Program-made: the position numbers and the translations under genes
In this document: one piece after another, positions 1 through 20,558 of the stretch
Position numbering within the stretch: the stretch's first letter is position 1
How the letters are laid out: every line of letters starts with the position of its first letter
Virus record (IMG/VR): IMGVR_UViG_2541047726_000008
From: a virus
Lineage: Duplodnaviria > Heunggongvirae > Uroviricota > Caudoviricetes
DNA length: 20,558 bases
Direction: 5' to 3' (one strand)
The notes under the pieces: model-generated
The model's input: the letters and a program-made list of their open reading frames with translations, nothing else
The model's database searches: none
Told to the model about the DNA's origin: nothing

Positions 1-1131
1 TCAAATGACCAGTTTTTTCCATTCCTTACCGCGTGCGTCGTTGTAAATATCGGTCATTTTTTGATTCGAATGGCCTAGCAAAATTTTGGTATCAACCCCC
101 TGCTCTCTGAACAATCGCTCTGATAAAGATCTCTGCTCATGGAAAGAGGGAGGGGTGCCATTAGCACGCCAGTTGTAATCCACAGAATCCCGGGCTTTTT
201 TAAATGCAACGGTTAATGTTGCTGGCTTAACCATCCCGCCGCGCTTAGCTGTCCCTTTCGCGTGATGGTGGTGCAATAGCCACGGACTAAGAACGCAATC
301 GCGGCAGGATGACACCACATCATCCAGGGTGAGATTTAATTTATCGCAACGCAGAGCCAGAGGGATGGCAATCCGGGTTCCTGTTTTTTGCTGTTCGACA
401 TGAAGATAACCATCCCGGATATCCGAAAATTGCATTTTGCAAATATCTGAAAGGCGCTGGCCTGTCATCAGTGCCAGCAGCATACCGCGCTGTAAAAAGT
501 AACCATCCTTTTCCGCTGCGTTATAAATCATCATCCACTCATCAAAAGTCAGTCGCTGTCTTGATATCCGCACCTGCGGTTTTTTTGCCGATTCTGCAGG
601 GTTAAAGCCTGGCGGGACATCGCCCGTTTGCTGAGCTTCCCGGAAAACATCGATCAGTACTTTCCTGAAAATTTGTCCCATTCTGTTATGTCCTCTGGCC
701 TTGTACTCTTCCAGTACTGATACCACATCTTTTACGGTTATTGCATCTAACGGTCTGGTGCCAAAACGTTCATCAAATACCCTGAGAGGGGCCGCTTTCT
801 GTTTCAGCGTGTTGAGTTTGATCTCGCCGTTTTCATATCTTTCCTGTTGAATTTTTCTGTAATTATTCAGAAAAATGGTAACGGTTGATGAACCGCCGGT
901 ATCACTAATAATTTTCTCCTGCAGACTGAGCATTTGTTCCATTTGCTGCCGGGCAAGACGGCTGTTCGCTTCTGCTGCAATAGTTTCTGCCAGTTTCTGG
1001 TCAATACTGCCGAGACCGTGATTTTTGCCTGTTATGGGATGCCTGTAACGCCAGTAAACTTTGTTATTTCTTTTGTCAAAATACGGAGATAATCCCGGAA
1101 CATCGGTTTTATATTTTCGCGGGCGCGCCAT
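1..1131 (-). CDS. int: Phage integrase (tyrosine recombinase)
   Basis: 376-aa ORF, ATG at 1131..1129 with GAGGA about 9 nt upstream; stop at 3..1 on the window edge. C-terminal region (…LLGHSNQKMTDIYNDAR) has the His/Tyr pattern of tyrosine recombinases. Overlaps the start of the excisionase gene. Confidence 0.9.
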   Translation of the reverse strand: MARPRKYKTDVPGLSPYFDKRNNKVYWRYRHPITGKNHGLGSIDQKLAETIAAEANSRLARQQMEQMLSLQEKIISDTGGSSTVTIFLNNYRKIQQERYENGEIKLNTLKQKAAPLRVFDERFGTRPLDAITVKDVVSVLEEYKARGHNRMGQIFRKVLIDVFREAQQTGDVPPGFNPAESAKKPQVRISRQRLTFDEWMMIYNAAEKDGYFLQRGMLLALMTGQRLSDICKMQFSDIRDGYLHVEQQKTGTRIAIPLALRCDKLNLTLDDVVSSCRDCVLSPWLLHHHHAKGTAKRGGMVKPATLTVAFKKARDSVDYNWRANGTPPSFHEQRSLSERLFREQGVDTKILLGHSNQKMTDIYNDARGKEWKKLVI

Positions 1132-1357
1132 CTTCCAGTATCCTCTTCAAAGCAGGGTGATCTGTGGCGATCACCTCCGGCTTGTTTACCATTCCGACAA
1201 AGCGAGCTTGCGGATCCACTCGCCAGCGTCTTCCAACTTTTTTGGGGAGAGGAAATATCATTCCGGCTTTAGCGTATTTACTTAACGTACTCGGAGTAGG
1301 GACCGGTTCACTGAATTCCTCTTTTGCCCACTCAGTGAGCAGAATAAGTCTTGCCAT
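1109..1357 (-). CDS. xis: Excisionase (lambda Xis-like)
   Basis: 82-aa ORF, ATG at 1357. Sequence …LTEWAK…GMIFPLPKKVGRRWRV resembles lambda Xis (LTLQEWNARQ…RRWVRECRIFPPPVKDGREY, from memory). 23-nt overlap with int start, the classic xis-int arrangement. Confidence 0.75.
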   Translation of the reverse strand: MARLILLTEWAKEEFSEPVPTPSTLSKYAKAGMIFPLPKKVGRRWRVDPQARFVGMVNKPEVIATDHPALKRILEDGAPAKI

Positions 1358-1421
1358 GAGCGTCGTTCGCTAATCATGGTCGCCGCCACTATAGCTGGTG
1401 GGCAACGACCGGGGTTGAACA

Positions 1422-3896
1422 TTAAAAATCAGCCTGATTCGGGATCAGTTTTTGCCAGATAGTTGAAACGTATTTTGCCTGGTAACGGGCATCATCCAGC
1501 GCATTGTGGCGCTCACCTTCGAATGGAATAGCCGCCCTGGCATCGAAGTCCATGGCTTTTCCCAGCTCAACGATTGTGCGTACATCGCGATCGTTGTAGT
1601 AACGCCACGGGCAGGGGATCCCCTGCCGTTCGTATGAACGGCGCAAAATCGTGTTGTCGAAGTTGGCTCCATTTCCCCAGACCTGAACAAAAAATTCGCC
1701 GGAGTTTTCGTCGATAAATTCCCGCAATTGCAGCAGTGCATCATCTAACGGGATTTCATCGGTCAGAATGGCAGATTGCGCCTCCCGTGATTGCTTAAGC
1801 CACCATTTAATGGTGCCACGATCAATGACTCCGCCAGCAGTATCCATATCGATGGTCTTACTAAATTCCGGCCCCATATCTCCGGTTTGCGGATCGAAAA
1901 ATATTGCACCTATTGAGATAAGCGGGGCATCGGGATTTTTTCCCATGGTTTCAAGGTCGATCATCATGTGGTGCCACATTCTGCTGGTGGATGTGATTTC
2001 TTGATGACCGTTCACCTTAATTGAGTGATCTGCCGTCTCGCCAGTTTCATTATCGCTATCGTGATGCTGATTGCCGCCAGTGTTCTCCTTGTGTGGATGT
2101 TCAGCGCCTTCCATTTCCTCCGGATCATCTTCCTGAACTTCAGGCTGATACTCTTCATCGAATGTTTCCTGGTATGTTGCGTCGCCCATTACCGCGCCAC
2201 AATCAGGGCAGTTGCCGCCGCCGGTCTGACCGCAGGCGGTGCAGACTTTTTCCACTTCCTGTTGCGCCACTGATTCAGGCTGTTTCGTTTCTGGCTCGTT
2301 TTGTAACGCATTTGGGCTGTTTTGTTCCGCTTTCTGGTCGTTCTGTTCCGTTTCTTGCTGGTTCTGGTTCACAGAATCGCGGGTCTGGTTCCCCTTAACC
2401 CATTTCGGATCATTCGGGTCGCTAATCCCTTCAACAAATTCACCACGTGATACTGCAAGCAGTTCATCGGCGTCAGGCTGGCTGATATTGGCTGCCTGCA
2501 TAATTTTGTTTACTTCGTCAGCGGTAACTTTTACTGGCTCTGGTTGTGCGGTCGTGTCAGATGCACCAGTATTTTGTTGTGAACCTGAGTATGTACCGTT
2601 TTTACGTGCGAAGTATTCCTCTTTTGTGATTTCCGTAGCTCCCAGGGCCAGTGCTTTTTCCAGACCAGAAAGTTTGTTTGCGCGACCGTATTTTTCGCCG
2701 TCCTTATCGGTGAAAAGGAAGTAGAACGGTCCCTCACGCTCTACAGATGGTTCGTCTTCCACTTCGCATTCGGTTTTTTCGTTGTCCGGCATTGCCGTTT
2801 CCACTGCATCAGTTTCTGGTACTGGTGACGGGAGAGTACCAGCTGTGCCCTGATTTGTTCCTTCGTCATCTTCAAACACGCCCTTGGTAGTCAGGTATTC
2901 AGTGATGTATTTGTTCAGTGCTACGGGATCTTTGTGAATGTCGATCGGACGCTCACGGACAAGGCCAAAAATAGTCTGACGGTCGTAGCGAACGGCATCG
3001 GGTTGTTTGCGCATTGATGCGGAAATGCGCTTCCAGTCTTCGCGATCTTTGTCGATAACTTCATTTTTTGCCCAGCGATGGATGCTGCCGTCAATGTTTC
3101 CGGTATCAATATCGCCAGGCCAGAGAGCGTAGGCCAGTTCTTCATCCAGCGTTTTCCATGTCTGCTTGTATTCGCGACAAATGGCGGCAGTGACTGGGTT
3201 GATTTTTCCTGCTGAGTTTTCAGTGTTCTGTTGATTGACTCTGGCGCGGGCGAGATCAACAACAGACGTGTATTTTCCGGTTTCCTTGCGTTCACCTTCG
3301 CGACGTTTTTTCCAGATGCGCATCTCTGCCTGAATTTCGGGCCATTTGGCACCAGGCTTACATTTATGCTTAACCCACCCGATGGCATGCAGCTTAAGCT
3401 CCGGATACATGGCGTTAACTTCTGGCATTTTCATCAACGCTTCAACGATATGTCCGTCGAATGTTGCCATGTCTTCCTGCAACAATTCCTGTGCGCTAAT
3501 AACCATATCAACGGTGATGTTTTCACATGTGTCGAACTTAACCATGACAGCGTTCTGTACTTCAGGGACCAGCTTGTCAAAAGTGACGTTCATCGGATCT
3601 GATTCAGTCTCAACCGGGACAAAGGAAGCAGACTCCTCATCCCAGCGGTTTTCCTGCATATATTCAGCATCCCAGGAATCGAGGGCAGGGCGGGGTATGC
3701 CGGGTTTATCCTCACAGACAATAAATTTATAAGCGCAGTCCTGAGCTGCAGGGAATTGCTCCAGAAATTGCCAATGAAATTTTGCGCGTGCGCGACGCTC
3801 ATCACCAGCTTCAATGGCAGTGGCCACCGCAACAGCGCTATCTTCTTTTATGGCCTGTTCATCAGGAATAGCAGCGCAAATAAAGACTTTACTCAT
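1422..3896 (-). CDS. Large prophage exonuclease: unknown N-terminal region, acidic linker with CxxC…CxxC zinc ribbon, C-terminal DnaQ-like 3'-5' exonuclease domain
   Basis: 824-aa ORF, ATG at 3896 with GAGGT 8 nt upstream. C-terminal about 180 aa carries DEDDh-type exonuclease motifs (MIDLETMG…, …HNALDDARYQAKY). Middle is Q/E/N/D-rich low complexity containing CTACGQTGGGNCPDCG. Confidence 0.85.
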   Translation of the reverse strand: MSKVFICAAIPDEQAIKEDSAVAVATAIEAGDERRARAKFHWQFLEQFPAAQDCAYKFIVCEDKPGIPRPALDSWDAEYMQENRWDEESASFVPVETESDPMNVTFDKLVPEVQNAVMVKFDTCENITVDMVISAQELLQEDMATFDGHIVEALMKMPEVNAMYPELKLHAIGWVKHKCKPGAKWPEIQAEMRIWKKRREGERKETGKYTSVVDLARARVNQQNTENSAGKINPVTAAICREYKQTWKTLDEELAYALWPGDIDTGNIDGSIHRWAKNEVIDKDREDWKRISASMRKQPDAVRYDRQTIFGLVRERPIDIHKDPVALNKYITEYLTTKGVFEDDEGTNQGTAGTLPSPVPETDAVETAMPDNEKTECEVEDEPSVEREGPFYFLFTDKDGEKYGRANKLSGLEKALALGATEITKEEYFARKNGTYSGSQQNTGASDTTAQPEPVKVTADEVNKIMQAANISQPDADELLAVSRGEFVEGISDPNDPKWVKGNQTRDSVNQNQQETEQNDQKAEQNSPNALQNEPETKQPESVAQQEVEKVCTACGQTGGGNCPDCGAVMGDATYQETFDEEYQPEVQEDDPEEMEGAEHPHKENTGGNQHHDSDNETGETADHSIKVNGHQEITSTSRMWHHMMIDLETMGKNPDAPLISIGAIFFDPQTGDMGPEFSKTIDMDTAGGVIDRGTIKWWLKQSREAQSAILTDEIPLDDALLQLREFIDENSGEFFVQVWGNGANFDNTILRRSYERQGIPCPWRYYNDRDVRTIVELGKAMDFDARAAIPFEGERHNALDDARYQAKYVSTIWQKLIPNQADF

Positions 3897-3975
3897 TTTG
3901 TTTTACCTCATTACAGATTTAAGGGTGAACAAATCCCTGCCATTGCTGGCATATAAAAATGAAACTGGATATTAA

Positions 3976-4179
3976 TTACGGCGCTGTTTTTAATCCTGCC
4001 GGGATTTCGTTATTGTCCATGTGAATAACTTTATCGACCGGATAACAGTTGCCGGGAATTTTCTGTTCCGCTGCGGCAGCCATGCATTCTTTCATTGAGT
4101 TGTACATGCCGGTGATTGCATCAAGCGACTCACCAGTATTGAGATGTACAGTCAGAATGAGTACGAATAATGTGTTCAT
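3976..4179 (-). CDS. Small hypothetical protein with hydrophobic N-terminus
   Basis: Track ORF starts at GTG 4185; the ATG at 4179 with GGAGAG about 6 nt upstream is the more likely start (67 aa, MNTLFVLILTVHLNTGES…). Its start overlaps the stop of the upstream gene. Confidence 0.5.
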   Translation of the reverse strand: MNTLFVLILTVHLNTGESLDAITGMYNSMKECMAAAAEQKIPGNCYPVDKVIHMDNNEIPAGLKTAP

Positions 4180-4364
4180 CGCCACTCTCCGAAAATACCG
4201 AGTTTAAGAAGGGCAATTCTGGAGAGTATGGAATTGTCATTCAGCAGGTAGGGTTCATATTTTCTCATATTGATTGCATCCTCGGTGAAATCCCTGTTAC
4301 TGAGCAGAACACCAATATTAAAGCACCCGTCAGACGTATTAACGTTTGGTAGTGACGTTTCCAT
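4176..4364 (-). CDS. Hypothetical protein (62 aa)
   Basis: ATG at 4364 with GAGGA about 7 nt upstream; stop overlaps the next start (translational coupling). No recognisable motif. Confidence 0.45.
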   Translation of the reverse strand: METSLPNVNTSDGCFNIGVLLSNRDFTEDAINMRKYEPYLLNDNSILSRIALLKLGIFGEWR

Positions 4365-4374
4365 TATCGCGTCC

Positions 4375-4932
4375 TCAACAATGAATTTTTAGCAATTGCT
4401 CCACAGTCATATTTTTAATTGCGCTCCGGTTTACAAGAGTCCATCCTTGTTTCTCCAGATAAAACCGGAAGGTATCCAGGGTGCAGACCATTGCGCCGTC
4501 AGGAACGGTTTCAGTGAATTTGATATTGCCGTGTTCGTCGAGACGGATAACCAGGGTGCGTCCGTCCCCGTGAATCATTTTGTCGGGAGACGGGGCGTTA
4601 TTCTGGCGCAGTTCTTCCTCCATGCGATCGAACTCAGCGATGTAGGCTTCTTTGAAAGTTGCGGCTTTTTTACCTGTGAACCCCATCACCAGGAAAACGA
4701 AGCCGTTTTTGGTGATTTGGTACATTGGGAGTTTGCGCCCGGTTGAGTCGGTGTATTCGCTCGACACAAAATTGTGCTCAGTGAATTTTGCTGAACAGTC
4801 CAGATTGCGAATTTTATCCAACACTCGTTCGTGGCGTTTGCCAAAGAACTCGGCGATCGCAACAGACGTAGTGACAGCGCGACCATTTTCGATGGTTACG
4901 TCAGGGTGAGAAAGGGTAAGGATAGTAGCCAT
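4375..4932 (-). CDS. Rha-family phage regulatory protein (antirepressor-like)
   Basis: Track gives a 284-aa ORF from 5229, but residues 1-99 are low complexity. Internal ATG at 4932 is preceded by GGAGG and opens with MATILTLSHPDVTIENGRAVTTSVAIAEFFGKRHERVLDKIRNL, as Rha-domain proteins do (from memory). Re-called as 185 aa. Confidence 0.65.
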   Translation of the reverse strand: MATILTLSHPDVTIENGRAVTTSVAIAEFFGKRHERVLDKIRNLDCSAKFTEHNFVSSEYTDSTGRKLPMYQITKNGFVFLVMGFTGKKAATFKEAYIAEFDRMEEELRQNNAPSPDKMIHGDGRTLVIRLDEHGNIKFTETVPDGAMVCTLDTFRFYLEKQGWTLVNRSAIKNMTVEQLLKIHC

Positions 4933-5101
4933 GATGGCAGCCTCCGCGATGAATTTGATTAACTCACCACCGAGGTTTTCCACGACCATAAGGGTGGTGA
5001 GACGTACAGGGGTGGAAATACCGGTCATCACGGAACCCGGCCAGCCTTGCGGCTGCCCTGCACGCCCCACCATAATGCGAATGTGGCTGTGCTTAACGCA
5101 T

Positions 5102-5124
5102 AAAAAAACCGCCTGAGCGCGGTT
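5102..5124 (-). terminator. Possible weak intrinsic terminator (minus strand)
   Basis: On the minus strand reads AACCGC-GCTCAG-GCGGTT followed by 7 T. Stem is short (4 GC + 2 AT pairs). Lies upstream of the re-called Rha start, supporting the shorter gene model. Confidence 0.3.
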
Positions 5125-5804
5125 ATGCGCCGTGAATGATTTCGGGTTTCCACGCCCGGCACCCGTTTTATGAGGTGCAGGTGCACTATAATTCCACCCG
5201 TTCTGGTTTTCAATAGCTACATTCAACATTTTCTCTTACCTTTCATCACCGAAGTGAACTTTGTTGATGCGGTGCCTGGTGCCTCCAGGTGACGTTAACC
5301 AGTTAACAATTAACGCCGGATACAGAGAATCCACCCATAACACTGTTTTTGGTTTTAACTGTTCCGCGTGCGCTCAGCCGCATTCACCGCATCACAAAAT
5401 TCACTTTAAAAAGGGCGGCAGAGCAGTCACGGAGTAAAACTGATACCGCCAAAAGTCACCAGAAAATTGATAACAGAGGGCGTTGCAGCGGGGTTGTCAC
5501 TTAAGCGTATGGTCAACCTGACAACCCGGTGTCCTCAACGGGGGAAGGAATAACCCCGCCATACTTACCGCCGCGCCATTTCGCGGATTGCCACAACCGG
5601 AAGCGCACGGTCGACGAAAATTTAACGACAGGCTATCTATGAACCAGCTACCTCGCCGTGCGCTTTCGCGTTATGGTCTGACTTTTCAGGGAAATATCCT
5701 TTCAGTAAACTGTCAGTGCCGGATTCTTATCCGTGTCCGGCGCACGACCACACGCTGTCACGAGAGGTCTCCATTCTCAACCAGTAACCTCAATGGAGGA
5801 TAAA

Positions 5805-5999
5805 ATGTCAGAGCAGGAGTTAAAACTTGGTGCATGTTATTGTGTTCTCAAGGAGCTGGTACACATGCTTCCATCTACTCAGTATCAACAGTTAGTTGGC
5901 AATTTAAATCAGCGAATCGAAGCTATGTTAAAATCTGATGGTTTTAATAACGTAGAAACGCTGATGCTAAAAAGATATCTTGATGGATTAATCAGATAA
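5805..5999 (+). CDS. Hypothetical protein (64 aa)
   Basis: Track ORF 5733..5999; internal ATG at 5805 has GGAGGA 4 nt upstream (MSEQELKLGACYCVLKELVHM…). Convergent with, and overlapping by 8 nt, the minus-strand gene ending at 5992. Confidence 0.4.
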   Translation: MSEQELKLGACYCVLKELVHMLPSTQYQQLVGNLNQRIEAMLKSDGFNNVETLMLKRYLDGLIR

Positions 6000-6327
6000 C
6001 ATTTTTTTTACGGCGTTCATATTCGTTAATATTTATGAAGCCTGTTGCCAGAAGCAGTTCGTTAATTTCATGGTTGTTTGGCTGTTTCTGGCTCTTTGAA
6101 CTGGGATCTTCCACTTCTTTTTCTGCAAATTGTTTTGCTGTATCCTCTGTGCCATGGATATTTAAAGCTGTATCTGAAAACAGCCCAGTAAACGCATCGC
6201 GCACATTACGAGCCATATTATCAGTGTCTTTTTTTGTTACCGATTCCAATTCAAGTTCGTTCAGACGATGACGAAGTGTGTGTGCTGCAATCTCCTGGAT
6301 TGAAGGAGGTAAATCTTTAAATTCCAT
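5992..6327 (-). CDS. Hypothetical early-left protein (111 aa)
   Basis: Track ORF starts at 6339; ATG at 6327 (MEFKDLPPSIQEI…) is preceded by GAGG within the 6339 codon context. Charged protein, no motif recognised. Confidence 0.5.
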   Translation of the reverse strand: MEFKDLPPSIQEIAAHTLRHRLNELELESVTKKDTDNMARNVRDAFTGLFSDTALNIHGTEDTAKQFAEKEVEDPSSKSQKQPNNHEINELLLATGFININEYERRKKNVI

Positions 6328-6338
6328 CGTCAACCTCA

Positions 6339-6491
6339 TCAGTCAGTGTTTCTTGCTAACCAGCGATGCGCGCCAGCTGCGGTTTTAAACGTTTTGCTTT
6401 TGGTATACGTCATCGCGGTGAATGTGCCGTCCTGGTTGGGAAACACGCCGTACACCAGAGATTCGTTGTTGCCAAGCTCGATAGTATCCAT
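6339..6491 (-). CDS. Small hypothetical protein (50 aa), first gene after the pL-like promoter
   Basis: Not in the ORF track (<60 aa). Hand translation of the reverse complement gives MDTIELGNNESLVYGVFPNQDGTFTAMTYTKSKTFKTAAGAHRWLARNTD with GAGG 5-6 nt upstream of the ATG at 6491; its stop falls on the 6339 ATG of the next ORF. Confidence 0.4.
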   Translation of the reverse strand: MDTIELGNNESLVYGVFPNQDGTFTAMTYTKSKTFKTAAGAHRWLARNTD

Positions 6492-6562
6492 GCTGACCTC
6501 ATTTCCCCTTAACGCCGGGTGGCGGAACTAAAACCTACAGCGCCGTGCTGTTCTTGATAGAA

Positions 6563-6591
6563 ATATTAGTAACGCGGATATTTTAAGTCAA
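6563..6591 (-). promoter_or_regulatory. pL-like sigma70 promoter (leftward early)
   Basis: Minus strand reads TTGACT (6591..6586), 17-nt spacer, TAATAT (6568..6563). The -10 overlaps an AAATATTAG operator-like motif. Confidence 0.5.
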
Positions 6592-6688
6592 CAGTATGGC
6601 GTATGATATTTTTGATTTGGTAACTATGTAAATGTTTTTTCAAGGGAAAAATATTAGTTATACAGCTGATTTGCAGAAGTTATGGCAC

Positions 6689-6718
6689 AAAAAAACCGAC
6701 TAAGACGTCGGTTTTTTT
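6689..6718 (-). terminator. Bidirectional intrinsic terminator downstream of the repressor gene
   Basis: Stem AACCGAC / GTCGGTT (6694-6700 / 6707-6713) with 6-nt loop, flanked by a 7-A run on one side and a 7-T run on the other. Confidence 0.6.
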
Positions 6719-6744
6719 GTTGTGGATGGGGTAGTGAGCGGTGG

Positions 6745-7206
6745 CTACTGGTTACGTTTCTTTAGTGCCAGCATGTTCTCGAAGGCTTCCTCGTAGAGCT
6801 TGTTTAGTCCACGTAGCTGGTTAAGGAGTTTGGCTTTTTCTGACGCAGGTAGAATCTCGAAGAGGTTAAGTAACTCTGCCTGTTCTTCATTGACCAGCCT
6901 CCATCCTTTGCCTGAAAAGTTATCATCATAAGTATCTGATGATCTTACATAATTCATTAAGTCTTTAAGGTCTTCTCGAATGTCCTCTGGTTTTACCTTT
7001 AACAGAGCCGCAAATTTTAGCGCAGCGTCGGTATTTACCGGTATCTTGCCGTTCAGATACTGGCTAACGGTGCCTTGAGATTCGAATCCCAACAACTCAG
7101 CCGCCAGCTCTTGAGTCAGCTTCAGCTCTTTTTTTCTTGCATTCCATGCGGCTTTTAAATTCTTGCTCGCTTCTGGAGTTGCAATCACTTCGCGTGTTTT
7201 TTTCAT
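6745..7206 (-). CDS. CI-like prophage repressor (XRE-family HTH, no S24 peptidase domain)
   Basis: 153 aa. HTH at residues about 30-50 (LTQELAAELLGFESQGTVSQYLNG). C-terminal about 70 aa has no Ser/Lys autocleavage motif pattern. Divergent from the cro-like gene. No SD before the ATG; predicted promoter places the TSS at or next to the ATG. Confidence 0.8.
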   Translation of the reverse strand: MKKTREVIATPEASKNLKAAWNARKKELKLTQELAAELLGFESQGTVSQYLNGKIPVNTDAALKFAALLKVKPEDIREDLKDLMNYVRSSDTYDDNFSGKGWRLVNEEQAELLNLFEILPASEKAKLLNQLRGLNKLYEEAFENMLALKKRNQ

Positions 7207-7212
7207 ACATAG

Positions 7213-7240
7213 AGTTTATTTGTTTTACCAATATTATCAA
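7213..7240 (-). promoter_or_regulatory. pRM-like promoter for the repressor (leaderless transcript predicted)
   Basis: Minus strand: TTGATA (7240..7235), 16-nt spacer, TAAACT (7218..7213), then 6 nt to the ATG at 7206. Overlaps the palindrome TATCAAAGATA and an AATATT operator-like core. Confidence 0.45.
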
Positions 7241-7254
7241 AGATAGTCTGGCTA

Positions 7255-7283
7255 TTGATCTTTAAAATTAGCGGGGCTAATAT
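7255..7283 (+). promoter_or_regulatory. pR-like promoter for cro-like gene
   Basis: TTGATC (7255-7260), 17-nt spacer, TAATAT (7278-7283). The -10 overlaps an operator-like motif (AAATATTAG on the minus strand, 7277-7285). Confidence 0.55.
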
Positions 7284-7313
7284 TTGCTCGAGGCATAACG
7301 TAGAAGGTTGGCT

Positions 7314-7589
7314 ATGAACTTAAGAGACTATTTAAAAGAGAAACATATTACCCAGCTACAGTTTGGGAAGCTAACGGGTTTATCTCAGGTGCATGTAAGT
7401 CGAGTGCTGGGGGGCTATGAAAGATTCAGCCCTGAAAAAGCATTACGTGTTGCTGAAGTAACGAATTTCGAGGTTACACCTCATGAACTCCGGCCTGATA
7501 TTTACCCGAATCCAACCGACGGCTTACCTGTTGGATTCAAGGCTAACACACCAAATGCATCGGAGTTGATTCATGAAAATCAGGCATGA
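7314..7589 (+). CDS. Cro-like (YdaS-like) HTH DNA-binding protein
   Basis: Track start is TTG at 7308; ATG at 7314 has GAAGG upstream. 91 aa, N-terminal HTH (ITQLQFGKLTGLSQVHVSRVL). Position divergent from the repressor. Confidence 0.7.
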   Translation: MNLRDYLKEKHITQLQFGKLTGLSQVHVSRVLGGYERFSPEKALRVAEVTNFEVTPHELRPDIYPNPTDGLPVGFKANTPNASELIHENQA

Positions 7590-7998
7590 GCACATCCGCA
7601 TGGCGATGAATGCCTGGGCGCATCCGGACGGTGAAAAAGTTCCGGCAGCTGAAATAACCCGGGCTTATTTTGAGCTTGGTATGACGTTCCCGGAATTATA
7701 TGACGACAGCCATCCGGAAGCCCTGGCTCGCAATACCCAGAAAATTTTCCGCTGGGTGGAGAAAGACACTCCTGATGCGGTTAAAAAAATTCAGGCGTTG
7801 TTACCAGCGATCGAAAAAGCAATGCCGCCTCTGCTGGTGGCCCGAATGCGCAGCCACAGTTCAGCTTATTTTCGGGAGCTGGTGGAGACGCGGGAACGAC
7901 TGGTGAGAGACGCTGATGATTTTGTCGCAGTGGCGATCGCTGGTTTCAACCAGATGAATCGCGGTGGCCCTGCAGGAAATATTGTGGCTGTGCATTGA
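7573..7998 (+). CDS. CII/YdaT-like regulatory protein
   Basis: 141 aa, ATG at 7573 with GGAG 7 nt upstream, 17-nt overlap with the cro-like gene. Starts MKIRHEHI…, similar from memory to Rac YdaT / CII-family proteins that follow Cro-like genes. Confidence 0.55.
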   Translation: MKIRHEHIRMAMNAWAHPDGEKVPAAEITRAYFELGMTFPELYDDSHPEALARNTQKIFRWVEKDTPDAVKKIQALLPAIEKAMPPLLVARMRSHSSAYFRELVETRERLVRDADDFVAVAIAGFNQMNRGGPAGNIVAVH

Positions 7999-8069
7999 CT
8001 CGCAATATTCATACCGGATCACTTCCGGCAATTTGTGAGTAAAAAGATTCGGTATCAGAAGAGGTGAGT

Positions 8070-9110
8070 ATGGCTAACGCCTGGCTCAGATTATGGCATG
8101 ACATGCCAAATGACCCTAAGTGGCGAACAATTGCCAGGGTGTCAGGGCAGCCAATTGCAACAGTGATGGCAGTGTATATCCACCTTCTGGTGAGCGCGTC
8201 ACGAAATGTCACGACATGTCACGGCGTGTCACTACGTGGTCACATTGATGTCACGACGGAAGATTTAGCAAGTGCGCTTGATGTGACGGAAGAAGTAATT
8301 GATTCAATTTTACAGGCAATGCAGGGGCGGGTACTTGATGGAGATTTAATCACCGGATGGGAAAAACGCCAGGTACTGAAAGAGGACAATGGCAACGTTT
8401 CACAAACCGCGAAATCCCCGGCAGAGCGCAAGAGAGCGCAGCGCGAGAGGGAAAAATTACGAAAACAGAATGAGGGGTGTCACGACGAGTCACGCATATG
8501 TCACGACATGTCACGACGAGTCACGACAGATAAAGATACAGATAAAGAATTAAACCCCACACATAACGCGCACGTGCGCGAGAGTGCTCCGACCAGTGAG
8601 TCGAGTGGTACGCCGTTGCAGGCAGCAGAACCTGCATCCCTGGATGGACTGAGCGAACCCATCGGGAAATTTCCGATGGTCGATGACTGGCATCCGTCGC
8701 CGGATTTTCGACGACGGGCTGCGTTGTGGGGGATGGCTTTGCCGGAGCCGGAATTTACACCTGCTGAACTTGCCGCTTTCCGGGACTACTGGGCAGCGGA
8801 GGGGAAAGTTTTCACGCAGGTTCAGTGGGAGCAGAAATTCGCCCGTCACGTAAATCACGTCAGGGCGCAGGTTAAGCCAGTCAGCAAGGGGGTAAACCAT
8901 GCAGCAGCACCAGGTGGCACCGCATCACGGGCAGTTCAGGAAATTCGGGCAGCACGTGAGCAGTGGGAACGTGAAAACGGATTTATCAGCGACGGAAACG
9001 GTCTGGAAGCTGTGGGAACTCATGGGGGAGGTTTATTCGAACCGCTGGACCCAGAAGAACGGGGCCGCACCTTCGAAGCTCTGGATTGCACAGATTGGCG
9101 CGATGACTGA
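8070..9110 (+). CDS. Replication initiator (O-like, iteron-containing) with DnaT-like C-terminal region
   Basis: Track start is GTG 8064; ATG at 8070 has GAGGTGAG upstream. 346 aa. The gene contains two iteron arrays. Residues about 200-260 (IGKFPMVDDWHPSPDFRRRAALWGMALPEPEFTPAELAAFRDYWAAEGKVFTQVQWEQKFARH) closely resemble E. coli DnaT C-terminus as recalled. The last about 70 codons overlap the P-like ORF out of frame. Confidence 0.7.
   Translation: MANAWLRLWHDMPNDPKWRTIARVSGQPIATVMAVYIHLLVSASRNVTTCHGVSLRGHIDVTTEDLASALDVTEEVIDSILQAMQGRVLDGDLITGWEKRQVLKEDNGNVSQTAKSPAERKRAQREREKLRKQNEGCHDESRICHDMSRRVTTDKDTDKELNPTHNAHVRESAPTSESSGTPLQAAEPASLDGLSEPIGKFPMVDDWHPSPDFRRRAALWGMALPEPEFTPAELAAFRDYWAAEGKVFTQVQWEQKFARHVNHVRAQVKPVSKGVNHAAAPGGTASRAVQEIRAAREQWERENGFISDGNGLEAVGTHGGGLFEPLDPEERGRTFEALDCTDWRDD
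8198..8254. repeat. Iteron array 1 (6 x GTCAC[G/T], 10-11 bp period) - putative ori
   Basis: GTCAC begins at 8198, 8208, 8218, 8228, 8239, 8250. Helical-turn spacing inside the initiator gene, as in lambda ori within O. Confidence 0.65.
8479..8524. repeat. Iteron array 2 (5 x GTCACG, 10-11 bp period) with adjacent AT-rich stretch
   Basis: GTCAC begins at 8479, 8489, 8500, 8510, 8520, followed directly by AT-rich ACAGATAAAGATACAGATAAAGAATTAAA (8525-8555), a candidate DNA unwinding element. Confidence 0.65.
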
Positions 9111-9564
9111 GCAGCAAATCCGACAGGTCTGCCGCCAGTGCATGGACCGCTGCCGGGCGGGTGAAACATGGCCCCCGGACCTGGCTGAGTTTGTGGCGCT
9201 GATTTCAGAAAGCGGGGCCAATCCATTTGGCCTGACGGTGGATGCTGTGATGGAGGAGTACCGCCGCTGGCGTGATGAGTCCTGGCGATATGACGGAAGC
9301 GACAAATATCCGTGGCCTCAGCCTGTGCTGTACCACATCTGCCTCGAAATGCGTACCAGAGGGATTGAGCGCCAGATGACGCAGGGTGAGTTAAAACGAC
9401 TTGCGGAACGGCAACTGACGAAATGGGCAAAGCATGTTGGTAACGGGATGAGTGTTCCGCCAGTGCGACGACAACTGGAAGGGGCGAAACACCCGCAAGG
9501 GCCAACGCCAATTGAACGGCTGAAACAGGAATACGAACGCCGGAAGGCAGCTGGTTTTATTTGA
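8899..9564 (+). CDS. Lambda-P-like replication protein (helicase loader)
   Basis: 221-aa ORF; ATG at 8899 has a strong AAGGGGG SD. C-terminal two thirds resemble lambda P as recalled (…ETWPPDLAEFVALISES… vs …FLPSPGQFVAWCREE…). Start is uncertain: 8899 overlaps the O-like ORF by 212 nt; the alternative ATG at 9103 overlaps the O stop as ATGACTGA. Confidence 0.6.
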   Translation: MQQHQVAPHHGQFRKFGQHVSSGNVKTDLSATETVWKLWELMGEVYSNRWTQKNGAAPSKLWIAQIGAMTEQQIRQVCRQCMDRCRAGETWPPDLAEFVALISESGANPFGLTVDAVMEEYRRWRDESWRYDGSDKYPWPQPVLYHICLEMRTRGIERQMTQGELKRLAERQLTKWAKHVGNGMSVPPVRRQLEGAKHPQGPTPIERLKQEYERRKAAGFI

Positions 9565-9597
9565 ATCTGAGAAACGATTTTGTCGGAGGAAATTTTA

Positions 9598-10368
9598 ATG
9601 GAAACCGTATTTGACGCACTGAAAGCAATGGGAAAAGCCACATCGGTAGAACTGGCCGCGCGACTTGATATCAGTCGTGAAGAGGTTCTCAACGAGCTGT
9701 GGGAACTCAAAAGAAATGGCGTCGTTGATAAAACTGGTCACACCTGGTTTCTGGCTGGCGAAGGTGAATCCCGGGTAACCGAAGAGCGGCCAGTAAAATC
9801 TGAAGCACAGGATATGCTGACCGGGGAGGTCGAACAAAAAGTTACCGCAGACATGATGATTGAGTTTATCGGTCAGGATGGTGCTAAAACGTGTGAGGAA
9901 CTGGCGGGTAAGTTCGGCGTCAGTACTCGCAAGGTTGCCTCCACGCTGGCGGTGGTAACCGCAACGGGGCGGCTGGCACGCGTTAATCAGAACGGTAAAT
10001 TTCGTTACTGCATGCCGGGCGATAATTTACCAGCAGAGCCGAAAGCCGCGCTGGTAACGGAAAGTGATGGTAAGGCCTTTCCTCAGCCAGCAGGTGCTGC
10101 GTTACCAGTCCGGGAAGCCGCAACACAGGAAGAAATTAAAACAGAAACTGTGGCGGACATTGTGCAGCCGTTGCCATCGTTTACCGAAACGCAAGCAGAT
10201 GAGCTGATTTTTCCGTCCCTTCGCAGGGCAAACCTGGCGCTGCGCAGGGCGAAAAGTGATGTTCAGAAGTGGGAGCGAGTCTGCGCCGCGCTGCGGGAGG
10301 TGAACAAGCACCGGGATATTGTTCGACAGATTACTGATTCTTCCCGCCGTGTTGTATCGGAAAAGTGA
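9598..10368 (+). CDS. Hypothetical protein with two winged-helix-like repeats
   Basis: Track start is TTG 9580; ATG at 9598 has GGAGGA 7 nt upstream. 256 aa with an internal duplication ([23 protein letters not shown]… / [23 protein letters not shown]…). Confidence 0.6.
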
Positions 10369-10383
10369 TTGCCGGAGGCGCTT

Positions 10384-10776
10384 ATGGCAAAAGTATTTAC
10401 ACCAGAAGAGCGGGAAGAAGTGAAGGCGCGCATTGTGGAATTCGTGCGCCTGAGCGGACGAGAAACTTTTCGACAACTGGCAGATAAAACGGGTGTCAGT
10501 AAGACCGCTATTCGTCGTTTATCTGGTGCGCTTGCGACCAGTGGTGATGTCTGGCTCTCTGGTTGCGGGGTATTTCCATCAGAGCAGGCGTATCGCGTAT
10601 GGCGTAAGACACCGGAGAAGGCTGCTGACCCGACACTGATTCGAAAGTTACCTGACGGAGAAATACGTCGTTACAACAGACGGCAGAACATAATTTGTCG
10701 TGAGTGCCGCCAGAGCGAAGTTATGCAGCGTGTGCTGGCGTTCTATCGGGGAAACTTTCAGGAGGTGATGGAGTGA
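10384..10776 (+). CDS. Hypothetical protein, possible HTH
   Basis: Track start is TTG 10369; ATG at 10384 has GGAGG 5 nt upstream. 130 aa; …FRQLADKTGVSKTAIRRLSG… is HTH-like. Confidence 0.55.
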   Translation: MAKVFTPEEREEVKARIVEFVRLSGRETFRQLADKTGVSKTAIRRLSGALATSGDVWLSGCGVFPSEQAYRVWRKTPEKAADPTLIRKLPDGEIRRYNRRQNIICRECRQSEVMQRVLAFYRGNFQEVME

Positions 10777-11069
10777 GGGTCAGAGTTTATATTGCCGGTC
10801 CAATGACGGGATATGAAAATTTCAACCGTGAGGCGTTTCACAAGGCGGAAGAGGAACTGAAACGGGAAGGGCATACCGTCTTAAACCCGGCAGTACTTCC
10901 GGACGGGCTGACACAGCCGCACTACATGGATATTTGCATGGCAATGATTCGTTGTGTGGATGCGATTTACATGCTGAATGGCTGGCAGCGGTCAGCGGGC
11001 GCTAAGGCAGAGCTGGCACTGGCGGAGAAACTGGGGCATGCAGTGATTTATCAGGAGGTGGCTCAATGA
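10773..11069 (+). CDS. Nucleoside 2-deoxyribosyltransferase-like / DUF4406-like protein
   Basis: Start re-called to GTG 10773 (GGAGG 7 nt upstream, GTGA overlap with the previous stop). N-terminus MRVRVYIAGPMTGYENFNREAF… matches the YIAGP(M)TG opening of this fold as recalled; C-terminal …NGWQRSAGAKAELALAEKLG. Confidence 0.5.
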   Translation: MRVRVYIAGPMTGYENFNREAFHKAEEELKREGHTVLNPAVLPDGLTQPHYMDICMAMIRCVDAIYMLNGWQRSAGAKAELALAEKLGHAVIYQEVAQ

Positions 11070-11527
11070 GAGAGGTTAACTATGAGGCGCTTCGTGAGGC
11101 AGCACAAAACTATCAGTCGACGCTGGCGTGGTATCAGGCTATCCCGGACAGCCCAAATGCTGAACGGGATTGTGATGCGGCTCTTGCTGCGTTTAAGCGT
11201 CACATCCGTCATCGGGAAGCGGATATTATCGCTGATTTGCTGGATGGACTGGAAGAAGCAAAATCACAACTCAACGAGCAGCGTGAGTATTACGAAGGCG
11301 TTATCTCTGATGGGAGCAAGCGTATTGCTGAACTGGAAGCGCGGGAAGTTCAATTACCGACTCGCTACGACCTTCGATATGGACACCCGATAAATGCAGA
11401 TGAGCGACATGTCATGATACCTAAAGAAAATGGCAGTTGGCTTTACCTGATTGACTTAGAACACGCATTACGCGTCGCTGGCATTCGCATCAAAGGAGAG
11501 GAGCATGGAAATAAAACCAGAGGATGA
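11066..11527 (+). CDS. Hypothetical protein (153 aa)
   Basis: ATG at 11066 with AGGAGGTG upstream; ATGA overlap with the previous stop. Predicted coiled-coil middle (…LEEAKSQLNEQREYYEG…AELEAREVQL…). Confidence 0.55.
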   Translation: MREVNYEALREAAQNYQSTLAWYQAIPDSPNAERDCDAALAAFKRHIRHREADIIADLLDGLEEAKSQLNEQREYYEGVISDGSKRIAELEAREVQLPTRYDLRYGHPINADERHVMIPKENGSWLYLIDLEHALRVAGIRIKGEEHGNKTRG

Positions 11528-11861
11528 GTTAAGCAATATCGTTTTATTTCCGGTAAAAGAGGATGACCCTCGTAATCAGGTTAATTTTCTTTATGAGCCA
11601 TCGGAAAGACCATATTGTCATCACGCCTCTGTCCGGGTTGACGAAAAAGAGCGTCAGGTCCGCTGTAAAATCTGCGGTGCAGTTGTGGAGCCATTTGACT
11701 GGATGCTCTCTGTGGCGAAAAGAGAAACCAGACTGGCAGATGATGTAAGGCTCTTGCGTCAGGAGGAGCGGGAAAGGCGAAAAAATATAGAAAAGCTAAT
11801 TCAGATTGAGCGTAACGCGAAAGCGCGGATACGCAGGGCGACAAAATCCAGAACTGAATAA
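11505..11861 (+). CDS. Hypothetical protein with putative zinc ribbon
   Basis: 118 aa, ATG at 11505 with AGGAGAGGAG upstream. Contains CHH…(x13)…CKICG and an Arg/Lys-rich C-terminus. Confidence 0.55.
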   Translation: MEIKPEDELSNIVLFPVKEDDPRNQVNFLYEPSERPYCHHASVRVDEKERQVRCKICGAVVEPFDWMLSVAKRETRLADDVRLLRQEERERRKNIEKLIQIERNAKARIRRATKSRTE

Positions 11862-11954
11862 TTAAATTTAGCTCTGTTAAAAATTTAATCCTTAACCGGA
11901 GGGATTTCTGCACCCTCAGAACATCAGGAGGCCGCCCGAAAGGGCGGTAGTTAA

Positions 11955-12137
11955 ATGCGAAAGTTTAAAATAATTATTGAAACGGGAATAGCCGGTGGAG
12001 ATTTCGAGGATGAATTCGAAGTGGATGATGATGCGACGCCTGATGAAATACATGACGAAGCAAAAGATATTTTCTTTAACTACTGCAATTACTCATATCA
12101 CGAAATAAAAGACGAAGAGGAAGAACAAAATGGCTGA
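11955..12137 (+). CDS. Small highly acidic protein (60 aa)
   Basis: ATG at 11955 downstream of a GAAA-tetraloop hairpin (11929-11944). About 40% D/E, ending KDEEEEQNG. Confidence 0.45.
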   Translation: MRKFKIIIETGIAGGDFEDEFEVDDDATPDEIHDEAKDIFFNYCNYSYHEIKDEEEEQNG

Positions 12138-12306
12138 TTTTGGTTCAACTAAATACAACGTCAGTTTTGAAGAATGGCATGAACTGTTAATGGACTATGC
12201 AGAGTTACGTGGTGGCAGTGCTGCTGATGCTGAAGCATGGCGTGATGATTATGAAGCAGGAAAAACTCCGGTCGAAGCATATTGTGATGAGTGGGGCGAT
12301 GAATGA
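12130..12306 (+). CDS. Small acidic protein (58 aa)
   Basis: Not in the ORF track (<60 aa). ATG at 12130 with GAGGAAG upstream, overlapping the end of the previous gene; hand translation MADFGSTKYNVSFEEWHELLMDYAELRGGSAADAEAWRDDYEAGKTPVEAYCDEWGDE; stop overlaps the next ATG (ATGA). Confidence 0.45.
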   Translation: MADFGSTKYNVSFEEWHELLMDYAELRGGSAADAEAWRDDYEAGKTPVEAYCDEWGDE

Positions 12307-12664
12307 GCGAGGTTAATTATCAGGAAGGGCATGAAACGGCGGGGCAAGCAAAAACAGTGGCATGGCGATATCGCTACGTGAAAAAAAAGGCGTTACGGAC
12401 TTTCAGGGGAAGTAGTGGTCTGGTGACTGGAAATATGTACCGAAAAAAGAGGATTGTAACGACAGGCCGAACTATGAAATTCAGGCGTTATTCACGGCCC
12501 CGCCAGCTTCGGTGACATCAGAAGGACTGGTTAAAGCTGTGCGCTTTTATGAACAGGTACGGCGTGAGGATCCGCCAGTTGAAACCGGAGCATGGAAAGA
12601 CGCTATTGACTGGGTACTCAAGGAGGCCTGCCTGGTTGTAAACACGGGCATCAAAGGAGGCTGA
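12303..12664 (+). pseudogene. Possibly frame-disrupted gene (N-terminal frame 12303.., protein-like C-terminal frame 12416..12664 without a start codon)
   Basis: The track ORF 12303..12515 becomes basic low complexity after about residue 26. The -1 frame from 12416 to 12664 encodes 83 protein-like codons (WSGDWKYVPKKEDCNDRPNYEIQALF…AWKDAIDWVLKEACLVVNTGIKGG) with no ATG/GTG/TTG start. An A8 run (12381-12388) forms an in-frame A AAA AAG heptamer. Confidence 0.3.
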
Positions 12665-12880
12665 ATGGGTATTGCCGCAAGTTATACCATGCATCTCTAT
12701 TGTGATTGCCGCCAGTGTACGGATGGCAAATATCAGTCGCCAGATTTTGGTGAGTATATCGGTACGTCATGGGCTGGCTGTGCAAAAGAGGCACGTAAAG
12801 ATGGGTGGCGAATAAGTGCCGACAAAACGCGTGCTTTTGCGCCAGGGCATAAAATTTTGAGGAGCAACAAAGGAGAGTGA
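12665..12880 (+). CDS. Hypothetical Cys-rich small protein (71 aa)
   Basis: ATG at 12665 with AAGGAGG upstream, directly after the stop of the preceding frame. Contains CDCRQC…C. Confidence 0.5.
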   Translation: MGIAASYTMHLYCDCRQCTDGKYQSPDFGEYIGTSWAGCAKEARKDGWRISADKTRAFAPGHKILRSNKGE

Positions 12881-12881
12881 T

Positions 12882-13100
12882 GTGCCTACATTATTCAGAA
12901 AAGAATATCCGCGAAAAAGTAGAGCGACAGAATTTTTGTTTCTCATTCTGTTTATCGTGTTGATGATACCGATATCCCCGTTAATTCTGGTATGGGGAAT
13001 CGGAAAAATAATTGAGCCAGTTATTGAATTGTATAACGACGTGGTATGGGCTCCGTTCAACACACTGCACAATAAAATTAATCCGTATAAGGAAAACTGA
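12882..13100 (+). CDS. Small membrane protein (one predicted TM helix)
   Basis: GTG start at 12882 with AGGAGAG 4 nt upstream. Hydrophobic segment FLFLILFIVLMIPISPLILVWGIG flanked by basic residues. Confidence 0.45.
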   Translation: MPTLFRKEYPRKSRATEFLFLILFIVLMIPISPLILVWGIGKIIEPVIELYNDVVWAPFNTLHNKINPYKEN

Positions 13101-13101
13101 T

Positions 13102-13365
13102 ATGGCAACTTTGACAAAAAAAGAACAGGCATGGTTGAACGAATTACAGGACGTTCTTGATCGCTGTCCATCACCGAAAAAAATTGGTTTTTACACCATT
13201 GGCGATAAAAGCATTTACCTGTATGACCTGCGCCGCATGGATGAAATCATGGAGGCTCTTGATAATCGTTCGTCAATGGATTGGTGTGTTGCTGTCCATG
13301 ATATGAATGCAGGGTTTGATGAAAAGATTTTGTTCCCCTCATCAGTTGAAAGCACTGCGGGTTAA
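13102..13365 (+). CDS. Hypothetical protein (87 aa)
   Basis: Track ORF starts at 13012, but the ATG at 13102 with AAGGAAAA upstream fits better and avoids overlap with the membrane-protein gene (MATLTKKEQAWLNELQDVLDRCPS…). Confidence 0.5.
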   Translation: MATLTKKEQAWLNELQDVLDRCPSPKKIGFYTIGDKSIYLYDLRRMDEIMEALDNRSSMDWCVAVHDMNAGFDEKILFPSSVESTAG

Positions 13366-13375
13366 GGAGTAACAC

Positions 13376-13543
13376 ATGACCACTATTACCAAAGAACGTA
13401 TTGAATTGTTCATTAAAAACCCGCTTGAAAACGGGCTTACCCGTGGTGAACAAATGGAACTGGCACGGATTGCGCTGGCATCGCTGGAAGCAGAGCCGGT
13501 TGTGTTCTGGTTTGAAAAATATCAAGAAGGGGCTACGGCATGA
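13376..13543 (+). CDS. Small hypothetical protein (55 aa), paralog-like to the next gene
   Basis: Not in the ORF track. ATG at 13376 with AAGGAG 6 nt upstream; [55 protein letters not shown]; stop overlaps the next ATG. Confidence 0.45.
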
Positions 13544-13884
13544 CGACTTTTACCAGAGAGCAGTTAATAGCTCACGCAGAGGAGACTATTGAAGCACAGA
13601 GACTGTGCATACCGGGCACAATCGACCATGACATCATCCGCACATATAAGATGGATATTGCTGTTCTGGAAATCGCACTGGTATCGCTGGCAGCAGAGCC
13701 AGCCGGTAAATTGCATGAATACAAACCAGTGGGATATCAGCGTCTGGTCGATGAGTTAACCATGCTGGTAAAGCAGTTAACCTGGCAACTGAGGAAAGCG
13801 AAGCCAGACTGCAAATTACCGGATAAGGCGATGAGTTATCTGGAGCGGAACGGACTGATAAGCGTGGAGGATATTTTACGATGA
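13540..13884 (+). CDS. Hypothetical protein (114 aa)
   Basis: ATG at 13540 (ATGA overlap). Opens [15 protein letters not shown]… and shares an …IALxSLxAEP… segment with the preceding small protein. Confidence 0.55.
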
Positions 13885-13964
13885 CCTGGCCTGAAGCATT
13901 AACAACGGTAGGAATTGCGATGGCGGTGGCGCTGGTGGTGTATTCGATTTGCCGCTGGGGATAA
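13881..13964 (+). CDS. Possible 27-aa hydrophobic peptide
   Basis: ATG at 13881 overlaps the preceding stop (ATGA); [27 protein letters not shown] is mostly one hydrophobic helix. Not in the ORF track (short). Confidence 0.25.
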
Positions 13965-13971
13965 AAACGGT

Positions 13972-13999
13972 TTGCGGGAAAAGGAGAGTTAAGTAGAAT
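13972..13999 (+). promoter_or_regulatory. Putative promoter of the hok-like mRNA
   Basis: TTGCGG (13972-13977), 16-nt spacer, TAGAAT (13994-13999). Predicted TSS about 14006, at the start of a segment complementary to the mRNA 3' end. Confidence 0.4.
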
Positions 14000-14039
14000 T
14001 GCAGCGGGTGCTTGAGGCTATCTGTCTCAGGCATGAACA

Positions 14040-14130
14040 CCAAAAGGCAGATAGAGAAAAGCCCCAGTTAACATTACGCGTCCGGCAAGACGCTTAACAT
14101 TAATCTGAGGCCATATCTATGCTCTACACA
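14040..14130 (-). ncRNA. Putative Sok-like antisense RNA (approximate)
   Basis: Inferred from hok-family architecture. Candidate minus-strand promoter TTGCCT (14162..14157), 17 nt, TAACCT (14139..14134) would drive an antisense RNA across the upstream-ORF initiation region. The -10 is weak and the ends are not defined. Confidence 0.3.
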
Positions 14131-14175
14131 CGTAGGTTAGCCTCTTACGTGCCGAAAGGCAAGGAGAAGCAGGCT

Positions 14176-14331
14176 ATGAAGCAGCAAAAGGCGATGCTAA
14201 TCGCCCTGATCGTCATCTGTTTAACCGTCATTGTGACGGCACTGGTAACGAGGAAAGACCTCTGCGAGGTACGAATCCGAACCGGCCAGACGGAGGTCGC
14301 TGTCTTCACAGCTTACGAACCTGAGGAGTAA
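14176..14331 (+). CDS. hok: Hok/Gef-family type I toxin
   Basis: 51 aa, MKQQKAMLIALIVICLTVIVTALVTRKDLCEVRIRTGQTEVAVFTAYEPEE, matching the Hok pattern (…CLT…TRK.LCE.R…G..EVAAF.AYE). AAGGAG 9 nt upstream. An in-frame upstream ATG at 14119 with its own SD extends the frame by 19 codons (mok-like leader ORF). Confidence 0.8.
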   Translation: MKQQKAMLIALIVICLTVIVTALVTRKDLCEVRIRTGQTEVAVFTAYEPEE

Positions 14332-14400
14332 GAGACCCGGCGGGGGAGTAATCTCCCGCCACCTCTGATGTGCCAGGCATCCTCAACGCACCCGCACTTA

Positions 14401-14420
14401 ACCCGCTTCGGCGGGTTTTT
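14401..14420 (+). terminator. Intrinsic terminator of hok-like mRNA
   Basis: ACCCGC-TTCG-GCGGG followed by TTTTT. The identical 20-mer recurs at 16236-16255. Confidence 0.7.
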
Positions 14421-14432
14421 GCATTAGTCTGG

Positions 14433-14461
14433 TTGACAAAAATAGAAAAATGCGAAAATAT
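14433..14461 (+). promoter_or_regulatory. Possible promoter of the cargo cassette
   Basis: Perfect TTGACA at 14433-14438; the -10 candidate 17 nt downstream (AAATAT, 14456-14461) is only a partial match. Confidence 0.3.
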
Positions 14462-14496
14462 GTGGTTTACGAATTCTAAAAAAAGCGAAACTTGAA

Positions 14497-15147
14497 ATGA
14501 ATGAAAATCAGTTAGCTCCTTGTTGGGAATTTCAACCTTATCTTGCTGAAAACTATGTTCGCCACTTGTTGGCGGAGATCGCTAACGTACTTGAGCAGCT
14601 GTACTATCATAAGCACGCATTAGACAGCAACTGGTCTGAAGGTGTAAGGGCTTATGATTGGGTCAGAAATCATCTTATTCAAAATGAAGATGCAATTCCT
14701 GGCCTTGAGATGATTTCCAAGGGGTTGGACTATGTAGTTGCTTTAAATAAAGTTCCGCTACAATTTACCAAAGATTGCATTAATAACCCCAAAAAGAAAC
14801 ATCGTCTGCGTCGAAATAAAGTAGAGTATGAGCAGCTCTCATTGTTTGGTGATGTTGAGGCTGAGCAAGATATTACATGGCGAGTCATAGCTGAGCCTTT
14901 TTTATCCGAAGAGGGCGATGGTGAATTAGAGTCCACACTGCCTCGTTGGGAGGTAGCTCTTGTTGGATTTAATACTTATGGTGCTCAGATTAGTATAGTT
15001 TCTCATCAATCTACAGCATCGATGCCGCTTATGCCTCTTGATTATAACACACTCCCTGACGAAGCGGAGATTAATAAGGTGCCTCTTCGTCGGCGTACGA
15101 AGGATAAAGATTTGGATGTGAGCAGTGATGGAACATCAGGTGAATAA
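14497..15147 (+). CDS. Hypothetical protein (216 aa), first gene of the cargo cassette
   Basis: ATG at 14497 without a clear SD. Visibly AT-rich coding sequence (about one third GC by eye in the first 60 nt). No motif recognised. Its last 20 nt overlap the next gene. Confidence 0.6.
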   Translation: MNENQLAPCWEFQPYLAENYVRHLLAEIANVLEQLYYHKHALDSNWSEGVRAYDWVRNHLIQNEDAIPGLEMISKGLDYVVALNKVPLQFTKDCINNPKKKHRLRRNKVEYEQLSLFGDVEAEQDITWRVIAEPFLSEEGDGELESTLPRWEVALVGFNTYGAQISIVSHQSTASMPLMPLDYNTLPDEAEINKVPLRRRTKDKDLDVSSDGTSGE

Positions 15148-16231
15148 CTTCACTGAGTATCGGGGTGATAAGCTCAAACTAGCGAGAATGGCTGTTGGGC
15201 TTTCTTGTGAAGAGTTAGCCGAAAAAATTGGCAAGACAAAGCAATTCGTTAGCAAACTGGAGAAGGGGTGCAGGCCATCGGAGCAATGTCTTGAGTTAAT
15301 ATCTTCAGCGCTTATGATTAAGTCCAGTTTTCTTTTTACTGAACGAAAATACGCTCTGGAAAGTGATGTCTGCCATTTTCGGAGTAAGAAGTCCAGGACT
15401 CAAACGCTGACTAATAGTGTATTGGCCAGGGCTGAGATTCTTAATATTATAATTTCTGCTGTTGAAGGTGAAATCGAATTTCCTGACGTTAACATACCGG
15501 AGCACCCAGGGGCTGAATTACTTACTCCGAATGATATTGAGCGAGTGGCAGAAGATTGTCGCCGTGCCTGGAATTTAGGTCTTGGCCCTATATCATCAAT
15601 GGTTAAATTGGCGGAGAGTTTAGGGGTAATCGTTGCGCATGTTACGGGAGTCGATGATCGTGTTGATGCTTTTACTGTTCACAATAACAGGCCTGTTATC
15701 ATCAGGAACAATGTTAAAAAAAGCATATGTAGATTTCGCTCTGATTTAGGTCATGAATTAGGGCATTTAGTAATGCATGAGGGCATAACGACAGGTGATA
15801 AACTTACGGAATCACAAGCCGATCACTTTTCGAGCGCCTTATTAGTTCCCAGGTTATCTTTCATTAAAGAATTTCCACGAATACGAGGTAAGCAATTCGA
15901 CTGGAATGCTCTGGTTGAATTTAAACTTAGATGGAAAATCAGCCTTAAAATGTGTATTTATCGAGCCAGCGCATTAGGCTTATTGACCCAGGAACAGGCA
16001 AGAACTGGCTATATGCATCTTAATTCCAGAGGGTATACGAGAGTTGAACCTGGTGATGAACTTTTGCGCCCTGAAGAACCCGGCATGCTGGCCGAGGCGA
16101 TTGAAATGCTGGATGATGCAACCTGGCTAAGAATTCTTATGAAAACTGGCTTGAGCCAAGATTTAATTCGTGAGTTGTTCTCCATCAACAGACCTATTAC
16201 AAATCCAAGAAATATTTTCCAGATTGTTTGA
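15128..16231 (+). CDS. Fused XRE-family HTH / ImmA(IrrE)-type zinc metallopeptidase
   Basis: Track start is GTG 15125; ATG at 15128. 367 aa. N-terminal HTH (LKLARMAVGLSCEELAEKIGKTKQFVSKLEKG) and central HEXXH motif in an ImmA/IrrE-like context (…FRSDLGHELGHLVMHEG…). Confidence 0.8.
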   Translation: MEHQVNNFTEYRGDKLKLARMAVGLSCEELAEKIGKTKQFVSKLEKGCRPSEQCLELISSALMIKSSFLFTERKYALESDVCHFRSKKSRTQTLTNSVLARAEILNIIISAVEGEIEFPDVNIPEHPGAELLTPNDIERVAEDCRRAWNLGLGPISSMVKLAESLGVIVAHVTGVDDRVDAFTVHNNRPVIIRNNVKKSICRFRSDLGHELGHLVMHEGITTGDKLTESQADHFSSALLVPRLSFIKEFPRIRGKQFDWNALVEFKLRWKISLKMCIYRASALGLLTQEQARTGYMHLNSRGYTRVEPGDELLRPEEPGMLAEAIEMLDDATWLRILMKTGLSQDLIRELFSINRPITNPRNIFQIV

Positions 16232-16235
16232 GTAT

Positions 16236-16256
16236 ACCCGCTTCGGCGGGTTTTTT
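16236..16256 (+). terminator. Intrinsic terminator (second copy of the hok-terminator hairpin)
   Basis: ACCCGC-TTCG-GCGGG plus T6. The 20-mer 16236-16255 is identical to 14401-14420. Confidence 0.7.
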
Positions 16257-16340
16257 GTTTTTATTTTCAACGTGTTTGAAGTTTTGGACGGTGCCAGAAT
16301 AGAATCAAAAATACTTAAGTAGCGCGCAGGGAGAAGAGGG

Positions 16341-16562
16341 ATGGACCCCGAACAGGGGGAGTGCTATTTATCTGGAAGGATTCTGTTGATGAAAATCGAA
16401 GAATTACGTGAAATTTTTAGTGAAGATGGCCTCTATGCTGTGCGCGTTGAGAATGGGGGTATTACCTACACAGCGTTAATTCCTGATGATCATGTAGTGT
16501 TATCTGTTGAGGCATTCATTGAATACTTGGAAAGACTCGGTTTCAAGGTAGTTCGGGAATAA
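16341..16562 (+). CDS. Hypothetical protein (73 aa; alternative start 16389)
   Basis: ATG at 16341 with AGGGAG upstream; an internal ATG at 16389 (MKIEELREIF…) also has GGAAGGA upstream. No motif recognised. Confidence 0.45.
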   Translation: MDPEQGECYLSGRILLMKIEELREIFSEDGLYAVRVENGGITYTALIPDDHVVLSVEAFIEYLERLGFKVVRE

Positions 16563-16570
16563 GTTATAAT
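16542..16570 (+). promoter_or_regulatory. Possible promoter for the rem-like/DUF968/rusA/Q-like gene block
   Basis: TTCAAG (16542-16547), 17 nt, perfect TATAAT (16565-16570). Overlaps the 3' end of the preceding small gene. Confidence 0.3.
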
Positions 16571-16621
16571 ACGTGAGCCAGCCTGAACAACTGGCAACCT
16601 GCAGCGCCATTGGAGATGACA

Positions 16622-16894
16622 ATGGCGCATAATTTCAAATTTCGCAATTCTGATTCTGCCTTTGCCAGCAGGCACGGGTGGCGTTCTCACGCATTCAAAT
16701 ATGACTGGTATCAGCACGATCCCTGTACTGAAGAACAGGCCGAATGGCTGATTCATAACTACCGCAGACGTGGATATGAGTTTAGGAAAGCCCTCACCCT
16801 CGATTATCGTCACTGGATAATCTACGTCAGACTCCCTTATTCCGAACGCCCACCGCGTCCGTCCCGCACATTCCAGCAACGCATCTGGAGGTAA
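16622..16894 (+). CDS. Hypothetical protein (90 aa), possibly Rem-like
   Basis: Track start is TTG 16610; ATG at 16622 has GGAG 6 nt upstream. Basic, Trp/Tyr-rich. Position just upstream of the DUF968-like gene resembles the rem-ydfU arrangement of E. coli Qin as recalled. Confidence 0.45.
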   Translation: MAHNFKFRNSDSAFASRHGWRSHAFKYDWYQHDPCTEEQAEWLIHNYRRRGYEFRKALTLDYRHWIIYVRLPYSERPPRPSRTFQQRIWR

Positions 16895-16895
16895 C

Positions 16896-17942
16896 GTGCG
16901 GGTATTACTTCGACCTGTTCTGGTACCGGAACTCGGGCTGGTGATCGTTAAGCCGGGCCGTGAATCCATGCCGGTATTCCACAATACCCGGGTACTGGTG
17001 GAGCCGGAACCGAAAAGCATGCGTAATCTGCCGTCCGGGGTCGTTCCTGCCGTTCGCCAGCCGCTGGCGGAGGATAAATCATTACTGCCATTTTTCAGCG
17101 ACGAACGAGTGATTCGTGCTGCTGGTGGCGCTGGCGCATTGTCTGATTGGTTACTGCGCCATGTTAAATCCTGCCAGTGGCCACACGGCGATTATCACCA
17201 CAGTGAAACCGTCATTCACCGTTATGGTACCGGCGCAATGGTGTTGTGCTGGCACTGCGACAACCAGCTGCGCGACCAGACCTCCGAATCACTCGGGCAA
17301 CTTGCTCACCAAAACCTGTCTGCATGGATGATTGACGTCATACGCCATGCAATGAATGGCTCGCAGGAACGGGAATTATCGCTGGCTGAATTATCCTGGT
17401 GGGCGGTCCGCAATCAGGTGGCGGACGCGCTACCGGAAGCGGTATTACGTCGTTCGCTGGGGTTGCGTGCGGAAAAAATCCGCTCAATGTACCGTGAAAG
17501 CGACATCGTACCGGGAGAGCAGACCGCCACCAGCATACTGAAGCAGCGCACAAAAAATCTTGCGCCGCTGCCTCACGCCCACCAGCAAAACCCGCCACAG
17601 GAAGAGACGGTGGTCAGCATTGCCGTTGATCCTGAGTCTCCGGAATCTTTCATGAAACGACCTAAACGTCGCCGCTGGGTTAACGAGAAATACACACGCT
17701 GGGTGAAGACACAGCCGTGTGCGTGTTGTGGTAAGCCAGCCGACGATCCCCATCACCTGATTGGTCATGGTCAGGGCGGAATGGGGACAAAATCTCACGA
17801 TATTTTCACGCTACCGCTGTGTCGGGAGCATCACAACGAGCTTCATGCGGATCCTCTGGCGTTCGAAGAAAAGCATGGTTCTCAGGTTGATTTAATTTTT
17901 CGTTTTCTTGATCACGCCTTTGCAACTGGCGTGCTTGGGTAA
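16896..17942 (+). CDS. DUF968-like nin-region protein with HNH-like Cys/His C-terminus
   Basis: 348 aa, GTG at 16896 with GGAGGT upstream. C-terminal …CACCGKPADDPHHLIGHGQGGMGTKSHDIFTLPLCREHHNELH… is an HNH/zinc-binding-like motif. Size and position before rusA match YdfU-type proteins as recalled. Confidence 0.65.
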   Translation: MRVLLRPVLVPELGLVIVKPGRESMPVFHNTRVLVEPEPKSMRNLPSGVVPAVRQPLAEDKSLLPFFSDERVIRAAGGAGALSDWLLRHVKSCQWPHGDYHHSETVIHRYGTGAMVLCWHCDNQLRDQTSESLGQLAHQNLSAWMIDVIRHAMNGSQERELSLAELSWWAVRNQVADALPEAVLRRSLGLRAEKIRSMYRESDIVPGEQTATSILKQRTKNLAPLPHAHQQNPPQEETVVSIAVDPESPESFMKRPKRRRWVNEKYTRWVKTQPCACCGKPADDPHHLIGHGQGGMGTKSHDIFTLPLCREHHNELHADPLAFEEKHGSQVDLIFRFLDHAFATGVLG

Positions 17943-17954
17943 AAGAGGTGACTG

Positions 17955-18329
17955 ATGCTCATAGATTTGGTTTTACCTTACCCGCCGACGGTGAACACTT
18001 ACTGGCGACGCCGTGGCAGCACATATTTTATCTCGGAGGAGGGAAAGCGTTATCGCCGGGCTGTGGCGCTTATTGTTCGCCAGCAGCGGCTGAAATTAAG
18101 CCTGTCCGGAAGGCTGGCGATAAAGGTGATTGCAGAGCCACCGGATAAGCGTCGTCGCGACCTGGACAATATCCTGAAAGCACCGCTGGATGCGCTGACG
18201 CATGCGGGAGTGTTAATGGACGATGAGCAGTTTGATGAAATCAATATCGTTCGTGGTCAGCCAGTATCTGGTGGACGTATGGGGGTGAAGATTTGCCCCA
18301 TAATGCATGAAGAGCAGGTCAAAAAATGA
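17955..18329 (+). CDS. rusA: Holliday junction resolvase RusA
   Basis: 124 aa, ATG at 17955 with AAGAGGTG upstream. …PPDKRRRDLDNILKAPLDALTHAGVLMDDEQF… matches the RusA catalytic-region pattern (DRRRRDLDN…DALT.AG…DD.Q) as recalled. Confidence 0.85.
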   Translation: MLIDLVLPYPPTVNTYWRRRGSTYFISEEGKRYRRAVALIVRQQRLKLSLSGRLAIKVIAEPPDKRRRDLDNILKAPLDALTHAGVLMDDEQFDEINIVRGQPVSGGRMGVKICPIMHEEQVKK

Positions 18330-19147
18330 AACTGGAAGATTTACCGAAATACTACTCCCCAAAATCCCCTGGCCTGACCGATGCATCGGCCTCAACGTCA
18401 AAAGATGCGCTGAGTATCACTGATGTGATGGCCGCGCAGGGCATGACACAGAATCGGGCTGAGATGGGGTTTTCTGCGTTCCTGGGGAAAATGGGCATCA
18501 GTATGAATGACAGGGCGCGGGCAACAGAATTACTGGCAGATTATGCACTCAGTCGGTGCGATCGTGTGGCGGCGTTGAGAAAACTTCCGGCAGAAATAAA
18601 ACCGGTAGTGATGCGCATTATGGCTTCGTATGCGTTTGAAGATTATGCCCGTAGCGCGGCGAGCAAAAAACAGTGCCCCTGCTGTCACGGAAAAAAATTT
18701 ATTGAAAGCGAGGTTTTTACAAACAAGATCCAGTATCCGGATGGTAAGCCACCAGTGTGGGCAAAGTGCACAAAAGGCGTGTATCCGTCTTACTGGGAAG
18801 AATGGAAAAAAGTCAGGGAGGTGGTAAAAGTTGCCTGTCCGGAGTGTGGCGGAAAGGGTGAGGTTTCCACCGCCTGTAAGGATTGCCGTGGGCGTGGTGT
18901 CGCCATTCATCGTGAAGAGTCGGTAAAACGTGGTATGCCTGTTATCAGAGATTGCCAGCGTTGTGGTGGTCGTGGCTGTGAAAGGCTGCCATCAACGGAG
19001 GCATTTAATGCCATATGCAAAGTGACGAGTGCTATCACGCTTGATACGTGGAAAAAATCAGTGAAACGCTTTTACGATACGTTGGTGGTTCGGTTTGACA
19101 TTGAAGAGGCATGGGCGGAGCGGCAGTTAAAGAGGGTAACGCGATAG
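18326..19147 (+). CDS. Q-like late-gene antiterminator candidate (zinc-finger protein)
   Basis: 273 aa; ATGA overlap with the rusA stop. Four CxxC motifs, three as CxxCxGxG repeats (CPCCHGKK, CPECGGKGE, CKDCRGRG, CQRCGGRG). Sits immediately upstream of a strong promoter and terminator pair like lambda Q / pR' / tR'. Assignment rests mainly on position. Confidence 0.5.
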   Translation: MKLEDLPKYYSPKSPGLTDASASTSKDALSITDVMAAQGMTQNRAEMGFSAFLGKMGISMNDRARATELLADYALSRCDRVAALRKLPAEIKPVVMRIMASYAFEDYARSAASKKQCPCCHGKKFIESEVFTNKIQYPDGKPPVWAKCTKGVYPSYWEEWKKVREVVKVACPECGGKGEVSTACKDCRGRGVAIHREESVKRGMPVIRDCQRCGGRGCERLPSTEAFNAICKVTSAITLDTWKKSVKRFYDTLVVRFDIEEAWAERQLKRVTR

Positions 19148-19152
19148 TGTTG

Positions 19153-19180
19153 TTGATTTTTCCCGAATCTGTGGTAAATT
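19153..19180 (+). promoter_or_regulatory. pR'-like late promoter
   Basis: TTGATT (19153-19158), 16-nt spacer, TAAATT (19175-19180), directly after the Q-like gene. Confidence 0.45.
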
Positions 19181-19228
19181 TGCTCTAACGATGGGCGTTT
19201 TATGCCTGACGTTAGAAGATTTTTTACA

Positions 19229-19251
19229 CCCCGCCGCCTGGCGGGTTTTTT
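19229..19251 (+). terminator. tR'-like intrinsic terminator
   Basis: CCCGCC-GCCT-GGCGGG plus T6, about 45 nt downstream of the predicted pR'-like TSS. Confidence 0.6.
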
Positions 19252-19373
19252 ATGACTGAAATCGCGTCAGTACAGTAAACGCGCTGGTGGCGGTGAATAC
19301 CTGTCTTTCAGCTTGCTGGCTTTTTCGACAAGAGTTATTGGTGTGTCACGTTAACCGGAAAAGGGAAAAAGAC

Positions 19374-19571
19374 ATGCTAAAACAGCAGGATATGACAGAA
19401 ACCGCCAGAGTGGTGTTTAATGAATTAAGCGTTACCGAACCGGCGACAGTCGGGGAGATAGCGCAGAATACTTACCTTTCACGCGAACGCTGCCAGTTAA
19501 TACTGACCCAGCTGGTTATGGCGGGTCTGGCAGACTATCAGTTTGGTTGTTACAGACGCCTTCAGTCCTGA
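19374..19571 (+). CDS. Hypothetical small protein (65 aa), possible HTH
   Basis: Track ORF 19287..19571; ATG at 19374 has AAGGGAAAA upstream (MLKQQDMTETARVVFNELSVTEPATVGEIAQNTYLSRERCQLILTQLV…). Confidence 0.45.
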   Translation: MLKQQDMTETARVVFNELSVTEPATVGEIAQNTYLSRERCQLILTQLVMAGLADYQFGCYRRLQS

Positions 19572-19582
19572 AGGCTTTTTTA
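19558..19582 (+). terminator. Intrinsic terminator after the small gene
   Basis: GCCTTCA-GTCC-TGAAGGC followed by TTTTTT; the stop codon lies inside the stem. Confidence 0.55.
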
Positions 19583-19721
19583 TTTGTGGTAAATGGGCGG
19601 CTGGTGGGTGTTAGGGGCACTCACCAGCCATCTGCTCATGCGTTGGGTTCACAAGCAAACCTCAGGCCCACTGCTTTGCGCAAAAGCAGAATGAGCCTAT
19701 CAGAGACAGGCTTAATGATCC

Positions 19722-20558
19722 ATGCTTAATACTGTAAAAATATCCAGTTGTGAGTTAATCAACGCCGACTGCCTGGAATTTATCCGGTCGTTACCCGAAA
19801 ATTCTGTTGACCTGATAGTCACGGACCCGCCGTACTTTAAAGTGAAGCCTGAGGGCTGGGATAACCAGTGGAAGGGCGACGATGATTACCTGAAGTGGCT
19901 GGACCAGTGTCTGGCGCAGTTCTGGCGGGTGCTGAAACCTGCCGGAAGTCTTTACCTGTTCTGTGGTCATCGCCTGGCATCTGATATCGAAATCATGATG
20001 CGTGAACGCTTCAGTGTGCTGAACCATATTATCTGGGCAAAGCCGTCCGGACGCTGGAACGGGTGCAACAAGGAAAGCCTGCGGGCGTATTTCCCCGCCA
20101 CAGAGCGCATTCTGTTCGCGGAACATTATCAGGGGCCGTATCGTCCGAAAGATGCCGGGTATGAGGCGAAGGGCAGGGCACTGAAACAGCATGTGATGGC
20201 CCCGCTGATTGCTTACTTTCGTGATGCGCGCGCTGCCCTGGGGATAACGGCAAAACAGATAGTGGATGCCACAGGAAAGAAAAACATGGTGTCGCACTGG
20301 TTCAGTGCCAGTCAGTGGCAGCTGCCGAACGAAAGTGATTATCTGAAATTACAGGCGCTGTTTGCCCGGGTGGCAGAAGAGAAGCATCAGCGGGGTGAAC
20401 TGGAAAAGCCCCACCACCAGCTGCTGGAGACGTATACTTCACTGAACCGGCAGTATGCGGAACTGCAGAGTGAATATAAGCATCTGCGGCGGTATTTTGG
20501 CGTGACGGCGCAGGTGCCGTACACGGATGTGTGGACGCATAAACCGGTGCAGTACTAT
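19722..20558 (+). CDS. N6-adenine DNA methyltransferase (3'-partial, continues past the window)
   Basis: Open frame from ATG 19722 to the window end (279 codons, no stop), absent from the track because it lacks a stop. DPPY motif near the N-terminus (…DLIVTDPPYF…) and later …GSLYLFCG…, typical of beta-class amino-methyltransferases. Confidence 0.8.
   Translation, partial: MLNTVKISSCELINADCLEFIRSLPENSVDLIVTDPPYFKVKPEGWDNQWKGDDDYLKWLDQCLAQFWRVLKPAGSLYLFCGHRLASDIEIMMRERFSVLNHIIWAKPSGRWNGCNKESLRAYFPATERILFAEHYQGPYRPKDAGYEAKGRALKQHVMAPLIAYFRDARAALGITAKQIVDATGKKNMVSHWFSASQWQLPNESDYLKLQALFARVAEEKHQRGELEKPHHQLLETYTSLNRQYAELQSEYKHLRRYFGVTAQVPYTDVWTHKPVQYY

Follow-up and report, generated by a model that had tools for sequence, protein, structure and literature searches.

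The locus holds a 153-aa repressor gene divergent from a cro-like gene of the YdaS family, which is followed by a CII-like ydaT; beyond the end of the repressor gene lies a leftward operon that begins with ydfA (Table 1). The window, meaning the whole stretch of DNA analysed, is 20,558 nucleotides of the Caudoviricetes record IMGVR_UViG_2541047726_000008. It belongs to a complete prophage that adjoins ompW. The region is carried by 152 of 5,426 E. coli genomes, and the phage Rac-SA53 shows 97% DNA identity to it; carriers among complete E. coli genomes (about 3%) include NCTC86, ABU 83972 and 042. A scan of genome contigs gave only three loci, so viral and metagenome contigs were used as the source of relatives. 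The region is probably the immunity (lysis/lysogeny) switch of a full-length E. coli lambdoid prophage of the Qin, Rac and CP-933P kind.

Table 1. Features of the predicted immunity region and genes considered for a role in induction (positions in the window)
Feature	Position	Strand	Basis or description
Ash+Rha protein, 284 aa, AnrP-like, candidate antirepressor	4375..5229	-	Pfam; PHROG antirepressor families
ydfA (DUF1391), first gene of leftward operon	6339..6491	-	Pfam DUF1391, E 7e-28
pL-like promoter	6563..6591	-	TTGACT 6591-6586, 17-nt spacer, TAATAT 6568-6563 (promoter scan)
OL1 (predicted)	6564..6580		TATTAG-TAACG-CGGATA, 10/12; overlaps pL -10 and spacer
Distal OL site (candidate)	6652..6668		Perfect TATTAG half-site (the 6649-6657 motif copy), poor partner, 8/12
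Bidirectional terminator after repressor gene	6687..6720		Perfect 14-bp hairpin between A and T runs (inverted repeat)
Repressor gene, 153 aa	6745..7206	-	Lambda-CI-like N-terminal domain ~11-89; DicA-type C-terminal helical module ~105-152
pRM-like promoter	7213..7240	-	-35 TTGATA 7240-7235, 16-nt spacer, -10 TAAACT 7218-7213 (sigma-70-like; promoter scan)
OR3 (predicted)	7217..7233		TATTTG-TTTTA-CCAATA, 10/12; spans pRM spacer and first 2 nt of -10
OR2 (weak candidate)	7241..7257		AGATAG-TCTGG-CTATTG, 7/12
pR-like promoter	7255..7283	+	TTGATC 7255-7260, 17-nt spacer, TAATAT 7278-7283
OR1 (predicted)	7266..7282		AATTAG-CGGGG-CTAATA, 11/12; overlaps pR -10 and spacer; contains motif copy 7277-7285
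cro-like gene, 91 aa, YdaS-family HTH	7314..7589	+	Pfam YdaS_toxin and HTH_3; PHROG 35
YdaT box (candidate) TTGATTCATGAAAATCAG	7566..7583		1 mismatch to TTGATT-N6-AATCAA; end of cro-like gene; match not significant by count
CII-like YdaT, 141 aa	7573..7998	+	Pfam YdaT_toxin; PHROG 163, CII-like activator
HTH-ImmA fusion = RmrA of RosmerTA defence pair	15125-16231		PADLOC E 6e-105; RmrT upstream
Rem-like 57-aa ORF, candidate antirepressor	16389..16562	+	First 25 residues 76% identical to K-12 Rem

An earlier note on this DNA described the repressor as having an N-terminal HTH and no LexA/S24-like C-terminal domain, a description that holds up. Pfam matches the protein with HTH_3/HTH_31 only (residues 23-77) and finds no S24 domain in it, neither an Ala-Gly nor a Cys-Gly cleavage site is present in its sequence, and its AlphaFold model is all-helical, the C-terminal 60 residues included, with low confidence in the C-terminal half. 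The DNA-binding domain resembles that of lambda CI in sequence and in fold: it matches the lambda cI N-terminal domain in the PDB (phmmer E 3e-4), and Foldseek aligns the repressor to 1lmb with a target-normalised TM-score of 0.77 and an rmsd of 2.3 A (scores for N-terminal domains of the lambda-repressor type range from 0.75 to 0.83). In its C-terminal region the repressor shares 38% identity with the C-terminus of DicA (E 8e-6), and 34-39% over 47-49 aa with DicA-type proteins (E 1e-10 to 2e-7 against a database of 7 proteins); the DicA model NCBIfam NF007257 scores the repressor at 35.1 bits, below its cutoff of 101. Relatives with PF00717 (S24) share only the N-terminal half, and because they join this same N-terminal domain to S24 the domain swap is real. 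Sequence comparison shows the repressor to be a chimera, in which a lambda-CI-like DNA-binding domain, including the N-terminal arm, is joined to a DicA C-terminal module without a peptidase domain. That the two can be joined helps to predict which prophages are SOS-responsive and which depend on an antirepressor. We found no papers on this repressor family or protein.

Of the features that mark the self-cleaving lambda-CI/LexA class, the repressor has the HTH and lacks the S24 Ser/Lys dyad and the cleavage site. It agrees with the DicA/PaaR2/Gifsy class (about 120-160 aa, HTH plus a short helical C-terminus) in length and architecture, and also in its position in the immunity region, its divergent cro-like gene and its predicted pR/pL operators. 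Repressors of this class are known to be non-cleavable and, where tested, to be inactivated by antirepressors. The Gifsy repressors GfoR and GftR, for example, are short, are not cleaved, and are under the control of antirepressors (GfoA, GftA) encoded elsewhere in the prophage (PMC3121763); the protein described here is likened to them by class, not by sequence homology. Without a self-cleavage domain, and thus unlike lambda CI, it is not expected to undergo RecA-stimulated autocleavage. Judged by its class, it would stay uncleaved in the SOS response, and induction may use an antirepressor. The repressor with its predicted 17-bp operators is an additional immunity type within an already known class. 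It leaves the general picture of lambdoid switches unchanged, while adding a defined operator sequence, a promoter layout and candidate antirepressors for short non-cleavable repressors.

The motif AAATATTAG occurs at 6561-6569 and 6649-6657 on the plus strand and at 7277-7285 on the minus strand. These are three exact matches in 20.5 kb, against 0.17 expected (at least three are seen in 0 of 100 shuffles), and all of them lie within the two control regions; a search finds no extra copy in 49 kb of the near-identical NCTC86 prophage and flank. That note read the copies as OL and OR half-sites with a palindromic AATATT core. Their role as half-sites gains support from an operator scan and from relatives, but the core is not the dyad: the symmetry centres fall at 7274, 7225 and 6572, in a variable 5-bp centre that puts them 11 bp in from the motif's outer end. 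We infer a 17-mer operator of 6+5+6, TATTAG-N5-CTAATA, of which AAATATTAG would be the outer half. Four 17-mers in the window score at least 10/12, against 0.88 expected, three of them inside the two control regions, and in 49 kb of the NCTC86 prophage the same four are found at this threshold and no further ones. In six relatives whose repressors are 50-70% identical, 16 of 20 sites scoring at least 9/12 are within control regions, and their positions are fixed. All six have an OR1 equivalent (at least 9/12) 66-67 bp ahead of the repressor ATG and an OR3 equivalent centred 19 bp upstream of it (at least 9/12 in four, 8/12 in two). Five have an OL1 homologue 153-161 bp past the repressor stop; in the sixth (L104) the best site is 86 bp downstream. 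Three operators, OR1, OR3 and OL1, are well supported as predictions. A 23-bp operator built from the full 9-mer was rejected, since conservation in relatives extends no further than the inner 6 bp of each half.

The repeats might also be put down to shared promoter context, the TAATAT -10 and its flanks at pL and pR, with the repressor binding elsewhere. Two of the three copies do read CTAATATTT on the transcribed strand, in which TAATAT forms the -10 of pL and pR. We consider this explanation very unlikely, as no promoter accompanies the third copy; the partner half-sites, always 5 bp away and inside the promoter spacers, are conserved though the centre varies; OR3 fits the 17-mer though its half-sites are not the -10 of an outward promoter; and the 17-mer model locates positionally homologous sites in six diverged relatives. 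The strong OR1 and OL1 half-sites coincide with the -10 TAATAT, and part of their conservation is therefore promoter conservation.

With operators of this kind, repressor dimers would bind TATTAG-type half-sites without requiring conservation of the 5-bp spacer. At OR1 on pR and OL1 on pL, each over the -10 and spacer, bound repressor would silence both early operons, while binding at OR3, across the pRM spacer and the edge of its -10, would provide negative autoregulation. The pR-like promoter agrees with the consensus at 8/12 positions, where the scan required 9, and is read by eye and from its conserved layout in relatives; its -10 is overlapped by the minus-strand motif copy, as had been proposed. 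The proposal that CCAATATTATC (7228-7238) overlaps the pRM -35 is likewise correct, by 4 nt. This element consists of the outer OR3 half-site CCAATA (7228-7233) abutting a possible further half-site. Candidates for OR2, OL2 and OL3 score only 7-8/12, and none is conserved across relatives. The OR2 candidate in Table 1 is spaced much as in lambda, at 25 bp from OR1 and 24 bp from OR3, and an alternative at 7232-7248 (TATTAT-CAAAG-ATAGTC) scores 8/12.

Only 6 nt separate the pRM -10 from the repressor ATG at 7206, and the gene lacks a Shine-Dalgarno. In 101 of 101 related loci TAnnnT stands exactly 6 nt before the ATG, while the sequence of the 6-nt gap is variable, which makes it likely that the repressor mRNA is leaderless, with its predicted start at the A of the ATG. 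The promoter scan and these loci agree with the earlier placement of the pRM start within a few nucleotides of the ATG. Transcription beginning there would yield a leaderless message as for lambda cI, paaR2 and racR.

On the leftward side, the earlier note placed two motif copies over the pL -10. This is correct for 6561-6569; the copy at 6649-6657 is another 88 bp upstream and lacks a convincing -35. In the E. coli-type group the distal OL site that includes it is conserved; no equivalent was found in the diverged relatives. The conserved pL leader folds no better than shuffles (z = +1.26), giving no sign of a structured RNA, and Rfam yields no match at E <= 0.01 in 6300-7400.

Compared with lambda, the switch shares a 17-bp operator (predicted half-site TATTAG here, TATCAC in lambda), the spacing from OR1 to OR3 (49 bp here, 47 bp in lambda), and a -10 hexamer 6 nt before the ATG of a leaderless message, the last being predicted here. 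Unlike lambda, it has no clear OR2, OL2 or OL3, and its repressor gene is monocistronic, with its own terminator at the end.

Among prophages of E. coli, the nearest parallels are found in Qin, CP-933P and Rac. DicA of Qin (K-12) is likewise short and lacks a cleavage site; its gene diverges from the cro-like dicC, and it has the operator Oc and the antirepressor Rem (PMC3441716, PMC10448788). Besides the homologous C-terminal module, the shared features are a leftward promoter like dicBp that drives ydfA...dicF...dicB and has an operator placed between -35 and -10; the presence of both DicF and dicB in the prophage; and a Rem-type ORF at the equivalent place in the gene order. The operators differ, TATTAG-N5-CTAATA here and TTGTTAG-N6-CTAACAA for DicA. 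[quoted passage not shown]

CP-933P of E. coli O157:H7 (PaaR2/YdaS/YdaT) is comparable in gene order and, by analogy, in its non-cleavable repressor. PaaR2 is leaderless, has OR and OL operators, and is unresponsive to mitomycin C (PMC8630535); the leaderless pRM and the OR plus OL operators are shown for CP-933P and predicted here (PMC8630535, PMC9986795). The YdaT found here is 95% identical to a YdaT beside a PaaR2-type repressor (locus L152) and, as in CP-933P, has its candidate box where the cro-like gene ends, the footprinted OM site of CP-933P occupying the position equivalent to TTGATTCATGAAAATCAG (PMC9986795). The two repressors share an ELLxxFxxxPxxE motif near the C-terminus. BLAST finds no significant whole-protein similarity to PaaR2, however, and the N-terminal domain and the operator differ (CP-933P has GTTTAGTAA repeats); nor is there a paaA2-parE2 toxin-antitoxin pair downstream of the repressor.

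RacR/YdaS/YdaT of Rac (K-12) has the same layout, with a leaderless repressor promoter (predicted here) and inverted-repeat operators (PMC9638921), which as predicted here are 6-bp inverted repeats, and the -10 of its PydaST, TAATAT, is that of pR (PMC11879457). Unlike the parallel in layout, the repressors have no detectable sequence similarity, homology to RacR being ruled out with a best BLASTP match of E = 26, and the Rac operator is TAGGC-N3-GCCTA.

Derepression could proceed by stochastic flipping between repressor and Cro or through an antirepressor, for which the Rem-like ORF and the AnrP-like Rha protein are the best candidates. The earlier note had named two candidate antirepressors or proteases, the Rha protein and the HTH-ImmA fusion. 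The Rha protein is a reasonable choice: the 5' part of its gene contains isrK (5102-5178) and a C4 antisense RNA (4990-5077), both Rfam matches above the gathering score, and this placing of isrK ahead of a Rha/AnrP-type gene recalls the isrK-orf45-anrP antirepressor module of Gifsy-1 (PMC4825925). The Rha gene does lie inside the repressed pL operon, which counts against such a role.

The choice of the HTH-ImmA fusion does not stand. In ICEBs1 the protease ImmA cleaves the repressor ImmR, and the fusion, having M78 (ImmA/IrrE-type) and HTH domains, could be imagined to cut the repressor in this manner. Such a role is extremely improbable, as the fusion matches RmrA over its full length and RmrT is encoded immediately upstream (E 5e-25), forming a RosmerTA toxin-antitoxin defence pair that belongs to the accessory region next to hok/sok, flanked on one side by hok and on the other by the Rem-like ORF. 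The ImmR/ImmA class has an M78 protease gene beside the repressor; here the only M78 protein is RmrA, about 8 kb off. In Qin hokD and rem are adjacent, and here the RosmerTA pair intervenes.

The Rem-like ORF, absent from the earlier note, is a closer antirepressor candidate than either protein. It is related to Rem, the demonstrated DicA antirepressor, and occupies the same place in the gene order, which is that of Qin (hokD, rem, DUF968, Q). Its C-terminus differs from that of Rem. Of the 40 loci with a visible immunity region, 35 combine it with this repressor family; strict linkage to repressor type was rejected on the other five, which include PaaR2-, RacR- and S24-type repressors. Control by LexA was also rejected: three exact CTGT-N8-ACAG cores occur, against 0.28 expected, all intragenic and none preceding an antirepressor candidate. 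Unlike Gifsy, the prophage has no LexA-controlled dinI-antirepressor unit that we could find here.

Neither the Rem-like ORF nor the Rha gene is preceded by a LexA box, and this fits a switch with no dedicated inducer, one that responds to stochastic flipping, or to stress acting on the repressor/Cro balance or, via host proteases, on repressor stability. Both proteins would then be irrelevant to induction, and Qin and CP-933P would serve as models: dicBp of Qin turns on spontaneously, and on exposure to urea or heat, with no need for Rem or RecA (PMC10448788), and CP-933P shows bistable expression with no mitomycin C response (PMC8630535). We regard a switch of this sort as possible if somewhat unlikely. 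Expressed Rem derepresses dicBp 165-fold (PMC10448788), the Rem-like variant stays with this repressor family across otherwise reshuffled prophages, and a full-length prophage should be expected to have an induction route.

OR1 and OL1 each combine half-sites that hardly vary with a hypervariable 5-bp centre. Among 62 near-identical prophages the nucleotide diversity of the OR1 and OL1 centres is 0.22 and 0.18, compared with a value of 0.020 for four-fold degenerate positions in flanking genes and one of about 0.01-0.03 for the half-sites (0.026 in the right half of OL1). No other 5-mers in the region are as diverse as these centres, a mosaic junction at its left edge excepted, and identical repressor alleles are paired with several centre haplotypes. 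A duller alternative to selection is a hotspot of CG-dinucleotide transitions, and diversifying selection on the two centres is a tentative and rather doubtful proposal. If true, it would mean that operator strength, and with it the induction threshold or cross-immunity, is being tuned fast via bases that the repressor need not read.

The recurring 9-mer AAATATTAG is a real feature of the window, and the core interpretation placed on it in the earlier note, operator half-sites serving a repressor predicted to be non-cleavable and to have a leaderless message, holds; the switch is of a familiar kind and adds a new immunity type to an already well-described class. All three copies were verified where they had been reported (3 vs 0.17 expected, a count reached by no shuffle), and no further copy was found in 49 kb of NCTC86 prophage plus flank. 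The lambda-type domain of the repressor suggests a 17-bp site, and the sequence around the pR copy reads AATTAG-CGGGG-CTAATA. Scanning the window with TATTAG-N5-CTAATA yields four sites with at least 10/12 matches, versus 0.88 expected. Three of these lie in the two control regions; the fourth, at 13086, probably arose by chance. On this reading the 9-mer consists of a half-site's outer 6 bp together with three flanking A's, and its outer end stands 11 bp from the dyad, which is not in the palindromic AATATT core formerly proposed. The outer half-site of predicted OR3 is contained in CCAATATTATC. The copy at 6561-6569 does overlap the pL -10 as described; the same claim for 6649-6657 fails, there being no matching -35, and the distal site 6652-6668 has one perfect half only. 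A search of the relatives gave no consistent OR2: the two candidates, 7241-7257 (7/12, lambda-like spacing of 25 and 24 bp) and 7232-7248 (8/12), are not conserved.

Approximately 100 related loci were collected, and six lineages among them (repressors 50-70% identical) served as an independent test of the model, which draws on no sequence other than the window: 16 of its 20 sites with at least 9/12 matches fall within control regions, which constitute 7-11% of each locus. Site centres are conserved 66-67 bp and 19 bp upstream of the repressor ATG. A third centre follows the stop codon at a distance of 153-161 bp in five lineages and of 86 bp in the sixth, L104. The family-wide half-site consensus is roughly (T/A)AT(T/G)A(G/A); within the E. 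coli-type group the half-sites hardly vary.

Predicted features of the immunity region and candidate inducers, with nucleotide diversity (pi) among 62 E. coli-type loci
Feature	Position	Strand	Detail
OR1	7266-7282		11/12; overlaps pR -10 and spacer
OR3	7217-7233		10/12; overlaps pRM spacer and first 2 nt of pRM -10; pi 0-0.005
OL1	6564-6580		10/12; overlaps pL -10 and spacer
OR1 centre	7272-7276		pi 0.22
OL1 centre	6570-6574		pi 0.18
OR1 and OL1 half-sites			pi 0.011-0.026
All intergenic positions			pi 0.029
Four-fold degenerate sites, flanking genes (105 sites)			pi 0.020
pRM			TTGATA-16-TAAACT, ends 6 nt before repressor ATG; promoter scan
pL			TTGACT-17-TAATAT, overlaps 6561-6569 motif copy; promoter scan
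pR	7255-7283		TTGATC 7255-7260, 17 nt, TAATAT 7278-7283
Terminator hairpin	6687-6720		perfect 14 bp; end of repressor transcript
YdaT box	7566-7583		one mismatch
C4 antisense RNA	4990-5077	-	Rfam, above gathering threshold; in 5' Ash-domain part of Rha ORF
isrK	5102-5178	-	Rfam, above gathering threshold; in 5' Ash-domain part of Rha ORF
DicF	5413-5464	-	upstream in leftward operon shared with Rha ORF
hok/sok type I toxin-antitoxin locus	14006-14331	+	sok 117 bits in Rfam
hok-like ORF	14119-14331	+	within hok/sok locus
RosmerTA-type defence pair RmrT and RmrA	14497-16231	+	accessory region between hok/sok and Rem-like ORF
Rem-like ORF, 57 aa	16389-16562	+	Rem-like N-terminus, different C-terminus

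A promoter scan recovered pRM and pL, and missed pR because its 8/12 consensus matches fall under the threshold. Every one of the 101 loci has a TAnnnT hexamer (TAAACT, TAAGAT, TAAAAT or TAGAAT) exactly 6 nt ahead of an ATG, across a gap whose sequence is not constant from lineage to lineage. Lambda PRM has the identical geometry. Mapped transcripts of paaR2 (PMC8630535) and racR (PMC9638921) are leaderless. That the repressor message is leaderless too, as the earlier note proposed, is a strong prediction from sequence. OL1 and the distal half-site flank a second leftward promoter-like site (6603-6632, minus strand; TTTACA-18-TATCAT, 10/12 matches), whose -10 is polymorphic among relatives.

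The repressor (ORF 6745-7206, minus strand, 153 aa) does lack an autocleavage domain: HTH_3 is the sole domain found, the structure model consists of helices throughout, and a search of its sequence for an Ala-Gly or Cys-Gly site found none. Residues 12-78, including the basic N-terminal arm, resemble the lambda repressor N-terminal domain (E 3e-4), and in the model this domain fits 1lmb with an rmsd of 2.3 Å over 79 alignment columns (target-normalised TM-score 0.77). The C-terminal 42-49 residues are homologous to the DicA C-terminus (38% identity, E 8e-6) and match further DicA-type repressors; the motif ELLxxFxxxPxxE is common to the repressor and PaaR2. By these alignments the protein is a chimera of a lambda-type N-terminal domain and a DicA-type C-terminus. 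It scores far under the cutoff of the NCBIfam DicA model, and no similarity to K-12 RacR was found. Database searches return full-length 153-aa proteins (58-93% identity; Enterobacter, Hafnia, Serratia) and proteins sharing only the N-terminal half, with an S24 peptidase domain in place of the rest; because the relatives split in this way, the cleavage domain is truly absent, via a domain swap.

DicA, PaaR2 and the Gifsy repressors also have no self-cleavage site or motif. Gifsy repressors remain uncleaved during induction and are inactivated by LexA-controlled antirepressors (PMC3121763), Rem inactivates DicA (PMC10448788), and Qin and CP-933P flip spontaneously, with no mitomycin C response (PMC10448788, PMC8630535). 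As a repressor inactivator, the HTH-ImmA (HTH-M78) fusion suggested earlier is rejected: it is RmrA (E 6e-105) of a RosmerTA defence pair, with RmrT (216 aa, E 5e-25) upstream. Two candidates remain. The first is the Rem-like ORF, which appears in a mechanical ORF list only as a longer 73-aa ORF from 16341; it is 76% identical to Rem over its first 25 residues and sits, as Rem does, between hok and DUF968. Of 40 loci with a visible immunity region, 35 pair this variant with the repressor family, even where intervening genes have been replaced; for other Rem types the count is 0/8. It also occurs beside PaaR2-, RacR- and S24-type repressors, and its linkage to the repressor family is therefore suggestive only. 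The second candidate, the Rha gene with isrK and C4, resembles the Gifsy-1 isrK-orf45-anrP module, in which antQ-operon transcripts increase when isrK or anrP is expressed (PMC4825925). The annotated Rha ORF of 284 aa could represent orf45 and anrP fused, or be over-called at the 5' end. The gene's place within the repressed pL operon suits a role in positive feedback more than one as a trigger, unless isrK has an independent promoter. Neither the Rem-like ORF nor the Rha gene is preceded by a LexA box. Exact CTGT-N8-ACAG cores occur in the window at 6168-6183, 15675-15690 and 16723-16738 (3 vs 0.28 expected; 3 reached in 1/100 shuffles), all inside coding regions.

The 1.4 kb around the repressor shares 97% identity with phage Rac-SA53, whose annotation names the repressor and cro-like genes dicA and dicC, and at least 80% of this query is found in 152 of 5,426 complete E. 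coli genomes. E. coli NCTC86 carries the entire window inside a full-length lambdoid prophage adjoining ompW, in the order int, xis, exonuclease, dicB, Rha, ydfC, ydfB, ydfA, repressor, cro-like gene (there a pseudogene), ydaT, replication genes, hok, DUF968, RusA, Q, then lysis and head genes; in the window one 115-aa ORF takes the place of ydfB and ydfC. The cro-like protein is an HTH protein of the YdaS family. YdaT shares 95% identity with its counterpart beside a PaaR2-type repressor, and the position equivalent to the YdaT box has been footprinted in CP-933P (PMC9986795). pL leads into ydfA, like dicBp in Qin, with DicF and dicB further along that operon. The pL leader (6492-6556, minus strand) resembles the dicBp leader and is almost invariant across repressor groups just 70% identical; its predicted fold gains no stability over shuffles (z = +1.26).

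Among 46 distinct E. coli-type sequences, the 5-bp centre of OR1 has 12 haplotypes and that of OL1 has 11; the two are the most haplotype-diverse 5-mers of the aligned 6485-7331 apart from a mosaic junction at the left edge. Across 62 E. coli-type loci, a non-random sample of contigs, their nucleotide diversity is about ten times that of four-fold degenerate sites in flanking genes. Two or three centre haplotypes occur on identical 459-nt repressor alleles. Most of the changes are transitions, and several of them fall at CG dinucleotides. Operator strength may be under selection, or the centres may be a mutational hotspot. At the left edge (6484-6495), the first gene past the pL leader, ydfA or others, varies among otherwise near-identical immunity regions, marking a mosaic recombination junction that coincides with the start codon.

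Follow-up and report, generated by a model that had tools for sequence, protein, structure and literature searches.

A probable two-part replication origin inside the initiator gene of a lambdoid Escherichia coli prophage

Introduction

Replication origins that lie inside an initiator gene are textbook knowledge for phage lambda, but detailed dissections exist for only a handful of phage families. Among iteron systems more broadly, RepA_N plasmid initiators have, as far as is known, a single central array, and in P1 (incC/incA), F (ori2/incC) and phage P4 (ori/crr) a second array modulates initiation. In the phages lambda, P22 and L the iterons fall within the initiator gene, which is gene 18 in both P22 and L; that of phage L has six repeats of about 11 bp (PMC8022706). 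The gp38 protein of SPP1 binds direct repeats beside a DNA-unwinding element (DUE) in gene 38, and a second site as well (PMC6316719). The Rac prophage is mentioned as having a functional origin, oriJ, in passages of two papers that cite it (PMC11014345, PMC3945230). Searches of the literature on iterons, on DnaT-like phage initiators and on oriJ/ydaU returned no description of a GTCAC iteron origin or of the initiator family considered here.

We analysed a 20,558-nt stretch of DNA, referred to in its entirety as the window, in which a replication initiator gene contains two arrays of one short repeat. Comparison with related genes suggests that the locus is probably a two-part origin of a lambdoid E. 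coli prophage, placed inside its own initiator gene, with the upstream array in an accessory role.

Results

The locus is made up of the following features, given in window coordinates:

8070-9110, + strand: replication initiator gene, 346 aa (open reading frame, RefSeq, PHROG and AF2 domain layout)
8070-8369, + strand: part encoding the winged-helix domain at the N-terminus (DnaD-NTD-like; aa 1-100)
8198-8255, + strand: array 1, six direct GTCAC(G) iterons with a period of 10-11 bp
8283-8287, - strand: single inverted iteron (GTGAC on the + strand), 33 bp downstream of the final array 1 copy
8418-8471, + strand: coding region of a conserved basic helix (AF2), aa 117-134, ERKRAQREREKLRK, shortly before array 2
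8479-8525, + strand: array 2, five direct GTCACG iterons with a period of 10-11 bp, in the coding region of a disordered linker
8526-8556, + strand: AT-rich, A-skewed element with AGATAA/AGATAC hexamers (ACAGATAAAGAT twice, then AATTAAA)
8567-8580: GC-rich perfect palindrome of 14 bp, CGCGCACGTGCGCG, just right of the AT-rich element
8670-8870, + strand: coding region of the DnaT-like ssDNA-binding domain, aa 201-267
9103-9564, + strand: lambda-P-like helicase loader gene, whose start overlaps the initiator stop codon (ATGACTGA)

This layout resembles lambda, P22 and L in several respects. The proposed origin is central in the initiator gene and falls in the linker that joins a putative N-terminal origin-binding module to a putative C-terminal loader-interacting one; an AT-rich element and then a GC-rich palindrome come after the iterons; a P-type helicase loader gene is found directly downstream; and the N-domain and iterons are swapped by recombination as a unit. 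As in a lambda O-type origin, array 2 is in the inter-domain linker, the AT-rich element comes after it, and a PF06992 gene stands at 9103-9564. Unlike lambda, however, the initiator is not a Phage_rep_O protein, and the sites are direct repeats of 10-11 bp with a 6-bp core, 6+5 in number, as opposed to four dyad-symmetric sites of 19 bp. A second conserved array 230 bp upstream, in the region coding for the DNA-binding domain, and a C-terminal module consisting of a DnaT-like ssDNA-binding domain further separate this locus from lambda, P22 and L. With the SPP1 ‘replisome organizer’ gp38 (oriL in gene 38, oriR) it shares in-gene direct repeats with an AT-rich element, the DUE in SPP1, and a second repeat locus, which in SPP1 is bound by gp38; the second SPP1 site, with a DUE to itself, is some 13 kb distant, whereas here the second array is 230 bp away, in the same gene and without a conserved DUE, and the sequence similarity stays below family thresholds. 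Two separated arrays of one word, only one of them beside an unwinding element, are also seen in P1, F and P4. In those systems, however, the arrays flank the rep gene or sit kilobases away and are not both inside the coding sequence, the units measure about 19-22 bp (8 bp in P4), and the bound proteins are of the Rep_3 type or alpha-primase/helicases; the comparison with P1 incA and F incC is one of architecture, namely two arrays and one DUE. RepA_N initiators of Firmicutes (pSK41/pTZ2162 RepA; PDB 4pta, 4pt7) have no detectable sequence homology, belong to plasmids and not to phages, and differ in the C-terminal fold, which is DnaT-like here. Taken as direct repeats in helical phase, with a word that appears specific to the initiator lineage, the arrays fit an iteron-type origin in general.

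From the ATG at 8070, RefSeq names the product ‘DnaT-like ssDNA-binding domain-containing protein’, and the protein matches PHROG 1408/3729, ‘replication initiation protein’. The AF2 layout consists of an N-terminal winged helix, a basic helix, a disordered linker and the DnaT-like domain. The winged helix (aa 1-100), presumed to be the origin-binding module, resembles the DnaD-NTD/RepA_N-like type; its canonical HTH helices are acidic, variable and poorly conserved, and the basic helix has the invariant residues R120, K121, R122, Q124, R125 and R127. Array 1 encodes aa 43-62, which form the loop between winged-helix helices 1 and 2 in the AF2 model, and array 2 encodes part of the disordered linker (aa 138-152). 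The only significant Pfam match is the DnaT domain (PF17948, E 9.6e-18, 64 bits against a cutoff of 25), for which Foldseek returned the DnaT84-153/ssDNA structure 4ou6 at 59% identity and TM 0.93 (57-60% and 0.86-0.93 over 4ou6/6aeq). A full-length DnaT equivalog was ruled out (NF002770, 97 bits against a cutoff of 201), as was a lambda O homologue by Pfam and NCBIfam scans: Phage_rep_O (PF04492) matched neither the whole protein nor the N-domain alone in Pfam up to E=10. Replisome-organizer profiles gave weak matches below family thresholds (PHROG 4880, E 4.5e-5; PF09681, E 0.12, for the homologue in phage Evi), and close relatives are labelled ‘phage replisome organizer’ at NCBI. The initial annotation placed the repeats within the translated part of an O-like protein; they do lie inside the reading frame 8070-9110, and the protein is O-like in position and function only, having no Phage_rep_O domain. 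The downstream gene matches PF06992 (E 1.8e-15) and PHROG 109, ‘P-like helicase loader’, and is ‘replication protein P’ in RefSeq. A winged helix, a DnaT ssDNA-binding domain and an adjacent P-like loader are what an initiator would be expected to have.

On the + strand GTCAC begins at 8198, 8208, 8218, 8228, 8239 and 8250 in array 1 (spacings 10, 10, 10, 11, 11) and at 8479, 8489, 8500, 8510 and 8520 in array 2 (10, 11, 10, 10), exactly as the initial annotation had listed all 11 copies, and its estimate of about 225 bp between the arrays agrees with 223 bp between the last copy of array 1 and the first of array 2, or 229 bp from start to start. The extended word GTCACG is present in nine of the 11 copies, the consensus common to both arrays is tGTCACG(a/c), and a 30-nt stretch of array 2 (8498-8527) is 90% identical to 8206-8235 in array 1. 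Tandem Repeats Finder reported period-10 arrays at 8198-8243 and 8478-8528. The total number of GTCAC in the window is at chance level (35 against 32.7 expected), so that it is the clustering that constitutes the signal: up to six copies occur per 60 nt, compared with at most three in 1000 dinucleotide-preserving shuffles, and no other pentamer within the window clusters as strongly. A third array, as at SPP1 oriR, was not found elsewhere in the window, where the remaining GTCACG copies are scattered; the pair at 8845/8854 occurs also in Rac-SA53, a locus without the iterons. The inverted copy at 8283-8287, absent from the initial annotation, is conserved in relatives. An Rfam scan at gathering thresholds found no known RNA element within 8000-8700, no internal promoter was found at or near array 1, and the two terminator-like matches in the region are the palindrome 8567-8580, on the minus strand.

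The comparison set contained 313 related genes, of which 89 are non-redundant. Both arrays are conserved in about 80 non-redundant relatives, and the two-array layout is kept in relatives from Enterobacterales, Pseudomonas, Bordetella, Chromobacterium, Acidovorax and Gilvimarinus. Array 1 occupies nt 129-164 of the gene in these relatives, and array 2 falls at about nt 380-430. A comparison of iteron numbers, as the initial annotation proposed, gives a usual count of 4 + 3-4 (range 2-6 for array 1 and 3-9 for array 2) against 6+5 here, the two copies of array 1 beyond the family norm of four corresponding to a 7-aa insert, TCHGVSL. Judged from these sequences, the two arrays are the ancestral state of the initiator family and the 6+5 count is a lineage-specific expansion, which makes the two-array origin an old design and not a local accident. 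Of the earlier suggestion of a duplicated or bipartite origin, the bipartite half is retained, and duplication is rejected because two arrays are ancestral in the family.

An unbiased search for 5-mers periodic at 9-12 bp recovered one and the same word from zone 1 and zone 2 in nearly all of the 89 representatives. Three specificity classes could be distinguished by repeat word (A, GTCACG; B, GTAACG; C, CGAACGC), the word co-varies with the initiator lineage, and arrays 1 and 2 change class together. The mean number of own-motif copies in zone 1, zone 2 and a 170-nt control was 4.83, 4.40 and 0.02 for class GTCAC, 3.17, 4.17 and 0.33 for class GTAAC, and 3.12, 4.53 and 0.12 for class AACGC. 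Over 29 diverse loci the iterons are spaced by 10 bp (123 intervals) or 11 bp (41 intervals). The inverted copy reads GTCACG in most relatives (GACGTGAC, class A) and GTAACG in at least one GTAAC-class locus (GACGTTAC, L028). Inter-array distance among the relatives spans 130-319 bp, with a mode of 227-229; helical phasing between the arrays was rejected on this range, and a rigid looped geometry finds no support in it. The conserved spacing partly reflects the conserved length of the intervening protein domain. In a few lineages (L027, L032, L036 and L253) array 1 is apparently lost and at most two degenerate copies of array 2 are present, suggesting that array 1 may be dispensable.

The AT-rich stretch that the initial annotation saw abutting array 2 (8525-8555) is 74% A+T against 46% for the initiator gene; GC is 0.35 at 8520-8559, and the element holds a 12-bp repeat. 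In 81 loci the mean AT content of the 40 nt that follow array 2 is 69%, the gene-wide value being 48%; four of five GC-rich loci have 65-78% against 34-39%. After array 1, the same interval has 50% AT against 48% gene-wide (81 loci), or 39% against 37% in GC-rich hosts, although the window itself has a patch of 65% A+T at 8280-8319, 30-70 bp past array 1. An AT-rich partner is thus conserved only at array 2, and the two arrays are not equivalent. The palindrome belongs to the DnaT-type C-terminal module and is perfect in 52 fetched loci, with one mismatch in 34.

The initiator gene has a mosaic junction, which falls in the AT-rich element. The N-domain and iterons travel together and are paired with varying partners. 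In the present locus these are a DnaT-like domain and P loader, in phage Evi another C-terminus, and in Pseudomonas phages a separate DnaB-like helicase. Conversely, the C-terminal DnaT-like module, the AGATAA/AGATAC element and the palindrome all recur in the Rac ydaU/oriJ locus, where 92-93% of nucleotides are identical, whereas ydaU of Rac-SA53 has another N-domain (DUF1376), no GTCAC arrays, and only an inverted repeat, TGTTCAAACA/TGTTTGAACA, ahead of the AT-rich element. Two arrays as a general trait of DnaT-module initiators were rejected on the basis of this locus. A plasmid database returned 11 matches, mostly large E. coli plasmids or mislabelled chromosomes with a prophage, and including two circular Pseudomonas records of 50.9 kb that resemble phage genomes; as a sign of autonomous replication these are suggestive only.

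In 18 divergent class-A loci with a median nucleotide identity of 69%, all six synonymous sites in the array 1 iterons are 100% fixed, whereas the figure for 38 further invariant residues is 58% (p=1e-4). The same pattern recurs in class C (93% against 62%, p=3e-5), while third positions in the spacers vary. Fixation of these sites while other codons drift indicates selection on the DNA itself. The period of 10-11 bp carries the word through all three reading frames (VT, SR, CH/GH), so that the peptide follows the DNA. The array-1-encoded loop is the sole protein segment that differs systematically between iteron classes, with an invariant Arg-Gly tip (..NVT-RG-H.. in class A, ..NET-RG-N.. in B, ..ATE-RG-RTQ.. 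in C); the canonical HTH helices do not track iteron class. His51 was considered as reader of the third iteron base, a candidate weakened by L018, which has Val there and still has GTCAC arrays; the H/N switch is moreover forced by the codon (CAC/AAC).

Discussion

Conservation, joint class switching, frozen synonymous sites and an AT-rich element kept in most GC-rich hosts lend strong comparative support to the earlier proposal of an origin made of iterons on one helix face next to an AT-rich element. The repeat clusters are almost certainly the initiator’s own binding sites. By analogy with lambda ori, the origin core would be array 2 (8479-8525) together with the AT-rich element (8526-8556), the latter being the proposed DNA-unwinding element. 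We take array 1 and the inverted copy (8198-8287) to be an accessory initiator-binding array that co-evolves with array 2. N-terminal winged-helix monomers would bind array 2 head-to-tail on one face of the helix, distorting the DNA so that the AT-rich element opens, and the DnaT-like C-terminal domain could then hold the single strand, dock the P-like loader together with host DnaB, or do both. The most likely part for array 1 would be to form, with array 2, a higher-order complex, looped or wrapped, in which local occupancy by the initiator is increased.

That array 1 acts mainly in a negative or regulatory way is possible rather than probable, and such a role overlaps with the accessory one and does not exclude it. 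Initiator bound there could stop RNA polymerase coming from the early rightward promoter and so autoregulate the initiator and P-like genes; titration or handcuffing, as by the second arrays of P1 (incA) or F (incC), would be another form of such a role. In favour of a regulatory reading, array 1 comes early in the operon, before most of the initiator and the whole loader gene, it lacks a conserved AT-rich partner, and some lineages have lost it. The inverted copy 33 bp downstream is conserved, and an inverted copy of the site is a typical feature of Rep operator sites. Against it, no promoter-like site is found at or near array 1, and restraint of copy number is of no obvious use to a lytic-phase phage origin. 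Array 1 could also be a polar fork barrier, as gp38 at SPP1 oriR has been proposed to stall forks (PMC6316719).

It is improbable that another phage protein, such as the upstream YdaS/Cro-like or YdaT/CII-like regulators, binds the iterons and that the initiator gene merely hosts them. The acidic, poorly conserved HTH helices of the initiator would permit this, as would the finding that no residue outside the array-1-encoded loop tracks iteron class. The arrays, however, follow the N-domain across very different neighbourhoods, including Pseudomonas phages that differ in both the flanking regulators and the helicase module, while Rac-SA53, with YdaS/YdaT-type neighbours and a different N-domain, has no GTCAC arrays; in lambda, P22 and SPP1 the in-gene iterons are bound by the phage’s own initiator. 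Two independent origins, one per array with its own AT-rich patch, are highly improbable: the patch at 8280-8319 would provide for the second in the window, but it is not conserved across the 81 loci. Repeats devoid of cis function, arising from a repetitive peptide or a recent local duplication in the prophage, are scarcely tenable, since, even though the two extra copies of array 1 are lineage-specific and the 30-nt near-identity between arrays points to recent exchange, the period is not a multiple of three and the word is read in every frame, synonymous sites do not drift in either of two independent iteron classes, both arrays are found in relatives from other bacterial classes at about 60% protein identity, and the 61-69% nucleotide identity among loci excludes recent horizontal copying of one sequence.

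Returning to the two-part origin, we consider, tentatively and as an unlikely extension of it, that the initiator could be self-referential, array 1 being both a binding site and the code for a class-specific, base-reading loop. If the loop were the base reader, one mutation in array 1 would alter site and reader together, providing a built-in way for new origin specificities, and new replicon incompatibility groups, to arise. The family appears to be a clean case of overlapping codes, in which one set of nucleotides serves both a protein loop and a protein-binding DNA array and is under dual selection.

Of 5426 complete E. coli genomes, 3252 match a 2.3-kb query that also spans flanking genes, at least 80% of the query is present in 658 E. 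coli genomes, and the initiator family is found in prophages of Pseudomonas, Bordetella, Chromobacterium and others as well. The comparative set provides a ready experimental system, with three natural specificity classes, copy-number variants (2-6 and 3-9) and a second array, and the iteron classes could yield orthogonal pairs of origin and initiator. Knowledge of the origin and its specificity classes may help to predict the replication competence of prophages and the cross-interference between prophages that reside in the same cell.

Two iteron arrays in a DnaT-like initiator gene

Copies of GTCAC begin on the + strand at 8198, 8208, 8218, 8228, 8239 and 8250 (array 1; spacings 10, 10, 10, 11, 11) and at 8479, 8489, 8500, 8510 and 8520 (array 2; spacings 10, 11, 10, 10), coordinates that the initial annotation had given exactly; a single inverted copy at 8283-8287 was absent from its list. 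The hexamer GTCACG accounts for 9 of the 11 array copies, and Tandem Repeats Finder detects an array of period 10 at each location. Over the whole window the pentamer shows no excess (35 copies versus 32.7 expected), so the signal lies in its clustering: up to 6 copies fall within 60 nt, where 1000 dinucleotide-preserving shuffles gave 3 at most, and clustering of this strength was seen for no other pentamer in the window. A 30-nt stretch with 90% identity between the two arrays indicates, from sequence, exchange between them. The AT-rich stretch noted beside array 2 was likewise borne out, being A-skewed with 74% A+T and two copies of ACAGATAAAGAT. The relevant features are:

6745-7206, minus strand: cI-like repressor
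8070-9110, + strand: initiator ORF, 346 aa, ATG at 8070, holding both arrays
8567-8580: GC-rich 14-bp perfect palindrome CGCGCACGTGCGCG, just right of the AT-rich element
9103-9564: lambda-P-like loader (PF06992), its start overlapping the initiator stop

Other iteron-like words were seen. Two of the GTCAC copies scattered over 5426-5500 (5426 and 5455) belong to DicF and have nothing to do with the iterons. GTCACGTAAATCACG at 8845-8860, in the DnaT-domain coding region, places two iteron-like words 9 bp apart; the pair is probably coincidental, since it is identical in Rac-SA53 ydaU, which has no iteron arrays. By eye, ATATCCACC at 8178-8186, 12 bp upstream of array 1, matches the DnaA-box consensus TTATCCACA at 7/9 positions; it is unsupported as a real DnaA box, as it encodes a conserved Y-I-H and varies in relatives.

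The operon is of the lambdoid early-right type, in the order cI-like repressor, YdaS/Cro-like, YdaT/CII-like, initiator, lambda-P-like loader, DUF1627 and DUF977. The repeats do lie inside the predicted initiator gene; the description of its product as O-like does not hold, lambda O homology being ruled out by a sole Pfam match to the DnaT DNA-binding domain (aa 201-267, E 9.6e-18); in the first 136 aa no Pfam family was recognised. For the protein in E. coli ABU 83972 and many further strains (99.9% identity), the RefSeq label is "DnaT-like ssDNA-binding domain-containing protein"; PHROGs assigns it to replication initiation and links it weakly to families of DnaD-like proteins and replisome organizers. 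In AlphaFold2 models the N-domain is helical and built round a winged-helix core (aa 1-100); a conserved basic helix (aa 117-134), a disordered linker (~138-200) and a confidently modelled DnaT domain follow, the last matching ssDNA-bound E. coli DnaT84-153 at 59% identity in Foldseek. Array 1 codes for aa 43-62, the loop joining helix 1 to helix 2 of the winged helix, and array 2 for aa 138-152, within the linker.

Elsewhere in the window, Rfam gathering-level matches comprise C4 antisense RNA, isrK, DicF sRNA and sok antitoxin RNA, at 4990-5077 (-), 5102-5178 (-), 5413-5464 (-) and 14006-14181 (+); DicF adjoins dicB/ydfABC-like genes, and sok belongs to a hokD/sok module. At its integrase end the ABU 83972 prophage runs up against two truncated genes, ompW and the sfaF/focD usher gene from the F1C fimbrial operon (window 1-1600; fetched locus L361, 1-5800), which places it at the ompW site (PPompW-like), beside a disrupted fimbrial cluster.

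A conserved two-array layout and its probable origin core

The N-domain family has 936 detectable members; 360 loci fetched from genome, metagenome and viral collections yielded 313 usable genes and 89 non-redundant representatives. Two arrays are the norm among them, so that of the initial suggestion of a duplicated or bipartite origin the bipartite part stands and the duplicated part does not. Typically zone 1 (the array-1 position) has four GTCAC copies, at nt 129, 139, 149 and 160 from the ATG, then one inverted copy at nt 193, and zone 2 (the array-2 position) has three or four at ~nt 380-430 with (AGATAA/AGATAC)n behind them. The consensus is tGTCACG(a/c) in both arrays; 123 intervals measure 10 bp and 41 measure 11 bp, and no helical phasing of the inter-array distance was found among relatives. 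The comparison of iteron number with related prophages, proposed at the outset, sets the 6+5 of the window against the usual four plus three or four. This expansion is common to E. albertii and many E. coli prophages, and its two extra array-1 copies form a 7-aa insertion (TCHGVSL) missing in all more distant homologues. Copy combinations include 6/5, 6/4, 4/5, 4/4, 4/3, 6/6 and 6/9, array 2 ranging from 3 to 9 copies. In two IMG/VR contigs from close relatives (L176 and L180; gene nt 410-493) array 2 is expanded to 9 or about 6-7 copies (L180: 7 TCACG cores) with array 1 at 6, variants usable in dosage experiments.

In a few lineages array 1 appears to have been lost. In L027, L032, L036 and L253 (Entomomonas/Ventosimonas and a viral contig) zone 1 is without a periodic repeat, the loop peptide xxEERGTxQ is kept, and the array-2 position holds at most two degenerate (C/T)GAAC copies 10 bp apart; either these are decaying prophages or array 1 is dispensable.

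Immediately after array 2, A+T averages 69% over 40 nt, versus 48% gene-wide (81 loci), and AGATAA is present in 67 of the 81. Of five GC-rich loci, four show 65-78% against 34-39% gene-wide, and the fifth (L038) shows no enrichment there. The 40 nt after array 1 have 50% A+T, equal to the gene average, and an AT-rich patch at 8280-8319 in the window is not conserved in relatives. Because conserved AT enrichment follows array 2 and not array 1, array 2 with its AT-rich element looks like the origin core. Of the fetched loci, 52 have the palindrome intact and 34 have it with a single mismatch; read on the minus strand, it scores as a terminator-like hairpin.

Concerted class switching and selection on DNA

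Some relatives are without any GTCAC and carry another word at both array positions, either GTAACG (class B; e.g., Enterobacter L028, Pantoea L024, Marinobacter L034) or CGAACGC (class C; e.g., L031, L033, L035 and many viral contigs). An unbiased search of each zone for the best 5-mer with 9-12-bp periodicity (89 representatives) gave the same or an overlapping word in zones 1 and 2 of nearly all. Mean copies of each locus's own word in zone 1, zone 2 and a 170-nt control were 4.83/4.40/0.02 for the GTCAC class (A), 3.17/4.17/0.33 for GTAAC and 3.12/4.53/0.12 for AACGC. Erwinia L013 (GTCAC) and Enterobacter L028 (GTAAC), 72% identical over the N-terminal ~140 aa, differ in both arrays by a synonymous change of the Val-Thr codons, GTC ACG to GTA ACG.

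The period is not a multiple of three, and the iteron word is therefore read in all three frames (S-R, V-T, G/C-H); within the arrays it is the DNA that dictates the peptide. In class A, all six synonymous sites of the array-1 iterons (GCG TCA; GTC ACG; GGT CAC; GTC ACG) are 100% fixed across 18 loci with a median nucleotide identity of 69%, whereas at 38 other invariant residues the most frequent codon reaches 58% on average (Mann-Whitney p=1e-4). Class C repeats the pattern (93% vs 62%, p=3e-5), and third positions in the array-1 spacers (T47, G50) are free to vary, so selection acts on the DNA itself. Together, conserved layout, class switching and frozen synonymous sites support the initial reading of the in-gene arrays as a putative origin.

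When N-domains were aligned by iteron class, the array-1-encoded loop was the only segment differing systematically: S(R/Q)NVT-RG-HxDVT in class A, KNET-RG-NATVT in class B (L034), NATE-RG-RTQNV in class C and xxEE-RG-TxQ in no-array lineages. Its Arg-Gly tip is invariant across all classes, class-A Arg49 is held by protein-level selection, as its CGN codon has a free third base, and the canonical HTH helices are acidic (EDLASALD; EEVIDSILQAM), the second varying within a class. The loop may for these reasons belong to the DNA-reading surface, in which case binding site and reading element would share the same nucleotides. We consider this unlikely, however, as L018 keeps GTCAC arrays despite Val in place of His51, and the His/Asn switch is dictated by the codon change, so that sequence alone cannot part cause from effect.

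A probable mobile origin-recognition module

By its matches, the initiator gene is a recombinant: nt 1-485 match phages Evi, Tritos and vB_EcoS-640R1 (~88%) and nt 465-1047 match Rac-SA53 ydaU (~93%), the junction being the AT-rich element directly 3' of array 2 (window 8465-8548; gene nt 465-485). Since AGATAA/AGATAC is common to initiators with unrelated N-domains, the element may be a recombination linker between modules. Phage Evi combines this N-domain and both arrays (4+5 copies) with another C-terminus; Rac-SA53 ydaU shares the AT-rich element, palindrome and DnaT domain but has a DUF1376 N-domain and, instead of GTCAC repeats, just an inverted repeat (TGTTCAAACA/TGTTTGAACA). Pseudomonas phages encode the N-domain as an ORF of its own (160 aa), which carries both arrays and precedes a DnaB-like helicase gene. 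N-domain and iterons therefore travel as one mobile module, paired with varied helicase-recruiting modules, as expected from an origin-recognition module. None of the classical model phages carries the N-domain.

Two circular 50.9-kb P. aeruginosa records deposited as plasmids, CP137943.1 (L362) and CP124671.1, contain a lambdoid early region (S24 repressor, CII, N-domain ORF with both arrays, DnaB-like helicase, NinB) and look like phage genomes captured as episomes. L037 (Serratia MAG) and L039 (Pantoea), with the match at 2501-2830, join the N-domain to another C-terminal region (…YVYYVATTDGDVVRVGISRNPWARCKDLK…) and lack iteron arrays as well as the AT-rich element; this may be a domesticated or repurposed origin-binding domain.

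Proposed mechanism and relation to known origins

Winged-helix response regulators of the PhoB/OmpR type bind direct repeats head-to-tail. N-domain monomers could bind likewise on direct repeats one helical turn apart, the filled array would strain the adjoining AT-rich element, and the DnaT-like domain would stabilise the opened strand and/or bring the P-like loader and host DnaB. Array 1, 230 bp upstream, would add four to six sites and one inverted. We favour its joining a looped or wrapped complex that forms cooperatively; the same data also fit a regulatory role, as a transcriptional roadblock in its own operon, in titration/handcuffing or as a fork barrier.

Two arrays with one DNA-unwinding element (DUE) also occur in P1 incC/incA and P4 ori/crr, where they lie outside the coding sequence, whereas here they lie inside it. 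The closest systems in logic are RepA_N plasmids (winged-helix NTD, origin inside rep) and the SPP1 replisome organizer gp38, with direct repeats and a DUE inside its gene plus a second binding locus, and proposed as a fork barrier at oriR (PMC6316719); homology to either is remote at best. The arrangement works like lambda ori/O and like gene 18 of P22 and L, which also has in-gene repeats (PMC8022706). As in lambda, the putative core lies in the inter-domain linker of the initiator gene with a GC-rich palindrome to its right (here perfect in only some relatives), but the initiator falls outside that protein family and has iterons of another type. The literature searched held no description of this origin or of its iteron. 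In-gene iteron origins are a known kind, to which this one adds the conserved, co-evolving second array overlapping the code for a class-specific loop. Ordinary in principle, the origin suits experiments on origin specificity and overlapping codes.

Follow-up and report, generated by a model that had tools for sequence, protein, structure and literature searches.

Sequence evidence for conserved dual coding in a 212-nt out-of-frame overlap between O-like initiator and P-like helicase loader genes

Comparison with homologous loci indicates that the overlap between the O-like and P-like replication genes at positions 8899–9110 of the window (the whole analyzed stretch of 20,558 nt, IMG/VR virus record IMGVR_UViG_2541047726_000008) is genuine and conserved dual coding, and neither a frameshift artefact nor the result of a late P start. 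We regard the full explanation, in which this part of a lambdoid replication module would encode the tail of an initiator in one frame and the head of a helicase loader in the other, as likely. An earlier note made from the DNA letters had described a 212-nt out-of-frame overlap here, which the list of open reading frames and the sequence itself bear out. The O-like frame ends at 9110, as that note had stated, and the P-like frame opens at 8899 behind the AAGGGGG motif to which it had pointed; a P-frame stop (TAA, 8893–8895) makes 8899 the earliest start available to P. The O-like frame can start at GTG 8064, where the open reading frame begins, or at ATG 8070, the RefSeq start, and O residues are numbered from GTG 8064 throughout (348 aa). 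The second candidate start of P in the note, ATG 9103, overlaps the O stop as described, forming ATGACTGA, and no SD-like sequence was seen upstream of it. A search within the region gave no promoter or terminator, and the minus-strand open reading frames over it (116, 163, and 90 aa) had no family matches. The fold of positions 8850–8960 was no better than that of shuffled sequences (z = 0.24), giving no sign of an RNA structure that masks the P start.

Table 1 Features of the O/P junction, with positions in the window, strand and supporting evidence.
Feature	Position	Strand	Evidence or remark
O-like replication initiator gene	8070–9110	+	PF17948 DnaT domain, 64.1 bits; phrog_1408 and phrog_3992; RefSeq WP_001262415.1
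DnaT-like C-terminal domain of O (residues 203–269)	8670–8870	+	E. coli DnaT structures, E about 1e-20; AF2 pLDDT above 90; variation peaks at O codon position 3
SD of P, AAGGGGG, within variable O linker	8886–8892	+	6 nt before ATG 8899; GGAGG, GAGG or GGGGG 5–9 nt upstream in almost all relatives
P start ATG, embedded in O codons xAT-Gxx	8899–8901	+	conserved in 27/27 loci; diversity 0.00
Full-length P-like helicase loader gene (221 aa)	8899–9564	+	PF06992, 59.3 bits; phrog_109 over residues 19–221; lambda P structure sequence 8v9t
Dual-coding overlap (O residues 279–348, P residues 1–70)	8899–9110	+	212 nt; P in +1 frame relative to O
P leader (residues 1–28), variable, predicted disordered	8899–8982	+	
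Conserved O-tail helix RAVQEIRAAREQWERE (O residues 289–304) over disordered P leader	8928–8975	+	O-frame wobble signature; invariant residues
Disordered acidic C-terminal end of O tail (O residues 305–348) over first P core helices	8976–9107	+	pLDDT below 50; kept open; acidity above synonymous-recoding null
First P core helices (P residues 29–54 and 60–67)	8983–9099	+	invariant W50, K53, N54, G55, P58, W62; phrog_109 positions 21–73
ATGACTGA: ATG 9103 (M69, RefSeq/GenBank P start) overlapping O stop TGA 9108–9110	9103–9110	+	not conserved as start

By family match, the P-like product is a lambda-P-type helicase loader with a predicted role in DnaB loading (PF06992, 59.3 bits compared to a cut-off of 26; phrog_109, E = 2.2e-63). 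Its profile matched the lambda P structure sequence 8v9t_V (E = 2.6e-6), with residues 57–188 aligned to lambda residues 70–202. Residue 57 thus lies approximately at the place of residue 70 of lambda P, which has a length of 233 aa. The conserved core of P starts about 120 nt ahead of the O stop, and the 68 aa upstream of 9103, searched alone, matched phrog_109 and phrog_33198. The ATG at 8899 is present in all 27 diverged loci while the overlying O residue changes among H, N, Y, and D. The corresponding O codon (CAT, AAT, TAT, or GAT) ends in T in every one of these loci, against a background of 49% T. In the SD region the Gly codon GGA is over-used, and site diversity is 0.00–0.28 compared to 0.5–0.77 in the flanks.

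In contrast to a start at 8899, P begins at 9103 or later in RefSeq/GenBank and at M42 or even later with other annotators, and this disagreement makes the annotated starts look like overlap-avoiding heuristics. A start at ATG 9103, as annotated by RefSeq PGAP and several phage records, would mean simple stop/start coupling, a P protein of 153 aa, and an upstream open P frame that is an untranslated relic. Although ATGACTGA resembles the lambda-type ATGA coupling and 4-nt overlaps do occur in phi80 and, as annotated, in phiV10, we consider this arrangement highly improbable here. It would cost P the invariant residues W50, K53, N54, G55, P58, and W62 together with two helices predicted by AF2 (residues 29–54 and 60–67). 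Furthermore, M69 is replaced by L, F, or C in 10 of 29 relatives, the start has no SD, the wobble signature of the P frame is found upstream of 9103, and in a solo P homologue (L033) the start precedes the conserved core by 8 aa and does not lie inside it. Lambda-type coupling with a 4–8 nt overlap implies that the conserved downstream protein begins at the upstream stop, which is not the case at this junction. The late P start considered in the earlier note is contradicted by the same residues and helices and by the variability of M69. That note had also named two observations that would jointly reduce the overlap to simple coupling: alignments to O homologues do reach the end of the protein, whereas 9103 is not where P homologues start.

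An intermediate start at M42 (ATG 9022), which is the PGAP call in Salmonella and Klebsiella, would give a protein of about 180 aa and an overlap of 89 nt and would leave 8899 unused. Conservation of M42 is about 90%, the ATG is preceded by a GGGAG-like sequence, and many RefSeq P entries have 177–181 aa. However, the GGGAG stems from conserved W-E codons and lies 3 nt from the ATG, and both the LW[ED] motif and the beginning of helix 29–54 are located upstream of M42. Such a start also leaves unexplained the perfectly conserved SD and ATG at 8899 and the P frame that stays open from there, and we judge it unlikely as the sole start of P. M42 may be an additional start alongside 8899. With the start at 8899, P has been entered 41–85 residues too short in RefSeq and phage records. 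What is missing corresponds to a part of lambda P that initiation requires, as deletion of lambda P amino acids 9–86 abolishes replication initiation (PMC3640518), and the annotated P open reading frame, if cloned, would probably yield a dead protein. The P gene of this widespread prophage family, annotated as ‘Replication protein P’, had DNA matches in 2564 of the 5426 complete E. coli genomes searched.

The overlap is conserved. Of 30 species-level loci, which come from many genera of Enterobacterales, 27 have it with the relative frame unchanged and a length of 149–242 nt. Among close relatives it measured 212 or 209 nt in 82 of 83 cases, the difference being a 3-nt indel, and it spans 215 nt in Citrobacter phage Chris1. 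Six Vibrio phages possess overlaps of 113–230 nt in the same relative frame, five of them with a recognisably homologous tail. In one sequence such an overlap would be unremarkable by chance, as the probability of an open O frame given the P protein was 0.145 and that of an open P frame given the O protein was 0.29; its significance derives from the conservation across clusters and in the Vibrio phages. The loci used to estimate the chance of an open frame formed 11 clusters below 70% nucleotide identity and 17 clusters below 80%. The median probability per locus of an open O frame given the P protein was 0.034 (0.21 for the second half alone), and the O frame across the rest of P contained 208 stops in 4043 codons. 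Of the possibilities raised in the earlier note, a genuine long overlap is the one that stands, with both frames open, the relative frame maintained, and the SD and ATG conserved from Enterobacterales to Vibrio phages.

The O-like protein matched PF17948, the family of the DnaT C-terminal ssDNA-binding domain, with 64.1 bits (cut-off 25), and its gene contains candidate origin iterons in the form of two repeat clusters with a 10-nt period plus an AT-rich stretch. Similarity to DnaT ends at O residue 269–273 (about nt 8870–8882), which agrees with the limit near 8880 given in the earlier note. That note had regarded the last about 70 O codons as unsupported, a view that did not hold: searched alone, the 70-codon tail matched phrog_3992 (6.5e-15) and phrog_1408 (1.3e-11), and it is conserved in homologues. 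The residues T90, S92, R93, A94, V95, Q96, I98, A101, and W105 of the tail helix are invariant in alignment A3. In 25 of 25 loci, the C-terminal 40 aa of the tail exceed in acidity what a synonymous-recoding null based on the P protein sequence predicts (mean z = −2.2). The motifs that the tail’s second half seems to contain, EE[RW] and [LMV]D..[DN][WR], are a passive result of P’s invariant KNG and LWIAQIG. An apparent enrichment of aromatic residues near the tail end (16 of 18, 11.5 expected) was discarded as too weak for non-independent loci. Tail length varies by about 30 nt among loci, and a shortened tail in one locus (L034) accounts for the 149-nt overlap; the truncation and the length variation together suggest that the extreme C-terminus of the tail is dispensable.

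The tail accompanies this clade of P and was found behind at least four distinct, unrelated initiator bodies, namely replisome-organiser/DnaT, HTH_36, Phage_rep_O, and DUF1376. When the 70-aa tail was used as a single query sequence against 1.84 billion representatives, only 31 hits were returned, several of which were low-complexity false positives; the tail was always C-terminal in the true hits, and the search is too insensitive to map the distribution of the tail. The ~70-aa O tail is probably a P-docking adaptor. This idea draws on the linkage of tail and P and on the analogy with lambda O, and part of the linkage is forced by the physical overlap itself. The portable tail would then be likely to recruit the loader in several initiator families that are unrelated to each other.

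Position-specific diversity, used in place of a codon-identity comparison, indicates that constraint in the overlap is partitioned between the frames, with the O frame ruling 8928–8981 and the P frame ruling 8982–9107. Variation in the former segment falls mostly on O position 3 (0.51 compared to 0.24–0.29), and in the latter mostly on P position 3 (0.41 compared to 0.12–0.14). Classical purifying selection is visible in only one frame in each half of the overlap. The diversity at P position 3 was 0.415 in the overlap and 0.504 in P-only sequence (p = 0.033). No constraint by the P leader could be detected at the wobble sites of O (0.507 compared to 0.532, p = 0.32), and the compositional signals of the leader were only weak. 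Across the whole overlap, an excess conservation of synonymous sites gave no simple signal, and the codon identity at same residues (0.50 compared to 0.43) was confounded.

The switch of wobble phase in the middle of the overlap could also be read as programmed +1 frameshifting, with a change of frame near 8982 that joins O and P into a single polypeptide. Databases do contain fused O–P open reading frames (P0119, P0103, P0179), and phrog_15931 comprises 482 positions. However, the fused entries join the frames at differing points, and two of them have extra frame disruptions typical of decay or sequencing errors. We rejected these natural fusions as evidence for frameshifting, as P0119 and P0103 are the two with these additional breaks and P0179 consists of one sequence only. 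Reading the junctions of a few loci by eye revealed no conserved shift-prone site. Moreover, three features would be superfluous under frameshifting, namely the conserved SD and ATG 80 nt upstream, a P frame that is open ahead of the switch, and an O frame that remains open and under compositional selection beyond it. Programmed +1 frameshifting would be marked by a conserved shift site and the lack of an independent start; at this junction it is the SD and ATG that are conserved, and we consider such a fusion extremely improbable. The suggestion in the earlier note of a frameshift that fused or extended O fares no better, with the tail conserved in many lineages and real fusions elsewhere rare.

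A neutral accident would be another explanation for the open O frame. O would have lost its stop, and the functionless extension would persist where stops are hard to create over the constrained P sequence. The disorder and the P-dictated motifs of the second half, the only slightly reduced synonymous variation in P, and the variable tail length are in line with this scenario. Yet the second half, for which the chance of being stop-free is about 0.21 per lineage, has stayed open in almost every one of at least 11 synonymous-saturated lineages and in the Vibrio phages. Its acidity exceeds the synonymous-recoding null in all 25 loci, and the O-frame signature in the first half of the tail belongs to a conserved helix. 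A purely neutral origin is thus very unlikely, and we favor the conserved dual coding of both proteins.

Under dual coding, the O and P genes would lie on one early-operon mRNA. Ribosomes translating O would continue to the TGA at 9108–9110 and produce a four-part initiator that consists of an origin-binding N-terminus, the DnaT-like domain, a variable linker, and the ~70-aa tail with its conserved amphipathic helix and acidic disordered end. Other ribosomes would initiate separately at the internal SD and ATG 8899 in the +1 frame and make the full 221-aa loader, which is predicted to comprise a 28-aa disordered leader followed by a helical core. We infer the making of both products. The sequence would be shared by dividing the constraint, such that the structured part of one protein lies over the disordered part of the other. 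The O tail may recruit this clade of P, with DnaB, to the origin-bound initiator, and adaptor and loader may then form a single heritable unit that recombination is unable to split.

More tentatively, the overlap might itself be a linkage device, in which the same ~210 nt encode both sides of an initiator–loader docking interface; this is possible, though we hold it to be the less probable outcome. The interface proposed pairs the O-tail helix and acidic end with the first helices of P. With both sides on the same ~210 nt, the matched pair would be inseparable by the recombination that shuffles lambdoid genomes. If true, the tail-plus-P cassette would be graftable onto any origin-binding body, of which at least four families have been seen, and the system would clearly exemplify overlapping frames under selection to hold interacting partners together in inheritance.

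Full-text literature searches did not retrieve a description of this O/P overlap, which does not prove its absence from the literature. Conserved overlaps of this kind, long, out of frame, and on the same strand, are rare between two bacterial or phage genes that are well understood. The present one is old, as it extends from Enterobacterales to Vibrio phages, and its clean division between frames makes it a good natural model of sequence sharing.

Among the closest known parallels are lambda O-P and phi80 gp15-gp14, where, as in the window, an iteron-bearing initiator gene is followed by a PF06992 loader gene on one transcript. The logic of the modules is also the same, with an initiator N-terminus that binds the origin and C-terminal parts that are exchanged together with P. 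In contrast to the 212 nt found here, the genes of lambda and phi80 overlap by only 4 nt (ATGA), and lambda P lies in the other relative frame. Where lambda O has its C-domain, the O body described here has the DnaT-like domain. Endings resembling LD..(T)DW in lambda, phi80, and the O tail had prompted a comparison of the tail with the lambda O C-terminus, but no homology was detectable (hhalign probability 0.1); together with the passive origin of the motif from P’s LWIAQIG, this led us to drop the candidate. Lambda O', in the account of Yates et al. (1977) given in PMC3640518, is O extended by read-through in the O frame into the region coding for the P N-terminus. As described in that account, it requires UGA read-through and is a minor product. 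The lambda extension amounts to 34 further codons in the O frame, whereas the extension reported here would be constitutive, ~70 codons long, conserved, and acidic.

The chromosomal DopC/DopE pair likewise combines an HTH and DnaT_C protein with a lambda-P-like protein, but unlike the prophage pair it consists of domesticated genes (Brezellec et al. 2017, PMC5509034); the word ‘overlap’ is absent from the main text of that paper. Phages of the phiV10/epsilon15 type also have a DnaT-domain initiator directly upstream of a PF06992 P. Their genes overlap by 4 nt as annotated, O ends soon after the DnaT domain without the helix-plus-acidic tail, and P has 261 aa and is only 27% identical to the P protein of the window.

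Classical examples of out-of-frame overprinted phage genes are phiX174 D/E, lambda Rz/Rz1, and MS2 L. They share with the O/P overlap the use of two frames in one DNA and the placement of constrained parts of one protein over stretches of its partner that are disordered or under weak constraint. The O/P overlap differs from them in being a terminal, tail-over-head arrangement without nesting, in which each of two functionally interacting replication proteins contributes one constrained half.

The O-like (replication initiator) and P-like (helicase loader) genes form part of a lambdoid early-right operon, as judged from the ORF list, Pfam and a comparison with RefSeq, in which the repressor-like gene is followed by YdaS/Cro-like, YdaT-like, O-like, P-like, DUF1627 and DUF977 genes. 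The P frame lies at +1 relative to O. The ORF and signal coordinates agreed with the earlier note, whose description of the end of the O ORF, a 212-nt overlap, a P frame opening at ATG 8899 behind AAGGGGG, and a second ATG at 9103 joined with the O stop (ATGACTGA) is thus accurate. No significant RNA structure was found at the P start. The YdaS/Cro-like and YdaT-like ORFs also overlap out of frame, by only 17 nt (7573-7589). Inside the O gene, two iteron clusters of about six copies each, (A/G)TGTCACGAC with a 10-nt period, and an AT-rich direct repeat (ACAGATAAAGA twice) look like a putative phage origin arranged as in lambda ori.

Features of the O/P region. O residues are counted from GTG 8064 (348 aa) and P residues from ATG 8899.
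Feature	Position	Strand	Details
Repressor-like gene	6745-7206	minus	
YdaS/Cro-like ORF	7308-7589		
YdaT-like ORF	7573-7998		
O-like ORF	8064-9110		GTG 8064 opens, TGA 9108-9110 ends; RefSeq start ATG 8070
Iteron clusters	8196-8257, 8478-8537		inside the O gene
AT-rich direct repeat	8526-8548		after second iteron cluster
DnaT domain	O residues 203-269		Pfam
Shine-Dalgarno (SD) AAGGGGG	8886-8892		precedes P ATG 8899
P-like ORF	8899-9564		221 aa; in-frame TAA 8893-8895 closes frame upstream
O/P overlap	8899-9110		212 nt
Phage_lambda_P	P residues 55-188		Pfam

RefSeq (PGAP) annotates O as 8070..9110 and starts P at the counterpart of 9103 (9103..9564, 153 aa), which leaves an overlap of 8 nt, and the same PGAP choice recurs in near-identical and 90%-identical E. 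coli chromosomes. The phage records Rac-SA53 and vB_Apl-pPE4 also place the P start at the 9103 equivalent, and a still later start shortens P to 140 aa in PPompW/Stx2a phages and, in Citrobacter phage Chris1, to 136 aa. In other genera, PGAP begins P at the equivalent of M42, the P-frame Met codon at ATG 9022 (177-181 aa), and some older gene calls, from GenBank and metagenomes, give a P of 221-223 aa. Public data therefore disagree on the P start, which is usually set where the overlap is smallest. Vibrio phage D62 (locus L119, 1501-2160) encodes a 220-aa P homologue whose annotation is limited to a hypothetical protein of 108 aa (1834..2160); the annotation of the 133 Vibrio phage records matching this P may share the problem. 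The record 'Actinobacillus phage vB_Apl-pPE4' (L116, PP818812.1) gives Actinobacillus pleuropneumoniae as host, a label that looks doubtful, as its module DNA is ~90% identical to E. coli prophages. The temperate phage Chris1 (L118, 2290-3657) carries an arsenic-resistance operon (arsR, arsD, arsA) directly 3' of P.

A P start at 9103 (codon M69) as annotated, with simple stop/start coupling, is contradicted by the conservation data. In an alignment of 25 homologues with 44-94% identity, conservation of P sets in near residue 36 (xxW.LWE.MGE.YSNRW..KNG..PS.LWIAQIG), and the invariant residues W50, K53, N54, G55, P58 and W62 all lie upstream of M69. The M69 codon itself is ATG in 19 of 29 genome loci, the remaining 10 having a codon for L, F or C, and no SD was found at this position in the 29 loci. 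Used alone as a query, the 68 residues upstream of 9103 match phrog_33198 (2.5e-9) and positions 21-73 of the phrog_109 profile, 'P-like helicase loader' (2.9e-4). An alignment-based AlphaFold2 model of P contains helices at residues 29-54, 60-67 and 71-86 behind a disordered segment (1-29, pLDDT <50). The P family profile pairs P residue 57 with residue 70 of the lambda P sequence from solved structures, and the 221-aa P thus corresponds end to end with the 233-aa lambda P. We conclude that P extends upstream of 9103 and that the O/P junction is systematically mis-annotated. In lambda P, an in-frame deletion of residues 9-86 abolishes replication initiation (PMC3640518); by analogy, the annotated 153-aa P would be inactive in initiation.

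Judged from 27 species-level loci, the start at 8899 is conserved at the nucleotide level. The P ATG sits in O-frame codons xAT-Gxx, where the O residue varies (H 11, N 13, Y 2, D 1) and its codon ends in T in all loci, compared with a background of 49% T for such codon pairs. In almost all loci GGAGG, GAGG or GGGGG occurs 5-9 nt before the ATG, and this stretch is mostly read in the O frame as Gly-Gly using GGA (21 of 45 Gly codons vs a 24% background). Within the Enterobacteriaceae subset, the three bases of the P ATG had a site diversity of 0.00 and the SD core one of 0.00-0.28, compared to 0.5-0.77 in the surrounding linker. M42 is conserved as a residue; its SD-like GGGAG derives from conserved Trp-Glu codons and is only 3 nt from the ATG. 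P may additionally start at 9022, but this start leaves the conserved SD/ATG and the conserved residues that precede M42 without explanation.

Among 30 loci, one genome per species, overlap of the upstream ORF with the first P-frame ATG was retained in 27 (149-242 nt, mostly 212 or 215), with a constant relative frame in all overlapping loci. These genomes represent Escherichia, Citrobacter, Enterobacter, Klebsiella, Salmonella, Pluralibacter, Phytobacter, Kluyvera, Scandinavium, Pectobacterium, Buttiauxella, Serratia, Samsonia and Rouxiella, among others. Locus L023 also has the overlap when the aligned ATG is taken; the exceptions are L032, with a frameshifted P, and L033, where P is a solo gene that lacks an upstream initiator. 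This solo gene (L033 2474-3043, Erwinia sp. MMLR14_017) encodes a 189-aa homologue that starts 8 residues ahead of the conserved core, lies between PTS transporter and LysR-type regulator genes, and may be a domesticated helicase-loader gene. Of 83 close relatives, 82 had an overlap of 212 or 209 nt, the difference being a 3-nt indel that preserves both frames. An overlap with this relative frame, 113-230 nt long, also occurs in six Vibrio phages with a P of only about 25-30% identity, and a homologous O tail (A.Q.I.AAR.ER ... G..G.D....VD.EER/W.G..ID) is recognisable in five of these phages. On these comparisons, the O/P dual-coding junction is real, ancient and widely distributed.

Chance was assessed by synonymous recoding of the P codons and scoring O-frame openness. 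The probability that O stays open through the overlap had a median of 0.034 and was 0.145 for the sequence of the window; the reverse test, in which O was recoded, gave 0.21. Any single-sequence overlap is thus only weakly beyond chance. Outside the overlap, O-frame stops occur in 208 of 4043 P codons and P-frame stops in 319 of 7499 O codons. By nucleotide identity within the overlap, the loci form 11 clusters at <70% and 17 at <80%, between which synonymous sites are near saturation (codon identity ~0.43 among same-residue pairs). Taken alone, the second half of the overlap would keep an open O frame with a probability of ~0.21 per lineage, yet it does so in all lineages but one. As a rough estimate that is not tree-based, and counting half the clusters as independent, the joint probability is many orders of magnitude below 0.01.

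The last 70 residues of O alone match phrog_3992 (6.5e-15) and phrog_1408 (1.3e-11), and alignments reveal a conserved T-A-S-R-A-V-Q-x-I-x-A-A-R-E-x-W-E-R ahead of a Gly-rich part and an acidic end. In the AlphaFold2 model of O, the DnaT domain is predicted with confidence and precedes a disordered linker that contains the SD and ATG of P, a helix at 289-304 (pLDDT about 66) and a disordered end (308-348). By these alignments the tail is a real, conserved protein segment. It occurs behind initiator bodies of differing families, namely replisome-organiser/DnaT (the window), HTH_36, Phage_rep_O and DUF1376, and whichever the body, the conserved helix is invariably found with this P clade. DNA matches to other phages stop at about 8528-8548, directly past the iterons. 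At this mosaic joint the upstream half of O resembles O genes of phages with other C-termini, and the downstream half (DnaT domain, tail, P) is found elsewhere behind DUF1376-type bodies. DnaT domain, tail and P therefore transfer as a single block; in some lineages, the mobile unit is tail and P alone.

Position-specific diversity in 13 Enterobacteriaceae loci divided the overlap into two zones. Third codon positions of O were most variable both in the O-only region 8670-8870 (0.53 vs 0.25-0.28) and over the helix (8928-8981; 0.51 vs 0.24-0.29), and those of P in the rest of the overlap (8982-9107; 0.41 vs 0.12-0.14) and in the P-only region 9111-9561 (0.50 vs 0.09-0.14). A conserved O helix thus lies over a variable, disordered P leader (residues 1-28), and conserved P helices lie over a disordered O end. 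The data speak against a purely neutral O extension, as the O end is stop-free and, in 25 of 25 loci, more acidic than the P protein would predict (mean z -2.2). P wobble variation was slightly lower over the O end (0.415 vs 0.504, p = 0.033). The P leader has somewhat fewer hydrophobic (mean z -0.9) and basic (mean z -1.8) residues than expected, with no measurable constraint on O wobble sites. These 'passenger' parts of the overlap are not simply neutral. Several apparent O-end motifs (EE[R/W], [LMV]D..[DN][WR]) were rejected as independent conservation, being dictated by the invariant KNG and LWIAQIG of P.

Programmed +1 frameshifting to an O-P fusion would account for the phase switch; however, it accounts neither for the conserved P start nor for a P frame that is open before the switch and an acidic O frame that is open past it. 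The fused database ORFs P0119, P0103 and P0179 join at differing points, and the first two carry other frame breaks. PHROG 15931 (phrog_15931, 482 positions) is matched by both the O and the P protein and thus appears to be a chimeric profile resting on O-P fusions. No promoter-like or terminator-like site was found on the plus strand within 7900-9538. We propose that O and P share a single transcript, on which O translation would run to 9110 and P would initiate independently at its own strong, conserved SD/ATG within O. The O tail may dock P, with DnaB, on the origin-bound initiator, as suggested by the link between tail helix and P clade, the essential N-terminal part of lambda P and the exchange of the C-terminal part of lambda O with P. 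Because both share DNA, recombination could not part adaptor and loader. Speculatively, the overlap arose when an ancestral O-P, fused or abutting, underwent a +1 frameshift, which left each product with a disordered overhang read out of frame; the two-zone constraint is compatible with this origin.

Full-text literature searches found no description of this O/P overlap. The P of the window is a PF06992 member, and O shares its C-terminal DnaT domain with 'primosomal' initiators of the phiV10 type and with DopC (PMC5509034). The annotated overlap is 4 nt in lambda, phi80 and phiV10, whereas a conserved out-of-frame overlap of ~70 codons and a portable tail set the window apart. A distant analogue of the extended O is lambda O', described in an old report cited in PMC3640518 as a read-through product ending within the P coding region. 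In agreement with that report, the lambda O frame (L117 1086-1190 = 39586-39690) is open for only 34 codons past its TGA, inside the P start. The relative O/P frame of lambda differs from that of the window, and no sequence similarity was found. The junction is a variant of the lambda-type initiator/loader module and an additional example of overlapping phage genes, rather than a new kind of system.

Follow-up and report, generated by a model that had tools for sequence, protein, structure and literature searches.

A prophage locus that is very probably an intact type I toxin-antitoxin module of the hok/sok family (hokD/hokW type)

The window analyzed here, a stretch of 20,558 nucleotides from the virus record IMGVR_UViG_2541047726_000008, contains at 13972–14421 two overlapping reading frames on the plus strand, a predicted antisense RNA on the minus strand and a series of regulatory elements (Table 1). 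The shorter reading frame encodes the protein MKQQKAMLIALIVICLTVIVTALVTRKDLCEVRIRTGQTEVAVFTAYEPEE, which matches Pfam HOK_GEF (PF01848) over all 42 profile positions with 81.6 bits against a cut-off of 22 (E=2.9e-23) and PHROG 251, 'MokW-like host killing', with 2.8e-33. Comparison of the whole window with Rfam yielded a match to the sok covariance model (RF01794) on the plus strand at 14006–14181, which scores 117.1 bits at a gathering score of 59 (E=1.7e-26) and is full length, as it covers model positions 1–157 of 157 and is not truncated. Many complete E. coli genomes contain the 581 bases around the locus with 100% identity, and RefSeq annotates the coding sequence in them as hokD; 4947 of 5426 genomes have some match to this query (median 2, maximum 11 places per genome). 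In E. coli ABU 83972 (NC_017631, 1180071–1180486), the surroundings of the identical locus are those of a lambdoid prophage and comprise integrase, excisionase, dicB, repressor-like HTH genes, replication genes, DUF968, RusA, the antiterminator (Q) and lysis genes. This setting agrees with the matches to the DicF, C4 and isrK RNAs that Rfam gives elsewhere in the window. The initial annotation had proposed a complete hok/sok-type locus, and this reading is upheld by the Rfam and Pfam matches and the RefSeq hokD annotation as well as by the likeness to phage 933W, the MFE fold and the covariation described below; all the elements it had described are present, either where it had placed them or a few bases away. 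It is thus very probable that a lambdoid E. coli prophage carries at 13972–14421, in its nin region, a type I toxin-antitoxin module of the hok/sok family that is intact and belongs to the hokD/hokW type.

Table 1. Elements of the hok/sok locus and genes of the adjoining cassette, in positions of the window
Feature	Position	Strand	Description
Putative hok/mok promoter	13972–13999	+	-35 TTGCGG (13972–13977), 16-nt spacer, -10 TAGAAT (13994–13999); read from the sequence
Full-length hok (mok-hok) mRNA, predicted	14006–14421	+	~416 nt
tac element (translational activator)	14006–14017	+	GGGUGCUUGAGG; 5' end of the mRNA
ucb (anti-SD)	14059–14065	+	AAGCCCC; partner of the mok SD in the full-length fold, and of tac in the Rfam consensus (proposed for the truncated form)
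Predicted Sok RNA	~14127 to ~14053–14055	-	~73 nt; ends placed by homology
mok SD	14107–14110	+	GAGG; 8-nt spacer to ATG 14119
mok leader ORF	14119–14331	+	70 aa; in frame with hok, common stop codon
Putative sok promoter	14134–14162	-	-35 TTGCCT (14162–14157), 17-nt spacer, -10 TAACCT (14139–14134); read from the sequence
hok SD	14161–14166	+	AAGGAG; 9-nt spacer to ATG 14176
hok toxin gene	14176–14331	+	51 aa, ATG 14176, stop 14331; protein identical to HokD/RelF as annotated
fbi element (fold-back inhibition)	14381–14393	+	CCUCAACGCACCC
Intrinsic terminator of the hok mRNA	14400–14421	+	stem 14400–14417, T run to 14421; terminator scan
RmrT gene	14497–15147		PADLOC PDLC03929, 4.6e-25
RmrA gene	15125–16231		PADLOC PDLC03943, 6.2e-105; Pfam HTH_3 5e-7 (N-terminal), Peptidase_M78 6e-11

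To compare the locus with its relatives, Hok peptide scans of bacterial genomes and of viral contigs (one each) were employed, which delivered 133 loci. From these, 90 distinct full-length mRNAs were extracted in addition to that of the window, and for the analysis of covariation the MFE structure of the window was projected on an alignment of 34 diverse sequences of 72–99% identity, the R1-like plasmid locus included. A 51-aa reading frame of the Hok family and an upstream in-frame leader, each with its own SD, had already been described for this DNA and are confirmed by the Pfam match and by the start codons and SDs listed in Table 1. The ATG of mok lies 57 nt upstream of that of hok, and its reading frame spans the SD and start of hok. 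This start codon is kept in 89 of the 90 distinct loci and the mok SD GAGG does not vary among the 34 homologs. In 69 loci the two start codons are 57 nt apart (in frame); 11 loci have an offset of 56 nt, at which the leader is a 19-codon ORF that ends at the hok start, and 10 loci one of 58 nt. That the mok start is conserved while its frame is free agrees with the conclusion in the literature that the translation of mok, and not the resulting product, is what counts (PMC9841398). The in-frame mok is the commonest arrangement within the clade; an interpretation of it as an unusual trait was ruled out, as 69 of the 90 distinct loci and the annotation of 933W have the same. Since mok is in frame, ribosomes that start at 14119 would make a 70-aa extended Hok; no experimental work on such a product was found in the literature consulted. 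The leader part of Mok was also compared to Pfam, where it did not match DUF5431, the annotation of mok-like ORFs on Klebsiella plasmids that are in another frame. As an observation apart from the gene layout, the motif TACGAA at 14314–14319 (Tyr47 codon) is invariant in 34/34 aligned mRNAs; at this site, A-to-I editing by TadA has been reported for hokD (PMC12214031).

Upstream of mok, a putative promoter can be read from the sequence, and this stretch is identical in phage 933W save one base at 14003. A generic sigma-70 scan reported neither the predicted hok promoter nor the predicted sok promoter, the former because its -35 element matches the consensus at just three of six positions. What the scan did report on the plus strand, TTAACA-18-TATGCT at 14094–14123, is regarded as a chance hit, with 1 found compared to 0.6 expected. 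The mRNA probably starts at G14006, which is located 7 nt past the -10 element, is homologous to the +1 of R1 and is the first position of the Rfam model. This position is more likely than 14001, at which the 5' end had been set before. With this start, and with a 3' end at the terminator as in homologs, the transcript would have the extent given in Table 1.

A central feature of the locus is the complementarity between the 5' end of this mRNA and its 3' segment. Positions 14004–14017 pair with 14381–14395 by 6 bp, a bulged C14387 and then 8 bp, giving 14 paired bases, and 14001–14003 as well as 14396–14397 are unpaired. The initial annotation had seen this complementarity correctly and had given it an extent of 17 nt, which does not hold. 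Since the transcript probably begins at G14006, 12 of the 14 bp would be contained within the RNA. Folding of 14006–14421 resulted in an MFE of -167.2 kcal/mol in comparison to -128.1 +/- 5.6 for shuffled sequences (z = -6.94), and in both the MFE and the centroid structure the first 11 bases of the mRNA are paired with 14382–14393; the long-range 5'-3' pairing for which a fold of 14006–14420 had been suggested as a check is thus present. Between the 5' end and the 3' UTR, the duplex energy is -25.0 kcal/mol versus -18.0 +/- 2.6 for dinucleotide shuffles. By itself the pairing of tac with fbi is just moderately improbable, and one may ask whether two GC-rich stretches match here by chance and have no role. 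Such a reading can point to the 27 of 2000 shuffled 3' UTRs that reach the duplex energy, and to the nearly invariant tac side of the helix, in which 0 of 11 MFE pairs change on both sides. Classical covariation was indeed sought among the 34 sequences and encountered at a single compensatory pair, 12–418, which lies next to the MFE helix and outside it; 28 of the sequences have G-C there, five (Kluyvera) A-U and one G-U. Little classical covariation is seen because tac hardly varies at all: 83 of the 90 distinct mRNAs carry GGGTGCTTGAGG unchanged, the exceptions including five Kluyvera copies with G12->A and a decayed copy (L004) with several changes, and the R1-like mRNA carries GGCGCUUGAGG as tac. 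What speaks against chance is that the helix is paired in 97.9% of cells across the 34 diverse mRNAs, down to ~72% identity, that G-C has changed to G-U at four pairs in addition to the swap at pair 12, and that fbi is highly conserved among related mRNAs with its bulge included. Moreover, the fbi site is the best partner of the tac 12-mer on the whole plus strand of the window (-21.1 versus -17.2 for the next best), and for R1 the tac-fbi interaction has been shown genetically (PMC9841398 and references therein). It is this conservation across homologs that renders the pairing secure and effectively refutes a chance match. The same holds for the fold as a whole, in which 89% of cells are paired in the 34 homologs versus 37–44% when the partner is slid, and changes on both sides are found at 37 of 141 pairs, a number that shuffles (20.2 +/- 2.6) attained in 0 of 500 cases.

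Apart from fbi, computation also brings out an alternative partner for tac as well as a sequestered mok SD. In the full-length MFE structure, 14061–14063 and 14065 of ucb are paired with 14107 and 14109–14111 in the region of the mok SD, just as has been reported for the full-length mRNA of R1 in its inactive state (PMC9841398), and the pairs of helix 5 at columns 72–76 never vary among the 34 homologs. The Rfam consensus structure, on the other hand, pairs positions 1–8 of tac with the AAGCCCC of ucb. When the 3' end was removed in silico, the 5' end folded onto the adjacent 14024–14034, a hairpin that fits the metastable one known from the literature. RNAs truncated to ends at 14360–14380 were folded in search of the switch from fbi to ucb and gave this local tac hairpin instead. 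Hence, the active conformation rests on the Rfam consensus and on the literature, and a tac-ucb switch is compatible with the data.

On the minus strand, a Sok RNA is predicted opposite the start of mok. The annotated sokW of 933W (L137, 1593–1663) maps to 14057–14127 of the window and thereby falls within 14040–14130, where a Sok-like RNA had been suspected on this strand. The predicted RNA folds with -29.7 kcal/mol (z = -5.26) into the canonical tail-plus-hairpin form, with a free 5' tail of 15 nt, a long hairpin and the U-rich 3' end CUUUUCUCU; its tail is complementary to the start codon region of mok and its hairpin to the mok SD. Its expression would, by homology, depend on the putative sok promoter, whose hexamers occupy the place that TTGCGC-17-TATCCT has in the R1-like locus L136 and also agree in position with the homologous site of 933W; the block TAGCCTCTTAC is conserved across the family. 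Compared to the Rfam consensus, the target hairpin contains an insert of 16 nt, GCGUCCGGCAAGACGC, which is a small hairpin in itself and is found in most hokD-type loci, but is absent from hokC-type loci and from a minority of prophage copies.

The regulatory model of PMC9841398, when applied to this locus, suggests the following sequence of events. A weak promoter would give rise to a stable mRNA of ~416 nt (14006–14421), in which tac would pair with the neighboring 14024–14034 during synthesis. Once the mRNA is complete, tac would pair with fbi (14381–14393) and ucb (14061–14065) would sequester the mok SD, and such a full-length RNA would neither be translated nor bind Sok. Slow trimming of the 3' end, as assumed from homologs, would remove fbi, upon which tac could move to ucb and both the ribosome-binding site of mok and the Sok target would become free. 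As long as the prophage is present and transcribed, the short and unstable Sok would pair with the mok start region by means of its free 5' tail, and the duplex would be destroyed, in this family through cleavage by RNase III. If the supply of Sok ended, be it by loss of the element, shut-off of transcription or prophage induction, ribosomes would start at the mok AUG at 14119 and read across the hok start region, the 51-aa Hok would be made and the inner membrane would be depolarized.

The closest tested homolog agrees with such a course. For hokW-sokW of Sp5 it has been established by experiment that both form a toxin-antitoxin pair, since HokW is toxic and sokW, transcribed from its own promoter, neutralizes it; a mutation of the sokW promoter abolished the antitoxin activity (PMC8621323). 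Toxicity of the Hok encoded here would be expected by analogy, although it departs from the tested HokW at 4 C-terminal residues. An intact locus is no guarantee of activity, however, because the chromosomal hokA, hokB and hokC are, as cited in a preprint (bioRxiv 10.1101/2025.08.07.668861), reported to show neither post-segregational killing nor a response to rifampicin. The module could accordingly be structurally intact and functionally silent, a hitch-hiking relic like the chromosomal hok loci of K-12, and the truncated relics among the K-12-type hokD copies (L005, L007, L042) as well as the weakness of both predicted promoters relative to the consensus would suit this idea. We consider it improbable, as all regulatory elements are present and visibly constrained, including the almost invariant tac and the widely kept mok ATG, more than 60 distinct DNA variants encode the same Hok protein and the Sp5 homolog, which like that of 933W shares ~95% DNA identity with the window, is active (PMC8621323). 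Decayed copies, e.g. L004 and L046, look different.

Directly behind the hok terminator, the window harbors a cargo cassette at 14497–16231, which by its profile matches is a RosmerTA (RmrT/RmrA) pair with a predicted role in defense. It sits exactly behind the terminator and closes with a second identical copy of it: the 20-nt ACCCGCTTCGGCGGGTTTTT at 14401–14420 recurs at 16236–16255 with 20/20 matches, and the sharing of a terminator sequence between hok locus and cassette, remarked on in the initial annotation, is therefore verified. In at least 25 cassette-free relatives, the hok terminator is directly followed by the sequence that is found after 16255 here. Other loci carry other cassettes at the same point, namely a different RmrT/RmrA-like pair (L102/L122) or an HTH protein with an M78 peptidase (L068), each of which ends in a second terminator copy followed by the sequence known from the cassette-free relatives. 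The GC content changes from ~0.50 in hok to 0.41–0.45 in the cassette and 0.55 downstream. The site is a moron-like insertion slot bounded by terminator copies, and the hok terminator may serve as a portable junction for promoter-plus-defense-gene cassettes, which would suggest a terminator-guided exchange in lambdoid prophages.

Besides prophage maintenance, the same molecular machine could serve another role, either (a) as an aid to lysis and release upon induction or (b) as an abortive-infection defense against superinfecting phages that shut off host transcription. The first has been proposed for hokW-sokW of Sp5, whose sokW RNA is detected and disappears after mitomycin C, whose HokW rises RecA-dependently and whose phage yield is halved without the locus (PMC8621323). 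For the second, one can cite that the locus directly adjoins the RosmerTA cassette, and that R1 hok/sok lowers the plating of T4, as cited in PMC8621323. Against the defense role, a large survey found hok not to be enriched beside defense systems (bioRxiv 10.1101/2025.08.07.668861), and the Rosmer cassette is absent from most related prophages, so that the adjacency of hok and Rosmer is not a conserved association. The sequence does not discriminate between the roles and the biological role is judged from homologs; a role other than maintenance is assigned a chance somewhat below even.

In the comparison of the prophage copies, we further observed that 14112–14132, the Sok 5' tail and its target, is hypervariable in loci which are nearly identical elsewhere. 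In 63 distinct hokD-type loci with one and the same Hok protein, this segment occurs in 15 variants and has a mean entropy of 0.81 bit versus 0.117 overall, a variability ~7 times that of the remaining locus. If functional, variable Sok tails would make co-resident hok/sok copies mutually orthogonal addiction modules. To see if identical Sok tails are avoided among the copies of one genome, same-genome pairs were compared, of which 7 of 8 differ; since 92% of random pairs differ anyway, this comparison is without power. A literature search on cross-talk or specificity of prophage Sok variants returned nothing specific. The hypervariable Sok tail and the terminator-bounded slot are population patterns that are perhaps undescribed, and that they reflect orthogonal modules and terminator-guided exchange in lambdoid prophages is a tentative idea that we hold to be rather unlikely.

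The locus itself is of an already known kind, an ordinary complete copy and not a new family. The hok/sok family has been known since the 1980s, the phage record of 933W, in which mokW, hokW and the SokW antisense RNA are annotated, dates from 1999 and the Sp5 homolog was tested in 2021; the discovery value is accordingly small. Its value lies in annotation, as RefSeq marks the 51-aa hokD CDS alone and the record is thus devoid of mok, the Sok RNA and the regulatory elements of the mRNA. Many E. coli lysogens carry, in the nin region, a killer module that is probably functional, beside a variable slot able to hold defense cassettes.

Among the characterized systems, mokW/hokW/sokW of the Stx2 phage 933W and the Sakai prophage Sp5 (GenBank AF125520; Takada et al. 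2021, PMC8621323) is closest, with ~95% DNA identity from promoter to fbi as mean column identity of a pairwise alignment; in a search of phage records, 933W was 94% identical over 96% of the locus length. It is likewise located in a lambdoid prophage and is laid out alike, with mok (70 aa) in frame with hok (51 aa) and the antisense sok in the corresponding position; mokW is annotated as a 213-nt CDS that ends at the hokW stop like mok here, and the Sok hairpin has the same 16-nt extension. HokW and the Hok of the window are identical at 47 of 51 residues (92%) and differ in four C-terminal residues (TAYEPEE here, VDYESEK in HokW). Over the early codons of mok and the 5' tail of Sok, 7 positions differ, and so do the terminator, which lacks the ACCCGCTTCGGCGGG hairpin in 933W, and the downstream neighbors.

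Tac, fbi, ucb, mok, hok and a Sok whose promoter lies inside mok are likewise found in the hok/sok (parB) system of plasmid R1, which fits the same Rfam family and works by the same fold-back principle (PMC9841398). In contrast to the prophage locus, it resides on a plasmid, its Hok is only 42% identical, its Sok target hairpin is devoid of the 16-nt insert and its mok, which starts at 116–118, is not in frame with its hok, which starts at 174–176, an offset of 58 (PMC9841398), compared to 57 in the window; the R1-like IncF plasmid copy in our set has an offset of 57 nt. Loci of the hokC (gef)/sokC type (L014, L017–L020) share tac and fbi and an in-frame leader of 69–70 codons, but have a DNA identity of ~75%, a short Sok target hairpin without the insert and a chromosomal rather than prophage-borne location. 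Finally, hokD (relF) of the Qin prophage of K-12 bears the same RefSeq gene name and is identical to the window in its Hok protein, 3' UTR, fbi and terminator. In the K-12-type copies L005, L007 and L042, however, homology sets in only at query position 157 (the hok SD), and in L005 relB-relE lies directly upstream, which is the K-12 arrangement: tac, ucb, the start of mok and sok are missing there. Compared to these copies, the window thus holds the complete form.

The gene pair directly downstream of the hok terminator is, judged from its profile matches and domains, a predicted RosmerTA anti-phage pair. Its first gene is RmrT-like (PADLOC, 4.6e-25), while the second was assigned to RmrA (PADLOC, 6.2e-105) and contains the domains HTH_3 and Peptidase_M78; the GC content of the cassette (0.41-0.45) lies below that of both flanks. 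Identical copies of the hok terminator flank the cassette on both sides (14401-14420 and 16236-16255), and in at least 25 related prophages a cassette-free arrangement is found, in which the hok terminator is joined directly to the sequence that follows window position 16255. The same slot holds two further cassette types: one is a different RmrT/RmrA-like pair, and the other pairs an HTH protein with an M78 peptidase. Each of them is likewise closed by a second copy of the terminator. A -35-like motif, TCTGGTTGACAAA, opens the cassettes of the window and of the related hok loci L102 and L122 and is missing from the cassette start of L068.

Features of the hok/sok region, the related loci and the early-left region (window positions unless a locus is named)
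Feature	Position	Strand	Remarks
RosmerTA cassette	14421-16255		genes 14497-15147 (RmrT-like) and 15125-16231 (RmrA)
Paired terminator copies, L102	2726/4591		
Paired terminator copies, L122	2726/4591		
Paired terminator copies, L068	2726/4074		
16-nt insert	14078-14093		GCGUCCGGCAAGACGC; forms a hairpin of its own
27-aa hydrophobic ORF	13881-13964	+	
C4 antisense RNA	4990-5077	-	Rfam 81.9 bits, above gathering score
isrK	5102-5178	-	Rfam 67.7 bits, above gathering score
DicF	5413-5464	-	Rfam 75.8 bits, above gathering score

Within the hok/sok module, a 16-nt insert makes the Sok-target and Sok hairpin longer than in the Rfam consensus and in plasmid R1. Most hokD-type prophage copies carry it; it is missing in hokC-type loci, and the prophage copies without it are a minority (L123, L133, L085 and L113). 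Among 63 distinct hokD-type loci with identical Hok, variation peaks at 14112-14132 (entropy of 0.81 bit versus 0.117 overall, 15 variants), a stretch comprising the predicted single-stranded 5' tail of Sok and the first codons of the leader ORF mok. Sok-target specificity between co-resident copies may be set here; the Sok tails differ in seven of eight same-genome pairs versus 92% of random pairs, a comparison without statistical power.

All 34 hok mRNAs of the alignment, the R1-like one among them, keep the hexamer TACGAA at 14314-14319, where the Hok Tyr47 codon stands before a G. This is the counterpart of the TadA site of A-to-I editing, with Tyr changed to Cys, that has been reported for hokC, hokD and hokE (PMC12214031).

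At its start, the 27-aa ORF shares an ATGA with the stop of the gene before it, and it ends just 5' of the hok promoter; a Pfam comparison of this ORF gave no match. The C4, isrK and DicF matches lie next to dicB, within this prophage's early-left region.

The mok-like ORF of Klebsiella plasmids, seen on an IncF plasmid (L135, 613-829), carries the annotation 'DUF5431 family protein'. Its frame differs from that of hok, whose annotated start is offset by 97 nt, whereas mok of the window is in frame. In the K-12-type hokD copies (L005, 1903-2656; also L007 and L042), relB-relE is fused upstream. Since their homology to the intact locus starts only at the hok SD, with relB-relE upstream, K-12 hokD is a 5'-truncated relic of the locus found in the window.

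Follow-up and report, generated by a model that had tools for sequence, protein, structure and literature searches.

The segment at positions 14421-16255 (+ strand) of the analysed DNA, a 20,558-nucleotide stretch from a lambdoid prophage of E. coli at the ompW site (hereafter the window), very probably represents a self-contained RosmerTA-type toxin-antitoxin (TA)/anti-phage cassette carried as a moron (rough probability 0.82). It comprises a promoter, rmrT (gene 1), rmrA (gene 2) and a terminator, and lies between two exact copies of the 20-mer ACCCGCTTCGGCGGGTTTTT. RosmerTA systems consist of a zinc peptidase antitoxin and a toxin; they are defensive in E. coli, and an rmrA deletion was found to be untransformable (Millman preprint; Millman et al. 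2022). RmrA proteins pair with diverse RmrTs, and a second RosmerTA system has been validated (PMC10440598). An HTH-M78 fusion with an HEXXH motif, an adjacent same-strand RmrT match and co-conservation of the two genes, which mark membership in RosmerTA, were all found at this locus. An earlier note on this DNA had suggested that the two genes form a TA-like pair acting in abortive infection or defence, and this suggestion gains computational support from the RosmerTA profiles, the co-conservation, an empty site and alternative cassettes at the same position.

The putative antitoxin/regulator gene rmrA (15128..16231, + strand; 367 aa, WP_000401168.1) can be read from 15125 or 15128 (368 or 367 aa), and RefSeq/PGAP uses the ATG at 15128, so that genes 1 and 2 overlap by 20 nt. 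A PADLOC check of the pair, as the earlier note had advised, matched both products, with RmrA recognised by profile PDLC03943 at an E-value of 6.2e-105 (profile positions 2-342 of 370). The same protein matched the capP and capH profiles at 1.6e-14 and 1.5e-4, respectively, so that the RmrA match exceeds that to capP by about 90 orders of magnitude, and it was also assigned to PHROG 2439 (E 7.6e-123). It had been described as a fusion of an XRE-type HTH and an ImmA/IrrE-type peptidase, and this architecture was borne out by an N-terminal Xre HTH (Pfam HTH_3, residues 16-62, E 5e-7; about nt 15164-15343) and a Peptidase_M78 (ImmA-IrrE zinc-peptidase) domain (residues 176-281, E 6.5e-11; about nt 15653-15970) containing the HELGH motif at residues 209-213 (codons 15752-15766). 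The C-terminal region comprises about 85 aa. In NCBIfam, gene 2 gave a sub-threshold match to the spr1629 antitoxin and nothing else, and a profile search of RmrA against PDB sequences matched HTH domains only. In RefSeq, the products of gene 1 and gene 2 are at present labelled 'hypothetical protein' and 'helix-turn-helix domain-containing protein'.

The upstream gene rmrT (14497..15147, + strand; 216 aa, WP_001004956.1) encodes the putative toxin/effector. The view that this protein fits no family did not hold, since it is placed both in the PADLOC RmrT profile PDLC03929 (E 4.6e-25; residues 7-209 aligned to profile positions 5-195 of 198) and in PHROG 5786. All members of the wider gene 1 family (64 of 64) match PDLC03929. 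The module is therefore a catalogued, already known system and not a new candidate or a new kind of system. The RmrT of the window is predicted to be soluble and acidic (pI 4.9), with no transmembrane or hydrophobic segment. Searches of gene 1 against Pfam and NCBIfam returned no matches, the RmrT family profile had no match among PDB sequences, and hhalign comparisons of the RmrT family with the RmrT of Tritos and the verified RmrT of E. coli OLC-716 indicated no relationship. A first AF2 model, based on 13 close homologues, was of low quality (pLDDT 62) and its Foldseek search against the PDB uninformative; structure comparison of RmrT revealed neither a confident fold relative nor a recognisable enzymatic fold. 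Among the superfamilies considered for RmrT were the PD-(D/E)XK nucleases, whose alpha/beta core resembles that of restriction endonucleases and bears D...(D/E)xK catalytic residues on strands 2 and 3.

The two overlapping genes, both on the + strand, are the only ones inside the hairpin pair, with no small HTH gene adjacent to them. The 20-mer ACCCGCTTCGGCGGGTTTTT had been recognised as a duplication bracketing the genes, and the window indeed holds exactly two copies of it (14401-14420 and 16236-16255, both + strand); none of 100 shuffled sequences gave a match, even with up to three mismatches tolerated. Both copies have terminator-like scores and fold into a GC hairpin ahead of a U-run (-15.1 and -10.9 kcal/mol), in agreement with their reading as intrinsic terminators. 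The left hairpin terminates the hok transcript and is found in empty-site phages as well, while the right hairpin is the cassette's own terminator, at which homology to these phages restarts. Directly upstream lies the hok/sok type I TA locus (14006..14331, + strand), whose 3' terminator forms the left boundary of the cassette. The presence of this neighbour was confirmed by an Rfam match to sok (RF01794, 14006-14181, E 2.5e-27, 117 bits) and a Pfam HOK_GEF match in the ORF 14119..14331, which is annotated as hokD in E. coli 042. The cassette had also been described as AT-richer than its surroundings; the GC content of 14421-16235 is 0.415 compared to the window mean of 0.483, and the cassette has the lowest GC content in the window, with no lower value among the sampled 1815-bp stretches.

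The proposal that the cassette is a moron that entered a prophage hotspot at a terminator is supported by comparison with other phages. Phage mEp460 carries the empty site with a single hairpin copy, and comparison of the junctions defines a 1835-bp insertion consisting of the cassette and one copy of the hairpin. In other phages, this terminator is followed by a different RosmerTA cassette or by a Fic/Doc cassette, again closed by a copy of the hairpin. At least four cassettes without relation to one another, namely three variants of RosmerTA and one Fic/Doc module, begin directly behind the hok terminator. Another phage contig has at this site a typical member of both RosmerTA profiles (5.5e-93 and 2e-155). 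The identical end hairpins mark the joint where recombination linked the cassette to the phage backbone. Morons, a concept attributed to Hendrix and Juhala, are promoter-gene-terminator insertions in lambdoid phages. Like them, the cassette is an autonomous transcription unit with a promoter and terminator of its own, departs in GC content from its surroundings and is found in some phages but not in others that are otherwise collinear. It shows no essential difference from them; the detail added here is that its terminator is a copy of the one upstream, behind hok, and that this boundary is used by several unrelated cassettes.

The promoter/operator region (14431..14470, + strand) was recognised from its sequence and from a layout that recurs upstream of rmrT homologues. 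It contains a -35 element TTGACA (14433-14438) and a weak -10 element AAATAT (14456-14461) separated by a 17-nt spacer. Of the claim that the cassette has its own promoter, the TTGACA -35 element stood, as it is present, with a promoter geometry also seen in homologous cassettes elsewhere; the -10 element is weak, and a consensus promoter scan of the window did not call the cassette promoter. The repeat GGTTGAC (14431-14437) spans into the -35 element and is followed 33 nt downstream by GGTTTAC (14464-14470). This promoter/operator layout is kept in six loci, with two repeats spaced 31-34 nt apart upstream of the rmrT homologues of Tritos, L040, Serratia (L004), Xenorhabdus (L003) and the loci L132/L133. 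The GTTGAC/GTTTAC repeats are a candidate RmrA operator pair.

Both genes occur in an identical set of 237 among 5,426 complete E. coli genomes. Gene order and overlap are kept in prophages of Xenorhabdus and Serratia, where the Serratia pair lies between Q and the holin gene, and also in relatives with 23-27% identity, where the pair has unrelated neighbours. The genomic-neighbourhood comparison suggested by the earlier note hence revealed co-conservation of the pair from E. coli to distant relatives. The only damaged copies found were two, one with an IS5 insertion and one with an internal deletion; both disruptions strike gene 1 and spare gene 2, which is unchanged, as would fit a toxin and its antitoxin. 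The copy with the deletion in gene 1 retained the promoter region.

Family membership and the logic of type II TA systems suggest that a sigma-70 promoter (TTGACA-N17-AAATAT) produces a bicistronic, translationally coupled mRNA and that RmrA neutralises RmrT, and the Xre HTH of RmrA probably represses the operon by binding to the GTTGAC/GTTTAC repeats flanking the -10 element. Infection by another phage would remove or inactivate RmrA; host shut-off combined with turnover of RmrA could bring this about, as could a trigger that targets its M78 peptidase domain. Free RmrT may then arrest or kill the cell before the cycle of the invader is completed, to the benefit of the resident prophage and of the lysogens as a population.

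The verified RosmerTA system of E. coli OLC-716 has a similar organization, with a toxin gene upstream of a gene for an Xre HTH-M78 protein of about 370 aa. Its RmrA is 29% identical to that of the window over about 300 aligned residues including the HEXXH motif, whereas its RmrT belongs to PDLC03935 instead of PDLC03929 and has no detectable sequence relation to the RmrT described here. Gordonia phage Kita also carries a RosmerTA system (Ernits et al. 2023), for which narrow anti-phage activity has been shown (PMC10440598); like the cassette in the window, it is phage-borne and combines an RmrA-type antitoxin with a toxin lacking a family assignment. The RmrT of Kita is membrane-targeted and depolarises the membrane (PMC10440598), in contrast to the soluble, acidic RmrT of the window, and the lack of a hydrophobic segment in the latter suggests that it probably has a different target. 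A prophage TA system that makes clpP essential (Rousset's CRISPRi preprint) was also considered as a match, but its accessions differ from those of the window pair and its phenotype was not transferred to it. In the literature searched, no paper names WP_001004956.1 or WP_000401168.1 or reports an experiment on this RmrT subfamily, and a search combining COG2856, antitoxin and phage returned no mechanistic RosmerTA paper.

ImmR/ImmA of ICEBs1, DdrO/IrrE of Deinococcus and CapH/CapP of CBASS consist of a separate HTH repressor, the cleavage substrate, and a peptidase, which together control a neighbouring operon. The window shares with these switches an M78/COG2856 HEXXH peptidase associated with an Xre-type HTH. 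However, HTH and peptidase form a single protein here, CBASS and ICE genes are absent, and about 7 kb separate it from the nearest stand-alone repressor; a switch of this type was rejected. This repressor (6745..7206) is CI-like and has an HTH_3 domain only and, as the earlier note had stated, no self-cleavage domain, which leaves room for the alternative that the fusion is an ImmA/IrrE-style antirepressor protease cleaving it, with gene 1 as an accessory of induction; ImmA/IrrE peptidases do cleave Xre-type repressors (summarised in PMC10440598). Against this alternative, phage Rac-SA53 encodes a repressor identical at 152 of 153 positions, yet has no cassette between hok and rem, and in the window about 7 kb separate the cassette and the immunity region. 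Homologous pairs also occur outside prophages and, within them, at different positions and alongside different immunity regions; the pair travels independently of immunity regions, and an antirepressor role leaves the strict co-conservation of gene 1 unexplained. We regard this alternative as hardly credible.

Two further readings keep the genes as a functional pair and change their polarity or purpose. In PD-lambda-2 (Vassallo et al. 2022), the Xre-peptidase fusion is toxic and is rescued by the upstream gene (PMC9519451), and domain content therefore cannot guarantee polarity. This system resembles the window in having an Xre-peptidase fusion 3' of a small toxin-like gene on an E. coli mobile element with abortive-infection defence, but it differs in its three components (HigB-like, fusion and P4-antitoxin-like) and reversed toxicity. 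Membership in PD-lambda-2 was rejected, as the window has two genes only, gene 1 is not HigB-like and has no Pfam match, and PD-Lambda-2_B gave no match at E<=1. A reversed polarity, with the HTH-peptidase fusion as the toxic effector and gene 1 as its neutraliser or sensor, would be consistent with the lack of a recognisable enzymatic fold in gene 1. It is very improbable in view of the two natural genomes with a broken gene 1 and an unchanged gene 2, the promoter region retained in the deletion copy, the failure to obtain an rmrA deletion in the verified system (Millman preprint), and the match of gene 2 to RmrA at 6e-105 and not to PD-Lambda-2_B. The pair could also serve addiction or prophage stabilisation like hok/sok, with no meaningful anti-phage activity: the cassette directly adjoins hok/sok, Fic/Doc-type TA cassettes use the same site, and anti-phage activity has been demonstrated for other RmrT subfamilies only. 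We consider this reading unlikely, because both tested RosmerTA systems defended against phages, the matching profiles belong to a defence-system database, and distant relatives of the pair adjoin an OLD/AAA-type gene and not a prophage in need of stabilisation. Moreover, addiction and defence are not mutually exclusive.

For the RosmerTA reading, a broader generalization can be offered tentatively: lambdoid phages may exchange TA/defence cassettes at the hok 3' terminator as a common boundary, a promoter in which two GTTGAC-type repeats bracket the -10 element at a distance of about three helical turns may be common to several RosmerTA subfamilies and contain the RmrA operator, and the PDLC03929 RmrT may have a new fold. 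No earlier description of the hok-terminator boundary or of a common two-repeat RosmerTA promoter was found. If true, the two-repeat operator would provide a handle on RosmerTA switching. The comparisons also show that TA/defence cassettes repeatedly land at the position just behind hok/sok. Naming the pair RosmerTA helps annotation because RefSeq uses generic names for both genes, and the PDLC03929 RmrT subfamily is a candidate choice for mechanistic work on RosmerTA. This RosmerTA variant is present, on lambdoid prophages, in about 4% of the complete E. coli genomes.

The cassette lies in a window that as a whole covers the early part of a lambdoid prophage inserted beside ompW, and E. coli 042 carries a prophage essentially identical to that of the window. 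Two plus-strand genes overlapping by 20 nt, rmrT (gene 1; 14497..15147, 216 aa) and rmrA (gene 2; to 16231 from an ATG at 15128 or a GTG at 15125, 367 or 368 aa), are enclosed by two copies of the 20-mer ACCCGCTTCGGCGGGTTTTT (14401-14420 and 16236-16255), each a GC hairpin with a T-run flagged as terminator-like. This 20-mer has no third site in the window with up to three mismatches tolerated, and 100 shuffles gave 0 matches to it. The GC content between the hairpins is 41.5%, compared to about 48.5% window-wide, and is the lowest among the sampled window stretches of equal length. Thus, the region is organized as the earlier note had described it, with an AT-rich pair of overlapping genes within a duplicated terminator. 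The hok/sok locus is located 5' of the cassette (Rfam sok, 117 bits; Pfam Hok/Gef). On the 3' side, a 73-aa ORF (16341-16562) starts like rem of Rac/mEp460-type phages and then diverges; it is part of the phage backbone outside the cassette, and at this site in E. coli 042 PGAP annotates only a truncated pseudogene.

The gene 2 product combines an Xre-type HTH (HTH_3) with an M78 ImmA/IrrE peptidase domain, in which the HELGH motif occupies residues 209-213. This fusion had been recognized correctly, whereas gene 1, which the note had left without a family, can be placed: it has zero matches in Pfam and NCBIfam, but matches the PADLOC RmrT family PDLC03929 over its full length (E 4.6e-25). Gene 2 belongs to the PADLOC RmrA family PDLC03943 (E 6.2e-105), with far poorer PADLOC matches to capP (1.6e-14) and capH. 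Both families are also present in PHROGs, as phrog_5786 ("unknown function") and phrog_2439. RmrT and RmrA make up RosmerTA, a system protective in E. coli, which consists of a Zn-peptidase antitoxin and a toxin whose function is unknown, and for which an rmrA deletion was unobtainable (Millman et al. 2022). Many unrelated RmrT toxins pair with RmrA, and a second RosmerTA system, from Gordonia phage Kita, has been validated (Ernits et al. 2023, PMC10440598). In the verified system of E. coli OLC-716, RmrT falls in a different family (PDLC03935), and no similarity between it and gene 1 could be detected; the RmrA of this system shares 29% identity with gene 2 over the HTH and peptidase domains. 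The PADLOC matches of both genes and these differences place the window pair, by sequence, in a catalogued RosmerTA subfamily other than the verified OLC-716 one. The earlier proposal of a candidate toxin-antitoxin or defence module is thereby supported. Its novelty is low, as the module is already recognized by standard defence-annotation profiles; the pair's RefSeq proteins WP_001004956.1 and WP_000401168.1 are named in no paper found in the searchable literature.

RmrT is a soluble, acidic protein without a hydrophobic segment, unlike the membrane-depolarising RmrT of Kita (Ernits et al. 2023, PMC10440598). An AlphaFold2 model based on a 64-sequence alignment revealed a confident alpha+beta structure (pLDDT 84, pTM 0.74), for which Foldseek found no PDB relative at E<=0.001. 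The most conserved residues are D43, E110, R129, G49 and P87, and in the model these appear to sit elsewhere than expected for a PD-(D/E)XK site. A "nuclease-like" description of RmrT is only a lead.

Gene 1 and gene 2 are each present in 237 of the 5,426 complete E. coli genomes, mostly with at least 99% identity, and the entire cassette likewise occurs in 237 genomes. Close homologues of gene 1 are found in Enterobacterales only (21 clusters). In the nin region of a Xenorhabdus prophage (L003), an HTH+M78 gene comes next after the gene 1 homologue and overlaps it, and the same order and overlap are seen in Serratia prophages (L004-L006, 5001-6768), where the same RmrT/RmrA subfamily occupies the interval between the Q antiterminator and holin genes. 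The late-regulatory region of the Xenorhabdus prophage is a cluster of toxin-antitoxin modules, with ParE/Phd-like and HicA/HicB pairs (L003, 8449-10355) within 4 kb 3' of the homologous pair. An exhaustive profile search expanded the gene 1 family to 69 representatives of about 200 aa, and all 64 aligned members match the same RmrT profile. Both distant members examined (23-27% identity) have an HTH+M78 gene directly 3'; the neighbours include a DNA polymerase gene in one case, and a resolvase and an AAA/OLD-type gene in the other. The pair is therefore clearly co-conserved.

Damaged cassettes were found in 2 of the 237 E. coli genomes. In FDAARGOS_1249 (L130, 875-1843) gene 1 is broken by an IS5 element, and in PS1Thumoskin9 (L131, 1501-2009) it carries an internal deletion, while the gene 2 protein is unchanged in both. 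None of the 5,426 E. coli genomes has gene 1 while missing at least 80% of gene 2. Damage to gene 1 with gene 2 unchanged is the pattern expected for a toxin and its antidote, and these two cases give an indication that gene 1 may be the partner that is dangerous yet can be lost, with gene 2 as its antidote. The opposite polarity has a precedent in PD-lambda-2, where the Xre-peptidase fusion is the toxic part (PMC9519451), but for the window pair it is argued against by both natural disruptions striking gene 1 (n=2).

The earlier note had also offered gene 2 as an antirepressor protease for the repressor at 6745..7206. The immunity region (6745-7998) is of the Rac/DicA type, with a 153-aa HTH-only repressor divergent from YdaS-/YdaT-like genes; an Ash/Rha-domain protein is encoded nearby (4375..5229, minus strand). 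This repressor is identical at 152 of 153 residues (99%) to that of phage Rac-SA53, yet the hok-rem interval of Rac-SA53 has no cassette, and cassette homologues are found outside prophages as well as alongside different immunity regions. These comparisons make a dedicated antirepressor function unlikely; a RosmerTA module remains the preferred reading.

The cassette has a perfect -35 TTGACA (14433-14438) followed 17 nt on by a -10 AAATAT, and because the latter is weak, a consensus scan of the region reported no promoter. In several RosmerTA subfamilies, a GGTTGAC direct repeat (up to one mismatch per copy, 31-34 nt spacing) lies 5' of rmrT with its copies on either side of the -10. In the window, these copies are GGTTGAC at 14431-14437, which includes the -35, and GGTTTAC at 14464-14470, after the -10-like AAATAT. 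This layout is common to the window, phage Tritos, contig L040, Serratia, Xenorhabdus and the distant loci L132/L133 (L001, ~2948-2986; L003 and L004, 5' of 5001; L132/L133, ~2938-2976), with a weaker version in L134, and the sequence around the repeats shows no conservation from one cassette type to the next. The verified OLC-716 system has no such motif on its 5' side. The repeat pair is a candidate operator for the RmrA HTH, whose binding would give autorepression like that of classical type II toxin-antitoxin operons. The Serratia Q-holin position, a classical late-operon moron site, differs from that in the window, and the cassette therefore moves between prophage positions with its promoter motif.

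In phage mEp460, a single hok terminator is followed directly by the sequence right of the second hairpin of the window, which relative to mEp460 has a 1835-bp insertion comprising the cassette and one hairpin copy. At the same site, Tritos carries a different pair, a 204-aa protein with weak matches to other RmrT profiles and a 381-aa RmrA (PDLC03947, 32% identity to gene 2), in a cassette that starts with ...CTGGTTGACAAAG and ends with ACCCGCCTCGGCGGGTTTTT. A hok-terminator scan of IMG/VR gave at least 120 contigs, and the first 120 were sorted by what follows the terminator; the 124 classified occurrences include the window and the fetched Tritos, mEp460 and E. coli 042 records. Among the matches listed, about 65 of the 124 are empty, with no second hairpin. 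The cassette of the window occurs in 8 (six viral contigs, the window and E. coli 042; 1835 bp from hairpin to hairpin), the Tritos type in 6 (1865 bp), and a Fic/DOC cassette of ~0.84 kb in 9 (~840 bp; Pfam Fic, E 1.6e-11). One contig, L040, has a third RosmerTA cassette (1835 bp), a typical member of the window pair's own PADLOC families (RmrT 5.5e-93, RmrA 2e-155). Every filled cassette among the matches listed ends with a copy of the same hairpin (up to 2 mismatches), and a second backbone type with a different right flank also shows empty and filled states. The polymorphism is seen at loci L001, L040, L087, L115, L056, L024, L126 and L090. The empty and filled states and the shared terminal hairpin therefore bear out the suggested moron insertion at a terminator hotspot, and make it more general than claimed. 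Left homology may be supplied by the conserved hok gene, and on the right side homology would resume at the 20-24-bp hairpin. Cassette content at the hok terminator is polymorphic among lambdoid phages.

Follow-up and report, generated by a model that had tools for sequence, protein, structure and literature searches.

The 3' end of the window (the whole 20,558-nucleotide stretch of DNA that was analyzed) carries a gene for a Q-type late antiterminator, a small open reading frame (ORF) and the first part of a DNA methyltransferase gene, with terminators and a structured leader lying between them (Table 1). The Q protein falls into the PHROG family "anti-termination protein Q-like," and its relatives are annotated as quuQ or as antitermination protein. 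Downstream of Q, inspection by eye revealed TTGATT (19153-58), a 16-nt spacer and TGn-TAAATT (19172-80); we take this segment, 19153-19180, to be PR'-like from its resemblance to lambda PR'. A terminator scan and folding placed tR' at a stem spanning 19230-19245 with a U-run reaching 19251 (-12.6 kcal/mol). Together, PR' and tR' would yield a short transcript that terminates after about 60 nt.

The small ORF encodes 65 amino acids. Its match to Pfam TrmB is weak (E = 0.0024, under the cut-off), and a PDB sequence search with it gave no meaningful match. Its stop codon is overlapped by the stem (19558-19575) of a second intrinsic terminator, and many homologous loci, when aligned by eye, have a hairpin and then a T-rich run at the same place. 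tblastn located a homologue of the ORF ending 122 to 200 nt before the methylase start at 61 of 79 genome loci, and the linkage extends to Xenorhabdus and Photorhabdus. No sigma-70-like promoter was found between 19000 and 20000 by a scan that is insensitive, having missed PR' as well. A tRNA/tmRNA scan of the window also found none; the idea that the leader is a tRNA-like gene was rejected on this basis, and the tRNAs of relatives fall past the window end.

Table 1. Features at the 3' end of the window
Feature	Position	Strand	Evidence or description
Q-type late antiterminator gene	18326..19147	+	Pfam Antiterm PF03589, E = 2e-49
PR'-like late promoter and tR' terminator	19153..19251	+	promoter by eye; terminator scanned and folded
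65-aa winged-helix-like ORF	19374..19571	+	phrog_331, E = 1e-37; function unassigned in PHROG
Second intrinsic terminator, GCCTTCAGTCCTGAAGGC + UUUUUUAUUU	19558..19583	+	terminator scan; -10.5 kcal/mol
Conserved structured leader RNA of the methylase gene	19590..19721	+	covariance-model match 19579-19727
Candidate fold B extended hairpin (P1')	19593..19639	+	ATGGGC 19593-98 / GCTCAT 19634-39, stacked under P2
Candidate fold A three-way junction (P1, P2, P3)	19594..19670	+	pairing and covariation counts
Chi sequence GCTGGTGG	19600..19607	+	inside the 5' arm of hairpin 1
P5 (hairpin 2)	19671..19689	+	CTGCTTT 19671-19677, loop GCGCA, AAAGCAG 19683-19689
P6	19692..19714	+	TGAGCC 19692-97 / GGCTTA 19709-14
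M.EcoGII-family beta-class N6-adenine DNA methyltransferase gene	19722..20558	+	first 279 of 352 codons

The methylase belongs to the M.EcoGII family

The methylase reading frame begins with an ATG at 19722-19724 and stays open for 279 codons to the window end. Its DPPY motif occupies residues 35 to 38 (nt 19824-19835) and is unchanged across an alignment of eight methylases. Pfam analysis matched the truncated protein to N6_N4_Mtase (PF01555) at 65.8 bits and the full-length protein at 150.5 bits (cut-off, 26.7). These results, with the Antiterm match upstream, bear out the original prediction of an N6-adenine-type DPPY methyltransferase that starts at 19722, follows Q and runs off the window. 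The 279 residues are 100% identical to RefSeq WP_000935524.1 (352 aa), and RefSeq genomes annotate the same gene as DNA-methyltransferase. The last 73 codons, including SAM-binding motif I, lie beyond the window and are taken from the identical relative. Extending the gene in this way, as the original prediction had proposed, recovered the FxGxG motif: the protein of ABU 83972 (L003), identical over the 279 window residues, has FFMGSGST at about residues 309-316. By proxy of this full-length protein, the motif order is IV, target recognition domain (TRD), I, which is that of the beta class. A Dam-type (alpha-class, GATC) methylase is ruled out, as the motif order is reversed and the closest solved relatives (RsrI, CcrM and MboIIA) are beta-class enzymes.

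The protein is 99% identical to the methylase of phage 1720a-02 and 87% identical to L24 of phiP27. Identity to M.EcoGII is 94% over the window (263 of 279 residues) and 95% at full length (329 of 348), with the M.EcoGII reference being a machine-read PDF (PMC11551740, Table S1) in which misreadings such as "NHHIW" are possible. Within the four-helix TRD (residues 160-237), only V181A, S191P and A212S differ; the linker has about nine substitutions. By sequence, then, the window methylase is a member of the known M.EcoGII/M.EcoGI family and not a new gene. The leader and methylase start are present in 1,651 of 5,426 complete E. coli genomes, with up to six copies per genome, and as one among thousands of M.EcoGII family copies the gene itself adds no novelty. 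Full-text literature searches returned no match for the methylase protein and nothing relevant that links StxS, small RNAs or Stx phages to it.

Excerpts of the paper on M.EcoGII describe the enzyme as a nonspecific N6-adenine methyltransferase acting in any sequence context, silent in the lysogen and harmful if expressed constitutively; protection of progeny DNA from restriction is given there as its authors' inference (PMC5778455). The same excerpts name the 1720a-02 enzyme as very similar to M.EcoGII (PMC5778455), in keeping with its 99% identity to the window protein. As the family methylates adenine in any context, a search for a target motif should yield none, nonspecificity having been measured on M.EcoGII and not on the 95%-identical variant in the window.

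The methylase is an orphan in a late-gene position

No endonuclease partner was found among the window genes upstream of the methylase, in agreement with the original prediction; besides Q and the small ORF, these encode RusA, a DUF968 protein (with a subthreshold HNH-like match) and an HTH/Peptidase_M78 protein. For the downstream side we turned to a 99.9%-identical prophage of extraintestinal pathogenic E. coli (ExPEC). There, genes for tRNA-Ile, tRNA-Arg and tRNA-Arg start 40 nt after the methylase and are followed by TerB. Across 79 homologous loci no conserved nuclease lies downstream, the neighbors being heterogeneous and mostly holin-like. A type II restriction-modification system was rejected, since no cognate endonuclease is adjacent on either side (winged-helix ORF and Q upstream; tRNAs and TerB downstream). 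The methylase is an orphan, without a restriction partner, and the predicted orphan status thus survived the search for a cognate endonuclease.

That the methylase is sequence specific, with a regulatory role like that of Dam or CcrM, or that it is half of a restriction-modification pair whose nuclease lies past the window, strikes us as very improbable. The window does end within the gene, and the solved beta-class relatives are sequence-specific enzymes; against this stand the identity to nonspecific M.EcoGII with a nearly identical TRD, the tRNA and TerB genes that follow in the near-identical genome, and the 79 loci.

The term moron denotes a unit that is transcribed autonomously in the repressed prophage, from its own promoter and up to its own terminator. 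The gene had been predicted to occupy a moron position, and its place after Q and tR' agrees with this; in the strict sense the term probably does not apply, as no promoter is recognizable and two terminators lie upstream. With these two terminators ahead of it, the methylase resembles a late gene dependent on Q more than a classical moron. The reported silence of M.EcoGII in the lysogen (PMC5778455, excerpts) also makes a strict moron doubtful. At the locus itself, silence in lysogeny is suggested by the two upstream terminators and the lack of a detected promoter.

The leader is conserved and dedicated to the methylase

The segment between the second terminator and the methylase start had been described as a 150-nt structured leader. 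It is structured (19584-19730, z = -3.75 against shuffled sequence), although its first 12 nt or so (19572-19583) are the stem end and U-run of the second terminator. Both hairpins first noted in it are present and are more stable than shuffled sequence. Hairpin 1 folds at -26.1 kcal/mol (z = -5.4; none of 200 shuffles was as stable) and hairpin 2 at -8.4 kcal/mol (z = -3.2; 2 of 200). Given these scores, a chance origin of the hairpins in an ordinary intergenic spacer has next to no probability; short hairpins are common and hairpin 2 alone is weak, yet the idea is also contradicted by conservation across genera and by compensatory changes. Over 40 enterobacterial species carry the leader ahead of a homologous methylase, at about 73 to 83% nucleotide identity. 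It is conserved across genera about as strongly as coding sequence, with the compensatory changes described below.

A covariance model of the leader (R1) scored 123.8 bits in the window and gave one strong match per carrying genome locus, always abutting the methylase ATG. An unbiased, motif-driven pattern scan of viral contigs placed 116 of 121 leader copies ahead of a methylase gene (113 intact, 3 damaged), and in the 113 intact cases the DPPY ORF lies +129 to +133 nt from the leader motif. Rfam at gathering thresholds gave nothing at the leader in a search of the whole window, and Rfam 15 at a permissive E-value on 18900-20558 gave no match on the leader strand; the sole match, P26, is on the opposite strand at 19.4 bits (gathering score, 36; E = 0.4). 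Strings of the leader sequence had no match in a full-text literature search, and the bioinformatics section and keyword excerpts of the M.EcoGII paper contain no mention of a leader or small ORF (PMC5778455). Judged from these comparisons, the leader is an RNA element that is conserved, covaries and is dedicated to this methylase family. Unlike the methylase gene, it is what is new at this locus.

Two other accounts of the segment were rejected. A 60-aa ORF with a TTG start (19547-19729) would make the leader coding, and homologues carry 1- to 3-nt indels in the loop regions. An extended -10 element at UGUGnAAAU (19585-19594) is not conserved in its hexamer or spacing, and transcripts starting from there would miss conserved pairing partners.

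The leader has two mutually exclusive candidate folds

Comparison of the homologues suggested two candidate folds. In fold A, a three-way junction is formed by P1, P2 and P3. P1 (TGGGC 19594-98 / GCCCA 19666-70) is 100% paired, varying by one GC-to-AU double change and one GU; the double change (Mixta, L011) is also explicable by competing helices. P2 is hairpin 1, GGCTGGTGGGTG (19599-19610) paired with CACTCACCAGCC (19618-19629) over 12 bp with one G.U. It is 98% paired, with both sides changed at six pairs, e.g., ACTGTAAAGGTG/CACCCTTACAGT in Providencia and Proteus. P3 consists of T19633 and GCTCATG paired with CACAAGC and A19657. Its closing pair occurs as UA (33 sequences), CG (27), AU (10) and UG (4) and its fourth pair as UA (68) and CG (10); overall, P3 is only 70 to 73% paired, with a conserved tandem C.A/A.C inside. 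The single-stranded junctions AUY and AACC are near-invariant.

Downstream of the junction, the GCTTT/AAAGC core of P5 is conserved, and its outer pair is found as UA (42), CG (14) and UG (5). P6 is 88% paired, with an outer pair of GC (45), AU (12) or GU (3), and spans the bases at -13 to -8 relative to the ATG, the usual place of a Shine-Dalgarno sequence; the initiation region is A/U-rich and has no visible Shine-Dalgarno. In fold B, the same TGAGCC (19692-97) pairs instead with GGCCCA (19665-70) to form P4, whose outer pairs are GC (71), AU (5) and GU (5) and CG (47) and UA (11). The nucleotide shared by P4 and P6, which opens (G/A)UGAGCC, covaries with its partner in each helix: C-G-C, found as a column triple in 44 sequences, and T-A-T, found in 10, preserve both helices. 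Fold B further contains P1', which is incompatible with P1 and P3 and is 99% paired with one-sided changes only (UA/UG, GC/GU and GU/GC/AU). The window sequence reaches its minimum free energy in the hairpin of P1' and P2. In the window's own copy, the outer pairs of P4 and P6 are broken (C.A and A.A).

Both folds were compared with controls. For fold A (P1, P3 and P6) and fold B (P1' and P4), 88 to 92% of cells are paired, versus 31 to 46% with slid partners. The covariation score of the whole structure is 0.126, versus 0.084 for shuffled and 0.042 to 0.082 for slid alignments, and the covariation of each fold lies above its shuffle and slide controls, with the caveat that relatedness among sequences may by itself outscore column shuffles, even where no structure exists. 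Little can be learned from P1 and P5, or from most of P6, since they are nearly invariant. G.U pairs outnumber A.C by 74:11 in P2 and 87:7 in P6, and this excess indicates selection on the plus-strand RNA. In bare-helix energy the two folds are close (-46.6 and -42.2 kcal/mol). Several other alternative pairings are possible, for instance 5' UGUGA with UCACA. A long-range GCUCAU/GUGAGC helix proposed by eye was dropped; P4 and P6 have the covariation.

Of the features expected of a riboswitch, the leader has a conserved, covarying structured domain (P2 and P3, with several pair types and double changes) and exclusive alternative helices, both conserved, of which P6 touches the translation-initiation region. 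The earlier suggestion that the gene might be controlled through its leader is thereby much better supported than it could be from the window alone: the element is conserved, covarying and specific to the methylase family.

Other explanations of the conserved leader

Instead of a switch, the leader may be an attenuator or an element for mRNA processing or stability, in which P1' and P2 (about 18 bp with an internal loop) form an RNase III site, a transcription pause or an attenuator and the hairpin splits the methylase mRNA from the late transcript and sets its half-life. That P1' and P2 make up the minimum-free-energy fold and the best-conserved helix (98 to 99% paired) fits this account, as do four viral contigs in which hairpin 1 stands alone ahead of an unrelated gene. 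In the Xenorhabdus homologues, only a P2-like hairpin is kept, and several have a terminator-like U-run after it, so that hairpin 1 is possibly an intrinsic terminator in these variants; in the window it was rejected as one, no U-run following it. Processing leaves unexplained the covariation of the P3 closing pair, the conserved competing helices P1, P4 and P6 and the near-invariant junctions, and we consider it unlikely.

A function of the sequence as DNA is, in our estimate, quite unlikely. Hairpin 2 would here be an operator palindrome (GCTTTAGCGCTAAAGC in many homologues) for the winged-helix protein, which would activate or repress a promoter a short way upstream of the ATG in the style of a C protein, and Chi would be a recombination or RecBCD-protection signal. 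The winged-helix ORF is indeed linked to the methylase at most loci, about half of the homologues have a near-perfect DNA palindrome at hairpin 2, the lack of a visible Shine-Dalgarno would fit a very short leader, and the window is rich in Chi, with 11 sites versus 0.66 expected from shuffles. P2 and P3, however, lie upstream of the palindrome, and their covariation keeps pairing rather than sequence; the preference for G.U over A.C is a signature of plus-strand RNA. The 5' arm of hairpin 1, which contains Chi, is near-invariant in Enterobacteriaceae, yet several Providencia and Proteus copies have ACTGTAAAGGTG without Chi and still keep the helix. The insensitive scan noted above found no sigma-70-like promoter.

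Proposed function and significance

Our preferred reading, which we hold to be probable as a whole, is that of an orphan M.EcoGII-type late methylase, silent in the lysogen and serving against restriction, with the leader as a translational switch. The locus would be the late operon of a lambdoid prophage of ExPEC type that lacks stx, in the order Q, PR', tR', winged-helix ORF, second terminator, leader and methylase, with the tRNAs and TerB following in the near-identical genome. In the lysogen, PR' transcripts would end at tR' and at the second terminator, keeping the growth-impairing methylase off. After induction, Q-modified polymerase would pass the terminators, and the methylase would presumably be made late. 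Methylation of adenines (m6A) over the replicating phage DNA may then give generic protection from restriction in the next host.

We infer that the leader acts as an RNA switch that would limit translation of the toxic methylase. In fold A, (G/A)UGAGCC would be free for pairing with the region from -13 to -8 (P6); in fold B, two long hairpins (P1' with P2, and P4 with P5) would sequester (G/A)UGAGCC and the initiation region would be open. That fold A is the "off" state and fold B the "on" state is our conjecture. Candidates for what selects the fold are SAM or SAH, the methylase itself, the winged-helix protein and cotranscriptional kinetics. It is conceivable, and we propose it tentatively, that the leader represents an undescribed class of cis-regulatory RNA switch (a SAM/SAH riboswitch or a protein sensor) and that the ORF, leader and methylase form a conserved cassette of three parts in temperate phages of enterobacteria.

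M.EcoGII is in wide use as a tool for footprinting chromatin and for labeling contacts between protein and DNA, and to our knowledge its natural regulation is undescribed. The leader motif is a candidate for a new RNA family. If the model is right, an RNA switch and a linked small protein would explain how phages silence a host-harmful methylase until lysis, with a switch logic comparable to that of Mu mom/com. In Stx2 phages, the cassette shares its late transcript with the tRNA and stx2 genes, which follow it directly, and the structures and terminators of the cassette are therefore on the path of toxin transcription.

Comparison with known systems

The closest described enzyme is M.EcoGII (with M.EcoGI) of E. 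coli O104:H4 C227-11, a nonspecific methyltransferase acting on adenine in DNA and RNA; the window methylase is about 95% identical to M.EcoGII (Murray et al. 2018, excerpts; PMC5778455). The first 180 residues of M.EcoGII match the window protein at all positions except one, which is probably a misreading of the PDF. The two share the beta-class order of DPPY, helical TRD and FxGxG, and both are prophage borne without a nuclease partner. They differ in length (352 aa in the window variant versus 349 aa in M.EcoGII), and the linker (residues about 235-260) and C-terminal tail of the window variant are more diverged.

Phage phiP27 (Stx2e), with its L24 "putative DNA methylase," and many Stx2a, Stx2c and Stx2d phages, with a "DNA methylase," share Q, the small ORF, the leader, the methylase and the tRNAs. 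The methylase modules of phiP27 and the Stx2 phages are 86 to 97% identical in nucleotide sequence to that of the window. The Stx2 phages and phiP27 have the order Q, small ORF, methylase, tRNA, stx2AB; unlike them, the near-identical prophage has TerB and DUF3927 genes at the stx position.

In phage Mu, the cytotoxic DNA modification gene mom, with com, is subject to several layers of control, over both late transcription and translation; Com binds RNA through a zinc finger, and Mom is not a SAM methyltransferase. The likeness lies in a harmful, broad DNA modifier that here, too, would be made only late, the small ORF and the structured leader beside the start codon suggesting translational control in the window. 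The sequences are unrelated, and the window ORF is winged-helix-like whereas Com is a zinc finger. C-protein restriction-modification circuits resemble the locus in having a small HTH gene just upstream of the modification gene with a palindrome between. Here, in contrast, there is no nuclease to delay, the ORF matches only phrog_331 and no C-protein family, and the covariation at the leader favors RNA over an operator. Riboswitches differ from the leader in that it has no Rfam match and that its near-invariant P1 is weakly tested, and its response may be protein driven or kinetic. The leader resembles them in its three-way junction with conserved junction bases and in its competing helices, P1 competing with P4 and the partner of P4 with P6.

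Identity and orphan status of the methylase

The methyltransferase ORF with a DPPY motif that had been predicted to start at 19722 and run off the window is present. The encoded protein (N terminus MLNTVKISSCELINADCLEFIRSLPENSVDLIVTDPPYF; DPPY at residues 35 to 38, nt 19824-19835) matches Pfam N6_N4_Mtase at 65.8 bits, against a cutoff of 26.7. The window DNA is 99.9% identical to prophages of extraintestinal E. coli, such as that of ABU 83972, whose methylase (WP_000935524.1, 352 aa) is 100% identical to the window protein. Many Stx2a, Stx2c, and Stx2d phages, as well as phage 1720a-02, carry a "DNA methylase" module with 96 to 97% nucleotide identity to the methylase region; for phiP27 the value is 86.5%. 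At the protein level, the window product is 87% identical to phiP27 L24 and 99% identical to the enzyme of 1720a-02. Identity to M.EcoGII (reference sequence machine-read from PMC11551740 Table S1) is 94% over the 279 window residues and 95% for the full-length ABU 83972 protein. Solved relatives are beta-class enzymes throughout. On these identities, the gene belongs to an already characterized family and is thus known rather than new. In the M.EcoGII publication (PMC5778455), the enzyme is described as adenine nonspecific, so the expectation of a target motif should be dropped. The same paper locates its gene on an E. coli O104:H4 prophage, reports no expression in the lysogen and deleterious, growth-impairing effects of constitutive expression, and assigns it to a very large family with the 1720a-02 enzyme among its members.

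The upstream gene described as Q-like indeed encodes a Q-type antiterminator, and the upstream genes include no endonuclease gene, as originally noted. No nuclease adjoining the methylase was found in the window, the near-identical genome, or the Stx phages. In the related phages named above, Q precedes the small ORF and the methylase gene (352 aa), after which come two or three tRNA genes and then stx2AB. In the ABU 83972 prophage, tRNA-Ile, tRNA-Arg, and tRNA-Arg start 40 nt 3' of the methylase and are followed by TerB and DUF3927 genes in the stx place, an esterase gene, and lysis genes; the proposed orphan status therefore holds downstream as well. In that prophage (L003, 11245-11837, beyond the window end), the position of stx2AB in Stx phages, after the same three tRNA genes, is taken exactly by the TerB-family and DUF3927 genes. 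Among 79 homologous loci of other species, the gene 3' of the methylase varies, the commonest encoding a small membrane protein that by eye resembles a holin.

No promoter of the methylase's own was found. Given this, the two upstream terminators, and the published silence of M.EcoGII in lysogens, the methylase is probably a Q-dependent late gene rather than a moron in the strict sense, the label originally applied.

The 65-aa ORF, which has a weak, subthreshold TrmB-like winged-helix match, lies directly 5' of the methylase in 61 of 79 loci (L005-L083), including Xenorhabdus and Photorhabdus loci with a reduced leader. Small ORF, leader, and methylase thus travel together, and co-conservation even where the leader is reduced suggests a functional partnership between small ORF and methylase.

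Features of the methylase region and helices of its leader
Feature	Position	Strand	Remarks
Q-type antiterminator gene	18326-19147		Pfam Antiterm, E = 2e-49
PR'-like promoter	19153-19180	+	TTGATT, 16 nt, TGnTAAATT; read by eye, resembles lambda PR'
PR' to tR' interval	19153-19251	+	promoter, then GCTCTAACGATGGGCG, then tR' terminator
tR' terminator	19230-19251	+	just 3' of PR'-like promoter
65-aa winged-helix-like ORF	19374-19571	+	phrog_331 (function unknown), E = 1e-37
Second intrinsic terminator	19558-19583	+	stem 19558-19575 plus U-run; overlaps stop codon of 65-aa ORF
P1 (fold A)	TGGGC 19594-98 with GCCCA 19666-70		100% paired; one GC-to-AU double change, one GU
P2 (hairpin 1)	19599-19610 with 19618-19629		12 bp with one G.U; -26.1 kcal/mol, z = -5.4; 98% paired; six pairs changed on both sides
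P3 (fold A)	T19633-GCTCATG with CACAAGC-A19657		closing pair UA 33, CG 27, AU 10, UG 4
P5 (hairpin 2)	19671-19677 with 19683-19689		-8.4 kcal/mol, z = -3.2
P6 (fold A)	TGAGCC 19692-97 with GGCTTA 19709-14		outer pair GC 45, AU 12, GU 3
P1' (fold B), beneath P2	ATGGGC 19593-98 with GCTCAT 19634-39		99% paired; one-sided GU, GC, AU changes only
P4 (fold B), beneath P5	GGCCCA 19665-70 with TGAGCC 19692-97		outer pairs GC 71, AU 5, GU 5; CG 47, UA 11
Methylase ORF	ATG 19722 to last base of window	+	279 codons; frame open throughout

Conservation of the methylase leader

Both hairpins of the predicted 150-nt leader lie exactly where they had been placed, but its first dozen bases belong to an intrinsic terminator. 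The whole leader folds with z = -3.75. We compared 80 loci encoding methylase relatives, taken from one-genome-per-species contigs. In more than 40 of them, the approximately 130 nt 5' of the start codon are about 73 to 83% identical to the window, in genera including Citrobacter, Salmonella, Klebsiella, Enterobacter, Kosakonia, Mixta, Erwinia, Buttiauxella, and Rosenbergiella; Providencia and Proteus carry a more diverged form. The leader is as conserved as the coding sequence (methylase protein identity, 62 to 80%). Indels of 1 to 3 nt in its loops among homologues rule out a coding function for the leader itself.

In Xenorhabdus and Photorhabdus (L048-L081; methylase homologues 62 to 67% identical), the leader is reduced to a P2-like hairpin, e.g., GGCGGGTG...CATCCGCC; in several of these loci a U-run follows it, as in an intrinsic terminator, and the remainder of the leader is different. 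A GATC (Dam) site at 19717-19720, -5 to -2 of the methylase start, is almost invariant across genera (TGATCYATG).

Two alternative folds of the leader

Three alignments, A1 (47 sequences), A3 (a model-based realignment), and A4 (82 sequences with viral contigs), agreed on the structure. In fold A, a three-way junction precedes two hairpins; fold B reuses the same bases in other, mutually exclusive pairings. The P2 arms in Providencia and Proteus are ACTGTAAAGGTG/CACCCTTACAGT. The fourth pair of P3 is UA in 68 sequences and CG in 10, and its conserved tandem C.A/A.C becomes C-G/G-C in outgroups. Each fold beat the column-shuffle control in every shuffle on four of five measures, and the folds were 88 to 92% paired, compared with 31 to 46% in the slid-partner control. 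The base at the start of (G/A)UGAGCC changes in step with its partner in each fold, the triple being C-G-C in 44 sequences and T-A-T in 10. G.U far exceeds A.C (74:11 in P2, 87:7 in P6), as expected for selection on plus-strand RNA. For the window sequence, the bare-helix energies of folds A and B are similar (-46.6 and -42.2 kcal/mol).

Association of the leader with the methylase gene

A covariance model gave one strong hit per element-bearing locus, always ending at the methylase start; the sole hit in the window is at 19579-19727 (123.8 bits). A separate scan, over viral contigs and driven by the leader motif alone and independent of the protein, recovered 121 copies. An intact DPPY ORF begins 129 to 133 nt after 113 of these; the remainder comprises three with a damaged methylase gene, one at a contig end, and four with hairpin 1 only. 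In these last (L099, L133, L155, and L171), hairpin 1 and its 5' flank give way to unrelated AT-rich sequence and another ORF (MVVVCSVIMVCSPINIFLEKD...), which places a recombination junction immediately 3' of hairpin 1.

Among 5,426 complete E. coli genomes, 1,651 carry the leader, some in as many as six copies. Sampled E. coli records show no annotation over it except, at the 3' end, the methylase CDS; no Rfam family matches it, and it was not found in the literature searched. It is a widespread structured RNA, apparently not described before, whose two alternative folds are both conserved and which is dedicated to the methylase. The original observation holds and its interpretation was largely right, but the gene is already known, and the motif expectation and moron label are discarded. 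The worthwhile result is the leader, the structured RNA of a toxic, promiscuous methylase accompanied by a conserved small protein.

Other features of the window

The window's 20.5 kb contain 11 perfect Chi sites (GCTGGTGG), eight on the plus and three on the minus strand, where shuffled sequence would be expected to contain 0.66. Two plus-strand copies, at 19283-19290 and 19600-19607, lie 317 nt apart, and the latter lies inside the 5' arm of hairpin 1. By analogy with lambda, RecBCD that enters from the cos/lysis side would be expected to recognize the plus-strand copies.

A hok/sok-type toxin-antitoxin locus spans 14006-14181 (+) and 14176-14331 (+) (Rfam sok, 117 bits), and the identical ABU 83972 prophage has an annotated hokD. 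Between it and the nin-like region, at 14497-16231 (+), a 216-aa ORF without a Pfam match overlaps a 368-aa HTH_3 plus Peptidase_M78 (ImmA/IrrE-like) protein; the pair may be an accessory or defense cassette. A prophage small-RNA cluster at 4990-5464 (-) comprises C4 antisense RNA (4990-5077), isrK (5102-5178), and DicF (5413-5464), all above Rfam gathering scores and overlapping or flanking a Rha/Ash-family ORF (4375-5229). The C-terminal 170 residues of an 824-aa ORF (1422-3896, -) match an Rv2179c-like 3'-5' exoribonuclease domain (E = 2e-66); its N-terminal 640 residues have no Pfam match.

Proposed mechanism and alternatives

The analysis establishes the gene's identity, its lack of a nuclease partner, the terminators, and a conserved two-fold RNA specific to the gene. 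Beyond this, we propose that the methylase is transcribed only by Q-modified polymerase from PR' and that late, global methylation of phage DNA would serve as generic antirestriction. The leader would act as a translational switch. In fold A, P6 would cover the -13 to -8 region of a methylase mRNA that has no recognizable Shine-Dalgarno sequence; in fold B, P4 would sequester the P6 strand, opening the initiation region. The trigger might be a metabolite (SAM or SAH), either of the two proteins (methylase or small protein), or the kinetics of folding.

Chance is excluded as the origin of the hairpins. A role of the long hairpin in processing, stability, or attenuation is plausible, though not likely; P3 and the competing helices would be left unexplained. 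Action as DNA, with an operator or promoter controlled by the small protein in the manner of a restriction-modification controller protein, is possible, though we give it a still smaller chance. The palindrome of hairpin 2 and the lack of a Shine-Dalgarno sequence favor this reading; the RNA-type covariation further upstream speaks against it. That the methylase is a sequence-specific or restriction-modification-linked enzyme is very improbable.

The PR' to tR' unit should constitutively yield a short terminated RNA of about 60 nt, which would correspond to lambda 6S RNA and to StxS in Stx phages (PMC7547250).
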